In this document: positions 1-64,000 of the stretch, in pieces
How the letters are laid out: each line of letters begins with the position of its first letter
Position numbering within the stretch: the first letter of the stretch is position 1
Assembly: GCA_010405405.1 (NCBI GenBank)
Contig: MU004232.1
Span: forward strand, 1,569,481 to 1,633,480
DNA: 64,000 bases
Source of the DNA: Microthyrium microscopicum
Taxonomy: Eukaryota
Direction: 5' to 3'
Made by a program: the position numbers and the translations under genes
The notes under the pieces: generated by a model
Seen by the model: the letters and a program-made list of their open reading frames with translations, nothing else
Database searches by the model: none
Told to the model about the DNA's origin: nothing

Positions 1-16
1 CACACTTTTCCTCAAC

Positions 17-604
17 ATGGACCGAACAACCACCGTCCTTTCCATCTCAGCAGGTGCTGCTATCACCGGACTCCTCGCATACGCCGTCTATTTCGATCAT
101 CGCCGGAGAACCGATGCTGAGTTCCGCAAATCATTAAAGCGAGAGTCCAAACGACAGGAGAAAGCACACAAGGCCGAACAAGAAGCTTCTGCTCAATCCA
201 AGCGACGAGAAATCATGGCTCTAGTACGCGACATGAACGCCGAAGGTTTCCCTACCGATGCCGATACAAGAGAACGCCTCTTCCTTGAATCAATGACACT
301 GGGCGAACAATACGCAGCGAGTATGTCATCTTTACACCAGAAGCTCCAGCTCCTGATACTAACAATGCTTCAGCTGGTCAAAATATGGACGCCGCCGCAA
401 ATCTATTCAAATGTCTAAAGATGTATCCAGCCAAGGCCGAGCTGATAAAATTGTTCGACACTACGGTTCCAAAGGTATGCCACTGCAAATAATCTGCGAT
501 TATACATACTAATCAAGTTGTAGGACGTCTTAGATATCCTCGCCGTAATGATCGCGACGGATCCAGATCTATCTGCTGAAGACGCTCTCGATGACATCTC
601 ATAA
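17..604 (+). CDS. TOM20: Mitochondrial import receptor subunit Tom20 (3 exons; introns 321-373, 475-523)
   Basis: N-terminal TM segment followed by the LAYAVYFDHRRRTDAEFRKSLK MAS20 signature; GT..CTAAC/CTAAT..AG introns rejoin to ...KCLKMYPAKAELIKLFDTTVPK/DVLDILAVMI..., ending TAA at 602-604. Confidence 0.93.
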
Positions 605-1302
605 GCGAGCTCTGCCAATTCACCATGGCACCTCGCGTACAGACCTCTCCCAACGACCCGTAACTCGACTCTTCTCATGCATCACTCCTCCATCCTTCAA
701 GAGCCATAATTTCTTCTTCAGTCCGCCATGTATAAAGTTGAATGTGTATTATTAGTGGCGGAGCAGCTTTGCGAACTTGGGCCAAGGGCTCTATGATGAC
801 GAACAGCATCGATGAATAAGTTTGGCGATTCTGCATATTTGGAACGGCTAGCAAAGGGACGTGTTAGGCGTTGTGTTTTTAGACGGAAATCCCAGCTTCA
901 TCATCATTTTTCCCGATCTATGCTCTTTCCCAACGAGGCCAACAACAATGCTAACGGTACAGGTATAGTCTACGGCCACCACATGTAAAGCAACATGTTC
1001 ATAGCACCAAAGGCCAAGCGCAAGCAATCTACGCATCTCGATGAGTAGTCGTTCACCTTACAAGATGTACAAGGAGCCGCTTGGTAGATTGCTAGATTGG
1101 AGAACTGGATAACCGATTACTTCCAACTAACAAGCTGTAAACGCGATTTATGCTGCCATCTTGGCTGTTGATGTGGATTTTATGGAGAAAAGAGCAATCA
1201 TATTATTTACTAGTAATACGACAATCGTGTTCACACTTCCGATCATCGCTCAATCAACCACCACACTATCGTACGCCATCAAGTACCTGTACCACACGCC
1301 AT

Positions 1303-2861
1303 CTACGGATGCCATCTAAATCCAGGATGACGGTAATCCAAATCATCAATCTCCTTCTGACTCAGCCCACTCAACGTTCCCTCCGTATCCACGGATTCCC
1401 GCTTTCGATTATTGGCCGTCATCCACAACAGCAACAAAATACTGACGACAAAGATTGTACTCGATGTCGCCAAATTGAGTCCATTTCCAATCTTGTAGTC
1501 GGGCTTATCGAAGGGCAAGAAACTCCACGTTGCAATCAGGCCACCGATATTGCCAAACATGACATTCGTCCCAATCGCACTGCCCCGCGAAGTGTCTGAT
1601 ACAACATTCGCTGATACATGAGCATTACACAGTGCACCAAGACTGAATGCACTGGCAGCAATCAAGAACGTCGCGCCATATCGAGTGTTTGGATTCTTGG
1701 AGGCTAAGAACATGATATACCCGATCATAGTCAATGGTGCGCTAGCGATGAACCAGATTACTCGTTTATTCATGCGCCATGACATGAATGGAATGGCGAC
1801 TGTGAAAAAGGCTCCAATGATATATGGTGGTACGGTCTTGAGCTGCTGGAATACGGTGCTGTGTTGAGGCGCTGGATATATGGTTGCCACAATCGTTGGC
1901 GCAAAGAAAGCCAAGCCTTGGACAGTAACGTTATTGAGCAGAAAGATGAAGCTCGTTACTAGTGTGTTCGGGTTGAGTATGCCACGCATGATTTTCTTCA
2001 TGTCCATTTTGTCGAGGAGTTCTGTTTGGCCTACGCGCTCGCTCTTTACGCGAGCGATGGCTAGTGCCTTCTCCTTCTCGTTCAGCCAGCGGGCGGTCTC
2101 CGGGCGGTCGGTGAGTGTTAGGAACGCGATCAGGCCGAGCAGGATCGTTATGATGCCTTCGATGGCGAAGATCATGCGCCATTTGTGGAGGCCGCCGAAG
2201 TGGTCCAGCTTCAATATGGCACTGGCCAGTAAACCTCCAAAGGCTCCCGCGAGTGGCGCCATGACGATGTATAGACTGAGGCGAAATGCTAGTTCGCTTT
2301 TGCGGTACCAGCGACTGAGGTAGTACGCGATGCCTGGCATCATGCCCGCTTCGAAGATGCCGAGGACAAATCGCACGCCACAGATGCTGTGTATCGAATT
2401 ACAGAACGCCGTCCCCAACGAACTCACGCCAAACAGGAGTGTCGTGAGTGGAAGGAACCAGCCTGGGCCCATTGCTTTACAGGCCATGGTGGAGGGAATC
2501 TCGAAGAGAATGTAACTGATGTAGAAGACGCTGAGAACTTGATTATAGTCGTAGCCTTTTAGGTTAAGATCCTTTTCCAGGCCAGCTAGCCGGGCATTGC
2601 CAATATTCGCTCGGTCGATGAAGCAGAACAGGTATATTAGCGACACTGTCGGCACGATGAACAAGTCGATTTTGAGCCGCAGTTTTGATTCGGCAGCGGC
2701 GTCGAATTGGTAGACTTCACTGCCATTGCTAGAGGAGTTAGTTGGTACGTAATTCAATGCGGTTGGGCTGGTCATTACCTATCAGTTGCTATGTCGTTGT
2801 AGGCGACTCCGTCGAGTTCGGCCTTCTCCAAGACACCATCATGATTCTTTTCGTCCCGCAT
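1303..2861 (-). CDS. MFS transporter, allantoate permease/ACS family (intron 2729-2778)
   Basis: Motifs LKIDLFIVP, FIDRANIGNARLAGLEKDL, EAGMMPG and YLSRWYRKSELAFR; multiple TM segments; upstream exon MRDEKNHDG... splices in frame. Confidence 0.92.
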
Positions 2862-4360
2862 GGTGAGCGATATGATAGAGCTGAGGTCGACAAATCGATA
2901 CTTCCTAATTGTATAGTAGTAGTATTGCACCCCAGCGTCGCAATATAACAGCTATTCGCGGCTCAAAAAACCTCTTCTGTGCTTATGACGCTGACAGGAC
3001 ACAGTTCAATATGCTGTCATTGCCGACAAATATATTAATTAACTGTCTCCTTTCGTCCACCACCACAAGTCGCACGCCCCCAGGCACAGTACAAGAGCTG
3101 CAAGATTTCGTGTAATATCTCGGAAGCCATCCGAGCCCAGCGAATATGATGAGCCCTGAGAATTTCACGAGCTTAGTTCCAATCACCGTACCGTCCGACG
3201 GCTCCTTTCTCGGCGTTGTCCAATCATTCCATGGGACTTGGTGATTCCTGGTCGCCATGTGGATGTCAACCAAGGTCAAGTTGCGGGGTTCGCCTTAAGC
3301 CAAGACACGATAGCTTCACGCGTGCCAGACATTGTGTTGCATCAGGGGCTTGCGGAAGCATGCCGAGAGATGCAGTCGTGCGGGGAGAACTTTTGATGCG
3401 TGTCACTGCCTCAGACATGCGCGAGCGTCCGCTGCTCTCAAGTGCTAGTGACGAGTTGGGATATGGCACCGAAAGCGGTAGGAGTCCAGACTTTGCATCT
3501 CGTGGATTTTTGACCACAAAGGGAAACCAAGCAAGGTGGTAGAGAGAGAGTTGGGACCAGATTTGCCTGCCAAATTGAATAGGCGTTGAAGGTTACTTTG
3601 AGTCAGTCGCGATCTGATGGTGCAACCACAAATTCGATAGAAGTACCGGTATCTCAAACTGTATGTCGTGTCCTTCGTTTCTTCGCCTTTGTGGTAACAG
3701 ATTGCAAAACGCCAGTTGTGTACTCCATGTTAAAACGTGAAATGCACACCAATTTCAAACTTGAATAAAAATTGATACCTCGTTCCCATTACCTATCATT
3801 TCGGTAGTAGTTTACCCCAGATATCATCTCGGGACGAAATCAGATATGTCCCACGAACCATGTGGGGAAAGTGGAGATCAATTCCACGATGTTCTCGATA
3901 TATTTGCTTTTTTAGTTCAGATAAACTCGAGTCTTCAGCTCCGAATGTTATCATTCCATGCTTACGATAGGTGGATTTCAAAGTAGTTCTTGAAATCTTA
4001 GAGGTCACATTTATGGAGCATCTAATGAGGTCAAAAAGCCACAATCTTCTAAATTCTCCTAGATTTCTTGACTCTATATAGTATGAATTGTACGATTAAA
4101 AACACAAGTTCTTATAACAATTTGAAGTCGCAGAATCACAACTGAATGCGGAGCTCAGCGATAAGCTTATCTAATGTGGCGCAACTTGCATTGAATTCAA
4201 AAGGTATCAGATCATGATAACAATTCATAAGTACCTGCTACCACTACCAGTATATCAAGCTTTCGAGAAGCGAGAATCGAGATGTCAAAAACTCAAAACT
4301 CTAGCTGATTGAATACTTCTTAACATCACACTCACTGATCAAAGCCAAACGACTTCCACA

Positions 4361-4771
4361 ATGAAGATCCCGTCCCTTTTAACAACATCAATGTCCATGC
4401 TGCTGCTGGCCCTTCCTCATACTACCTCCAGCCTTATCAATACCGATTACGATATCAATGCCAACCAACACCCAATAATCCTCAACTCAATTGAACCCAC
4501 TGGCGCTCCAGCACCCCACTCAACACTGGGAACTTCAACATCGTCTTCAGCGACGTGCGATTTTGCTCCATATCCTACAGGCTGTGGAGTCGGAGATGTG
4601 ATGCCATGCCCGTTCAACTGCACGATGTTCTACCTGTGCACGTCTTGGGGCCCGTTAATGCAGTCTTGTCCCAATGGAACTCTGTTTGATCTTGGGGAAT
4701 CGAAATGTGTGCTGAAGAATCAAACTGCTTGTACTGGGTGTTGTATGACGACGGACTGTGATGGGAAGTAG
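4361..4771 (+). CDS. Small secreted Cys-rich protein with a CBM14 (peritrophin-A) chitin-binding domain, Avr4-like
   Basis: Signal-peptide-like N-terminus, Ser/Thr linker, then PFNCTMFYLC-x9-CPNGTLFD-x5-C-x7-C matching the CBM14 pattern; 11 Cys. Confidence 0.8.
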   Translation: MKIPSLLTTSMSMLLLALPHTTSSLINTDYDINANQHPIILNSIEPTGAPAPHSTLGTSTSSSATCDFAPYPTGCGVGDVMPCPFNCTMFYLCTSWGPLMQSCPNGTLFDLGESKCVLKNQTACTGCCMTTDCDGK

Positions 4772-5089
4772 GGGGTCGAATTCTTCTGGGAATGAGAGAG
4801 AAGAGGAGGAGTTGAGTTTAGATTTGGATTAGCAGAGCATCCAGGGCCATTGACGAAGTATGGCACTTCCGTATACTCTGGGAGAAGGCGACGATCTGAG
4901 AGCTGAGCCTCGAATGTGCAATGGTTGTAAATACCTGGTTGGTAATTTTGTGATTGTATCAGGATTGACTTACGATCGTCTATTGCTGTCTCATGTCTAG
5001 GGAAAGACGAGGGCGATATCAACCCGTCCATATCGAACTTTTAATACTGGGGTATAATGATACACATGACGCGTAAATCGTGATACTCT

Positions 5090-6084
5090 TCAGTCCTCCT
5101 CGCTGAATTTCAACAAGGCGGTCTCCTTCAACGCCTCTTCTAAGACGCCTCTCGACGCCAGCGCTGCTGACACCGCTCCATCCATCAACTTCTCTGACGT
5201 CTCACTAGACGACCCTCCTCTTAGCCAGAGCAGCGTGACTTCGTCCTTGGAAGCTACATACGCAACTACGCAAGCAGCTACGATGTTCTCATGCTCAGTC
5301 GGATTGGGATCAAGCACCACCTCTCCACCCACTCCATCATCCCTTTTTCCGTCGTCATCTCCATTGCCTAGTGGTCTCGCTACTAAAGCTGCCACACCGC
5401 CGCTAACCAAGTCAATGCAATCAATCCCCGCATCAACCAACGCCGCGCTGGCAGCCGTCACACACCCCGCCAACACCCCAAACAATCCCCATCCACCCAC
5501 ACTTGCCGCTCCACCGAGCGGCTCTTCCGCCCACCACCGATCTTCTTCGCCTTCAAGAATAGTGACACAGACGTCCACGCCAGTCTTTGGATACCGCTCG
5601 CCAATAATGACGCCCCTCAGGGCGGTCTCAAGCTGCGTACTAAGATCCTTCTCCGTGGGATCTCGCAAGTAGCCTCGCCGATGCCGTGTAGCAAACGGCG
5701 TGAATTTGACATAACACGAGAGCGCGAGATGTGGTGAATAGGCCGCTGAGCGGGCGAGTGGACGGGGTCCGTGGACAGCGACAGAGAGTTTGAGGGCGGA
5801 CGAGGATGGGAGGAGGAAGGTGGGTGAGTGGTGCGGCGATTCGAGTTCGAGGTACGCGGATCCCGAAGCCGGCGGCGTTATACCGGTCTTCAAATCTATT
5901 TGCTATTAGTCTCGAGGGTCGACCGAAACATGAGGGAGTCGCGCATACAGATTTTGCGTAGTTCGTCTGGTTTGCGGGTGCGCGTGGGACGAGTGGGCTT
6001 GTTAGGCGCGGATTTGATCATGCAGGAGTAGAGGAGGGGCTTGGAACCGCCTGGTGGCCCATTGTTTCGGCGACGGTCTGCCAT
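5090..6084 (-). CDS. MTR3: Exosome complex component Mtr3-like, RNase PH family (intron 5896-5948)
   Basis: MADRRRNNGPPG start; RKPDELRKI/YLKTGITPPASGSAYLE, VHGPRPL, VKFTPFA, YPKTGVDV and AASAALVDAGIDC motifs. Confidence 0.88.
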
Positions 6085-6926
6085 ATGGGAGGGATGGATT
6101 ATAGCAGGGACGGTTGAAGAGACAAGTTGAATTGAAGCAAGGCTGGAGGTTGGAATATTATTTTGCACAAGTGACTATGATTGGCTGTGAATGAGACAGG
6201 GATGTGCCTGAGTCCATACACCCTTGTAAATCCAGCCTTGACGAGACTCTGAAAACTAAACAGCTCTCGATGAATTGGAATGTTGTCGCGTTAATTCAGG
6301 GCTTAGAAACTAATCAAAACCTCTGGCCGCAAGAACTTCTTCTCAGTCCCATGCTTTCATTGTTGGTGCTTCAAAGCGACAGTGGAAGGACGAAAGGAAG
6401 CGGGTCATTCAATTGGCCCAGAGCCATGGAATGTCAAACAGTGGGGTCAGATACGCGCTAAACCGTTCGCAGCCAGCACTACAGGGAATGTCCTTCAGTC
6501 AGCAGTAAAACTCACTTCAAGCGGTTAAAAACAGGACATCACTCTAGCGCTAAGCCTTTTGAAACATTTACAGAGCAATGAGTCATCAAGAACTCAGCCG
6601 CTGCCCATTTAAGGCGTCGAGCTTCCAGCTCATTCCTGAATTTGTCAACCAACTTCATCTCAAGCAAAATCTACGACCGTTCATCTCACCACCATTGATT
6701 CATCAAAGTTCCAACTGGTAGCAGTGTCGGGGCTATAGTGGAGTCGCTGGGCCTATTTATTAGCATAGTCATCAGCGCGCTGCAGTCATATGCTGGGCGC
6801 ATCAATAACACTTAAATTGACTTGAATGTGATCTTCCCAAACACTGATACCTCAAGAGCTGGGAAACATAGGAGGACGCTTACTGCACATACAATCCTCT
6901 CGCATTTGTGATTTCACGCATCCATC

Positions 6927-8552
6927 ATGGATTCATCCGAGATCGCGGAAGACTTTAGAGATGCTTTAGAAGATCTAAAGTCCAACTCCAAAGCTGAGAT
7001 TGACAATTTGACTGTCATCGCCAAAGAAAACACTGCCCATGCCCAAGCCCTCTGTAAAGTTCTTGAGCAACATATCAAAACGGTAATTCATCTTATCCCC
7101 CCACTAATGATCCATCAGCGACTAACATAACTTAGACTCGACCCGAATGGAAATTGCCTGCACTGCTCGTTCTGGATTCTCTAGTTCGGCATATAGGTCC
7201 GCCATACTCAACCTATCTGGGTCAAAATCTCTTCCAAACCTTCATGAATGCCTACACCCAAGTCACCAACGCCACTCGTAGAGACATGGAAGCCGTCTTT
7301 AGAACCTGGAAACAGCCACGCACTGGTTCACGAGATACGAGCCCAGTTCTAGCACATGAAATCACTTTCCGCATTGAAAACGCACTCGACAAGATCGGTG
7401 CTCTCAATCAGCAACCACGCACCGCAACTCCACCAATGCCACTGCCACTACCACTACCACCCCAAAATTCCGTATCAGCAGCTTACTTGTTAAAGGAGTT
7501 GCAAAGTCATACTCCTCAAACCTTTACACCCCCTCCTCCTCGCATCTTTACTCCTCCTCCTCTTCCTCAAATCTTCACTCCCCCTCCTCAACCTGCTCCC
7601 ACTATTCCCACGTTCCCTTCACAGCCAATGGCCGCGCCAATAGTACCACCCTCGGCACTACTGGCCGCATTACGACAAGCTGGGTTATCATCTTTACCAG
7701 TTTCAGCAGTTCCTGCAACTCCTGCACCACCTGCACTAGCACCAGCGCTTCTCCCAACAGGGCCATCTGGAATTTCGTTGACCAACGAGTCAATCCGAGT
7801 GTAAGCATGCTCCCATGTGCTCCGTTGACTTTCATCGAATACGATGGCTACCATCAATTTTCATAATTAGAAGATACTGTACTTCCCAGCGCGTTCGATA
7901 TATTGTTCACGTCTTAACGCACTCGATGGGAAAGAAAGTACCTTTCAATTATAAGAGACGACGGTAGCCATCGCACTCGATGGGAGTTGTAGCCATCTTT
8001 TTGATCTGATGCTAACATCATCTTAGTAGACGTCCGCACCTGATCGCCCAGTTATATCAGCACAATCCAAACCAGTGCAAGCAATGCGGACGGCGTTTTC
8101 CATCTACCACCGCTGGTTCCGATGCCAAACTCAAGCATCTAGACTGGCATTTCTCCGTGAAAACACGCATTTCTGATAACACAACCGTCAACCATCGCTC
8201 CGCGTACCTTGATGAGATTGAATGGACTCAGCTTCGCGAATCATCCGACGATGCCGAACGTCCTCTAAACACAGCCGAAGAAACGCAAAAAGAAGATGTA
8301 TGGGTGCCAATGCCATCTAACTCCGCGCTTCACAATGTCCCATGCTCAATTTGCATGGAGAAATTCGTGACGGTATGGCACGCTACGGCCCAGCAGCCAG
8401 TCTGGATGGATGCGGTGCTGGTGGGCGGGAAGTACTACCATGCAAGCTGCTATGAAGAGGTGCATGGTGGATCGGGCAGTGGTGGACGAGGCTTGCCAGT
8501 GCGAAATGGGGGACGGTCGGGGGAGCCTGCCTTCAAGAAAAGAAAATTTTGA
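6927..8552 (+). CDS. PCF11: mRNA 3'-end cleavage/termination factor Pcf11 (introns ~7083-7135 and 7801-8026/8029)
   Basis: CID domain (FRDALEDLKSNSKAEIDNLTVIAKEN, LVLDSLVR), Pro-rich middle, zinc finger QCKQCGRRF...HLDWHF, and a second CSICMEKF...WMDA...YHASC finger. Confidence 0.92.
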
Positions 8553-9552
8553 GGCTTGAGGTTTTGAAGATGTGGAAGAAAGGAGTATTGTCACCAGTTA
8601 CTGCATTGCATACTATGTTGGACGCGGACTGTATGCCATGTCATCGATGCATGGGAGGGTGTTTTGCAGCGAATCATAGCATGGTGCTCTTTGGCTGGGT
8701 TGGAAGACATTAAGCTACTAATGTCGCAATAGTAAAACAAGAATGAAGCATCAATATAAGCAAACACGTGTCTCTTCTTTCAATTACAAAATAAATGTGA
8801 GTTTCGAATGTAGATAGGACTGTCTATAGTAATTTTGCCTTCTTAGTTCATCAGCACCATCATTTTCTCGAGCTCCCATCCTAAAGCCGCTGAATCCAAC
8901 GACCCTGTTTGCCCTCGACTGCCGAGATGAAGTTGCGAGGTACCAAAAGGTTACCAAATACAATGGATGTTAGAGAGTTTCTCTTCGCAATAAACGGCGG
9001 TAGGCTGGTAGAGATCGAACTCGATAGTATCGTGCCATTCGTTATGTCTCACTCGTTGAAAGGCTCATGAATTACTACATAGAGATGCCTTCAGGTACGA
9101 AAATTAGCTCATGCATTACCCTCATAAATGATAGCGTGCTGTGGAGCTCAAAAATAATTGAAATGAAGTTGTTGAAGTCTCACGCGGAACTACTCGGCAT
9201 GCCGAGAGTAAAGGTGTCGAAGCCGTGCTTTTCCGACGGGAAGTGCCAACTTTCTGTACTTCGCATTGTATCAAGTTCCTCCATCTGTCCATCCATCAAT
9301 CAAGCCATCCTAGCTCGGTTGCGGTTGTCTGTTCTGCCAACCCTCGGATTCCACTCTAAACATTCTCTCCGCGAGTCCGCAACACCTTTTCCTCCATAAC
9401 TCCTCAATCCTCCGCAACGCTCTCCTCTCTTCTGCTGCTACCCGCACGCCTTTGTCTGCCTCATTTGCTAGCCAATTGACCTCTTTCCCGCCCTCTCGGT
9501 ACCTATATCCTCCCGCTTGAGGTCTGTCAACTTGTTCTACACACACAACATC

Positions 9553-10543
<991 letters not shown>

Positions 10544-12759
10544 TTCGAGCTCAAGCACTCCGTACATGCCGCAGTCACAGCATTTTCGATGACGGTATTC
10601 ATCTGTGCCACGTCAACTGCATGCTCGAGCCTCTAACAACGAAAACATGAAGCGAGAAGGGACGTGTAATTAGGTCAACTTCTGTCTCCAGGCTGGGGAC
10701 AGTGGAAGCATGGAAAGATAAAAACGGTTTTATGCGGGCTCTGGAGGGACTCTTTTTGCCCGGCACCCCTGTACGATTATTGCTGTTTTTACGCGATACT
10801 GGAAGGGATTTTTACCAAGTGGAAATGTGCAGATACCTCAAGTGGCTGCTTGGATAAAGCGGGCTTGAGGGGTCACACTGGGCTTGGTGATGGATTAGAG
10901 GGGTTCGAGATACATAGTGTAGGAATTGTATATTTGTCGTAATTCAGAGCTGTTTCTGCTCATCATGGTATGTTGTGTGATTTGTGATACCGATTGCATC
11001 GTAAGAGCTGGGGACTTCAGACTTTTGATGGGAGTTGAAACTGTATCATGTCAAAAACATCACGGTCAACGATGTATTTGCTATCTGCGCCATAGACTTT
11101 GTCGCCTTTGTTCGGCCTATCTGCTAGACTACGACGGGACGCATAATGCTACTTGACTGAAATGGCATTAAGCAGACCACGTTTTCGAGATGTTCCATCA
11201 TCTAGCAGATCCAAGCTCACGCCAGAATCTGTTACTTCCTCATTTTTATGGAAATGTTCACGCAATTTCAAGTCTGCACTAAATCTTTACTATAACAGAA
11301 CTCTACGAGGGATATCAAATGAATCACGCCAGCCATACCGCCATCGGTTGTACATGAACCATATCATACATTCAGCTCTCGCAGAAAGCCATAGGGTCTT
11401 TCAAACTTCTGATCTCACTTTGAAGCAGAACAGACCGTTCTCTCCATCCTCTCATTGGCAATACGAAGCCCAAAATCACTGGTGCTACCGCAGTGACTCA
11501 AGCCAAGCACCAAATCGCTAGTCTCAAGAGACAATTCTTCACACCCGCGATTACTTTCATGGCGCAATCTATTCAAACTCCCTCTTTCCTCCGGCCTCAT
11601 CCCTAATTGGTCTATTTACTGTCCACTGCTTGCTTGCCGCCGGCCTTTCAATCTTCCTTGACGGCGTGCTTCCCGACGTTGACCGATGCTGACCGCTGCC
11701 GACCGTTGCTCATCTTCCTAAGTCACTTCTTGAGGCCGGTTTGGACATCCCTTGATGGCGTGCTGCCTACTGTAGAGTGATATTAAAGGCCTATTTGGAA
11801 CATGGCGCGTTTGCACGGCGATATGGCCAAGGCTGGCTGGTCACTTGGACCGTAGCAAGCCGATGGCTAAGACAGACCTTCCTTGATGATGTACTGGCTT
11901 TGGTGGTCAATGAGTGTTTTTGGCTCCTTCGTGTGGCCCGATTCAGGCGTTGGCCGTTTGTACAGTGACAAATGGCTGCGGAGAACTGTTTTTTGGGACT
12001 GAGTGAAAATATAGTTCTCCCTTAGTGGCGTGCTTCTGCTGACATCTCATCCTGAAGCCGGTATGATGAGAGAACTGGGAGATGGTGGTCAGACCATTTG
12101 GTGTTCTCCAGATGGCCTTGCTTACGAAGAGCTTGACTGGGACTGATGATGTACCATCCAATGGTCGGAGTTTACTTCTGGTAGGGTACCTAGCTACGGA
12201 AGACCAATTTTCGGTCCCAAAAGTTGGCTATTATATACATACATTTCTATATGAGTACCACGGATACTTCCTATTTCGTTAACCCTCCATAACAGATTTT
12301 TCACGATAGTCTCTACAAATCCCTCAAATCACAATTCTCTTCCCTAGACGAACCATCACATGGCCCAACCTCCCAGCGTAACACTAAACTGCCAATTTTC
12401 TCGTTTGTACTGGCCTCAACCGCACTACAGCCTGCTTTTCAAACTCTTGGGCTGAGTAGTCACTGTCTAACTCTCCCTTGGTACGTGACGTGCTCGGAAA
12501 TCCGCGGTTCGGGGCCGCACTTGGTTCAGCAGAGCAGAATCTGGTGGGTATAAAGACCATTGAAGTCTCGCAGTTTGTGAATCTTTCTCTATCACTCTTC
12601 CATCATCCCAAAAGTTCTTTGCTTTGATTGTTTCTTTGAGTTTGGGGATTTCCCATGTTGACTGGAGAGTGGCCAGGAGTGGTGGTGTGTGGGTGGCTGG
12701 TCCATCCCAACTTCATATTATCCTCCCTAGGTGTTGGTTGTGATGCTGCCTCTACTATC

Positions 12760-15700
12760 ATGATGGATGGTTGTTGGACCCCAGGTAAGAGCTGGTCTTT
12801 CTTGAAAGCATCACGAGCTGACTTCTGCTAGGCACTCTGGATTCTGCTAGGCGTTCTGGATTCTGCTTGGCTTGCAGACTGCCCCCGGCAGAAGCACCAT
12901 CCGGTCAATCCAAGCCCATTGTCAGGGAACTGCAATCTCTCATGCAACAACTCCAGGCACTCAAAGTTATTGACGCTAAGAGGCGCGGCCAAGCTCAAGT
13001 TTTCAAGATGACTTTCATGGCAGCCCAGGCAGAAATTCGTTACCTGGACTCTACACAGGGAGCGGCACTATTTACCAGCGTCCGTAAATGCTTGCTGCGC
13101 CTCAACCAAGGCCAGCATACAGCTGGAGCATTTCAACCTATGACGCTTTTCTGCACTTCGGTATACAAGGACTTTTTCTTACGACTATGCTGGCATGTCT
13201 TAAAGACAGAGAAGACAAAGAAATTCAGGTTCCTGTTGCCTGGACTTTGGACAGTTTGCCTTTTCGAATCATTATACAATCACGCCCAGGCGCTGGATCT
13301 GGAATCAAAATTCGTGGAAGATATGGACTCTGTTCCTCACGTCCTGCGTCAAGCGTTCCGACATGGTGATCATAACTTTATGGTGCTGCGCCTCTATTCC
13401 GGCCCTAGCAAGCACACTTCCAGGTCCACGGGGCATTTGTGTCCAAGCCGATCCGGTATCCTATGTTCACAAAGGCTCTCTCATGAAACTTCCTGGACTC
13501 CTAATGCCGGCCATGGCAGCTCTTCTTTCCTAAGACATCAAGTGGTTCTGTAGGCCTGAGTGCCTGAGTGCCTGTGGGCCTGGAGTCAACTGGAACTTGG
13601 CAGACAGGAACTCAGTTGGCCAGGTTTGCCATGTAGGAGGGGACTGGTCCGGATCCGAGTGACTCAAACACCAGCTGCTCACGCTCAGGAGGTACCTTCA
13701 TCCTTGAAGCGAAAGGCCTACGTGGTGAGTCGATGCACGAGCCACTCAGCAACAGAGCCAGGCTCTGAGATCCTCTAGTTTCTCATGGGGCTTGATGACA
13801 GAGACTGTGCCTGGTGGCTGTTTCCGAGTTGGCAGATCTGACGCCCATGAGATTGCGTCCTGGCCTGTTCTCACAATCCGCCTTGCCAGTCAAAGACTTC
13901 AGGGCGGATGGAGCAGTCGGCTGCCGCATTCCAGCGCCGAACCTACTACCATCTCGCATTGCCGGTCAAGGCCTTCAGGGCGAGGAAGGCAAACAGCTGC
14001 GCATTCCAATGCCTGCGGAGAGATCATATGAAGTCAGTCTAGCTTGTCTAGTTTGTCAACTCTCACACAGGAGAAGGCCCCATTCTCCGTACGATAAGCC
14101 AGCGAATGTCCATGCTGCACACCCTGCTCCATTGTTCGCCATACCTATCATGGAGCACTGGATGTCAGGTTTCTCGATGATCTGGGTCGCGGCACCCAAC
14201 GATAGAACAGCAAAACTCAGGTAGCTCTTAGCCGGCGACAGACCGTTCCCTCTATCAGGATCAAGCTCCGGTTCCAATGTAGCGTAGTATTCTCTCAGGA
14301 ATTGTGGTGCATCGAACCACAGCGGAGTTTTTGATGTCAGGAGATTGGCTTGCGAAGAAACTCAATCCGCGTCGGCACTTGCGCAGAATATGCCGCGACT
14401 GTTGACCGCAGTACTCAGATCCAGAACAAGACAAGACCTTATCAAGGAGATCGCAGGATGACGGCGACTCCCATACCAGAACGGCCAAGCTTCAATGGCA
14501 CCTAGGAAGGACCCTCGACTGCCTCTGGAGCAGCTTGGAAACACTTTTCCAATCATGTTCAAACTACAAAGAGCCGTAGGTGGTGTTCTTGGCTTTGAAG
14601 ACCACTCTTCAAACCATAGATATCCGAATAACGCGATCACGGACCGTATGAGCTGTGGTGCTGACCATTACCGTCTCAAACATTGCCCTACGAGTCACAG
14701 GATTGATCTCATCCCCAAGTCCTTCAGGAGTTACCAGAGGCACTCTACACTTTACCAATCATCCTAAATTGAAGCCATGGTATTATAGGTGTGCGAGAGG
14801 TGAGAGATTTGCCGCCAAGAGGATCACGGGCAGCGCCTCGTAACGCACTCCCAAGAAACTTAGAACGGGTCGTTGCCGACAGCCAGATTCATATCCGCAG
14901 ATCGCAACCTGACCTTCAGGATCGCAGCTCGTGGCCTGGCTCACATCTTGAATGCTATTACGCGTCATAACCCCAGAGGAGTCGGTGTTCTAAGCTCGAG
15001 CCAATGGCTCTAACCGCTCTTGATCTACGGCAAAACGACTGCGTGCTCGAGCATTTCAGGTCTGTCGGAGATCTTTCGAGCGAGGTTCAACGACATCCCA
15101 TGCCGGTCTTTAACAGGTGGATCCGGAACTGACAGCACTACCCATAGGAGTGTCTTGTCTCCCTCACCATTCAAATCATTTGTTGGCCATAGGTGCCAAA
15201 GAATGCGATGGCAAACATCACGCATCCTATTCGGCTTTACAAAAAATGTAGGAAGGACTGAACGGAGTTACCTGGAATGTCCCTAGAACCCATCCTCATT
15301 CAAATCAGTGTACATGAGCTTCGGGTTTGGGTGTCAAGGAGATTCTGGACACACAGGTCGGAAAAGTCGTTCCATGTCTGAATGGCAAGACATGTTCGTG
15401 ACCTTGGACAAACACAACCCGCGTTCATTCCGCAGAAATGATCGGCCCACGCAAGCCTTTTCATATGGCCCAGCCATCTGAAGAGATGCTTACCTGAACT
15501 ACAGGAACAAAACTGTGTTTTGTCTCATCAAACTTCCTAAACGGACAACATCGATTTACAGGAGTCTGCTCGTGGCTGTGATGAACAATTCATGGATTTC
15601 TATTATAGGTGGAACTCCTTCCGGGCATGCTTGACGCATATACATCGCGGTTGATATCAAATCGTGTTCATAGTGTAGCACACTACATTGAGATCGCCCG

Positions 15701-16700
15701 GGCTATTCACTCTCAACATGAAGCATCAGTCAAGAAGGCAATCAATGACATGTCTCCCGAGACAGCTCGCGGTACCAAATATGGCAAGGACGCGAACTTG
15801 GCTCAACGATGGAAACAATTCTTTTATCGAAAGGCGTTGAACTGCGGAACCGCACCTCCTTGAATTTACTGGATGGCCACTCCACACTCAATCGTCGTTG
15901 ACAATCTAACATGGCTAAGTGGTCGCCGTGCTGGAGGACTTGTCACAGGCTTTTCAACAGCCTTGACTAGACACACAGGACGAGTGTTGGCTAACACTGG
16001 CTTGAATAATGCTCATTCCGAAGACGAGAAAAGTTTGGACAGGAAGTCTTCGGCTGTGACGGAAGCCAGGCGACCGTGACATAGATCCGACACTATCACT
16101 TCACGACCTATGGTTACGCTGTTGTCTGCGAGAATGACATAGCCCCACAACCAAGTTTCAGAAACCAGGAGAAATTTGGGCGGCCGAATGTAACAGAACT
16201 GCTTGTATTGGGCAGAACTACTGGGACGCCAGACAAAGACAGGGAATCAAAAAATGACTACCATCGGAGTCAGGCCTACGTCGCTCTGCTGCTGGATACG
16301 CATTGATCGCCGGAGCTCAGCATCCTCAACATCCAGCAGTTTGTAGGATGCCCGTCCGGTGCTCTTGTGGACCGGAACATACTCAATCACATCAACTTAG
16401 CACTTATGTGGCTGTCTGCTTGTTGCCGGCAACATAACATCCCAGATTTGGAACCTAGGAAGATTCTCTACGCGGGCTCTATGGGACTTTCAAAGCAAAA
16501 ACCCTGATTCTATAATTTCAGGTCGGGGGACTGATTGTCTTTCCTTCAACAAATTTGAGTCATTAAATTCAACTTCCCCCCACAGGGCCTTCTTCCTGAA
16601 GCGAGCATTCGAACTCATAGGTGGAAATCAGTAGTTGGCGGGGCTATTCTAGGTCTGGACTGGTGGAATGGAATCCCAACAGAGTCGATGGTTGCTCAAT
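12760..16700 (+). pseudogene. Decayed large orphan gene (in-frame stops and frameshifts); limits approximate
   Basis: TATAAA near 12549, ATG exon near 12760 and a GTAAGA..GCTGAC..TAG intron splice in frame to ORF 12867-13553. ORF pieces at 13814, 14495 and 15020 share one frame separated by sparse stops, and 15609 and 15873 share another. Confidence 0.5.
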
Positions 16701-16824
16701 ATTGAACTCTCTGGCCGCGTGCAATTCAAACACTACACCTCCAAATTAGAGACGAATATTTCAAGATGGCGTAGTGAGCCGTGTCGTGGAATTCAAAGTG
16801 TAGGAATACCTCCCTAGCTCTGGA

Positions 16825-17481
16825 TTGACGGAGGCTTCGTGGTTCTTCCCCGAATCGGGCGGCAAATCTTTGTGGCGGCGGCGACCAACACAGCCCAGAA
16901 AGATTAGGCAATATGGGAAGTGGATGATCCTCCCGCGTCAAACGGAGGCACTATCCAAGATAAACTTAAAGAGCTTGGTAGGTTGGATGAGCGGAGCGGT
17001 CTGGCGACAAGCATCCGACCCATCGCGGTTACTGATTAGGGAGGCTGAACCATATCACTTCATCATCGTATTCAGGTTGGGAGGTGCCGACCGGCCATCA
17101 TTTCGACACAAAGTAGTTCGAGAAAGAATAGCTTTACGAAAATCGGCGAATTCGAAGTTCAACCCACAACAACCTTACTTGTTCCCTCTCTTGAAGCTCA
17201 ACAAGCAGATCCACGAGGAAGCCTCTTCGATTCTATATGAACAGAAATTCAAGTTCGCCAGTCCGGACGTTGCAGTCAACTTTCTATTCATGATCAACAG
17301 TAACAGGAAATTCTTGGGTCATGTCACTTGGGACCCAGATCCAGGCTCTGACTGCAGCCTTTGGCACCAAGAACAAGACATGAAGAATGTTTTCAAAATT
17401 AAGAGGCAGCGGACGGGCAATGAAAGCGTTCAAAATGCAAAGATTCTTGCACAGGATTGGATCATCCGGAGGATCTACTAG
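16825..17481 (+). CDS. Hypothetical protein of a common fungal F-box-like/DUF-type class; start uncertain, possibly truncated
   Basis: PLLKLNKQIHEEASSILYEQKFKF motif typical of these fungal hypotheticals; first ATG near 16924. Confidence 0.55.
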   Translation: MTEASWFFPESGGKSLWRRRPTQPRKIRQYGKWMILPRQTEALSKINLKSLVGWMSGAVWRQASDPSRLLIREAEPYHFIIVFRLGGADRPSFRHKVVRERIALRKSANSKFNPQQPYLFPLLKLNKQIHEEASSILYEQKFKFASPDVAVNFLFMINSNRKFLGHVTWDPDPGSDCSLWHQEQDMKNVFKIKRQRTGNESVQNAKILAQDWIIRRIY

Positions 17482-18055
17482 CTTCATTAGGAGGTCTGTA
17501 TTCGCGTGAATTCGATGATGGAGAAAAGGTTTACAGGCGCGCTGGGGGAGTGGGTCTATTTCTACACAAACGCAAAGCATTAGTATATGTATTTCGGCGG
17601 AGAATGAAAACACGAAAAAGGTCGTAATAATAATACCAACCATGCAGTGACTGTGATCGTGTATTGTGATGCCCATGCTCGCAAAATGAGCTCTTGATGT
17701 TGAAACACAGGCCACGGAGAAACTATCACATTAGCAGAGACGTCAGCAAGAAGCAGGACAATGATGTAAAGACAAAAGACACAATTCCCTCTATTTTCAC
17801 TAACTGTACAAGAAGCCCAGCACAACTGGACCCAAACGACTACGCTCCCCAACATTGCTGCTCATCTCCCCTAGTAGTAGATCTGACAAAGAGAACAAGC
17901 AGTAGATTAAGGCGAGTTGAGATAAAGCCAAGCACACATCACCATAAGTGGAGATGATGTGGTATCCCTTTTTGCCATTCACCCACTGAAAATAGAGTTT
18001 ACCCTACATCGCCATCGAAACCTTTGCTTTTGAAACACGCGATAGAACGGGTCGC

Positions 18056-20015
<1,960 letters not shown>

Positions 20016-20554
20016 TGTGAAGGAGTTTTGTGTTGAGTGGGGAGTTGGAGATGTTGAGAGAAAGATTTGGACAGCTTCCTTCAAGATGGAAAGAGAATTG
20101 GCTTGGCAAGCTGGGTCGAAGCTTCCGTGTTTTTACCGAGCTGTTCTGGTTCACGACCGCCTGAGGAGCAACTAGGTCAACACTGCACCTTTCACAGATT
20201 ATTGTTCTCTTCTGAACTTTGTATACTCTCAGTATGGTCTAATTGAGCTCCGTCAAATTTATCTGGTCCATATAACCACTCGTTGGCTTGCTGTAGACTA
20301 CAAAAAGCTTGAGTAAATTTCATGTCACGTGCATCTTTCCGCCTGAGGCCTCAGTACCAGTTATCATTGAAATGGTCGTTGGTGCCTTAAGGTTCTGGTT
20401 CTCAACCCCATGTGGTTTTCTATCGCGAGGCTGCAACATTCACTGTTGCTTCAACATTGAACACTGGATCAGATCACATCAAGTTGATCAGCATTCTCGA
20501 TTCTGCGTCGCAGTTCCATCCATTCTGGCTTGATTCATTTGCTCCTTTTCCATA

Positions 20555-22182
20555 ATGGATATTGATCAGGACTCTACAAGCCCGTTACATACACTTAGAC
20601 AGCTCGCGCCCATCACCATTGATTCGGAGCCCAAGCTGCAGGCCTGGAAGGACCGTCAAATCGAACACTACATCCACAGCAATCCCAGATCACGCGCGGC
20701 TCATACTGAAGCATGCACCTATCTGCCTGGTGGAAACACACGCTCCAACCTGTATCATGAACCCTTTCCCTTGACTCTAGTCTCTGGCCATGACTGCTTC
20801 GTGACTTCGCTAGACGGAGACGAACTATTAGATTTTGTGGGCGAGATGACAGCCGGCATATTTGGCCACTCTCATCCCAGGATTCTCAATGCGATTACGG
20901 AAGCTACACGCAATGGCATAAGTTTAGGTGGATGTAGCGAAAAGGAAGTTCAGCTTGCCAAAAAGATCACCGAACGATTTCCTAGTATGCAGCGAATGAG
21001 GTTCTGCAACTCGGGTTCCGAGGCAAACACGTTGGCGATAGCGGTGGCGATCAATTATACTGGACGGTAAGGTTCACCAGTGCCAAATCACATATCTTGA
21101 CAACATCATAAACTCCAAAACGTCGCATATCCCGTCGCAACTGACGGCTTCTATACAATTCGTCCTTAGCCGATTGCCCTGAATCCCACCGAATGCAATG
21201 GGTGTTGCACGTTGTAACCACGAAAAGATCATTTGCTCTTTCTCAGCATCTCACTTACCTTAGCTCTGCTCATAAACCTGTACTGACTATTTGCAGGAAA
21301 AAGGTATCGTTCGCATGAATGTGTTTGAATGGATATTGATTTATCGAGACTAACATTTAAGAGATACTGGTTTTCCAAAATGGCTACCATGGTGGGTTTC
21401 TTAACTTCGGGGCATCTGCACCAGGAAAATCTACTATTCCATTCGAGTGGGTGATGGCCAGATACGACGACGTCGCAAGTGTCAAGCAAGCAGTCGAAGA
21501 TAACAGCGACACCATCGCGGCCATCATCGTCGAGCCTATGCAGGGCGCCGGTGGTGCCATTCCAGCATCCACAGATTTCCTCCAGTTTTTGCGGTACATA
21601 GCTACGCAAATTGGTGCCGTTCTGATTTTCGACGAAATAATTACCTCTCGTCTACACTATCATGGTCTCCAAGGGCAACACGGAATAGATCCAGATATGA
21701 CGACGATCGGAAAGTACCTTGCTGGTGGTTTTCCATTCGGCGCCTTCGGTGGTCGTGAAGACATCATGGCCATCATGAATCCCGAAACTGGCTTTTCTCA
21801 CTCCGGGACCTTCAACAATAACGTGTTTGCCCTGACCACTGCCATTGAAGCTGCTGATATCCTAGAGCCAGATGTCATGCTGCGGCTCAATTCGCTAGGG
21901 TACAGGCTCAAACGATCTCTGCAAAGACTATTGGAAGATTGCGTCCCCATCGATGTGATGTGGGTCACTGGCTTCGGAAGTGTGCTAGGCATACACTTTG
22001 GAGGTTTGTTCAAAGAACTGCTGCAAGAGTGCTTTTTCTTCTTCCTTCTCAACAGTGGGATTTACTATCGAAAGAGTGGTATGTGTTCGTTGTGCATAAT
22101 GCATACAAAGCAGCATACAAGTCGCTTCGAGTCCGCTATACAGGCGTTCTTGCAAGCGTTGGACGAAATTGTGAGATCTTGA
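20555..22182 (+). CDS. Class III PLP aminotransferase, glutamate-1-semialdehyde aminomutase-like (introns 21067-21296, 21304-21363)
   Basis: LPGGNTRS, FGHSHP, RFCNSGSEAN, GYHGG, IIVEPMQG, LIFDEI, GKYLAGGFPFGAFGG and HSGTFNNN motifs. Confidence 0.9.
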
Positions 22183-22316
22183 CCCAGTCCAAGCCAGCCA
22201 TAAGGTCGGAGATGACGATGCCCAGACGCGGTATTCAAGGACATCATATCATAACATATTTATGACTCCCTAGGTAGCGAAGCGACATTATTGAGGTCAT
22301 GATACGCTACCAAACC

Positions 22317-24417
22317 CTATGTCTTCCTTCCCTGGCTTTTCATCTTGTTCAACATAGCCGGATCAATCTTAATACCCTTCGGTGGAGGTGGCGGAGCATT
22401 CTTCTGCTTCATCTGAGCCAGAATGGCTGGATTCACTGTAACAGTCTTGGGTGCCGATGGTGTTGGCTTCGTAGCCTTCATCTGCGACAGAACCTTCGGA
22501 TCTATCTTAATGCCTTTCTTTGTGGTCGGAGCAGGAGTGGCCTTCTTGGCTTGCATAGGTGCACTATTTGTAGGTTTCAAGATCGACTTTGGTGTCCTCG
22601 GATTTGGCACGATGGGTTTGGACCTTGGTATTGGTAAGTCCGGGTCATCGCCAGATCTTGAGACCGAGGAACCTGGATGCACTGTGGTTTTCAGCGAGTA
22701 CTGTCTCCGATGGGTCGGTGGAATTGAAGGAATTGGTGGAACTGGCGGGACTTTGTTTACTGGAGTCTTTCCCTTCATCGCTGGTGCACTGGCAGCAGCA
22801 CTCGCCGGGCCTTTCTTCTTGCCAACTATTCCAGATTTCGCACGAGCTGCAGGTTGCGATTGGACCGACTTAGCTTTCTTTAGAGGCGATGCTAGGTTAG
22901 GAGGTGGTTGAGGAGGTAAGTTTGGCGGTGCTAGTTGACCAGACATGGCGAGTGGTACAGAATTAAGATATTTCTGAATGAGTTCCATCTGAGCACTTTC
23001 GGGCGTGAGTTTACTGATCTCGTTCATCGAAGCCAGGTTCGGAAAGTCCTTCTCCTGCGCCTTTTGTAGCTCTTGACGCTGTCCTTTGGTAGTCTTGTCT
23101 TTTGCCATGCCTAGAGCTCCTTTTCCTTTTTCTCCAGCTTGGGTGATCAACTTCATCAAGTCGTCGGAACTTGATGCTCCATTGGCGAGCGCCAACATCG
23201 CCATTACAGAAGTGACAGGAGCAAATATGGAGAGAAATTCTTCGAGACTGTTGGATTTGATTTGAGTCTCGATGGATTTTGCTGGTTGAGCAATCAACTG
23301 TTTTCGTCCGGTTTTCTGCTGCTGTGACATCCAGCTAACATCGTCTGGGAAGCGATTAAATCGCGTGAAGTGCTCGAGAAGGTAATCTTTTTCTCTCCAG
23401 CGGTTACGCAGCCACACGTCGAATGCTTGGTCATCATCTATTGGGATGGCTGATATCTTGAATCGACGAAAGTGCATGTTCACTGACTTTGGTGGCCTTC
23501 CTTCAAACATGGAGCTTCGAAGGGTGAAGACATCTTGACCAAACTGCCCAGGAGGAATACCTTCATACCCAATTGTGCAGTCATACAGCCATTCTGTCGT
23601 CTCGTGGAGATTTTGAAGAGTGAATTGTAGACCGCGGCTTCGTGGTAGCAATTGATGCTTCATATCTTGGACACCAGTTCTTTCAGCCCATTCTGCGCTT
23701 TTCGCTCGAGTACCTGTGGCCAGATTCGTTCCTTCAGGAAAGATGAGGAGCCACATGGGATCATCAGGTTGATTGAGGCCTTGCAAATGTTCCCGAAATT
23801 GCTTTTGGTCCGTTTCCCACTTTCGCGACAGAAAGATAAAATTATAGAACTGTGCTCCCCAGCCAATGATGGGAACGTTCTTCAAAGATTCTTTGAGAAT
23901 GATGTAGATATAACCATGCATATTATTGGTGTATGCCACCCACCAAAGGTATAGCCAGTCAGTGTAGAGTTGGTGATTCGCCATCATTACAAGCCTCTTC
24001 GGAAACTTGCAGTTCAAAGTCCCATCTTTCTTAAGGAACAATTGCTTTGGTATACTCTTGTCTCCACTGACTCTAACTATTGTAGGTGACCACCATTGTG
24101 TCATTGTAGTGATGAGGACGCCGAAAGACTGCTTTGTATATGCCATATATGTTTGGTAGAACTTGGGATCGATGGCTTTCAGAGGGGCTCCGAGGAATTG
24201 AGATGCGCTTATGCTAGTCTACAATCAGCATTTGAATTCATATTTTGGAATCGAAGGGTACCTACGCCAAAATTCCGGAAAGAAATGTTGAGCCAGCAGT
24301 GAAAGCTCTCTCAACCTGGCCAGTCTTTCCATGCTGTTTTGGCCCAACGTCCGACGCAGGTGTTCTCGTTGTGAGACCAGCTCCAAAGTCTAGTAATGGA
24401 TTTGGCGCCATCTTCAT
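22317..24417 (-). CDS. Lysophospholipid acyltransferase (PlsC family, Cst26/LCLAT-like) with long basic Pro-rich C-terminal tail (intron 24214-24265)
   Basis: NHQLYTDW (HX4D), FIFLSRKW, FPEGT, LLPR, YDCTIGY and WREKD motifs. Confidence 0.9.
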
Positions 24418-24673
24418 GAAGTTGTATATGTTTTGAGGGACAAGTACTGTAAAGCTACATGCTGGAAAAGAGGTTCGTTTTGCCTTCTTAGGGTCCTCGA
24501 TGCTCAAGTAAAGTGGTCAATGTATGATCAACACTGCAGTGATTATTCGATGTAGTACAATTATAGCACTGAAGAGGCCTCACTGGACGATTGTACTATG
24601 ACAGGTGGCGTGGAATAACCTGTTCAGCCTTTTCCAAACACCCTTGTTACACCAACGCCATATCCAATTTGTA

Positions 24674-24729
24674 GGATGCAGGATTTAAGGCAATCTGCAC
24701 GGGCCTTTTGTGTAAAAATACTATACCTT
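24674..24729 (+). repeat. Left terminal inverted repeat
   Basis: ggatgcaggatttaaggcaatctgcacgggccttttgtgtaaaaatactatacctt matches the reverse complement of 32363-32418 with 4 mismatches, all transitions. Confidence 0.95.
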
Positions 24730-24853
24730 AACCTATACTGCTATTTAGATATTTATATGTAATTCTTAACTATTCCTTTATTTATATAAATTATATCTTT
24801 ATTGCGTCAAAATTAATTTCCTATACTTAATCTCTATTATAATTTCTAAAAAA

Positions 24854-26760
24854 ATGCTTCTAAAAGGTACTTATAGTTAGCCTAAATAAGATTATATAAA
24901 TACTACTATTATTAATCTTAAGGTAGATTAACTACTAATACTTATTCTAAATTCTTATAGTAAAAAGAAGACTAATACTACTATAGTTATAATATTAGTA
25001 AAGAGTAGACTACTACTAGAATTTATATTAAGATATTTTAGATATAAATTTATATAGTCTTAGTAAGTAGTAGTACTTTATAGTATACTTATAAAGATAT
25101 ATAATCCTAGTATTAATATATTTACTACTAGATATACTATTAATAACTAGGAAGTAGAAGATATTATTTAGCTATATTAAGTAAGTATTAGTATTAAGAA
25201 GCTAGGTAAGCTAGTAAGTAAAGAAAAGAAGGCTATAACTATTTCTATTAGTATTAAGAACGTAGTTAATAATAATAATAATATTAACTAAGATAATAAT
25301 ATTAATAAAAATATAGGATTTATTATTATAGGAAAGGGTTTACTAAATAGGGTACTATTATTAGTAAAGACTATAAAGGAGAAGTAAGCTTATTAATATA
25401 CTTAAGAATTAGCTAAGCTTTAAGAGTAGCTTTAAGTTACTATTATAATAATAGTAATAGTAGTAATAAATAACGTTACTATTATATCTATACTAGTAGT
25501 TATAAAGAAGGTAGTATTAGTTAAGAATAAAGCTACTAGAACTACTTAAGATATAGTTACTAGCTTAGAGAATAGTAAAATTAAAGAGGATAAAGTTAAG
25601 TAGCTAAGTAATAATAAGCTAGCTAAGAATAAAAGTAATACTATTATTAGTAATAATATAAATAATAATCTATTCTATTATAGTAATAACTTTCTAGTAT
25701 ATAAGGTTAGTATTAAGATAAGAATATTTACTTAAAGTAGTTTAGTATTCTTTAAGAAGATAATACTATTAATAGAGAGGAAGAATTTTTATATTAACGT
25801 CCTTAATAATAAGCTTTATAATATAGATAAATATACTAAGAACTACTAATATACTATTTTAGCTATTAATATTAATTAAAAGTTTTTTTATAATTATTAT
25901 ACTAAAACCTATAGCTATATAGAAGTAATTATATATACTTAATAAAATTTATAAGTTAAAGCTATAGATTACTACTTTTAGAGTAACTTTAAGAGTAGTA
26001 ACTTTTATATAGTTACTATTATTACTAGATTTAATCTAACTAACGTTAAGAATATTATTACTCTAGCCTTAGAGCTCTTACTAAAGGGTTTAGAAATATA
26101 TATAAATTTACTAACTTACTATTTAAATACTATTACTAATTAATATAAGAATTATAGGCTTATTTATACTATAAAGAGATCTATTAAAGAGTAGATATCT
26201 AGAAGGTAGTTATATAATACTAACTATCTTAACTAAGGTAGATTATACTAAAAGGATTCTAAAACTAGTACTTATTATAATATTATTAATACTTAATATT
26301 AGTAATAAGCTTTTATAATAAATATAGGTAAAGCTATAGAAGTTAATACTTCTCTATATTTAGTTATTTTTTAAATAAGAACTTAGGACATAGTTAGTAC
26401 TAAGCTTACTTTTAGAGGTACTTAATTAACTATTTATAATATCTTAAGTAACGTATCTTAGGCTTAGTAAGAATTATAAGAATCCTTAGAAACTTAGTAA
26501 CTTTAGGACTAATAAAATAGGATTACTACTTAAGTTAATTATTAGGCTAAATAAGCTTAGGCTACTTAGAATACTACTAAGCTTTATAAAGTAGTATTAA
26601 ACTAGTAAATAGACTATATAAAACATAATTACTAAAAGGATAATTAATAAGAATAAGATATTACTACTTATTAAATAGAGAAAGAAGAGGCTAAGAAAGA
26701 GGCTAGAGAGTTATAATAAAAATAGCGTAAGCTATAAAAGATAATATTAGTATCTTAAAT
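24854..26760 (+). pseudogene. RIP-mutated cargo ORF A of the transposon, with a probable Cys/His domain
   Basis: ATG at 24854; purine-rich coding-like strand; back-mutation of RIP transitions gives MPPKG..GRPKR at the start and W-x-C-x3-C-x-N-x4-CW-x-DP-x4-HY near 26205-26290 (inferred). Confidence 0.5.
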
Positions 26761-28599
26761 ACGTTCTATTATATCTTCTTCTATTTAACCTTTAATTTAA
26801 CCTTTTTTAGTATAGTAATAATTTTAATTACTTTATACTATACTAAATACTAAGCTTTAGTAAGTATTTTAATCTTATTTTTTATTACTAGCTTTATATT
26901 ATAGTTAGCTTTTATTTCCTTTTCTTAGTTATAAGTATTATATTATTATTTAGTATAGTACTAACTTAGAATTATATAGTTATAAACTCTTTATCTCTTC
27001 TTACTTTTTAACTATTATTAAATATAGGTTATATTTCTTCTTCTTCTTTTATAATTATATTAACTACTTTAGCTCTTTCTTCTCTATAATCTTTATTCTA
27101 AAGTAGTAGATTACTAAGTTATTTATTTATAAGTAGCACTAATAAATAACCTACTAGCTTAATTAATCTTAGATATACTAATATTAAACTTACTAATAAG
27201 TTTTTTTAGTAAAAGATTTATATTAAAAAGGCCTATATTATTAGTTAGAAAAGGTACTACTATATAATTAGGTCTTATAGGTAAATATTAATAAATATAT
27301 AAGATAGTATAGTATAAATAATAGAAATTATAAAGCTATATATAAAATATAATATATCTAAGTAAATTATTAAGTTATTTAATTTATTAATTTCTTAGTA
27401 CTATATATAAGTTAGAGAATAGTATTTTAGTTATAAGATAATCTATATTTATAATAACTTAGAAATCTATAGGCTAATATAAAGATATAATTAGGTAAGT
27501 AATATAAAGGTTTAAATTATTACTAATACGTTATTACGTTTAAATTTAATAGATATAGGTTCTTTTCTACTTAAAAATAATAAAAGAAATTATAGGTTTA
27601 TATCTATAATTTTTAGATCTTATTTTTATATGCTAGTAAAAAAAATTATACTATATTTTAGAGATTTTTAGATCTTTTTAACTATTATTACTATTTTTTA
27701 ACTATAATAGATATTATCTTTTTATTTTTTGTTAGTGCTTTAGATAGTAGCTTTTAACTAGCTTACCTTTATAGTAATTAAAAATATTTAGTTTTAATAG
27801 AATAATAGCTTAGTAACGTTTGTAATAGAAAATTACGCTAATCTCTACCTCTTTATAAATTCTTATAGTAATAAGAATTACTCCTAAAATTTAGTAATTA
27901 TCTAAACTTACTCTAAAAATATATATATACTAATATTATTAGATTTATCTTTATTTATTAATATCTTAATATATTTAAATACTATTACTATTAATACCTA
28001 TTTATAGCTAGATATAATCTATCTACTCTTCCTTATACTACTAGCGTTTATTTACTTTATTATTATATAAGTAAATCTCTTTACTAATAGTTCTACTATA
28101 ATTTAACTCTATCTCTTACTATTAGTAGCTTAATAATCTCTATACTAATACCTATTTATAGACTAACTTAGCCCTTTTATAATCTCTCTTTTCTAATACT
28201 TAAGTATTTATAAGTCTAGCTATAGTATATTAGGTATTTATTAAATACTTCCTTAATGCTAAGTAGTATCTAGTTTATTTTTATAATTTTATTAGTAACT
28301 TCTTTACTTCTTTCTTAATATTAAAGTAATAGCCTAATTAGTATTAGGTATTAGTACTTTATTATTACTAATTAAATATTTCTCTAGTATTTAGTATAAA
28401 TATAGACTATCTATAAATAAGATCTTCTTAATATAGTAAAGTTTAGTATTAAAGGAGTATAAAATATACTTATTACTTACTATTCTTTAATTCTTCTTTA
28501 TCTTCTTTATTTAATATTAAACTTTAGTACTATTAATAGCTAATATTATTACTTTATTACTAGTATTAGTATAGCTTTACTAATTCTATATAATACTAT

Positions 28600-28890
28600 T
28601 AAAACTTAGGTTAACTTATTCTTAGTATATATTTCTATTCTATTTACTTTTTTTTTAAATTAACTTACCTTTTAGTATACGTTCTTATTTTATCTACTTC
28701 TTCTTTAGGTTAACTTACTTTTTAGTATATATTTTTATTTTATCTACTTCTTTTTTAGGTTAACTCTCTCTTCTAACTTTACTAATTTGCTATTTTAAAG
28801 GAATACTATAAGAGATTAGGCTTTACTAGCTTGCTATTCTAAAGGAATATTATAAGAGGTTAAGCTCTATTAGCTTACTATTCTAAAAGG
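28600..28890. repeat. Two adjacent tandem arrays inside the transposon (~50 bp units about x3; ~43 bp units about x2.5)
   Basis: ggttaacttac.ttttagtata..tt.ttattttatctacttctt.ttta recurs at ~28610-28765, and ttgctatt.taaaggaata.tataagag.tta.gct.ta.tagc recurs at ~28787-28890. Confidence 0.8.
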
Positions 28891-30979
28891 GATACTAAAT
28901 AAGCTAAAACTTTACTACTACTAGATTACTACTATCTAAAGGTAGTAAAAAGATTCCTAAAACTTTCTCTTTACTAATATATGCCTCTACTATATTAAAA
29001 AATACTATTCTCTATATAGGATTCTAATATCTATAACTTTACTTCTATATCTCTTTTATATTATAAAAGTATATAAAAATAAATACTCTAGTTTACTAGC
29101 CTTAATAATATTATTAAGAAAGTTAAGATTTTATGCCTCTTAGCTCTTTTATTTCTAATAAAGTATTAAAGGTTATAAAGACTTTATCCCTTCTAGTATT
29201 TTATCTTTATATTATCTTTATAAATTATAGGTTAAGATACTCTTTAGTATATATTTCCTTAATATTATTAAAGCTATTAAGACTTTATAATATTATATTA
29301 AAAGAAAATTAAAAGAACTTAGGCTATACTAGCTAGTAGTTTTTATTTATACTTACTATATATATATATAAAAAAGGACTACTAGCTAGTATAGAATAGT
29401 TATATAATATTACCTTTATTAGTAACTATCTTTAATATTATTTAAGTTTATATTATTATTATAACTAGTATTACTACTTTATTTTCTATATATACTTTTA
29501 ATATAAGCTTTTCTACTTATTATCTTTCTCTACTAACTACTAACTAGATTATAGTTTACTTAGATTATTACTTTACTACTTAATTCTTAACTTAGTAATA
29601 GGCTTTAGCCTTAAGTAATTATATTCTTTACTAGTTATATTTTATAGTAATTTACTTTCTTATTAATAATTAGGTAGTACTATAAAAATTTATAAAGTAT
29701 TATTAATTTTCTCTTCTTTTTATTTCTTTTATAAACTACTTTATATAATTAAATCTTTTATATTTAAGTACTTTATATACTCTAAGTACTTTATATATTT
29801 TATACTTTTACTAAACCTTATTAAATTATCTTCTCTTACTAATTCTTATTATAATAGTTTAGCTACTAATTAATACTCTACTTATAGGCTTTTTAGCCTT
29901 TAAAGCTTACTATAAGTAGGTAACCTATAATATAGTTCTTAGCTTTAAAGATTAGGGCTTTATTCTTAATATTCTTAGACTACTAAAAGGTAGTATTTAA
30001 TCTTCTAAGTCCTATATAAAAGGCTTTATATTTAGTACTATATATATAGTATAAACTAGTAGACTAACTATTATTACTATTAATATTACTAATCTAATTA
30101 TTAATTATATAATTAAATAGATTATAATTAATACTAATATAAGTTTATACTCTTAATTTACTATTCTTAGCTAATAAATATAGGATTTATAGGTTCTATG
30201 TCTAATTAACTATAAATCTTATTTAAGTTATCTTAGTAGTTACTATATACCTAGTAAATATAGTATTAATTTATATCTTATTACTCTAAATAAGAGTAAT
30301 ATCTTCTTTAGTAAGTATTTCTTAAATAAGAACTTTATTACTAGTCCTAGTATCTAATAATTCTCTTTTAAAGCTATTATCCTTTATAGTTAAGGCGACT
30401 TAAACTATAGATATATAAGTCTTAATAAATAATATAATGCTTACTAGAATCTTTACTACTTTATTTCTTAGTATTATACTTAGTAATAGTAAGATTTTTA
30501 TAGATATATTAGTTATTCTAACTTTTAGGATAATATATACTTAAACTATATTCTATATAGTAATATCTTAACTTATAATAAGTATATATAAAATAATAAT
30601 ATATTTATTTTACTAAACTTTTTTATAGTATAGAAACTAAGCAAAATAATTTTTTCTATTATTAAGAATAACCTCTTAGGCCTATTATAGTTTTAGAAGT
30701 ATTAGATAGATACTAAGGGGTTAATATTATAGATTTTAAAGTCCTATAGATTCTTATTATTATTTTAATAGTTTTTATTTATATAATTATATTCTTGTAA
30801 TAAAATTTAATATTAGAATAGTTAGAATAAGAATAAACTAAAAATTAGGATCTAGATAATATAATAGCTTATTTTTAATTTATATTATAATAATAGGATA
30901 TCTAATATACTACTTTTAATACTAATTCTAACTTAAATATTAGTAATATAAGATATATTAAATTTTAATATTTTAACTT

Positions 30980-32200
30980 TAATATTCTTTCTAATCTATA
31001 GTACCTAATATCTAAATCTAACCTTTTTTATATTGCTATATAAAATTATAAAATCTATATACTTCTATACTTTTATAATATATACTACTAGCTATATATT
31101 AAAACTATCTTTTAATAAAGTAATTATATTTACTTACTCTAATAGTATACTTTAAGAATTTACTAAAGTTAGTAAACTTACTATGCTTTACTATTTAATT
31201 CCTCTTTATTTAGGCCTTTAATATACTAAACGTAAGCTTAATAGGATTAAAATTAGGTAAATATAGTAGTAGATATTAAATAATATAGCTAGTATCTTTT
31301 AATAATCTTTTAATATTTAAATTTATATAAATTAAAATATTATTAAGGACTATAACTAGTATTTAATTACTTTACTTAGTAAAGTGCTTTAGTATTATAG
31401 GTATAAGTTTAGTCTTAATCTATTTATAAAACTATTTCTTATTCTAATATCTTAATTTAAAACTAGTATAAGGAAAATATTTTTCTAGTATTATAGTAAT
31501 AATAATAGACTAAGTTTTTTCTTAAGTTAGGCTTTAGATATACTATAATAGTTCTCTAATTAAACTATATACTTTATTATACTAACTAGTTTTTTTATTA
31601 AAGATAGATTTATTAAGGAATACTAGTTTATTTAATTTAAATTAGCTTATAGACTAGTAATATAACTAGCGTAGTTAATTACTCTAAGTATATAATATTT
31701 AGATAAGCTTTTTATAAGTTTACTTATACTATACTAGTATATAAGATATTATAAACTATAAGATATTCTTCTTAATCTCTTATTATAGCTAATACTTTAT
31801 CTTTTACTATAATATTTAGCTAAAGCTTAATATATACTAAAGTAGAGACTTCTTATCTTTAGTAGTAAGTTACTAAGAGTTACTATAAGATAGAAATTAT
31901 AGAGAGTATATAGATCTATACTTATTAAGGTTAGATTATATTTTATTAACTATTTTATAAGAATATTTTATAGAATTAGTAATAGCTAAAGAAGTTTAAT
32001 CTAGGCTACTATATTACTCTAGCTTATTATACTATATCTTAGTTAAAGGGCATTTTCTAGACTAGTACTTTATTATTTATTATTTTCTAGTAGCTAATAT
32101 TAATTAATATATATATTAATTAAGTCTTAAAAAGGATACTAGCTTAGGATTACTTATAATTATATTAGAAGCTACTTAATCTAATTTAGGATTAGATATA
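30980..32200 (-). pseudogene. RIP-mutated Tc1/IS630-family DD34E transposase; ends approximate
   Basis: One minus-strand frame reads FLNKSIFNKKTS* (inferred FLDESIFNEKTGW; D at 31614-12), IVLNN (inferred IVLDN; D at 31344-42) and LLLYLPNFNPIKLTFSILKA*IKR (inferred LPPYSPDFNPIE..FS.LKAWIKR; E at 31239-37). There are 34 codons between the second D and the E. Confidence 0.9.
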
Positions 32201-32362
32201 GTTAAGCTTATTATAATATCTATATAGATAAATCTAGGAAAATTACTACGCTAGAAGTAATAAAATATATAAAAATACGTAATTTATACGTAATAGAGTA
32301 ATTAAAATGCATAGATATGATAGGGTAAGATAATATGTAGAAATAACTAAATATTGAGTGTG

Positions 32363-32418
32363 AAGATGTAGTATTTTTGCACAAAAGGCCCGTGCAGATC
32401 GCCTTAAATCCTGCATCC
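32363..32418 (-). repeat. Right terminal inverted repeat
   Basis: aagatgtagtatttttgcacaaaaggcccgtgcagatcgccttaaatcctgcatcc, the inverted copy of 24674-24729. Confidence 0.95.
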
Positions 32419-32642
32419 TACAAATCAAGAACCTGTTATCAACCCTGGCCGATTTGACGTCATGAAATGCATCGTTGATCCTCTGCTCGTGTGGACGTGA
32501 ACTACTTCTCATCTCTCGCGTATTAGTTCTGCCAAATCTAAATCAATATTCTACTTCAGCAAAGACTTCTCCGTGGCCAAAAAATCCCTCATCTAACCAC
32601 TATTCCCGAACTCACATCACCACATCCACACCAAACAAAAAC

Positions 32643-33253
32643 ATGCCTGGCCCAGCAGTCCAGCAACGACCCAGACCTGGAACTTCTGTCGTCTCTAGAG
32701 GTGGTCGAACAGCCGTAAGCACCGTCTCGAAGCGAGGAGGTCCCAACGGACTTTCAAGAACTGCTGCTGCCGCAAAGAAGACACCACCAGTTCCACAGCA
32801 AGCCAACGGCGTATCTCCTTTTGAGATCATGGCAGGGCGAATTGCAAACAGAGTGGCCGACATGGCAGAGAATATCACCTTTTCCGAGAAACCACCGTAA
32901 GTTTACCCTTTCTCTGTCGTGATGCTGTAAGCTGCTTAATGCTGACAATTAAAAGACCAAAACAAGTTGAATTCGAAACACAGCAGAATGGCCGCAAAAA
33001 GGTTCCTCGCAAGCTCGAAATCCGTCTCCCCAACGCCAATGCCAATGGCGTCAAGTTCTCCGCACCATTCCTCGACAATCTGCTAGGCAAGATGTTGAGC
33101 TTGCAGAATCGCATGCTCATGACCGGCTCAGACCTCGCTGCCAGTGAAGCAGATGACAGCACCAAGCGAGATCAATTCGAGCAGAGCGCTGAGCTCTCAA
33201 GGATAATTGCACTAATCTGTGCAGAAAAGGCACGGCAAGGTGTGGAGACATGA
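32643..33253 (+). CDS. Hypothetical protein with basic low-complexity N-terminus (intron ~32897-32956)
   Basis: ATG at 32643; a GTAAGT..GCTGAC..AAG intron joins ORFs 32475-32900 and 32939-33253. Confidence 0.65.
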
Positions 33254-34135
33254 CGCGGGTTTACTTAGCTCTGATTTTGAAGCACTCGTGGAGTTTGGAT
33301 GGGAACAATGACGAATATGAGGATTATGTATTTTTAAAACCCCCAAATGAAGCTATTTCGAAGTTGTGTTTCAGTCACCGCTGCAACGGCCAAACTCACG
33401 TTTTCTGCACGCTGTCGATCGCTCTGGTCCACAAATTCAATATTGCAGCTTGATATGATTGGTGTAGAGGTTGTCACTAAACCACGTTCCGCGCCGTTAC
33501 CATGCGGTCCCAAGTGCAGTGCGAACCATTCTGAAAGATTAGGAAAGAGCGTTTTCTGCTACATCATAACATCTCGTGAGAAATTTCAGGTACCTTCGTA
33601 CCGTATCTCAGGATCTCGATAATACCTACTCGTATCCAGTGCACATCGACGTCATTCGTATAACCGCCACCGAATTGCGGAGGCGGGTATGCTAGGATTA
33701 TTTCTGGTTTGGCTTTATGCATACAGGGTCTCAAACCTGCAGAACTAGCTACCTCGTGGTGTGGCGGTGCAATGTAAAAGGATTGGATTGTCATTATTTG
33801 TACCCAAGTAGAAAAAGATCAACAAGGGCAAGGAATCTAGACCATAGCTTCGGGCCTTCTTTTTTGCAGATGCGTGAGTAGTACTATACCTTATCTTCGA
33901 ACCAGAAAATGGCATTTACTACAACTTGTGAAGCTGTACAGCTACTCAGCAGTCGAGGACGTTGTGAGACTATCAGATGAGAGGCCCGTCCAAGTATTCC
34001 GATATATGGTTATATCGATTTGTATGTAAAGGTCGAGTTCGAGAATTTGATTTAATTTTAGGTGTATAAACTAGATCTGCAAAGACTCCCGAAGGCAGGA
34101 CATATATCACGGAACTTCATTGAAATTCAAACGCT

Positions 34136-35486
34136 CTATAGCTTGACGAATCTACCCTTACCTGGGAGCTCAGGGAGCCCTGTAAATCAAGTCAGTCTCG
34201 AGCCTCATATCTCATTTGGGTGGTTCACTTACAGCTATCGATGGGCTCCTTCACTTGATCCTTGACGGTGCACTTATTCATAGCCGCAACACCTTGCGAC
34301 TTGAGTGGCTTTCCGTTCTCGCAAGCCTGGAACATGCACTGGTTGTCCATAGCCCGTTGGAGCGAATCGCCCTTCCATCCGAAAAGGTAATCAGCGTGGG
34401 TTCCGTATCCCTTGGCATCACCGAAACTTAGCACGAATGGGTTGGAGCCGTCTTTGGGCCACATGTTATTGAATTGCGTGGTGTCCCAGAGAGTCTCGTA
34501 GGCGACTTGGGGCACTCTGACTGGGTGGGAGGCTGGGCATGGGCCGGCTGGGGAGAAGGCTTCTTTGGTGGTGGTGTACATGTGGTCTTGATGGTTGGGG
34601 CTGTCGAGGTTCTTTCCGTCCCAGCATCTGGTGGATTTGTTAGTATGTGGTGAGGCAGTGACCGTTGATGTAGGGTACGTACGAGGGGAAATGGTGGACA
34701 GTCATGATACCGCCTTTGCATGGCTTGTTGGGGAAGGTGGTAAGCTCTGGGAATCGAGTATTCTTGTTGTCGAGACACACGAAGCGGAGACCAGTGTGGG
34801 TGTCGCTTCCACCGTGAGATGGGGCGCCGACTGTCATACGGAAACCCTTTATAGTGTTCAGCTTCAAGCAAGATCGAGGTTACTACGGAGAGATATCTTA
34901 CTGGCTTGAAGGATGTGATCTTTGCTTTTCCATTAGAGTTGAACGACTCCTGGGTGTAGTAGATGGTCATGCCACCGTTGATACCGTTTGGTAGCGCAGC
35001 GTTTTGCATGATTGGCACCTTCTTGAATGTACCGTTTGTGGGGTGCTTGAAGAACATCACTGCGGTCTGAATATTTGGTTAGTCTCTTTTTCTTTGAAAT
35101 CATTGTTGCTCCATGACGCTGTGTTCTGCTGCTTTGAAGTCTAGATTGCGCCAAAGCATTTCGCAATGATACACGATTATATTTCTCAAGTTGTAATAAC
35201 TCTCAAACTGATATCGGGCGAAACAGGTCATTCTTACCCAGTAGTTGCTAAAGTCCTCACTGAATGTGCATGTCGTGCAAGTACCCCGTTCACCAACATC
35301 TCCAGTCATGGTCGCATTGAAAGCATTGCCACCAACGATTTGGTGCAAATGAGATGCTGGGAGAGCACCAGGTTGAACGATAGGATCAAGACGCTGGATA
35401 GAAAGTGTAGAGCATCCAAATCGCAGCGCAGCCTGCGAAGGCGCGACCAGCGCGAGAGCGAGAGAAACTTGTTCTGAAATCCTCAT
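34136..35486 (-). CDS. Secreted DUF1996-domain protein (multi-exon; 3' end approximate)
   Basis: Signal peptide, then LRFGCSTLSIQRLDPIVQPG, HLHQIVGGNAFN, CTTCTFSEDFSNYW, GFRM, CWDGKNLDSPNH, CPASHPVRVP and HADYLFGW motifs. Confidence 0.9.
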
Positions 35487-36996
35487 ATTGAAAAAAATGG
35501 TATAGGTAAAGACAGTGAGTGAGATGTTAACATTCCAATCACGAGAGCTGGACCGTCTCAACCATATGTTAAATCTTTGATCTCTATCATATCTTAATCT
35601 TCCTGGCGGACAAAATTTCCGTTCTGCTGGTATATTTGTCCTTCATCTATTTACCTGCGGGAGGTAGACGGGTTGACAGGAGCGGAATAATATCTGAAGA
35701 TATCTGCACACATGGATTGCCCTGACCTTGGAAAGCTGTATTTTACTTTCGTCAACCTTTCCCAGCTCTTCTTATCTGCTTATTACTCTTACTTACCCGA
35801 TGACTTACACGTAAATTACCAGCACTAAGTCTTTTCGAAAATCGGTCGACATCTGATTAGCTAGGTCCTTGGGTCTATCTCCGAGCTTCAATCTATTGGT
35901 ATTAGCTTCTTGACTTCTACCAGGTATTGTCTTGATAGAACAATGCCCTATCCGGCCGCTTTCTCGGCTTTGAGCTTGAAGTCGAAGTTCTTGCCGGTCC
36001 AAAGAATTACAGTGATTGGCCTGATGTGTTGAGATCTTCGAGGGCACAGAATTCGGTAGTGGACCGGTACAAGGACTTGGGCTAGTCTATATACTTGTTA
36101 TTATTGACTGGTGGTAGAGTCAATATACCTAGTAGTGCTATCGCAGTGTGCCCCATGTGAACATATAATTCTGGACCTTTGGTTCTGATAAGTGATGCTG
36201 CACAATCGCTCTAGAAAATCTATTCTTGGCTACTTCCCTATTAACGGTAATGATGGTTCAAGTAAAAGAAGGAGAACTGGACTTATTCTTATCCTTATCC
36301 TGCTGCTCGCTGCTTCCTGGAGAGCTGTTCGCTTGGCCTGTGACCTTCAGTCAAGCGTGCCTGGTGTTCTTATGGAGACAGAATTACGTTGGTCCGATGC
36401 TGCAATTTCATGTGGAAAGAAATCGTGAACTCAGGTTCTATCGGCAGAAATTGCTTGGAAAATAAGTTGTTTATAGGAGGTTCTAGGCCTGTATGCTGAT
36501 CGTTGAGTTGCGAGCACATCAACAACAAGAACAACAATATCAACGATCTGTATGTTGGCTGACAGTACTTAAGTTAGAAAGGCCCCTTTCTCGTTATTGT
36601 TTTGAATGGCTCCCGAAAAATCATATAAAGAGTCGTGAGTCGTAGTAACAGGTAAAGATAGTACCTAAGGCATCGGCTATCAGCATGTAAACTGGCGATC
36701 AACTCCAGACCTTTTGATCAACATTAACCTTCCCACTCTCTCCTTTAAACTGCTTGATTGATTCTCTTGTGGCGGTGCAATACGGTTGTACATCGACGTC
36801 ATGCATGGAGTAAACCATTCCATGGTGTTGACCCCTGTAGAACCACGCCCTCGCCACCAAAACGCAGAGGCAAACAAGCAAGGAAGTATTGCATGAGGGG
36901 TCCAGCCTTGCAAGCCTTCGATGTCACTGTTGCTAATCTTACTATTTTCAAGTTCTACTTCAAAAATATTCATACTGTTATGATATTTCTTCAATC

Positions 36997-37857
36997 ATGG
37001 CAGGAATAGTTCAAAATATCATATCAAATAGTCTCTCAGGCTTTGTTGCCGGGGCAGTGACTACAGTCGGAGGATATGCTGGAGATGCTATCACTGGCGT
37101 AGGAAACTTCATCGAAGCCAAAGGTGAATCTGTAGGAAATGGTAAGTAAACCTGTCCCATTGCGTTTGAATAGCTTCAGGACCCATTTTAACTCATCACC
37201 TATGGAGAAGGTATCGCAAAGAAGATTGATGGCTGGGGCCAAGGCATCTCCAACGTCGGCAGCTATGCTTCGAATGCTACTGCCCCAAACGCAGGTGGAT
37301 ACGCAAAAACCGCAGTGAAGAAGCCAGCTGGACAGAAAGCTCTTCCATCTTCAGGAGCCAAGAAAGCCCTGCCCGCCCCTGCAGGCCAAAAACTTCTCAC
37401 AGCACCACCGTCGAAAGATTCGAAGGCTAAGAGTTCTGTGAACGGCACAAAAGCTAAAAGTACCGTGGCGGTGAAGAAGTCATCAGCTCCATCAACAGTG
37501 TCCACATCGACCAAGACGACTGCGTACAAGCCGGGCCCCAAGGCCGTTTCGAGTGTTGGCTCAAAGGCAGCACCTAAAGTTACCTCCAAGACGAATGCTG
37601 CTGGTAAAGTCATACCGGATGCTCGAAGTAAGCCAGGATACAAAGCGCCACCGAAGTCGACAGCTGCGGCTGCAAGGGCTGCACCATACAAAGGACCGCT
37701 TGGTGAAGGATCAACGGTTGGAGGGAATAGCTACAAACCGAATGGGGGATATACACCAAACGGTGGCTTCAAATCTGCTCCGTCAACAGCAGGGAGTGTG
37801 AAGCCTGGTAAGTCAGGAGGATACGGTGGACCGCTTGATCTTGGTGGACTAGCGTAG
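36997..37857 (+). CDS. Hypothetical Gly/Ala/Lys/Pro-rich protein (intron ~37142-37210)
   Basis: MAGIVQNIISNSLSGFVAGAVTTVGGYAGD exon splices in frame to ORF 37315-37857. Confidence 0.7.
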
Positions 37858-38761
37858 AGAATGGTTGTGGTGATGGATGATAAAATCGCTTGGAGTTGTT
37901 AAGATTCTCAAATCTACTACAATGTATACGTACGGTCATCGTCTCTATGGCAGATCACAACGAGCATAGGCCAGCAAATAGGTGCTGCTCTATCCTTGGA
38001 GTCGACGGGACCGGGTTGCATTCTCTCAAATTCTTCTTCTAAAGAATCAGGTTAGCTACGAGATTTTCATGTGAATGAATCTATGGAATACACGATACAT
38101 ACCTGGTGGATAATGAAAGGATACTAGCTGGTCAATAAGCTATCGTTATACTAAATGCTGGACCGTGTGTGAGCTCATACATTCAATATTAGTAAACTGG
38201 TATTCAGAGGAGCCAAATGGGCTTTTGTGCTTCGTCCCAGATAATAAAGGTTCAAGCAGAAGCATGTTGTATTGCCGTCGCGATTGACAGACAAGCAGTG
38301 ATCAGGGAGTTTATGATTTCGTTGCCGATACATCTGAGACCTTGTGTCGGGTCCTGCCTGGCAAGCTTCTCCAGGCAGAGGGTCAATTTCTAGAGACGCA
38401 TTTCTGACATAATACGATATCAATTGAACAAGATCTTTGGTGTTGATTCTGTTGAAGCTTCCAGCAGGCGCGGCAAGAAATGGCGCTAACTCATTAGGGT
38501 GTCAGGGGTAAAGCAAGCAAATACAACCAATCGGACGGCATCTAATCTGACATCTGCACGACACGAGAGCTTCCACATGCGCAGCTTTTGTTCCATCTTC
38601 CCCAGATTTATCCTGCTTTTGTGCGCCTATGCTGTGTCTCTGTTTTATTTTAGCGTTGAGCGTAACGAGACGATGAACCTTTGATTTCAGAAAAATTTAC
38701 CTCCCATCAAGCCAGCTGTCAGCTTTCGTGACAGTTAGGCAACATTCTATACGAATACACC

Positions 38762-41164
38762 ATGGAGAAGACACCGCCAGAGCTGGACCAGGCGTTGCTA
38801 CTATGGGTGCGCATTCTCCGAAACCTTGGTCGCGATTATAAGACGAAAAGCTTACCAGATATAGATCAACTCTTTCAAACTACCCTCTCCAGTGAAGACA
38901 TGGGCCGAACTCGCCGACGGTGCTACTATATGGACTATCTTAGGTACGATATGCCAAGGGTGGCGTAACTTGAATCAGCTAACAGCCCCACAGCGGACAT
39001 CGACCCTGACTACTTTCATGACGCATTACCCGAAGATGACGCTAAATCGAACGACAATTGGATACCTCGATGGCAGAATTGGAAGTTTATCGAGAAGGAG
39101 GTGCTGCAATATATCAGAGATGAATGCGGGAGGCTGACCAACCTGGGGAGGGTCATGCATGCAGACTTAAAAGCTATAGCTACAGAGAGCTCCAAGGATA
39201 ACATTGTCAAGGTCGTGGAATGTGTACTTCTGGCGTCCATGTACTCTGATCATTCCAATGAGCGCATGATTGGTATCATGGGCTCTCTCGGACCCAAAGT
39301 CGCGGGACCGATAGCAGCCTTCATTGGAGGAATGGAAGAACTCAATGAAGCTTCGCCTGCATATGGAGACACCGAACCAAGCTCGGATGTCGACTATTCC
39401 ACTGAGGATGATCTACCAAAAGCCAGAGACTCATTCGAACGTGACCCAGAATTGGAGCGAGAAGAGAGGTTGATACAAGCTATACAGGAAAAGAAAAAGT
39501 TTGAAGCACATCTGACAGATGCGTTAGCTGAGTTGGATGAGCTGAGAGAACATACGAAAAAGATAGAAGATGAATTAGAAGAGTCAAAATACGCGTTGGA
39601 TAGACGGCGAGGAAAGTCTTTGGATGCCAAGGATTTTGCACAGCTGAATGAACGAGCGGACCAAGACCGACAGTATATCGAGGAGCTGGAGGCAGATCTA
39701 GCGAGTACCAAATCTACTCTCGAACAACAAGAACGGCAACTGGAGCGATTCAAGACCGATTCTCAAAACAAACAGGAGCTACGTGATGAACTTCAACTCG
39801 TCACAACTGAAAGAGACGAACTACGGCAGAAGGCAAAGGCGAATGAGAATCTAAGGAAGAAGATCCACACACTTCAAGAGCAAGAAAAATCTACACAGGC
39901 GCTACGGCAAGAGCTCCAAGCTGCTCAGGATCAGCTGCAAGATTATGATTCTCTTCGGGAAAGATGCTTTGCACTGGAAAAAGCGAATGAAGAAAATGCG
40001 CAAACCATCGCCAATGGAGAGCAGGAAATAATTGATCAAAAAACCGCAAAGAGAATGCTTGAATACGAGGTCAAAAATATTGCACAGAAATGGGAGCAGA
40101 GCAAAGAGCTTCTGGCTAACGCCCAAGATACTATTCGCGAGCTACAAGATGGGCTGGGGGATAATCGTCCCACTTCTCCCGGTGGAGACAAGGGTATGGG
40201 TAGTCTAGATGACGAACTCAACGCAGAATTTGGAGTCAAATCCGCTGAGTCCAAGTCACCCAAACAAAAGGAGCCATCTGTAACGGCGGAAAGCATCGTC
40301 CTACAACAGAAGCTCAACATCGCGGCATCCTCAGTCGAACGGCTAGAGAAGCGCTGTCTTGATCTGCTCCAAGAGAACTTGGGCTTCAAAGCTGTCATTG
40401 ATGATGCTGATGCACACACCAAGCAACTCCATCCATTCCAACACCAGGCCAAGAAATTGGAAGAATTGGCTCGAGAGCTCGAAGCATCCAAGAGCAAGTT
40501 CATCACTGCATCTTCACAAATCACCGACTTGCAACAACGACTCGAAGCTGCAAGAGGCAAAAGTGCCAATGACAGTGACATTGTTCTGCAGGCAAATCAG
40601 GAACGCCAACAATATATCACTGATTTGGAGCAGACTCTTCGAGACCAACGCAACCTACTTCGACATGCACTGCTCAGTGCCGAAGCACTTCAGAAGATTG
40701 ATCCATCTCAACGATGGTCTGATGAGTTCAAGCTAATTAAGCATCAGCTAGAAACCATCAGTTCCACGCCCGCCACTGAAGCTCAGCCAGTCATCAAGGC
40801 TACTGCCAACAGCATGACGGACAGGATTGAAAGTGTCCGTGGGACTTTGTCACTCAAGGAGACTATGCTAGCAGAGCGTGAGGCTGAGTTTGTGAACCTT
40901 CAATCTCATCTTGATGGGTTGAAGATGCGTCCGCCACCCGTACCACCAAAGGACGAACCATCAGACAAGGAAATGCAGAAAACACTACAACAACTTCAAC
41001 GCGAGAACAAACTGATTGCCAGCGCCTGGTACGACATTACTTGCCGACTGCAGAGTAATACTGTGCACTTGGCTCGCCGAGCGGACGGTGGTCGCAGCTG
41101 GCTATCGCGAATGCGGACATCTGTCAATACCACCAGTGGCGCAGGTCCCGGAAAAAGAATATGA
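38762..41164 (+). CDS. hookA: Hook-family dynein/early-endosome adaptor (HookA/Hok1) (introns ~38807-38864, ~38944-38993)
   Basis: ALLLW/INSF..ELADG..IL/DIDP..F..NWIPRWQNWK Hook domain; long coiled coil; C-terminal RENKLIASAWYD...SWLSRMR motif. Confidence 0.9.
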
Positions 41165-44100
41165 TATGCGTCAATCTTATCAAGTTTCTGACAAACCGGT
41201 AATATTCGAACAACTGCCTTGTGAATCTATGGCCCCACGGTCTAATGCCTTGTTCACAGCCCCGAGCTATATCAGGGACAACTTTTGATATCTTGGTGTC
41301 ATATATGGGATGACAAATGCCAAACCATGTGCATGATAGCCTTAGGAACGACATTTGCAAATAACAGTGTTATATGAGGTGAAGCAGGATCGCGCCTGCA
41401 GCCAGTCTCACTTCGAAACCCAATGACAGGAAACAATTCATCTGTCAAATGAACGCGACACACTAGCCATCGTTCCTGGCGCGCCTTCATGCATGCTCCA
41501 CGTGGTATGAGGGACGTTTCAGTTGAGGCGGCTGTTTTGAGTTGCTCCACCAAAGGAAGAAATTCTCCGATAGATGCTCGGAAGTCCCAGCCAGCTTGCC
41601 CTGGCGAACAAGAAATTACATTTTGGACGCTGTCTCCAAGTTTTTGCATCATCAAAAGCATCCTTTTATCTCTTTCTGCCTGTCACGAGTATATCTGCCA
41701 TGTGGTAGAGTTTAAAATAAACGGGCTTTCGGTGGGCGGTAGCTTTTCCACCGCTCAGACCATCAGTCCCAACGTGCCGGCAGCGAAAGAAGTTTCCAGA
41801 TCAACAAACTCTATAGTCACCGTTTGGCCGGAAATTTGTGACTATTTCGGATTGTTGGGCTTCCCGGCGATTGTCCATCTAGCGGCGGTTCGTTGCGGGC
41901 TCCTGGAAGTCATAGGGCTGAGAACGATGAGATATCTGGGCTCTTGCGATCCGATCTGGTGTACGGTAGTTTGGCTAGAAAGATGGAGCAATATAGGCTC
42001 GCTCATTCGGCATTGAGGCCAAAATCCAGAAACTACAAAAGCCATCTGCAAACTTAGTAGATGGCTGTTTCGTCTTCGGAATTGGATTATCTCGGCACGT
42101 AACTTGGCCGATGAACGTTATACCCCTTAAAATTTCAAAAGATCTATAGTTTTTCCGTTATATCGATATCTGCTGCCTGTTAAGATTGTGTGCGTGCCCA
42201 CACGAGCGTTGCGGTTCGTTGCAACGTTCCTCGCGAACTGCTTGATAAACCACGCGCCTTTCCCCTGCAGGTCACAGACCGGGTCATTAATTGGCGTGGT
42301 GGCGGACTTCGTGACTGGATGAATGAGTCTTAAGTTGTGAATTTATGGCAGGCATTCGCTGCTGACTAGTGATATAAGAGTAGCACTTATTAAAAAGCCT
42401 ATTTGAACGATTCTCGCACGAGCCTCTTCCGCCGGCGGTCTTTCTAGAAGCGATACGGAAGGCATAACTATCGACTAGACGAATGATGGATGGCATTGGA
42501 GTCGAGGGTGACATCTCGGACCTAGCCTTTTAACGTGAATGTCCGACATGAACTGCGTTCTTCGATCGACGAGGAGTTCGTTCGGTGGTTGTTCGGCGAG
42601 ATCTGCTGTCATGAACTACTACACCAAGAAATATACCTGGCTGTGAGCTGGTATATGTGTTAGGATGTACGGAAGATGAGGCTCTCACGCTTGATGCCCC
42701 AGCGACCAATACAGCATCCTCCAATAGTAAACCCTTCAAATCAGCCCAGTCGTGTTTGAACAGAGAACCATTACCACGTTGCACTGTCCGGGTTCCTGAC
42801 TCTTTGCATCTGTTTCCTCGCCTTGCCCGGTCTCGCTATCGGAAATCCATCTCATTTCCTCAGACCCCAGTGCCCGTCGCATGTCAAAAAGGCTATGTGC
42901 TCGTGCTAGCATCATCAACGCAAATCATACCTTACCTTCCCGGTAGCTCACGAGTACCGCCGCCATCCATGCTCACTCATCAACGTTGTGTCTTCAACTC
43001 GCCTGCCAGCAAGGCAAGATTACCAGGCGGATTCATGCCAGCATTTAATGTGTAACTCTGGCTTTTTTTCAAGGTGTTGGCTCTGGCATCAGAACTGCGG
43101 GGCAGGCCAGGCAGATCAAACAGAGAGAGGACCAATCCATGCGTCTGGCACGTTTTACAAAGCAAGGTCTTGTGGGTTATACCGGCCAGGCCGGGCCGGC
43201 GCTCCGGCGCCTTATGCCTTTGATGACAGCAAGTTCTCGCGGCGAAAATGCCAACTTATAGGCGTCTTCACATATACAGCGGAAGACCCGCGGAACAAGC
43301 GCGGAGTGATGGTGTTTCGATATGTCTTTGTTTAGACGGAGAACATGCTAGGTTGAGAAGTTCGTTTGGTGTGCAGAGACAAGGGTGGGCGGGTCACTGG
43401 TTTTGTTGTTTTAGAATTATACAACAACGAGTTTTGTGGCGGCCATGTGTCAGTACAATCAAAGTCATAGATGCTCTAAACGCGTGTGATTGCACAGATA
43501 ACTTTGTTTGCAATGAAAATCACAGCGGATATGAGGATCTTTGGGAGCGGAGATTTGCCGTTGTTGGTGCACGAGACATCGTTCGCGGATATGCAGGCGC
43601 AAAACGTTTGTTGAAGAAACGAAACGTGCCTAATGGGGAAGCCAACTCCGCGTGGACGACACGCTGCTCTGACCGTTCGAGCAACAATAGCAGCGTCATC
43701 GGCCTTGTGCTATAGGGGATCCTAAAGCAGGATTTGACAGGGACGGCGAACCGGTTGGTTTGGGATGGTTGGAGAAAGGCTTATTTTTCCTGCTGTCGAT
43801 GCCGTGTTTCATGTTTGAATAGCTGAGCTTCGCTATAGTAGCATTGATGTACAGTAGCGAGCATGTTAAGATGATAGACATAGGATTTGGAAAGGTATTT
43901 GTGATGTAAGGGGAGAATTGAGACGACGCGAACTTCGCAGTCTCACTTGTTAAGATTTGCTTGACTAGTATTCTATAAACACACAAAAAGATATATAATA
44001 TTCGCTTTCGTTAAAATGCTCCATAAGCGAGCCATGCATCATTGCAAGTTGTGCTGCTTGTTGTTGTGCCGCCCATGAGAAATACAAATAATGCAGTACT

Positions 44101-45057
44101 TTAGGCAATCAAATTACTTCTTCTTGATGCCAACAGCATTTAGTCATGATTCAGTTGGTACAAGAATAGCAGAGGGAAAACAGAAAAGAAAAATATATGT
44201 ATAGAAGGGGTGTTGGTCATAAGGTTCGTCGTCGTGTCGGTTAGTCCTTGCGGAAAAAGAGAGCGTCTTGGTCTCCTGAAAATAGGTTTACAAATGATGC
44301 TGTTGTTGTCGTTTCTAATACCCAAATGCTTCCAAAAATGCCAATAGATGTGATGAAGATAATTTCTTGCTAGCAGATGGTGATGACCTTGCATATGCCA
44401 GTCAAGCCGCCTGAGCCTTTTGTTTCTCTGTCAAGATGCGCTGTTTATGTGTACATCGGTGTTTTTCGGACATTGAAGTGATTAACGGGGGTGAAATATG
44501 TTGTTGTTCTGAGCGGGTGGATGTATGATGTGATGATGGTGGTTTGTCTCCTTCCTTGCAGTTAATGATCCCTTATTCCTCATCGTCGTGAAATTGGTTA
44601 TAGTCCCAACCATGGTCATGCATAAATATTGCGTGGTTCATCTCGGTATAACACGCTGATCTTATATTTTTTGTATGCGGCCATTTGTGAAACATGTGTT
44701 GGCACAACAAACGCCTTGAAACTTTTCTACTTTCGGTAATGCCATGGGATGTGAGTTGGTCCAGCAAATCTCTTGACTTGGGGACTGGTCTTCTCGGAAA
44801 TCCCGCTGACCGGACACACAAAGAATAGGTCGGTTTTTGTTACAGAAGCCAGTCGTGTTTATCGTTCGTCGCGTGTACTCAAGCCTCCAGGCAGAAACAG
44901 ATCGTTCATTCCAGGCTCGAAATAGTTTGACCAGTCGGCGCCAGCTCCAAGAAACATTCTGCCCGAAAGTAGATACCTCTTCCGATTATTTGGCCGAGCA
45001 TTTCGTGACTCTACCAATCCACAGCAATACCAATCGTTTGGTCTTGGATTGAGTTTG

Positions 45058-46475
45058 TTATGCCTCTCGCCCGGGAGCGGATTCACGGGGTCCGGTCGTT
45101 CTGCGTTCGCCGGATCGCGCGCTGCCTCCAGAGCTGATTGAACCGCTTCTTCCATGAGAGTGATGTGATGTTCCAGTGCCTTCGCGATCACCCCAATCAC
45201 GCCCACTCAAGCTACCTTCACCGCTATCACGTCCCGGTCCAATTGCTTGTTCGTCATGAGTGGGCATCATCGCTGCGCTTCGGACGGGTGCGTATTCGGC
45301 TAGTGATTCCTGGCCCAGTTGATGACGTGAAGTGACTGAGCTGCTCCGTCGCGGCCGATTGGTCTGGTGAGGCTGAACACCTGGAGCAGAGAGATGGGCG
45401 CGGAGACCTGGTGGAGTTGGGCCGCCGCCGGCACTACTGTCTGAAAGCATCGGTGGTGATCGTGAGCCGCGAAAGCGGCTGGGAGTGTTGGTAGTTGTTT
45501 TGGTGTTGGGAGCTGGGTGCGGTTGAAAAACGGGGACGTTGGCGCGCTGAGCCATGTCCTCGCAACCCATTTGCCAGTGCATTGCTTCGACGGCGCGCCA
45601 GGGGAGGCCCATCTCCTTTGCGATCATGTCCCACATGTCTTTCTTGAATCTGGATGGATGAAGTCAGTACTGTTAGATATAATGTATCCATTCTCGTAAG
45701 ACTGGACGTATCAACTCGTTTGAGATGATGTAAACCACTGTGAAAGTTTACGAGCTTCATTTCTGGTCGTAGCTTACCTGTTGTACAATCTCGCAAGCTT
45801 GTTCTTCTTCTCTTCGTCCCAGTCAGGTCGCTTTTCGCTGTAATTCTGGTATCGAAGACGACAGGAAATGGCACTACGACCTGGTAGACGCTTCGAAATG
45901 TCCTCCCATTTCATTCCTCCTCGACGAAGTTCGATAGCAAGTGCATCTTCTTCAGGTGTCCATTTGCCCATCTTCTTGGGTGGAGAGTCGTGCAAAATGT
46001 GCCCGGCTTGAGCTGCAGTTCGCTTCTGCGGTACTGATCCTGTGGGAATCGACGGGTTTGGTCCCAGAGGCGGGAGACCATGGTGTCCGTACGCTGCTGG
46101 CATAGAAGGCGCTGGTGCTCCCGAGTAGTATGGTTGAAGAGGATGTCCATACGAAGGCGCCATTGCATGGGCTGGTGGTGGCGCATGCTGCTCATGAGAG
46201 GAAGGATGATGTGGAGGACCTGGATGGAGAGATGATACTGGTGGTAGTTGAGGTAATTGAGATGGTGGTCCTGGTCCGCCTGGTCCTCCTGGCCCTATGG
46301 GAGCGAGAGTTGGAGGTGGATGAGATGTGCCATACGCTGACGGGGGAGGACCAGGCTGATATGACGGTCTTGATGTCGCTGTCGATCCATTTGTGACAGT
46401 GGTACTTGTTGAGCTGCGCTGCCTGTCGTCGCGAGACGCCGGGTCTCGCGACTCTAGAAGTTGTGAGATATCCAG
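45058..46475 (-). CDS. Myb/SANT DNA-binding protein (intron 45650-45777); start codon uncertain
   Basis: KWTPEEDALAIELRRGGMKWEDISKRLPGRSAISCRLRYQNY and WDEEKKNKLARLY/RFKKDMW..IAKEMGLPWRAVEAMHW repeats. First in-frame ATG is at 46163, candidate CTG at 46475. Confidence 0.88.
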
Positions 46476-49400
46476 CGCGTTATAGTGCCGTGAACCAGAC
46501 TGTATTGTCCAGCCCAACGACGGAGAGGAAGCCTGAAAGGAATACAGATTCCAGCAGTTGTGGGCTTTTAGAAAGTTGCTTGATCAGTGTAACCCTCCTC
46601 ACTTCGACGAGCCCTTTTGAAACTGCAAGTCATAGAGCTGCAAGCCAGATTAGGCTGCAAGTCACAGTTCTTACTCCTTCCTAGGAATGTCTAAGAAGTA
46701 AAGCAAAACTGGGCTGCATGAGGATCTAGTGCGATCGCTCCCGGCAAGATTCCGACTCGCTGTGACAGCACGTTAAGATCAACAATTGGGCCGAACTGGC
46801 CAAACTGCAACCAACAACCCAAGATGGAGCTTGTTTGGAAGCTAATGAATCAATGACGAAGGAGGAATGGTCGACCAAGGCGTTAGAGCTGTTTACGCTG
46901 GTCAGAGTCTTGACTGCGGTGGATATGAAGCTGTCAAAGGGGTGATGAAATGTAAGATGAAGATATTGTTGACAAATTACAACCGTAAAGAAATAAGAAG
47001 ACGGTGAGGAAAGAATGAAAGATGATGCGTAATAATAGATCTGATAAGGAGTGACTGAAAGAAAAGACAGCTGTAAGCCTTGCTGGCAGAGTGCTTTGGT
47101 AGTAGCCGTCGCCTCGCGATTTCTTGGGCCTTGGAGCGATGCAGATGGGTATCTGCAAGTCCCGCCACGCAGGGAGATGGGTGTGTTCAGGAGGGTAGGT
47201 ATCTCTTGGGTATAAAACCAACACAACCGGGGATAGCACTGACAAGATGAGCAGACGGGGGCTTTGGTGAGCCACTAGTGTGTCTTGCAGGCCCGTAATG
47301 AGAGTGTATTATATTCGACCAGGTGATGTTCTCGCAAGAACCTGTTCTCAGGCTGTAAATGGTCGCCTCCTAGTGACAAGACGCGGACCAGCTCCACGGC
47401 TCGAGGACAAGGGATGAAACGATTTCTGTCCAATGATACTGCGTAGACTGGTATAGTATGGGGTGCAGTCAAGTAGGCTGTAGCCACAGCCTGGGGAAGT
47501 TGAAGAAATAAGAAACGTTTAGGCTGGAATGTTCAGAGTGTACAAGAGTAGTCAAGAATCGGCAGCATGATATTTCTGTTTGAACACACTGTGCTGTCAC
47601 TCTTCAGCAAGGACATGGGCTCGAACGCGCAGCCACACAGTTTTGCACGCCCGAGGTAAGGTTACGGAGCCAGGATTAACCTCAGAAGAAAAGTTAATGG
47701 CTTATCAAGGATCATCGCAAATGCGTGAAATGGGGACCGTGAGGCTCATGGCATGAGGAATACTACGTGGGTGGTATTATAGGAGATCCAAGAGTTCGGA
47801 AGGTTATGCCTGACATACCTTTCTCAGAATGAGGTGTCAAAGCTTCTATGTTCCATGATTGGCCAGGGCAACTATCGTTTGGAGTGCTTTCAGAATGTTC
47901 GACTTGGAAACGGAGCCACAGGCAACCTTCTTGGGGAATTTTGTGCCCGAAGAATATGCCAACGCAAGCGGCTCCGCCATGAGGCGGTGAACATCTCCAG
48001 ATTGACCAATTGTCTGAACCTTTTGAAGAGCTGGTCTATACAGGGCTACTTTTTTAAGCAAGATGAGCTGGCGAACGATGATCTGCGTTTTTGATACTTC
48101 TCATTCGAGCGCTTCCACAAACCTGAAGAGCTGACGCCCTGTCTTCGTAGTCCATCAAGGCGGTGCTATGCAGGTAGATTCCTCAGCAGGCTAAAACAAG
48201 CTCTTCTGGCGATGGCGTGGACTGTCATATCAAAAGGTTAGGCGGGTCAAACCGCTTGTGGCTTTTCAGTTCATGCTTGTATCTGCTTCTAGTTGACTGG
48301 GAGGTGTGGCACGCCCATCAAGCCGGAAGAATTACGCTCTTGAATGTGCAATAGGGAGGTAATCTGCTTCTGTTCGCCAACCAATCTGGTTAGGTTACTT
48401 TTGCGATCTCTGGCTTACCGAACTGGCTAATGAAGGGATGAGATCTTAGTGGAAACCTGGCAAGGTCGCACACCTCGACAAGATGTCCAGGACGGTGCGG
48501 CTCCCGCGGATGGTGCCTTGTGCAACGAAAGAATTGTCATTGCCCCACGTGAGAAAACCAAACAGGAGGAAAAGGCCCTGGCTGTCGGGACTTACGGAGT
48601 ATTCTCCTGGATAGTGTGGATTATAGTAGTCTCGAATATAGACATGGGGGCAAACTATGAATCGGCGTGGGTATAGGGGCGACATACAGGGGCCAGGCCG
48701 GCCAGATTATTATACCAGGGCAAGATCTGATTATTACCTCTGTTCTTGTCAAGTAGGTAGTTTTCAGCCAGGTACTGTACTGGCTGGATATTTTGATAGG
48801 TATGGATTATCTCGTATAGAAGCAATCCTCTAGATGTGGACAATGCCTCTCACAACACATAGCCGAGGCGAACTTGTTGACGAACTAGTATTGACACAGA
48901 CGCGTGGATGGGATATCGCTGCTTGAGGACTCCTGATGAAGTAATTAGGACAGGATCATGGCTGTTCAAGTAGAAGGCATATGCGCCTAGTTCTAGGTGG
49001 TATTGGTTGGATTGTGTAGCCAGTGAGAGGTAAGAACAGACCAAAGTCAGGCCCCTCACAGCCAGGCAGTTCTCAAGCTGGCTGCTGGAGATGTCGAGAG
49101 GAATGTTTTGCAGCGGCAACGACAAAAGCAAGTAGGATCAGACGTCAGAAACCGGATGGTGTACGTGCAGTGCAGGCATGCCAGAACGGAACGCACAGAT
49201 CGCGGGTTCGGGATTCAAAATGATCGTGGGTGCAGCTTGAATGAGGCATCCTCGGCCCGTCAATGCTGGCATAATTTCAACATCAAACAGTTGTTTGGCC
49301 CCAAGTCCGTATCTACAAGCAGGCTGTTGCGCGCCGCTTTGCCGGTCCGGGTGATTTTTGATAGAAACCGATGATTTACTCAATTGACACAGTAACGAGA

Positions 49401-51998
49401 AATATGAAAGGCTCTCAATCAATCCAGTTTCCGAGATGACCTCGGTAGGTAGGTTAGTACTGGGCAAGTACTTGGAAGTTCATCGCAACGTCTACTCCGG
49501 CAATTGAGCGCGGAACACAACACTGCTTCGAAGTGGGCCTGAAAACACCGTAAACACCAGATACTTGCCTTAGTAGTAGGAGAATGGCAATCCTCGAGGC
49601 TGGTACACTACTGTACGACCCTTGAATGCAATGCGCTGGCCTCGCAGTCAGCAGCCTTAGGAAGGCGTGGCGGGGGGCGGTGAGAGCGGATGCGGCAGCA
49701 AGATGATGGAAGTTGTTCGAGTTTGACAGCAGCCGACTTCACCTCGTCCCAGTCGGTGGTGAGTTGGCACTTTTCCCCCAACACCGCCTTTCGAGCTTGT
49801 TTTCTTTTGCCGCATTCGATGATGAGCTACGAATTGGTGACACTGGCATTTTCAGCCGGCCCGTAACTAAATTCTGGGTGCTGGCAGGCCATCTGTGGGC
49901 GAGCAAGAAATACTCAACACGGCGTAAAAGCGTGCAACGCGAACCGTGTGCTCACAGTAAACAATGGCCGATGAACTTGGTTGACGCGCCAGGGCTACAA
50001 TGAGCACGAGATACGAAGACATTGTGGAGAAGTCGATAGCAGTCGAAACTTGGTCTTTGGCTTCCATGGAGAGAGTTGGAGATGTTGGATGACAGTGCAG
50101 AGAGCAGAAAGTGATCCGAAAAGACTCAGGGGCTGAGGATAGCTGGATGGGGGTGATGAAGGCATCACCCCATCCATCAATCTGATCGACTCTGCATCAA
50201 GCACTGAGATCGCCTTGTCGAGATCAATTTTCAAGCTTGTGGCCCTGTTATGCTTGAATATTACAACGGGGTTTACCGGTATTTCTCCGTCCGTTGCAGT
50301 TCGCAGCCCACGGACTCATATCGCCAATACTGACAATCGTTCTCGCAAATATATCCATCCTTCCCTGTCTTCGGGCCTACCTGCCGGTAACGCCTATAGA
50401 CTCATCTCTATTCAGAGCAAAATGCGGTAATTTCTTTTGCAAACTAGTTCTTCAACATCAGTTTGTCCAGTTACAACCATAGAAGGGCAGTTCCCAAGGC
50501 TGCCGGGCTTGCAAGTCTCAACAAGTTCAGAGACAAGATGTATCGTAGTCTTTCATCGTTTTCGGTGCGAAGAAAGATCTTTCCATGGTTCAAAGTGATG
50601 AATCTGTGATTCCTGATGCCACTTTCTCAGACTTGTTCATCCGAGGTATAATTGACTGTCGGCTTGCAGAAGGAGTGGACAACTCGAGCTCGTCATGAGC
50701 TACCATTGTAGCATTGACTGCCGTCGCTCAAGTCCGAATAGCAACAGGATCTCCCGTAGTCTGCGTTCCTGCAATCTTAAGTGGTGCCTGTCTGACTCGA
50801 GTCGTTCTCCTCCAGGCTTCCAGAAGGAATGCTTCATCTATTCCAAAACGCATCCGTGCACCTAAGCTTCCATCGACCTTCCAGAAGGGAATGACGCCTT
50901 GCGGCTCGCGTATCCACGCGTGCAAAAAGCTATGGGTAGGGGCCGAAGATATCGTTCATCTCAGGCTTGACATCCGAGATCTCATCTCGGAGCACATTAC
51001 GTATGTTCCGCGGCCAAGCTCAGCCATGGAAAATTGATCTAAAAGGAAATGACATGAATGTTCAGGTAAGCTTGAATGATAAGGCCTGTGATGCGATGCG
51101 ATATCAGTTGGTCCGATTGCGAACGAGTGCACGTCCAGAACACATGATTCAATAGGTAGTTTTTAATGGTTGGAGCTTTGAGGTTGAGATAGAAGTCAAA
51201 CGGACCGATGTTGATGTTGATCAGATGGGTAGAGGGGGTCTTGCGAACTCATGCGCTAGGAACAACACCACTACTTCCTAAAGACTAGCCCAATTGAGTA
51301 ATCGTTGGGGCTCGCGATATACTGACTCGTGTAACCTTCTATAATGGCAAGGATGAATTCCGACAGTGAATGCAATGCCAAGCAGGCTTCATAAAATAAA
51401 ATGGCAGAAGGAAGGATGAAATCAGGCCCGTAACTACATCGGTAGAATACGACGTGACGTGACCATGTGAAACATTCTCATCTCAACAACATGATCAGGA
51501 ACAATACGATTCCATCTCGTCTCCCATCAATCTCCACCATACACCATTACCACGACATAACACACAGCATTCTGGATTCTGCACCAACCACATCTTGTCC
51601 AACTCTGTACTTTGAACAGTGCCTCTGCTCAACACCAAGGGTACCCGGCCAAGATCCGCGCAAGACAGCCGTTGCAAACTTGCAATCGGCTTGTGAGCTA
51701 TAAGAGCATCTGCTAATGTGAAACCATATCAGGGTTTCTCAACACCAATCTTGTTCCAATTTTCTATCACCACAGTGACCATACGGCCCTTCTAGGTACT
51801 CTGCTCCGCTACAGTCTTTATTTTTATCCGCGGATATAGAAAAAGCTAACTCATCAATTCCAGTTACTACTAGGCCCCCAAAGCCACTGACCCATACGCT
51901 TCAGGCATTATTGACCACTCTATCACATCTTGATTCCTACTCAATCTCCTTTCGTCCATCGCCGAGGATCAATCGGTGCGCCGGCCCGGCTCATCAAT

Positions 51999-54323
51999 AT
52001 GGCGTCTAGCCACGATATTCCACTCATGATTTCATCTCCCAACACCTCATCAGAGCGCCGAGTGTCTCCGGCATGGACCATTGCCCAATTCAAGACGCGT
52101 CTCGAGCCTATCACGGGGGTCCCGGCATCAGCTCAGCAATTGCGACTTGGCTCTGTGCCACTCCAAGCAAATGACGAGGAATCCACCTTGCTGTCAACTT
52201 TCTCTCTCCAGCCATATGCTGAGTTACATGTAGGTGCTTCTTCGTACTGTTCCATCGTCTCTTTTGTCCCCTTTCTTCAATCTCGCAACCCGGCATCTGG
52301 AAACCCAATTAGCAACATCTGCATCTCTTCCCTGCTCTGCCCTAGCGTGTTTGGGTTCATTGAACAATTTGCCTCTTTTATCGCCTGTCTGCCTGATCGA
52401 CGACTCAACACCAAAAAGTCCGAACTGTATACGCATGGAGCTCCACCCTACAGCCCCGCCAATGTACTTTTCGACCAACCCCATTGCAAGTCAACACTGC
52501 CCCATATTTGATTCGACAAATCGCAATGTGCCACATGTTGGACGCAAGCTGCACATCTTAGCCGGGCCTTTGGCAAACATAGTTGCACCACTTCTATTGG
52601 ACCACAGCGATCCGGTCCTTTGTTTTTCTACTGGGTTGACCGCAGGTCTGTCCGGTCACGGGGGGTGCCACAACTCTTAACTGGCCCTATCAAACTGCTT
52701 TGATATCCAGTATTCCAAAGATGGAAACATTCGAAAGGAACACCTCGTACCACAAAGCTGTTGAGTTTCCGGACATTTTTGGACGCCAATATTATGAAAG
52801 CCCACATTGTTGGAATTCAGGCCCTGGTTTGACTGCTTCAAAGGTGTTGTCAACGACACAACACTAGACACTCGTACTACAGGTCATCCTGGCTTGGTCC
52901 ACTATTTTCATTGTTTTTCTCGTAGAATTTCTTTGGAAACTAGTGCTTTTTCGACCCGACGTTCGATATGAACCTTGACGCCGGAGATCTCTCGCCATCG
53001 CCATTTGGGTTGGTTCGATGGAGCACCTCAAAACCTGCATTTTCAATCCCATCAATTTGGTACGGGCCGCATTGGCGCGCAACTATCTTCAAGCATGGCG
53101 CATATCTGGCAAGGGTCGTGCCGACCGGACTGGGCCTCTTGTCAAAAGCCGCCTCTCCGTTCAAATCGCAAATTGCACCAAGCCAGGTCGTCTGCAGCCG
53201 GATCATGGATGACGGAGAGTTAGGCAGCAGACGCCAACCGATGCGGCGAATGAGCGATCGAAAGGTGTTCCGCCCATTTGGATTCGTTCGGTTGTGCACC
53301 GCCTGATTGTGACGATGATTTCTGTCCGGCCTGATCGGCCTGGAGAGCTATTCGAGACCCCGGAACGCGGCGTAGGCGTTATTGGGTGATGGATGCGCCT
53401 CGTTGAAGATGTCACAGCTGCCAAATTCATGACGAGTAGAACTGTCAGCCGTATTGAATCAGTGACAACTTGGTCCAGTCCTAGAAGTGTGTCTTGGGCA
53501 AGCACTGGAGCATACCGCCAGTTTACAGTGATTTTTGCGATATCTCAGCCTTGCATGATAGCCTTGTAGACACAGATTGATGTCAAACTCGCACAGCATA
53601 TGCATCTCTACTCTTATATCCAAGAGCTTCGCACATATCTCAAATTCCAAAGTACAGCACAAGTCTCACGATGCAAACTATAGCACCAATCCTCTATTCC
53701 TCACTCACTGCTCACTTACGTGTCCAGGTCATCGATACCCGTCCCAAAAACCAACAGACAAACTACAACGATGTCTCTGCCGTTGACAAATACAACATGC
53801 CGGCTCCCGAGTACGAAGCTCGCACTGATTCCGTCCTCGCATGGAAGAAAGCCCAACATCTAGGTCGCTTTGATCCCAATGCTGGTACCATTGAAGAGCA
53901 AAAGGTCCGCGCTATAGAGCGCGAGATCGAAGAACGCCGTACGTCCCTCACTAGCATCACCATCATCTCTATAGTGAAAACTTGTTGTTCCATCTCCCAC
54001 TTTGCTACTGCTTGCCTTTCGTCAGTCACGTCTAACACTTGTTATTAGATATCAAAGTCGGCGCCCGCTGCGCCCTCCTACCCAGCTCCGACGCACGCCG
54101 CGGCACTGTCGCTTTCGTCGGGCCAGTCGAGCAAATCCCAGGCCTAGGCGCCTGGGTCGGCGTAGCCCTGGATGAGCCGACGGGCAAGAATGACGGCAGC
54201 GTCGGCGGCCAGCGCTACTTTACGTGTGCGGCCAAGAGCGGTGTGTTTGTGCGTCCGGAGCGCGTTGAGGTGGGTGATTTCGCGGTGCTGGATGACTTGG
54301 GCGAAGAGTTTGAGGAGATGTAG
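51999..54323 (+). CDS. ALF1: Tubulin folding cofactor B (Alf1/Alp11) (introns 52230-53727, 53939-54048)
   Basis: UBL domain (SERRVSPAWTIAQFKTRLEPITGVP...ELH/VIDTRP), YEARTDSVLAWKKAQHLGRFDP, and CAP-Gly WVGVALDEPTGKNDGSV...GVFVRPE ending EEM. Confidence 0.95.
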
Positions 54324-54549
54324 AAGGGACCGTATAGATACGGTGCAGAGATATCAAAATGGGGTTCGGCCAGAAGAATCACGTAGCTAAACCGTTCATA
54401 ATGAAGAAACAAACAAGTCATGCCAATTGCGCTATTCCTAGCCCATGCCTGGGGGTATCTTATCTCGCTCTCCTAATCCAACATGTGTGGCAATTCAACA
54501 CAGCGAAGCTAAATGTCAAGTTTGGAAAATCACGCCTCGTTAATCTCGT

Positions 54550-57500
54550 TCAGCTTTCTTCCTCCTCGTCTTCATCCGCCGGCGGCTCGTAAATCTTCTC
54601 TGCCCCCTGGGCGAAGAAGAGAGTGGCTGTCTTTGCACCCACGTTCTTGATGCTGTACGTATTACCTAGGTTCACAGCGTTAGTAAGCGTCATCGACTTT
54701 CTCGTTCGTGCATCATCGTCAAGTCACGCAACACAGCGGGTAGCTGAAGCAGGTACTGTGTTTGGCAAATAGCGATTCACTACCGTCCTGTGGTCCTCGC
54801 CGCGGGTATCCGCGCCGCCAGCTCCGCATGGCTCAGCAGTATCGAGCGAGAAGCTGTTGCGCCGATCTCGCTCATTGCTTGATCATCTGTGCTTGAACAT
54901 CTTCGTGGGCAGGATAGCTGAGAAGTTTTGTTGCACAGAGACTGCAGAAGAACGGTTGCTCAAGGGGAAAGGGGTGTCTGTGATACCAAGTATCAACACA
55001 CCACATTGCGCCGAGTACGACTACTTGCGCCGGCGATACTGCGCGGTATCAAGGCACTGCGCGATGCGGCACGGGCTGGCCCTGCGCAACAGCACAAGGG
55101 ACTTTGTCGGCGCTGCCATGCAGTATATGCGCGGGCTCGGACAGGGTAACAAGAAGAGGTGAAGAAGAGCAGGATCATGGTGCGACGGAAGACCAGGAGA
55201 TGAGTAGAAGACCAAGGCAAAAAGGGTACAAAAAATCTTCGCAGAGCATCTACCCGACGTCGTACGAGGCTGGTGCAACGCAGAAACGGGTCTTCTTCAG
55301 GAGAGAATGCCCAGACAGGACCAGGCAGCTTGCCGGTAAAGTCTTTGCGAATGTGAAAAGATATGGAGATCTGACGGGTAGGCAGACAACGGTCGCGGCT
55401 GCTTTGCTGGCAGTCGCTGTTCGGCTAGCAGAGATCGAGGATGAAGGGAATATGCTGCTTCGAGAAAAGTGTAGTGATGATGGTGAAGGTGAATTTGTTA
55501 ACGACTCACCGACTATTCCACCAGACCTGCAGGGACGAGAATTCAAGCCTTACACCCGAACAGCCGTAGTACAAGTGATGAGAAGGTGGTGGTTGGGGGG
55601 AAAAGAACAAGTGTTGGTGGTGGGGATGATCCTTGGGACAGGGAAATGGGGGTATATGAAGAATACAGAAATGGAGAAATTCTTACCTCTTGGAATCTGC
55701 CACGTACCGCCTTTGCTGATAGCGAATGTCGTGTTGGCAATCGTAACGGATACTTTGCCTTCAGATACGAAAAAACACATATGCATCTTGCGCGAATTTC
55801 GGCGGCCTTTGGAGCCTCCAACTGGGAGTTCCATGATGCCCGCTCCAAAGAATGATTCTTGGAGTATTCGGCCAAATTTGAAGTCTCCGCCCAGATTCTC
55901 CACAGTGATGATGCCTTGTTGACTTTTGGCAAGTTCTGCGTGAGGTTAGATTATGCCATTGCTAGAGATATCGTGAGAGAAAGCATACCTTGTGTGATCC
56001 ATTCGCCAGTGCCAGTGTCAATTTCTGGATCGTAGCCCTCAACTTCGCCCTCAACGATGCCTCTCTCTCGTTCCCACTCCTCCAAAGGGTCCTCCTCGTC
56101 CTCTTCTTGGAGCGATTCATCCTCTTCGATGACTTGCAGAAGTGCTGGCTGCTTCTGACCTCGAGCAGCACCCCTTTTCCGTGGGTTCTTTTTTTGCAAC
56201 ACTTCATCTGTGCGTAGGACTTCGACGACCTCTCCATCGTAATTTCGAAGAACCTTTTCATTCTTCCAAGCTGCAACAGGCTTCATTACCCGGCGGCCAC
56301 GCCGCGTTGTGGTATAGGCGGCATCAGCAGGCGTCATTTCGCGCTGGATTTGAAGCTCTCGCGCGCCAGGCCTTTGCGACTTTTGTGAAAAGAGGCTCTT
56401 TGTAGGGGGAGCTGAACCGCGCTCTTCAGAAGTACGCATACGCTTAGATGACGAGCTTTCTTCGCGGTCGGAATACTTTGTTGCTTTTCTCTTCTTAGAA
56501 GGGCCAACTTCGCTCACACTAGATTCAGAAACATGACCCGCCTCTTCGCTAGCACTCTCAGAATCTACACCCGGGTCCTCGTAAACGTCTTCATCATCTT
56601 CGTCATCATTTTCCGATACCTTATAATCAGATTCTGTTGGCTTTCTTTTACGCGACGATTTATTTCCAGGCGGAGGCATCAAAGACGAGTCGTTCCGGGC
56701 CGCAGATACATCCATGAGCTCAGGGTCAAGCAGCTCCTCATCAACAGATGAAACTACCTTGGCTTTCCCTTTCCCTTTGCCCTTTGCTTGCCGTTTCGTA
56801 GTAGTCTGTGGGTTTTTGGCACGCGACCGAGCAGTGTTCGGGGCATTCGTCGCAGCCTCTTGGTCGCTTTTCCGTGGGCGCCCTGCTTTCTTTTTCGGTT
56901 TCGGTTCCGGCTCCATAGCTATTTCGATAGAATCCTCGATGGTCTCTAGAGCCTCAATAACAGAGTTATCAGACTTCCGAGGCCGACCTCTCTTCTTTTT
57001 CTGCGCAATGGGTGATGATATCTGCCCTTCGTCTTCTTCAGGAGCCTCCAAGGGGCCAGATGGATACATATTATGCGGTTCTTCGTGGTAAACATCGTCT
57101 CCATCCTGATAGATGTGATCGTCATGAATCGGCAGCTCTTGCTCCTCCAGCCCTGCCATCGCCTGTTCTTCCATCAATTGCGTCGCAGGGTCAACTTGAC
57201 TGTCTCCATATCCTTCATCCTCATTTGCTTCTGCGATTGAGTTGATGTTGTGCGTAGCCTGCTCAGGTCGAGGGGATTCTGAAGATGGCGGTAGATCGTA
57301 CACATCGGCGGAATAGGATTGCCTTTGACCTCTTGTGATGTGACTCCGTATTGGCGAGCCCTCAATGCTGGGGCGTGGCTGATCTGGTTGAAAATTGAGC
57401 TTTCGCGACACGGCGCTGGATCGAATGGGCGGCCCCATGCTCGACCGTCGTGCTGAAGCACCTACTGAGGAGTGTCTGCGCGGTGAAGAGCCGATATTTG

Positions 57501-57869
57501 TTTTGCGCGGGGATTTGAGTGACGGAGGGGGCAGATGTGAGTTGGTACTTTTCAGAATGCGCCGCGCAGTCAGTATTTCGGTTGGATCGGCTGCAGATCC
57601 ACGCGACACTTCCATGTCCTTAGAGAGAAGTGTGTCATTGCCATTGCTAGGTTTCAGCGCTGGCGATCTACGAGGGGAGGAAAAGACGGCATCGATAGAC
57701 TCGAGTCCAAATTGATCTTGTTTCTGAGGAGCGACAGTAACGCCAGTTTTCCTATTGCTTGTCAGTCTCTTTGCCGCTGTAGTCTGATCCTTGCAGTAAC
57801 CGACCGTCCTTCGCGCCCAACATCAAAATACTGGTTGGTGTTTGCGCGCTTGCTCCTGGCGGGAGCCAT
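54550..57869 (-). CDS. MIF2: Kinetochore protein CENP-C/Mif2 (introns ~57752-57799, 55936-55988, 54666-55686)
   Basis: Mif2_N (YFDVGREGR/KTGVT..DQFGLESIDAVFSSP), two AT-hooks (KRGRPRK, AGRPRK), CENP-C motif TRRGRRVMKPVAAWKNEK, and cupin (GIMELPVGGSK..KMHMCFFV..GKV..WQIPR/GNTYSIKN..LFFAQG). Confidence 0.93.
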
Positions 57870-58972
57870 GATTTGTTGTGGTTGTGGAATCCAAAAGGAG
57901 AGGCAGAACAAAACGCTTGTGGTCAAAGTTCAATACACAGCCATGAGGTAATAGTCTCATATAATCCAAAATGGCAAGCAACACTGAACCTAGTGGGAGA
58001 GGAATAACTGCGAAGGAGTGATAAATGAGTGTTGTGGACGCGTTGGGAATCTGCGACGTTGGCGGCGTGTCTTGCAGGGGCTTGGCACGCTAAGGGACGG
58101 CGCCATCTCAGTTCAACCAATCAGAAGCTTCTTCAGCCTTATGACCATTTCACCTCAAAGCCTTGCTTAAAGCTGAGGTCAGAACGTTTTTGGCCTGTGA
58201 TGCGTTATTGGGACGAGAAGGAACAGTTCATATGTTAGGATAATAGATGCATACAATCGGCTAATATTTTAGGTAGAATTTTAACTTTTATCAGCATCAA
58301 TCGTCAGAGAAGGACTGGTAACGACTTGATGATAAAACAGCCCACAGAAAGCTTATGGCCATTGAGTGAGCAACCACTTAGAAGATATTAATTACTAAGA
58401 CAACGTTTTTGCTAAACGATGGATCTCTCGTCGCCAAGACAGCTTTTTTTCCTCTCTTGTTATAAACAGGTAGGTAGACGTTCTACGATTTCAATGATAT
58501 ATACAGCGCTTCATCCATTGAGTAGTACATGGTAGACATCTTACGCGATGGGAAGATACGCTCAAGCCGTAGGCTTGTCTAGCGGGAGAAAGGCATGTTC
58601 CAAAACAAAGTCTTTGTTCATATTCTTTACAAGCCATATCACCTTAGACAGTGATTTTGTCGCACCTAAAAATTCTTCACTTTAAAGCTGCGGCTACCTC
58701 TAATTGTTGCCTCACCACTACACAAGAACAAAGCAGAACAACTCCTCTCATTCTTTCCCTCCTTATCCACAACACGCACACCACACCACCCCTTCGAATC
58801 CGAACTCCTTGTCGCCCTGGTAAAACCGAAAAATCTTAAATTCGGCACAGCGATCCTACCATCAACGACCCCCATCGACTTCTTCGGCCGCCATTGCTGA
58901 CGCTTTATGTCGACAGCGTTCTTCCGCATCGCCTACGTTAAATACTGGACATATTGAACGCACTGAGCGAAC

Positions 58973-60367
58973 ATGTCTCTTCCGTCAGAACTCGTAGAGA
59001 TGTTTGAGCGATTGAGCTTGAAAGACAGCGGCAAGGCTCGTGTCTGCCGAAATAAGTCTGGTAAACTATATTCGAGCAGTACCAGACTTGTCAAAAACCG
59101 ACTGGCAGTTCCCATTGCTCAATCTCTGTTCAATGGTTTCCGGTCGATTTATGCGGAGTGGCTTCAGGACAAATCGAAGCCGATTCCTCAAGATTTCTTT
59201 ACCTTGCGCGGGCTTTCTCGCGACAGCAAATGAGCCACCGACCTCATATTCGAAGAAACATTCTTCGCAAGCAGAAGCTTAGTCCTCACCCAGAAATCTG
59301 TTGAGTCTTTCATAGCCGTCTGCAATCACCCACGATACTCAAAGCTGGTCCAAAAGCTTACTGTTCTTGCTCATCCCGGATCGTACCACTTCCAGGATTG
59401 GCAGCACATGACTGAGACATATTCCCAATGGTACGACTTGACGGCCCCTGGCAATACCAATAAACTTGCTTCAGCATCAATAGCAATGTGCGATGCCGTA
59501 GGTAAGCTGGTGAACTTAAAGCACATTGAAATTCTCACGAGCAAGGACGTTTATGCAGGGTTTGAAGCCTACGACCCTAAATATCTCTCCTATGGAAGCC
59601 ACGACCATCCTTTGTCACTCAGCGAGATAGACCAGCCAAACCAGCGGCAATCGGTGACCATGAGTTTGGTAATCTTTGGATATCTGCTGGATGCGCTTGG
59701 AAAGAATAGTCAAGTCGAGATCTTGTCCTCGAACGCCCACGACCTAATCAATCTCCAAAAGCGAGGAAATCTCGAGTGGCTTCAAAAGGTCAAGATCATA
59801 AACTATAGCCGCCAACAGAACACCCCGCGTGATGCGGCTGCGCTGAAATCCTACTTCCTTCCGTTATTGAAGGCGCATCTCAAGCTTGACCTGTTCCATT
59901 TTCAAAATTTCAAATCATGCTGTAAGAACAGCACTATGATTCAAGGCTGGCTTGCCCCAGCTTGGCCTAGAAACCTGTCAGTATCAATGCATCTCAAAAC
60001 GCTACAGTTCTCGAATTGTAATATCCACTGTCCGGTTTTTGAGTCATGGCTGGAATTTTTCTCGCAAACGAACGATGGAGGAGTGGCTAAGATTACGCTC
60101 CAGGATGTCACTCTTGTCGACGATGCTCCAAATTGGCTCGTCTGGAATTGCTGGAGCCGTCTCTTGAGAAGTTGGATTTATTCGCCAGTTCTTGAGCTAC
60201 GAGGGACTTTCCGGTTCACGCAATCTTCTTTAGCAGATGAAGATGCAAGATTGATGTCAAAGAAAGATATTATGTGGTCTGTGACCAATTGCTTGGCTCC
60301 TGGGATACAAGTTATCACCAAAGATTTGAGTTCTGTCACAATGGCAAACCAAGTACTCCAATACTAA
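58973..60367 (+). pseudogene. F-box-like hypothetical gene with a single in-frame TGA (59231-59233); paralogue of 61967-63886
   Basis: ORFs 58973-59233 and 59408-60367 are in the same frame with no other stop between them, and the bridging peptide aligns with the neighbouring paralogue. Confidence 0.75.
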
Positions 60368-61966
60368 CTGCTAAGATGCGTATGTTCTGCTCCACTCTCG
60401 TATCAAGTGTTTTACCTACCATAAAATTTGTTCCGACCTCCAAGCTCCTTGAATACAATGGCGAATATCACATCTTCATAATACACTGTTTAAGAGAGGT
60501 TTTGGTTGCAATCGCCGTTGATGGGAGGCGACGCTCGTCGTGCCACTCGTTTCGCAAAGGGCATAATGCGACGTACATTTCGTTTGCGTACCAACAAAGC
60601 TAATCGAGTTTACTTGTGGATATTGTATATGCAATCCAAACTGATTGTTTCGTTTTGTTGACTTTGGCCATTTTTGAACTTGTTCCAATAATTGATGGGA
60701 TGTGGGAAAGTTGTATATTTTCATGTACATATATAATCCTAAACCACATTAAGAGCCACACAACGAGCTATGACCAAATGCACAATAATAAGAAGCAGAA
60801 TTATATCAGAATATTACATTCACTTTCGATGCGGAATTGCGGTAAGCATTTGACCAATCATAGCGCGCCTCAGCCTTGCTCTCAGCCTTGTGAGAAACAT
60901 CATTCTTCACAACAGCAAAAAGCAGGTTCCACTGGGTTTGCATTATTTGATCTAGTAATGGACTAAGTAGATCTACTTGGAGCTGGCAGGCTCTTCTCCA
61001 AAAACAAACAATTGCTTACTGTAACATGCTTGCGATAGAACAAATAACACACGCTTGACATCTTGGGGGAGGACTTTTTATTCATTTCCCCCGACTCTTC
61101 GCGCCACTGACCGCCCTCACCATGTACTCTTAGAATGATTCTCGAGAGATGCTCATTTCTTACACATGCCGTGACATAATAGAGTACTTGCTCTCAACGA
61201 AGGCACCGGCACCTCGGAAACATGGTGGCGCTGTCAGCTTTCAGTTTAGTTGGTCACTCCTTTGAATTTCGAGAACTTTCATCCGGTACATTTTTTTCTA
61301 ATCCCACTGGTGGATAACCACTCGCACAAATCTAAATTTTATCGGGTGAGCAAATCAAAAATACCACATCTGAGGCTCCAACATGTACTTAATTCGCATG
61401 ATCGATTATGCTTTACTGATATTACGCCTTCTTCTCGCTACTACCATGACAGCGTCCCGTCAATAAGGCAGCAGCAGCTCTTTTCTATCTTAACAGGTGC
61501 AAGAGGAACCTGCCTAAAGGCTATTGGGGCAATTCAATGCCTCAGTAGTTGCACATGCGCTTTTATTGTGGCGACTAGTGTATCAAGTTCACCTTCACCT
61601 CATTCTTGGTCACTGACCGAACACCTCCGGGGTTCTTACAGCCAATCCGCACAAATTTGGTATAGTGCGATGATTGTCTAGGTCACGGCAGTCACTAGAC
61701 TCCACATATTTGGGGTACTTAAGTTGTTGTCCTGCTCTCAACAACTTCTTTTTCTTACACCATCCTTAAACCCACAACCTCAAAATTTGCAAAACTGAAC
61801 TTACAAACCGATCCTCTCCCACATGAGTTGACGCGAGTTCAAGTCTTCTTCTATATATTCGCAGCAGTTTCCTATACCCCGTCGACAGTGTTACGCTTGC
61901 TTCAGCGTATCCTCATCTGCAACTACTTCCACATCGCCCGCAACTACTTCATCACCAACCGCAGTT

Positions 61967-63886
61967 ATGAGTGCATCTGAAGGTCGCACGCTCTCCAAGT
62001 CCAACGCTCAAGTTCGATATGACGAGCATCGAGAGGCCGTTGAGTGGCGAAAAGTAAAACGAAGCCTTCATATACAAGCATGCAACCCGCCAAATGCGCG
62101 AGAGCCTGTTGAACGACTAGTCCACACGGCGGAAGAAGAACTTGAGTGGCGCGCGCAATGGCTTGCTGATCAGAGCGATACAGAATCAGTCACTTCCAAC
62201 TATTTTGTCGACGATGATGGCTACGAAATCATGACCGGTTTCCATCAGTCCACTGGTCTGGATCGAGAGGGATTCTCTATTGACAACATCAATGTCAACG
62301 GAATTAACCGTGTAGGGGAGCCGACCATTGAATATCTTCTTCGTCCACTTGACCCTCTCAAAGAAATCGCGCGAGACACATCACCATCAATATATTTCTG
62401 CCGACAAGCGCCCGAAACGGAGGTCGAACGAGTTGAGCCAGGTCCAAGCGATCGATTCGCTTCGCGGGCACTTTGGCGACACAATCCTACCCAATTCGCA
62501 ACGCTGCCGTCATGGGAGACAGAGAATCCAGTGGCTGACGCTGGCGCAGAAAATAAGCATGACGCTGAAATCGAGTCCGTACCAGTTATTGCTGCTGCGG
62601 GCAAGGCACTCTTCAATCTTCCTGTGGCTCAAGCGGTTTTCGAAGGTCTGAAGGCAATCAATATCGACGACATTGAGAAGTACTTCTGGGCACCAATTCC
62701 AGAAGAAATGTTAAACTGGCGCTTTATTGACAAGAATATCACATACGCTACAAGAATCCAGTTTGCGGAAACTTTCTTCAAGTCACGTAGTTTGACTTTG
62801 ACGCAGACATCGATTCAAACACTAGTCGAAATATCAAATCATCCACTCTTCTCGCAACATGTCAAAAAGCTCGTGCTGTGCTTGCTACCATTCGACAAAC
62901 CCACATTTCCCGGAGAGGATGTGTTTTCTACTTACCGGAGACACAAGGAGGAAGATATCTTGCGGTCGAAATGCCAGTCCTGGCAGGACATCACTACGAG
63001 CTGGTCGCCTATGCAACGCGAGGGCCTTCTGTCTTTACTACGATCCACAATCATGAAATTCCCGAACTTGAAACATGTGCAAATTCTTGAATCTCGAAGC
63101 TGTTCAACGAACAGCACCAGCAGTCGATATGATCTTGATGACGAATATATCGCCCCAACAGAAGACCAGGACTGGGCCAACGATGAGACTAACGGTATCA
63201 ACCAAGCCGCAAAAATGACGAGCTTACAAATGTTTGCTTTGATGTTGAGCGTCCTACCACCTGGCCATATCCAGACCTTTTCAGTCAAAATGGATTCAAT
63301 GGACTTGCTGGAGTGGCGAGAAATCGAACAACATCTCAGATTGGATCCGTTCTTATTGAAAGTTCAGGAAGTTAACTACAGCCATACTCAAGGCCCATAC
63401 GACCGGTTTCAAGGGTTTGAGTACTTTTTCATACCACTACTCTATTCAAACATCCGCCTGCGGAAGCTAAAGATAGAAAACATCAAATCACACATGGTGG
63501 GGGCCGGTAGAGGTCGCTGGGATGCTGCAAACTGGGTGGAGACAGACTTTGAAGTTCCTGCACATATCGACGAAATTGAGTTTTCCAATTGCCTTCTGAG
63601 CAAGCAAATTATGGCCTCTTGGATCCAAGCATTATCTCGAGCGCATCCAAGTAGAATCATAATCAACAACGTCACACTCGGAACTTATTGGATGGATCTC
63701 TTGAAGAACTGGGTCTGGTCGCCAATTTTGGAGCTTCGGGGAACGCTTCAATACACGTCGCGCTACTGGGGTGAGCGCCAGCGCTGGTGCAAGCGAGGTC
63801 GGAATGGGTGCGTTGTGATGAAGGAAATACGGAATATAGATCCCTCTGGGATGTGCACCGTCATTGTGGATAGCCTTGATGACTAG
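61967..63886 (+). CDS. Hypothetical 639 aa protein, lineage-specific F-box-like family
   Basis: Long intronless ORF; NWRFIDK...FAETFFKSRSL...ISNHPLFSQHVKKL is typical of fungal F-box-like proteins; shares several blocks with 58973-60367. Confidence 0.8.
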   Translation: MSASEGRTLSKSNAQVRYDEHREAVEWRKVKRSLHIQACNPPNAREPVERLVHTAEEELEWRAQWLADQSDTESVTSNYFVDDDGYEIMTGFHQSTGLDREGFSIDNINVNGINRVGEPTIEYLLRPLDPLKEIARDTSPSIYFCRQAPETEVERVEPGPSDRFASRALWRHNPTQFATLPSWETENPVADAGAENKHDAEIESVPVIAAAGKALFNLPVAQAVFEGLKAINIDDIEKYFWAPIPEEMLNWRFIDKNITYATRIQFAETFFKSRSLTLTQTSIQTLVEISNHPLFSQHVKKLVLCLLPFDKPTFPGEDVFSTYRRHKEEDILRSKCQSWQDITTSWSPMQREGLLSLLRSTIMKFPNLKHVQILESRSCSTNSTSSRYDLDDEYIAPTEDQDWANDETNGINQAAKMTSLQMFALMLSVLPPGHIQTFSVKMDSMDLLEWREIEQHLRLDPFLLKVQEVNYSHTQGPYDRFQGFEYFFIPLLYSNIRLRKLKIENIKSHMVGAGRGRWDAANWVETDFEVPAHIDEIEFSNCLLSKQIMASWIQALSRAHPSRIIINNVTLGTYWMDLLKNWVWSPILELRGTLQYTSRYWGERQRWCKRGRNGCVVMKEIRNIDPSGMCTVIVDSLDD

Positions 63887-64000
63887 GAAGGCAATACTGC
63901 AAAGATCCCGCAAGGAGAATTGGGTGTTTCCAGACCGTTGCGATTCATGAAAGATACAATATCTAGTTCGTGTAAAATCAAATGCAGGTTCAAACTTCTA

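Follow-up and report, generated by a model that had tools for sequence, protein, structure and literature searches.

The window, a 64,000-nt stretch of a Microthyrium microscopicum contig, probably carries one copy, killed by RIP, of a multi-gene transposon of the cut-and-paste type from the IS630-Tc1-mariner group, made up of a transposase, a partner gene and a passenger segment. This copy measures 7,755 bp (24669-32423). Its inverted arms (24667-24732 and 32360-32425) run for 66 nt at 92% identity, and the 55-bp TIR core within them differs by 2 mismatches between the arms, so the matching TIRs of the original prediction were confirmed. That prediction had set the ends at 24674 and 32418; the pair is real, and the true ends lie 5 bases further out, since the TA at those positions is internal to the TIR and what is duplicated is AT.

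24669..24723, plus strand, left TIR (55-bp core, TTG at its start; weaker similarity extends to ~146 nt)
32369..32423, minus strand, right TIR, from the arm comparison
24667..24668, no strand, left target-site duplication, AT (at both ends in 12/12 paired elements; a single AT restores a dehydrogenase frame)
32424..32425, no strand, right target-site duplication, AT, from the flank comparison

GC content is 17-21% within the element versus 42-56% in the remaining 1-kb windows, and CpA/TpG is almost missing inside it, in line with the RIP cover first suspected; the window copy is a dead, RIP-saturated relic. The proposed deRIP consensus, built from 2-5 copies, still had 25-29% GC and many stops. 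Apart from the ends, self-comparison of the window copy returned a single hairpin and a single direct repeat, and so agreed that there is no second TIR pair. An Rfam search of two copies gave one match, ascribed to chance. The window copy is without known consequence for the host.

The DD34E transposase relic reported at the right end was upheld by a DDE_3 match and by the spacing of the triad.

31024..32013, minus strand, DD34E transposase relic (DDE_3 match, triad spacing)

The match (E 5.4e-5) is under the Pfam gathering score; 34 residues separate the second D and E positions, and the triad positions (~31614, 31344 and 31239) now read N, N and K, as expected from RIP. Codon-position bias is present in the transposase. 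The intact relative P0005 carries an HTH together with DDE_3, and both P0005 and P0025 score above the IS630 cut-off; a DD(34)E transposase with an N-terminal HTH and TIRs are the features by which the element belongs to the IS630-Tc1-mariner group. In a tree of 42 DDE domains, which held no named reference transposases and from which L117 was dropped for want of a long enough match, the relics were nested within fungal and metagenomic sequences, with support of 0.97 and 0.94, and away from the TACAG-ended elements.

A second full-length copy of the same family (family A) was found on another contig, with 89% identity over the entire length and 787 transitions versus 43 transversions. Family B comprises four copies of 8.7-9.6 kb and family C one copy of 9.5 kb minus its nested LTR element, both with ends related to those of family A, and five MITE-type elements carry the same ends as the large copies. 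The seven large copies stand for three lineages, not seven independent cases. As the other full-length copies hold the same interior, a single oversized multi-gene DD34E family is supported; none of the large copies encloses the transposase only, although the same TIRs also flank the short MITEs, and the interior showed neither termini of its own nor solo middle copies, as independent nested elements would. No intact 8-9-kb element turned up in any search, and neither profile searches of viral contigs with the transposase and partner alignments nor a search of genome contigs with P0005 gave relatives.

Sequence comparison indicates that the left part of the element holds a true partner gene, ORF A (~24854-27400), which has homologues both in the end genes of families B and C and among intact ~700-aa proteins.

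24854..26863, plus strand, ORF A exon 1 (coding score, transversion phase, RIP-aware profile; putative exon end)
26864..26969, plus strand, ORF A candidate intron (GT, CTAAC branch site, AG; putative donor position)
26970..27400, plus strand, ORF A exon 2 (six-sequence C-terminal profile; end approximate)

Between the two family A copies, 9 of the 11 transversions in ORF A fall at codon position 3 (p=0.0014), and the indels are of 3, 3 and 3 nt. A RIP-aware profile of the intact relatives scored 31.8 and 39.5 bits on the family A ORF A against a null maximum of 24.3 (mean 17.1, 66 frames), and the end ORF was the best of six frames in 7/7 large copies (25.6-39.5 bits). A six-sequence C-terminal profile gave 29.1 bits for the C1 copy and 19.0 for the window copy (null maximum 18.3, 36 frames) and nothing over null for the 5 B/C copies; a direct frame test of ORF A against B/C failed to set the true frame apart from the others. 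Exon 1 encodes a basic and acidic N-terminal part, a Cys/His motif (~26213-26396) and a coiled coil, while exon 2 encodes a Ser/Pro-rich linker and a C-terminal helical domain. The candidate intron, whose branch site and acceptor are present in both family A copies, joins exon 1 to the frame bearing the C-terminal domain. ORF A is coding from ATG 24854 as first proposed, and it does not stop at ~26760 but continues to ~27400 through this probable intron, so that the short charged minus-strand ORF proposed at ~26770-27200 is the antisense of the linker, intron and second exon.

The link from ORF A to the intact family is drawn by RIP-aware scoring, since phmmer of ORF A with X at stops found 0 matches among 1.84 billion representative proteins, Pfam matched neither the relic nor 7 end-ORF pieces, and a plain profile against the intact family was weak (best E 0.14; probability 16% in a second comparison). 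Intact relatives with the multi-ORF layout had been sought: L094 is such a two-gene element, with a same-clade transposase and a convergent 723-aa ORF, the stops of the two lying 50 bp apart, and it has no middle; the nearest context-bearing relatives with related TIRs are 1.4-1.6 kb long. Comparison of the partner family with the partner of element L099 also gave a match (probability 81%, E 1.2e-5). Pfam searches of 8 intact partner proteins gave weak matches to six families (best E 0.003), which were put down to chance, and none to Osmo_CC; NCBIfam had no match to P0122, and no catalytic motif was found in the partner protein. The AlphaFold partner model (mean pLDDT 61.6, pTM 0.28) retrieved nothing at E <= 0.001 in Foldseek, with weak beta-grasp/PB1-like rows, and coiled coils only in VIA-align; modelling one domain by itself gave a poor result (pLDDT 42.8, best Z 4.7). 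In the ESM Atlas, an intact partner fell near hypothetical fungal clusters (0.89-0.91) and a SAM-domain cluster (0.76), which is a lead only.

Between the two genes lies the passenger segment, in which the following features were mapped.

27650..30990, no strand, middle passenger segment, with homology to the B and C middles (limits approximate)
28606..28897, no strand, tandem repeats, 3.2 copies of 50 nt and 2.7 copies of 44 nt (neither unit length divisible by three)
28815..29100, no strand, 287-bp conserved block, from the A versus B comparison
29320..29392, no strand, long hairpin (z = -7.1, 0/200 shuffles; 7-copy alignment)
30160..30900, plus strand, ORF D relic (frame test; limits approximate)

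The middles of B and C are ~90% identical with hardly any transversions, versus 13-35% transversions in their transposases and end genes. Between A and B, the 287-bp block holds 8 transversions, compared with 96 in 592 for the transposase, and has no frame preference. All seven large copies share the hairpin, which in families B and C stands directly 3′ of the transposase gene. Such a pattern could also arise if an ordinary ~4.5-kb two-gene backbone had received the middle as an independent non-autonomous element, inserted separately in each family; consistent with this, the shared B/C middle is sharply bounded (B ~1580-5880) on divergent backbones, the intact L094 does without it, and hairpin and repeats lie at one of its edges. 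We consider this unlikely, as neither terminal repeats nor a duplication were seen at the middle's edges, the middle matched only the seven large elements in the genome among the candidates scored (9 and 13, a lower bound), and its position is the same across the three families, with order and orientation shuffled in A relative to B and C, a pattern more in keeping with long residence than with recent insertion.

The layout originally proposed, with the 6 kb beside the transposase filled by four accessory or cargo genes lying on alternate strands, draws on two relics that are real, ORF A and ORF D, and on a slight lean at 29420-30160 towards a single pair of sense and antisense frames (46-51 and 43-44 bits versus 25-41). 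It is nevertheless very improbable: one of the two minus-strand ORFs is the antisense just described and the other, a repeat-containing ORF at ~27900-30060, is mostly non-coding, crossing the 50-nt and 44-nt repeats and the hairpin and having no frame signal at 28175-29290, where the six frames are near-equal (116-133 bits) and between-family indels are not multiples of three. ORF D scored 67-77 bits versus 27-51 in the other five frames and has a probable Cys cluster at ~30430-30580; the plus-strand coding relic predicted from ATG 30198 to ~30770 is therefore real, in the frame of 30160 and not that of the ATG. The transversion phase over 29685-30691 was flat (89/85/71, p=0.33), and this test was set aside in favour of the codon-pair frame test because it was also flat for the real B-C end gene. 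ORF D is perhaps DUF3716-like, the tests disagreeing: with a DUF3716 (PF12511) profile including flanks it was the top frame in 7/7 copies at 22-27 bits (null maximum 20.5, 48 frames), while with a core-only profile it was top in 2/7 copies at no more than 21 bits (null maximum 34.3, 90 frames). Pfam had no match to the ORF D relic, and tblastn matches obtained without composition correction were left out of the evidence.

Insertion at TA is regarded as a hallmark of IS630-Tc1-mariner elements. Here, AT flanked both ends in 12 of 12 paired elements and TA in none. The C14 copy lies inside a dehydrogenase gene, whose frame is restored when one AT is left; at this one site AT, not TA, is the duplicated target, the support being a single interrupted gene. 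The sequencing runs (four of the likely source sample, two of another organism with a small share) showed no unoccupied site for the window copy. AT might instead belong to the TIR, the element duplicating nothing or a variable 2 bp: the dinucleotides just outside AT match in the two family A copies (CA/CA, GG/GG), and at the AT positions relative L089 carries TT and AA. This reading is distinctly unlikely, given that the dehydrogenase start would be out of frame if AT were absent or present twice and that such matches occur at 2 of the 12 sites only, near chance; a variable 2-bp duplication was rejected on that count. The nearest context-bearing relatives with related TIRs, all 1.4-1.6 kb, have AT/AT (L090), TA/TA (L092) and TT/AA (L089) flanks; in the wider clade, then, size and AT target both vary. 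The AT duplication, which the original prediction had missed, is the oddest feature of the element.

In the mechanism we propose, the backbone, as observed, pairs the DD34E transposase with a partner gene of ~800 codons, and each of the two reads inward from the TIR at its end of the element. Between their 3′ ends lies a 3.3-4.3-kb passenger, observed to be homologous across the three families, with tandem repeats, the hairpin and one or more further genes of uncertain identity. The transposase would cut at the TTG...CAA ends and insert at AT with a 2-base stagger, by the chemistry of its superfamily, and may also have mobilised the ~530-bp MITEs with the same ends. The partner could, with about an even chance, be a zinc-binding, coiled-coil nuclear helper, acting for example against silencing or in transpososome assembly. 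As near-identical B and C middles sit on divergent backbones, the passenger may have switched backbones by template switching during gap repair. Intact members make the function of the partner, which recurs across fungal DD34E lineages, testable, and the swapped middle would mean that cut-and-paste elements exchange multi-kilobase modules.

Canonical Tc1 elements have a single ORF and about 1.3-2.5 kb (the range given in the original prediction), compared with 7.76 kb and at least three coding relics here. Like ITm elements generally, this one has an HTH and DD34E transposase, TIRs, a 2-bp duplication and MITE derivatives; it differs in its AT target, its 7.8-9.5 kb and its partner gene and passenger. 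TA is the common ITm target according to the accessible text of PMC7325037. As far as the accessible parts of the respective papers go, Osmo-CC of Pyrenophora tritici-repentis is likewise a fungal Tc1/mariner element with a coiled-coil second ORF between its TIRs, interpreted as a captured host gene, and no passenger is mentioned there (PMC3538342); set beside it by description, the element here shares a convergent partner gene with a Cys/His motif and coiled coil. Dici1/Dici2 of Diutina catenulata are also fungal DD34E ITm elements with three CDSs, but of 4.0-4.2 kb, with TA duplication, CAGT ends, a central transposase and a transposase relic as third CDS (PMC13469147), unlike the AT duplication and terminal transposase found here. 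Compared by description, the ciliate TBE and Tec are DD34E elements with three ORFs, one of them a zinc-finger protein in TBE, and are ciliate-restricted with telomere-bearing or 700-bp TIRs (PMC7325037). REP9/Styx of Zymoseptoria, at 7.9 kb, is another TIR transposon with accessory genes (PMC8232023, PMC10853768), two of which have DUF3716 (PMC8232023), a call that is tentative for ORF D; its four genes, IS3EU-related rve transposase and 6-bp duplication (PMC8232023, PMC10853768) contrast with the DDE_3 transposase and 2-bp duplication here.

In the literature searched, which left most subscription papers and Repbase outside and is not proof of absence, no AT-duplicating Tc1-type family was described, nor did such an element appear in the accessible text of a Verticillium paper (PMC3441728), a fungal survey (PMC5751038), a truffle paper (PMC3864998) or one on Starship hitchhiking (PMC13004909). 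The family first called possibly undescribed is new in its AT target, size and shared passenger module, and not in its layout, as two- and three-ORF fungal ITm elements are published (PMC3538342, PMC13469147, accessible parts), a two-gene fungal Tc1 element among them. We tentatively suggest, as a possibility short of the likely, an undescribed fungal DD34E lineage that switched from TA to AT, has a helper gene of its own and carries an exchangeable module of ~4 kb, in which a DUF3716-type gene resembles those of REP9/Styx; in that case, unrelated fungal transposon superfamilies would share an accessory-gene kit. A natural AT-duplicating DD34E lineage with intact relatives offers a direct route to target-choice residues and may help to place fungal AT-duplicating MITEs of unknown superfamily. 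Such are EFT-3m/Toru, EFT-27m and EFT-28m of Epichloe festucae, fungal TIR elements with AT duplication for which, in the accessible text, no superfamily or parent is given (PMC3227409); an undescribed lineage of this kind would be a candidate parent type for these orphans, whose ends, compared by description, are CTCC or CCC versus TTG here (PMC3227409).

The window, fungal DNA with a background GC of ~48%, holds a single AT-rich block at 24.7-32.4 kb, in which CpA and TpG are nearly absent, the mark of repeat-induced point mutation (RIP), and which is bounded by 66-nt inverted arms (core 55 bp, 2 mismatches). It occupies a short intergenic gap between a leftward acyltransferase gene, whose start codon at 24411 was read from the sequence, and an unnamed gene with its start at 32643. 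A copy on contig C1, which forms family A with the window element, aligned over its full length at 89% identity, with 787 transitions versus 43 transversions. Related ends were found on the sister families B (4 copies, 8.7-9.6 kb) and C (1 copy, 9.5 kb excluding a nested LTR element), on four MITEs of ~530 bp, on one MITE grown to 31 kb through nested repeats, and as one solo 34-bp end. Mutation is heavy in each of the seven large copies. A genome search with an intact relative returned 14 matches, of which 13 contain stops and the other is intact but N-terminal only. The window element is a real but dead multi-gene DD34E transposon; its layout and homology are established, as are AT at its ends and its death by RIP.

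Several observations accompany these copies. The solo end, of family B type (G000:C6:1613191-1613224), overlaps the final codons of an open host frame and is possibly a footprint or an exapted end. The same LTR element (~218-bp LTRs) sits in the 31-kb MITE (G000:C4:542197-573040) and the family-C copy (G000:C5:1810661-1827890), and immediately past the latter lies a ~650-bp palindromic element (G000:C5:1828299-1828946, 82% self-complementary). An intact 364-codon frame free of RIP mutation (G000:C1:3427346-3428440; L169:2346-3440, plus strand) matches the transposase HTH region at 35% in its N-terminal part, has no DDE domain and carries short repeats at its end, possibly being a domesticated DNA-binding domain.

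The original prediction had set the element limits at 24674 and 32418, yet the TA taken there as the duplication falls within the TIR: TA is absent from that position in families B and C, and all four ends of the two family-A copies agree 5 bases farther out. AT stands at the start and end of all 12 paired elements, while the dinucleotides beyond it match in only two. The C14 copy sits in a short-chain dehydrogenase gene, whose start it disrupts; the right flank of the copy starts at position 6 of the dehydrogenase Pfam model, and the start codon and glycine-rich motif fall into one frame only if the empty site holds exactly one AT. From this one interrupted site and the flanks, the target duplication is thus AT, and the element is TTG...CAA at 24669-32423. 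Three metagenomic relatives with similar TIRs (1.4-1.6 kb) are flanked by AT/AT, TA/TA and TT/AA. Two further RIP-mutated DD34E-type elements of the same genome, with unrelated TIRs (L170:1746-5530, 3.8 kb; L172:2186-5503, 3.3 kb), have TA at or adjoining their ends; another AT-rich TIR-bounded element of 3.3 kb with unrelated ends lies at L047:5240-8493 (G000:C9).

The element would work like a Tc1/IS630-type transposon, but unlike canonical Tc1 its target is not TA and it has more than one ORF. Multi-ORF fungal members are already known: a two-ORF element of P. tritici-repentis (PMC3538342) and the Dici elements with three CDSs (PMC13469147), the latter duplicating TA. The 7.9-kb, IS3EU-related REP9/Styx carries DUF3716 genes (PMC8232023, PMC10853768). 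In Epichloe, MITEs of unknown superfamily duplicate AT, and their ends differ from those seen here (PMC3227409). No AT-targeting DD34E family was found in the literature searched; Repbase or paper supplements could contain one. The interest of the element lies mainly in its AT target and shared passenger module.

A DDE_3 match with DD34E spacing was located at 31024-32013 on the minus strand. A transposase profile search collected 347 proteins, including those of Paraphaeosphaeria, Lipomyces, Talaromyces and Rasamsonia, and both intact relatives tested passed the IS630 cut-off. A tree of 42 DDE domains placed the A, B and C relics in one clade with five relatives (P0005, P0008, P0012, P0021 and P0025), adjacent to the intact metagenomic locus L094; how the relics group among themselves may reflect their common RIP bias rather than descent. 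On a lichen-type metagenome contig (L091:1323-10896), a 139-bp inverted repeat pair (86%) surrounds an intact related transposase and frames resembling, by eye, a sulfate transporter, P450 pieces and an oxidoreductase, a possible cargo-carrying relative.

The strongest coding signal belongs to ORF A, from 24854: of the 11 transversions that separate the two A copies, 9 fall at third codon positions, and the three indels are each 3 nt. Families B and C carry an inward-reading gene with its motif at the equivalent end, and a RIP-tolerant codon-level profile ranked this end gene top of six frames in 7/7 copies, exceeding all 66 control frames; plain profile methods detect its link to the intact partner family weakly. 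The C-terminal domain lies in a different frame downstream of a candidate intron, so ORF A extends to ~27400 and spans the short minus-strand ORF previously proposed there. An intact partner version in L094 (723 residues; seven homologs, one from Glutinoglossum americanum) faces a related transposase with 50 bp between stops. The structure model gives this protein one mixed alpha/beta and one small helical domain, along with the Cys/His motif and a helix of 90 residues; structure comparison found no firm fold match. The same partner family accompanies the transposase of L099, from a different tree branch. TIR-bounded metagenomic elements of 2.8-3.9 kb (L095:5303-9186, L099:338-3092, L100:9382-12446, L114:3860-6665 and L166:6633-9498) combine a DD34E-type transposase match with convergent partner frames, some split intron-like.

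The middle, ~27650-30990 (3.3 kb), is homologous to the B and C middles with shuffled block order. B and C are ~90% identical there, with transversions almost absent, whereas their genes and ends are widely diverged; among the genome candidates scored, matches comprise the seven large copies only. The main rival explanation is an independent insertion of the middle. Under the preferred reading, the DD34E enzyme would cut and paste with a 2-base stagger at AT and mobilise the MITEs in trans, the partner protein would be a non-catalytic helper, and middles would be exchanged via template switching in gap repair. Because no frame stands out, indels are not multiples of three and the tandem repeats there have units of 50 and 44 nt, 28175-29290 looks non-coding; a strong hairpin follows it.

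At 30160-30990, one plus-strand frame (ORF D) is as distinct as in the transposase control, and its tyrosine pattern suggested a RIP-erased cysteine cluster of DUF3716 type. A DUF3716 profile of four M. microscopicum members favoured this frame in 7/7 copies, but with a core-only profile it did not exceed the null; the odds that ORF D is a DUF3716 gene are about even. Two of the four genome matches exceed the Pfam cut-off, and the C6 pair is 4.3 kb apart.

DUF3716 matches in the M. microscopicum genome
G000:C6:1243530-1243709
G000:C6:1248050-1248244
G000:C14:115053-115178
G000:C2:938404-938541

Separately, the minus strand of the AT-rich part of L042 (G000:C15:384000-393999) reached 34.3 bits against the core-only DUF3716 profile, well clear of the other control frames, and may be another RIP-mutated DUF3716 gene.
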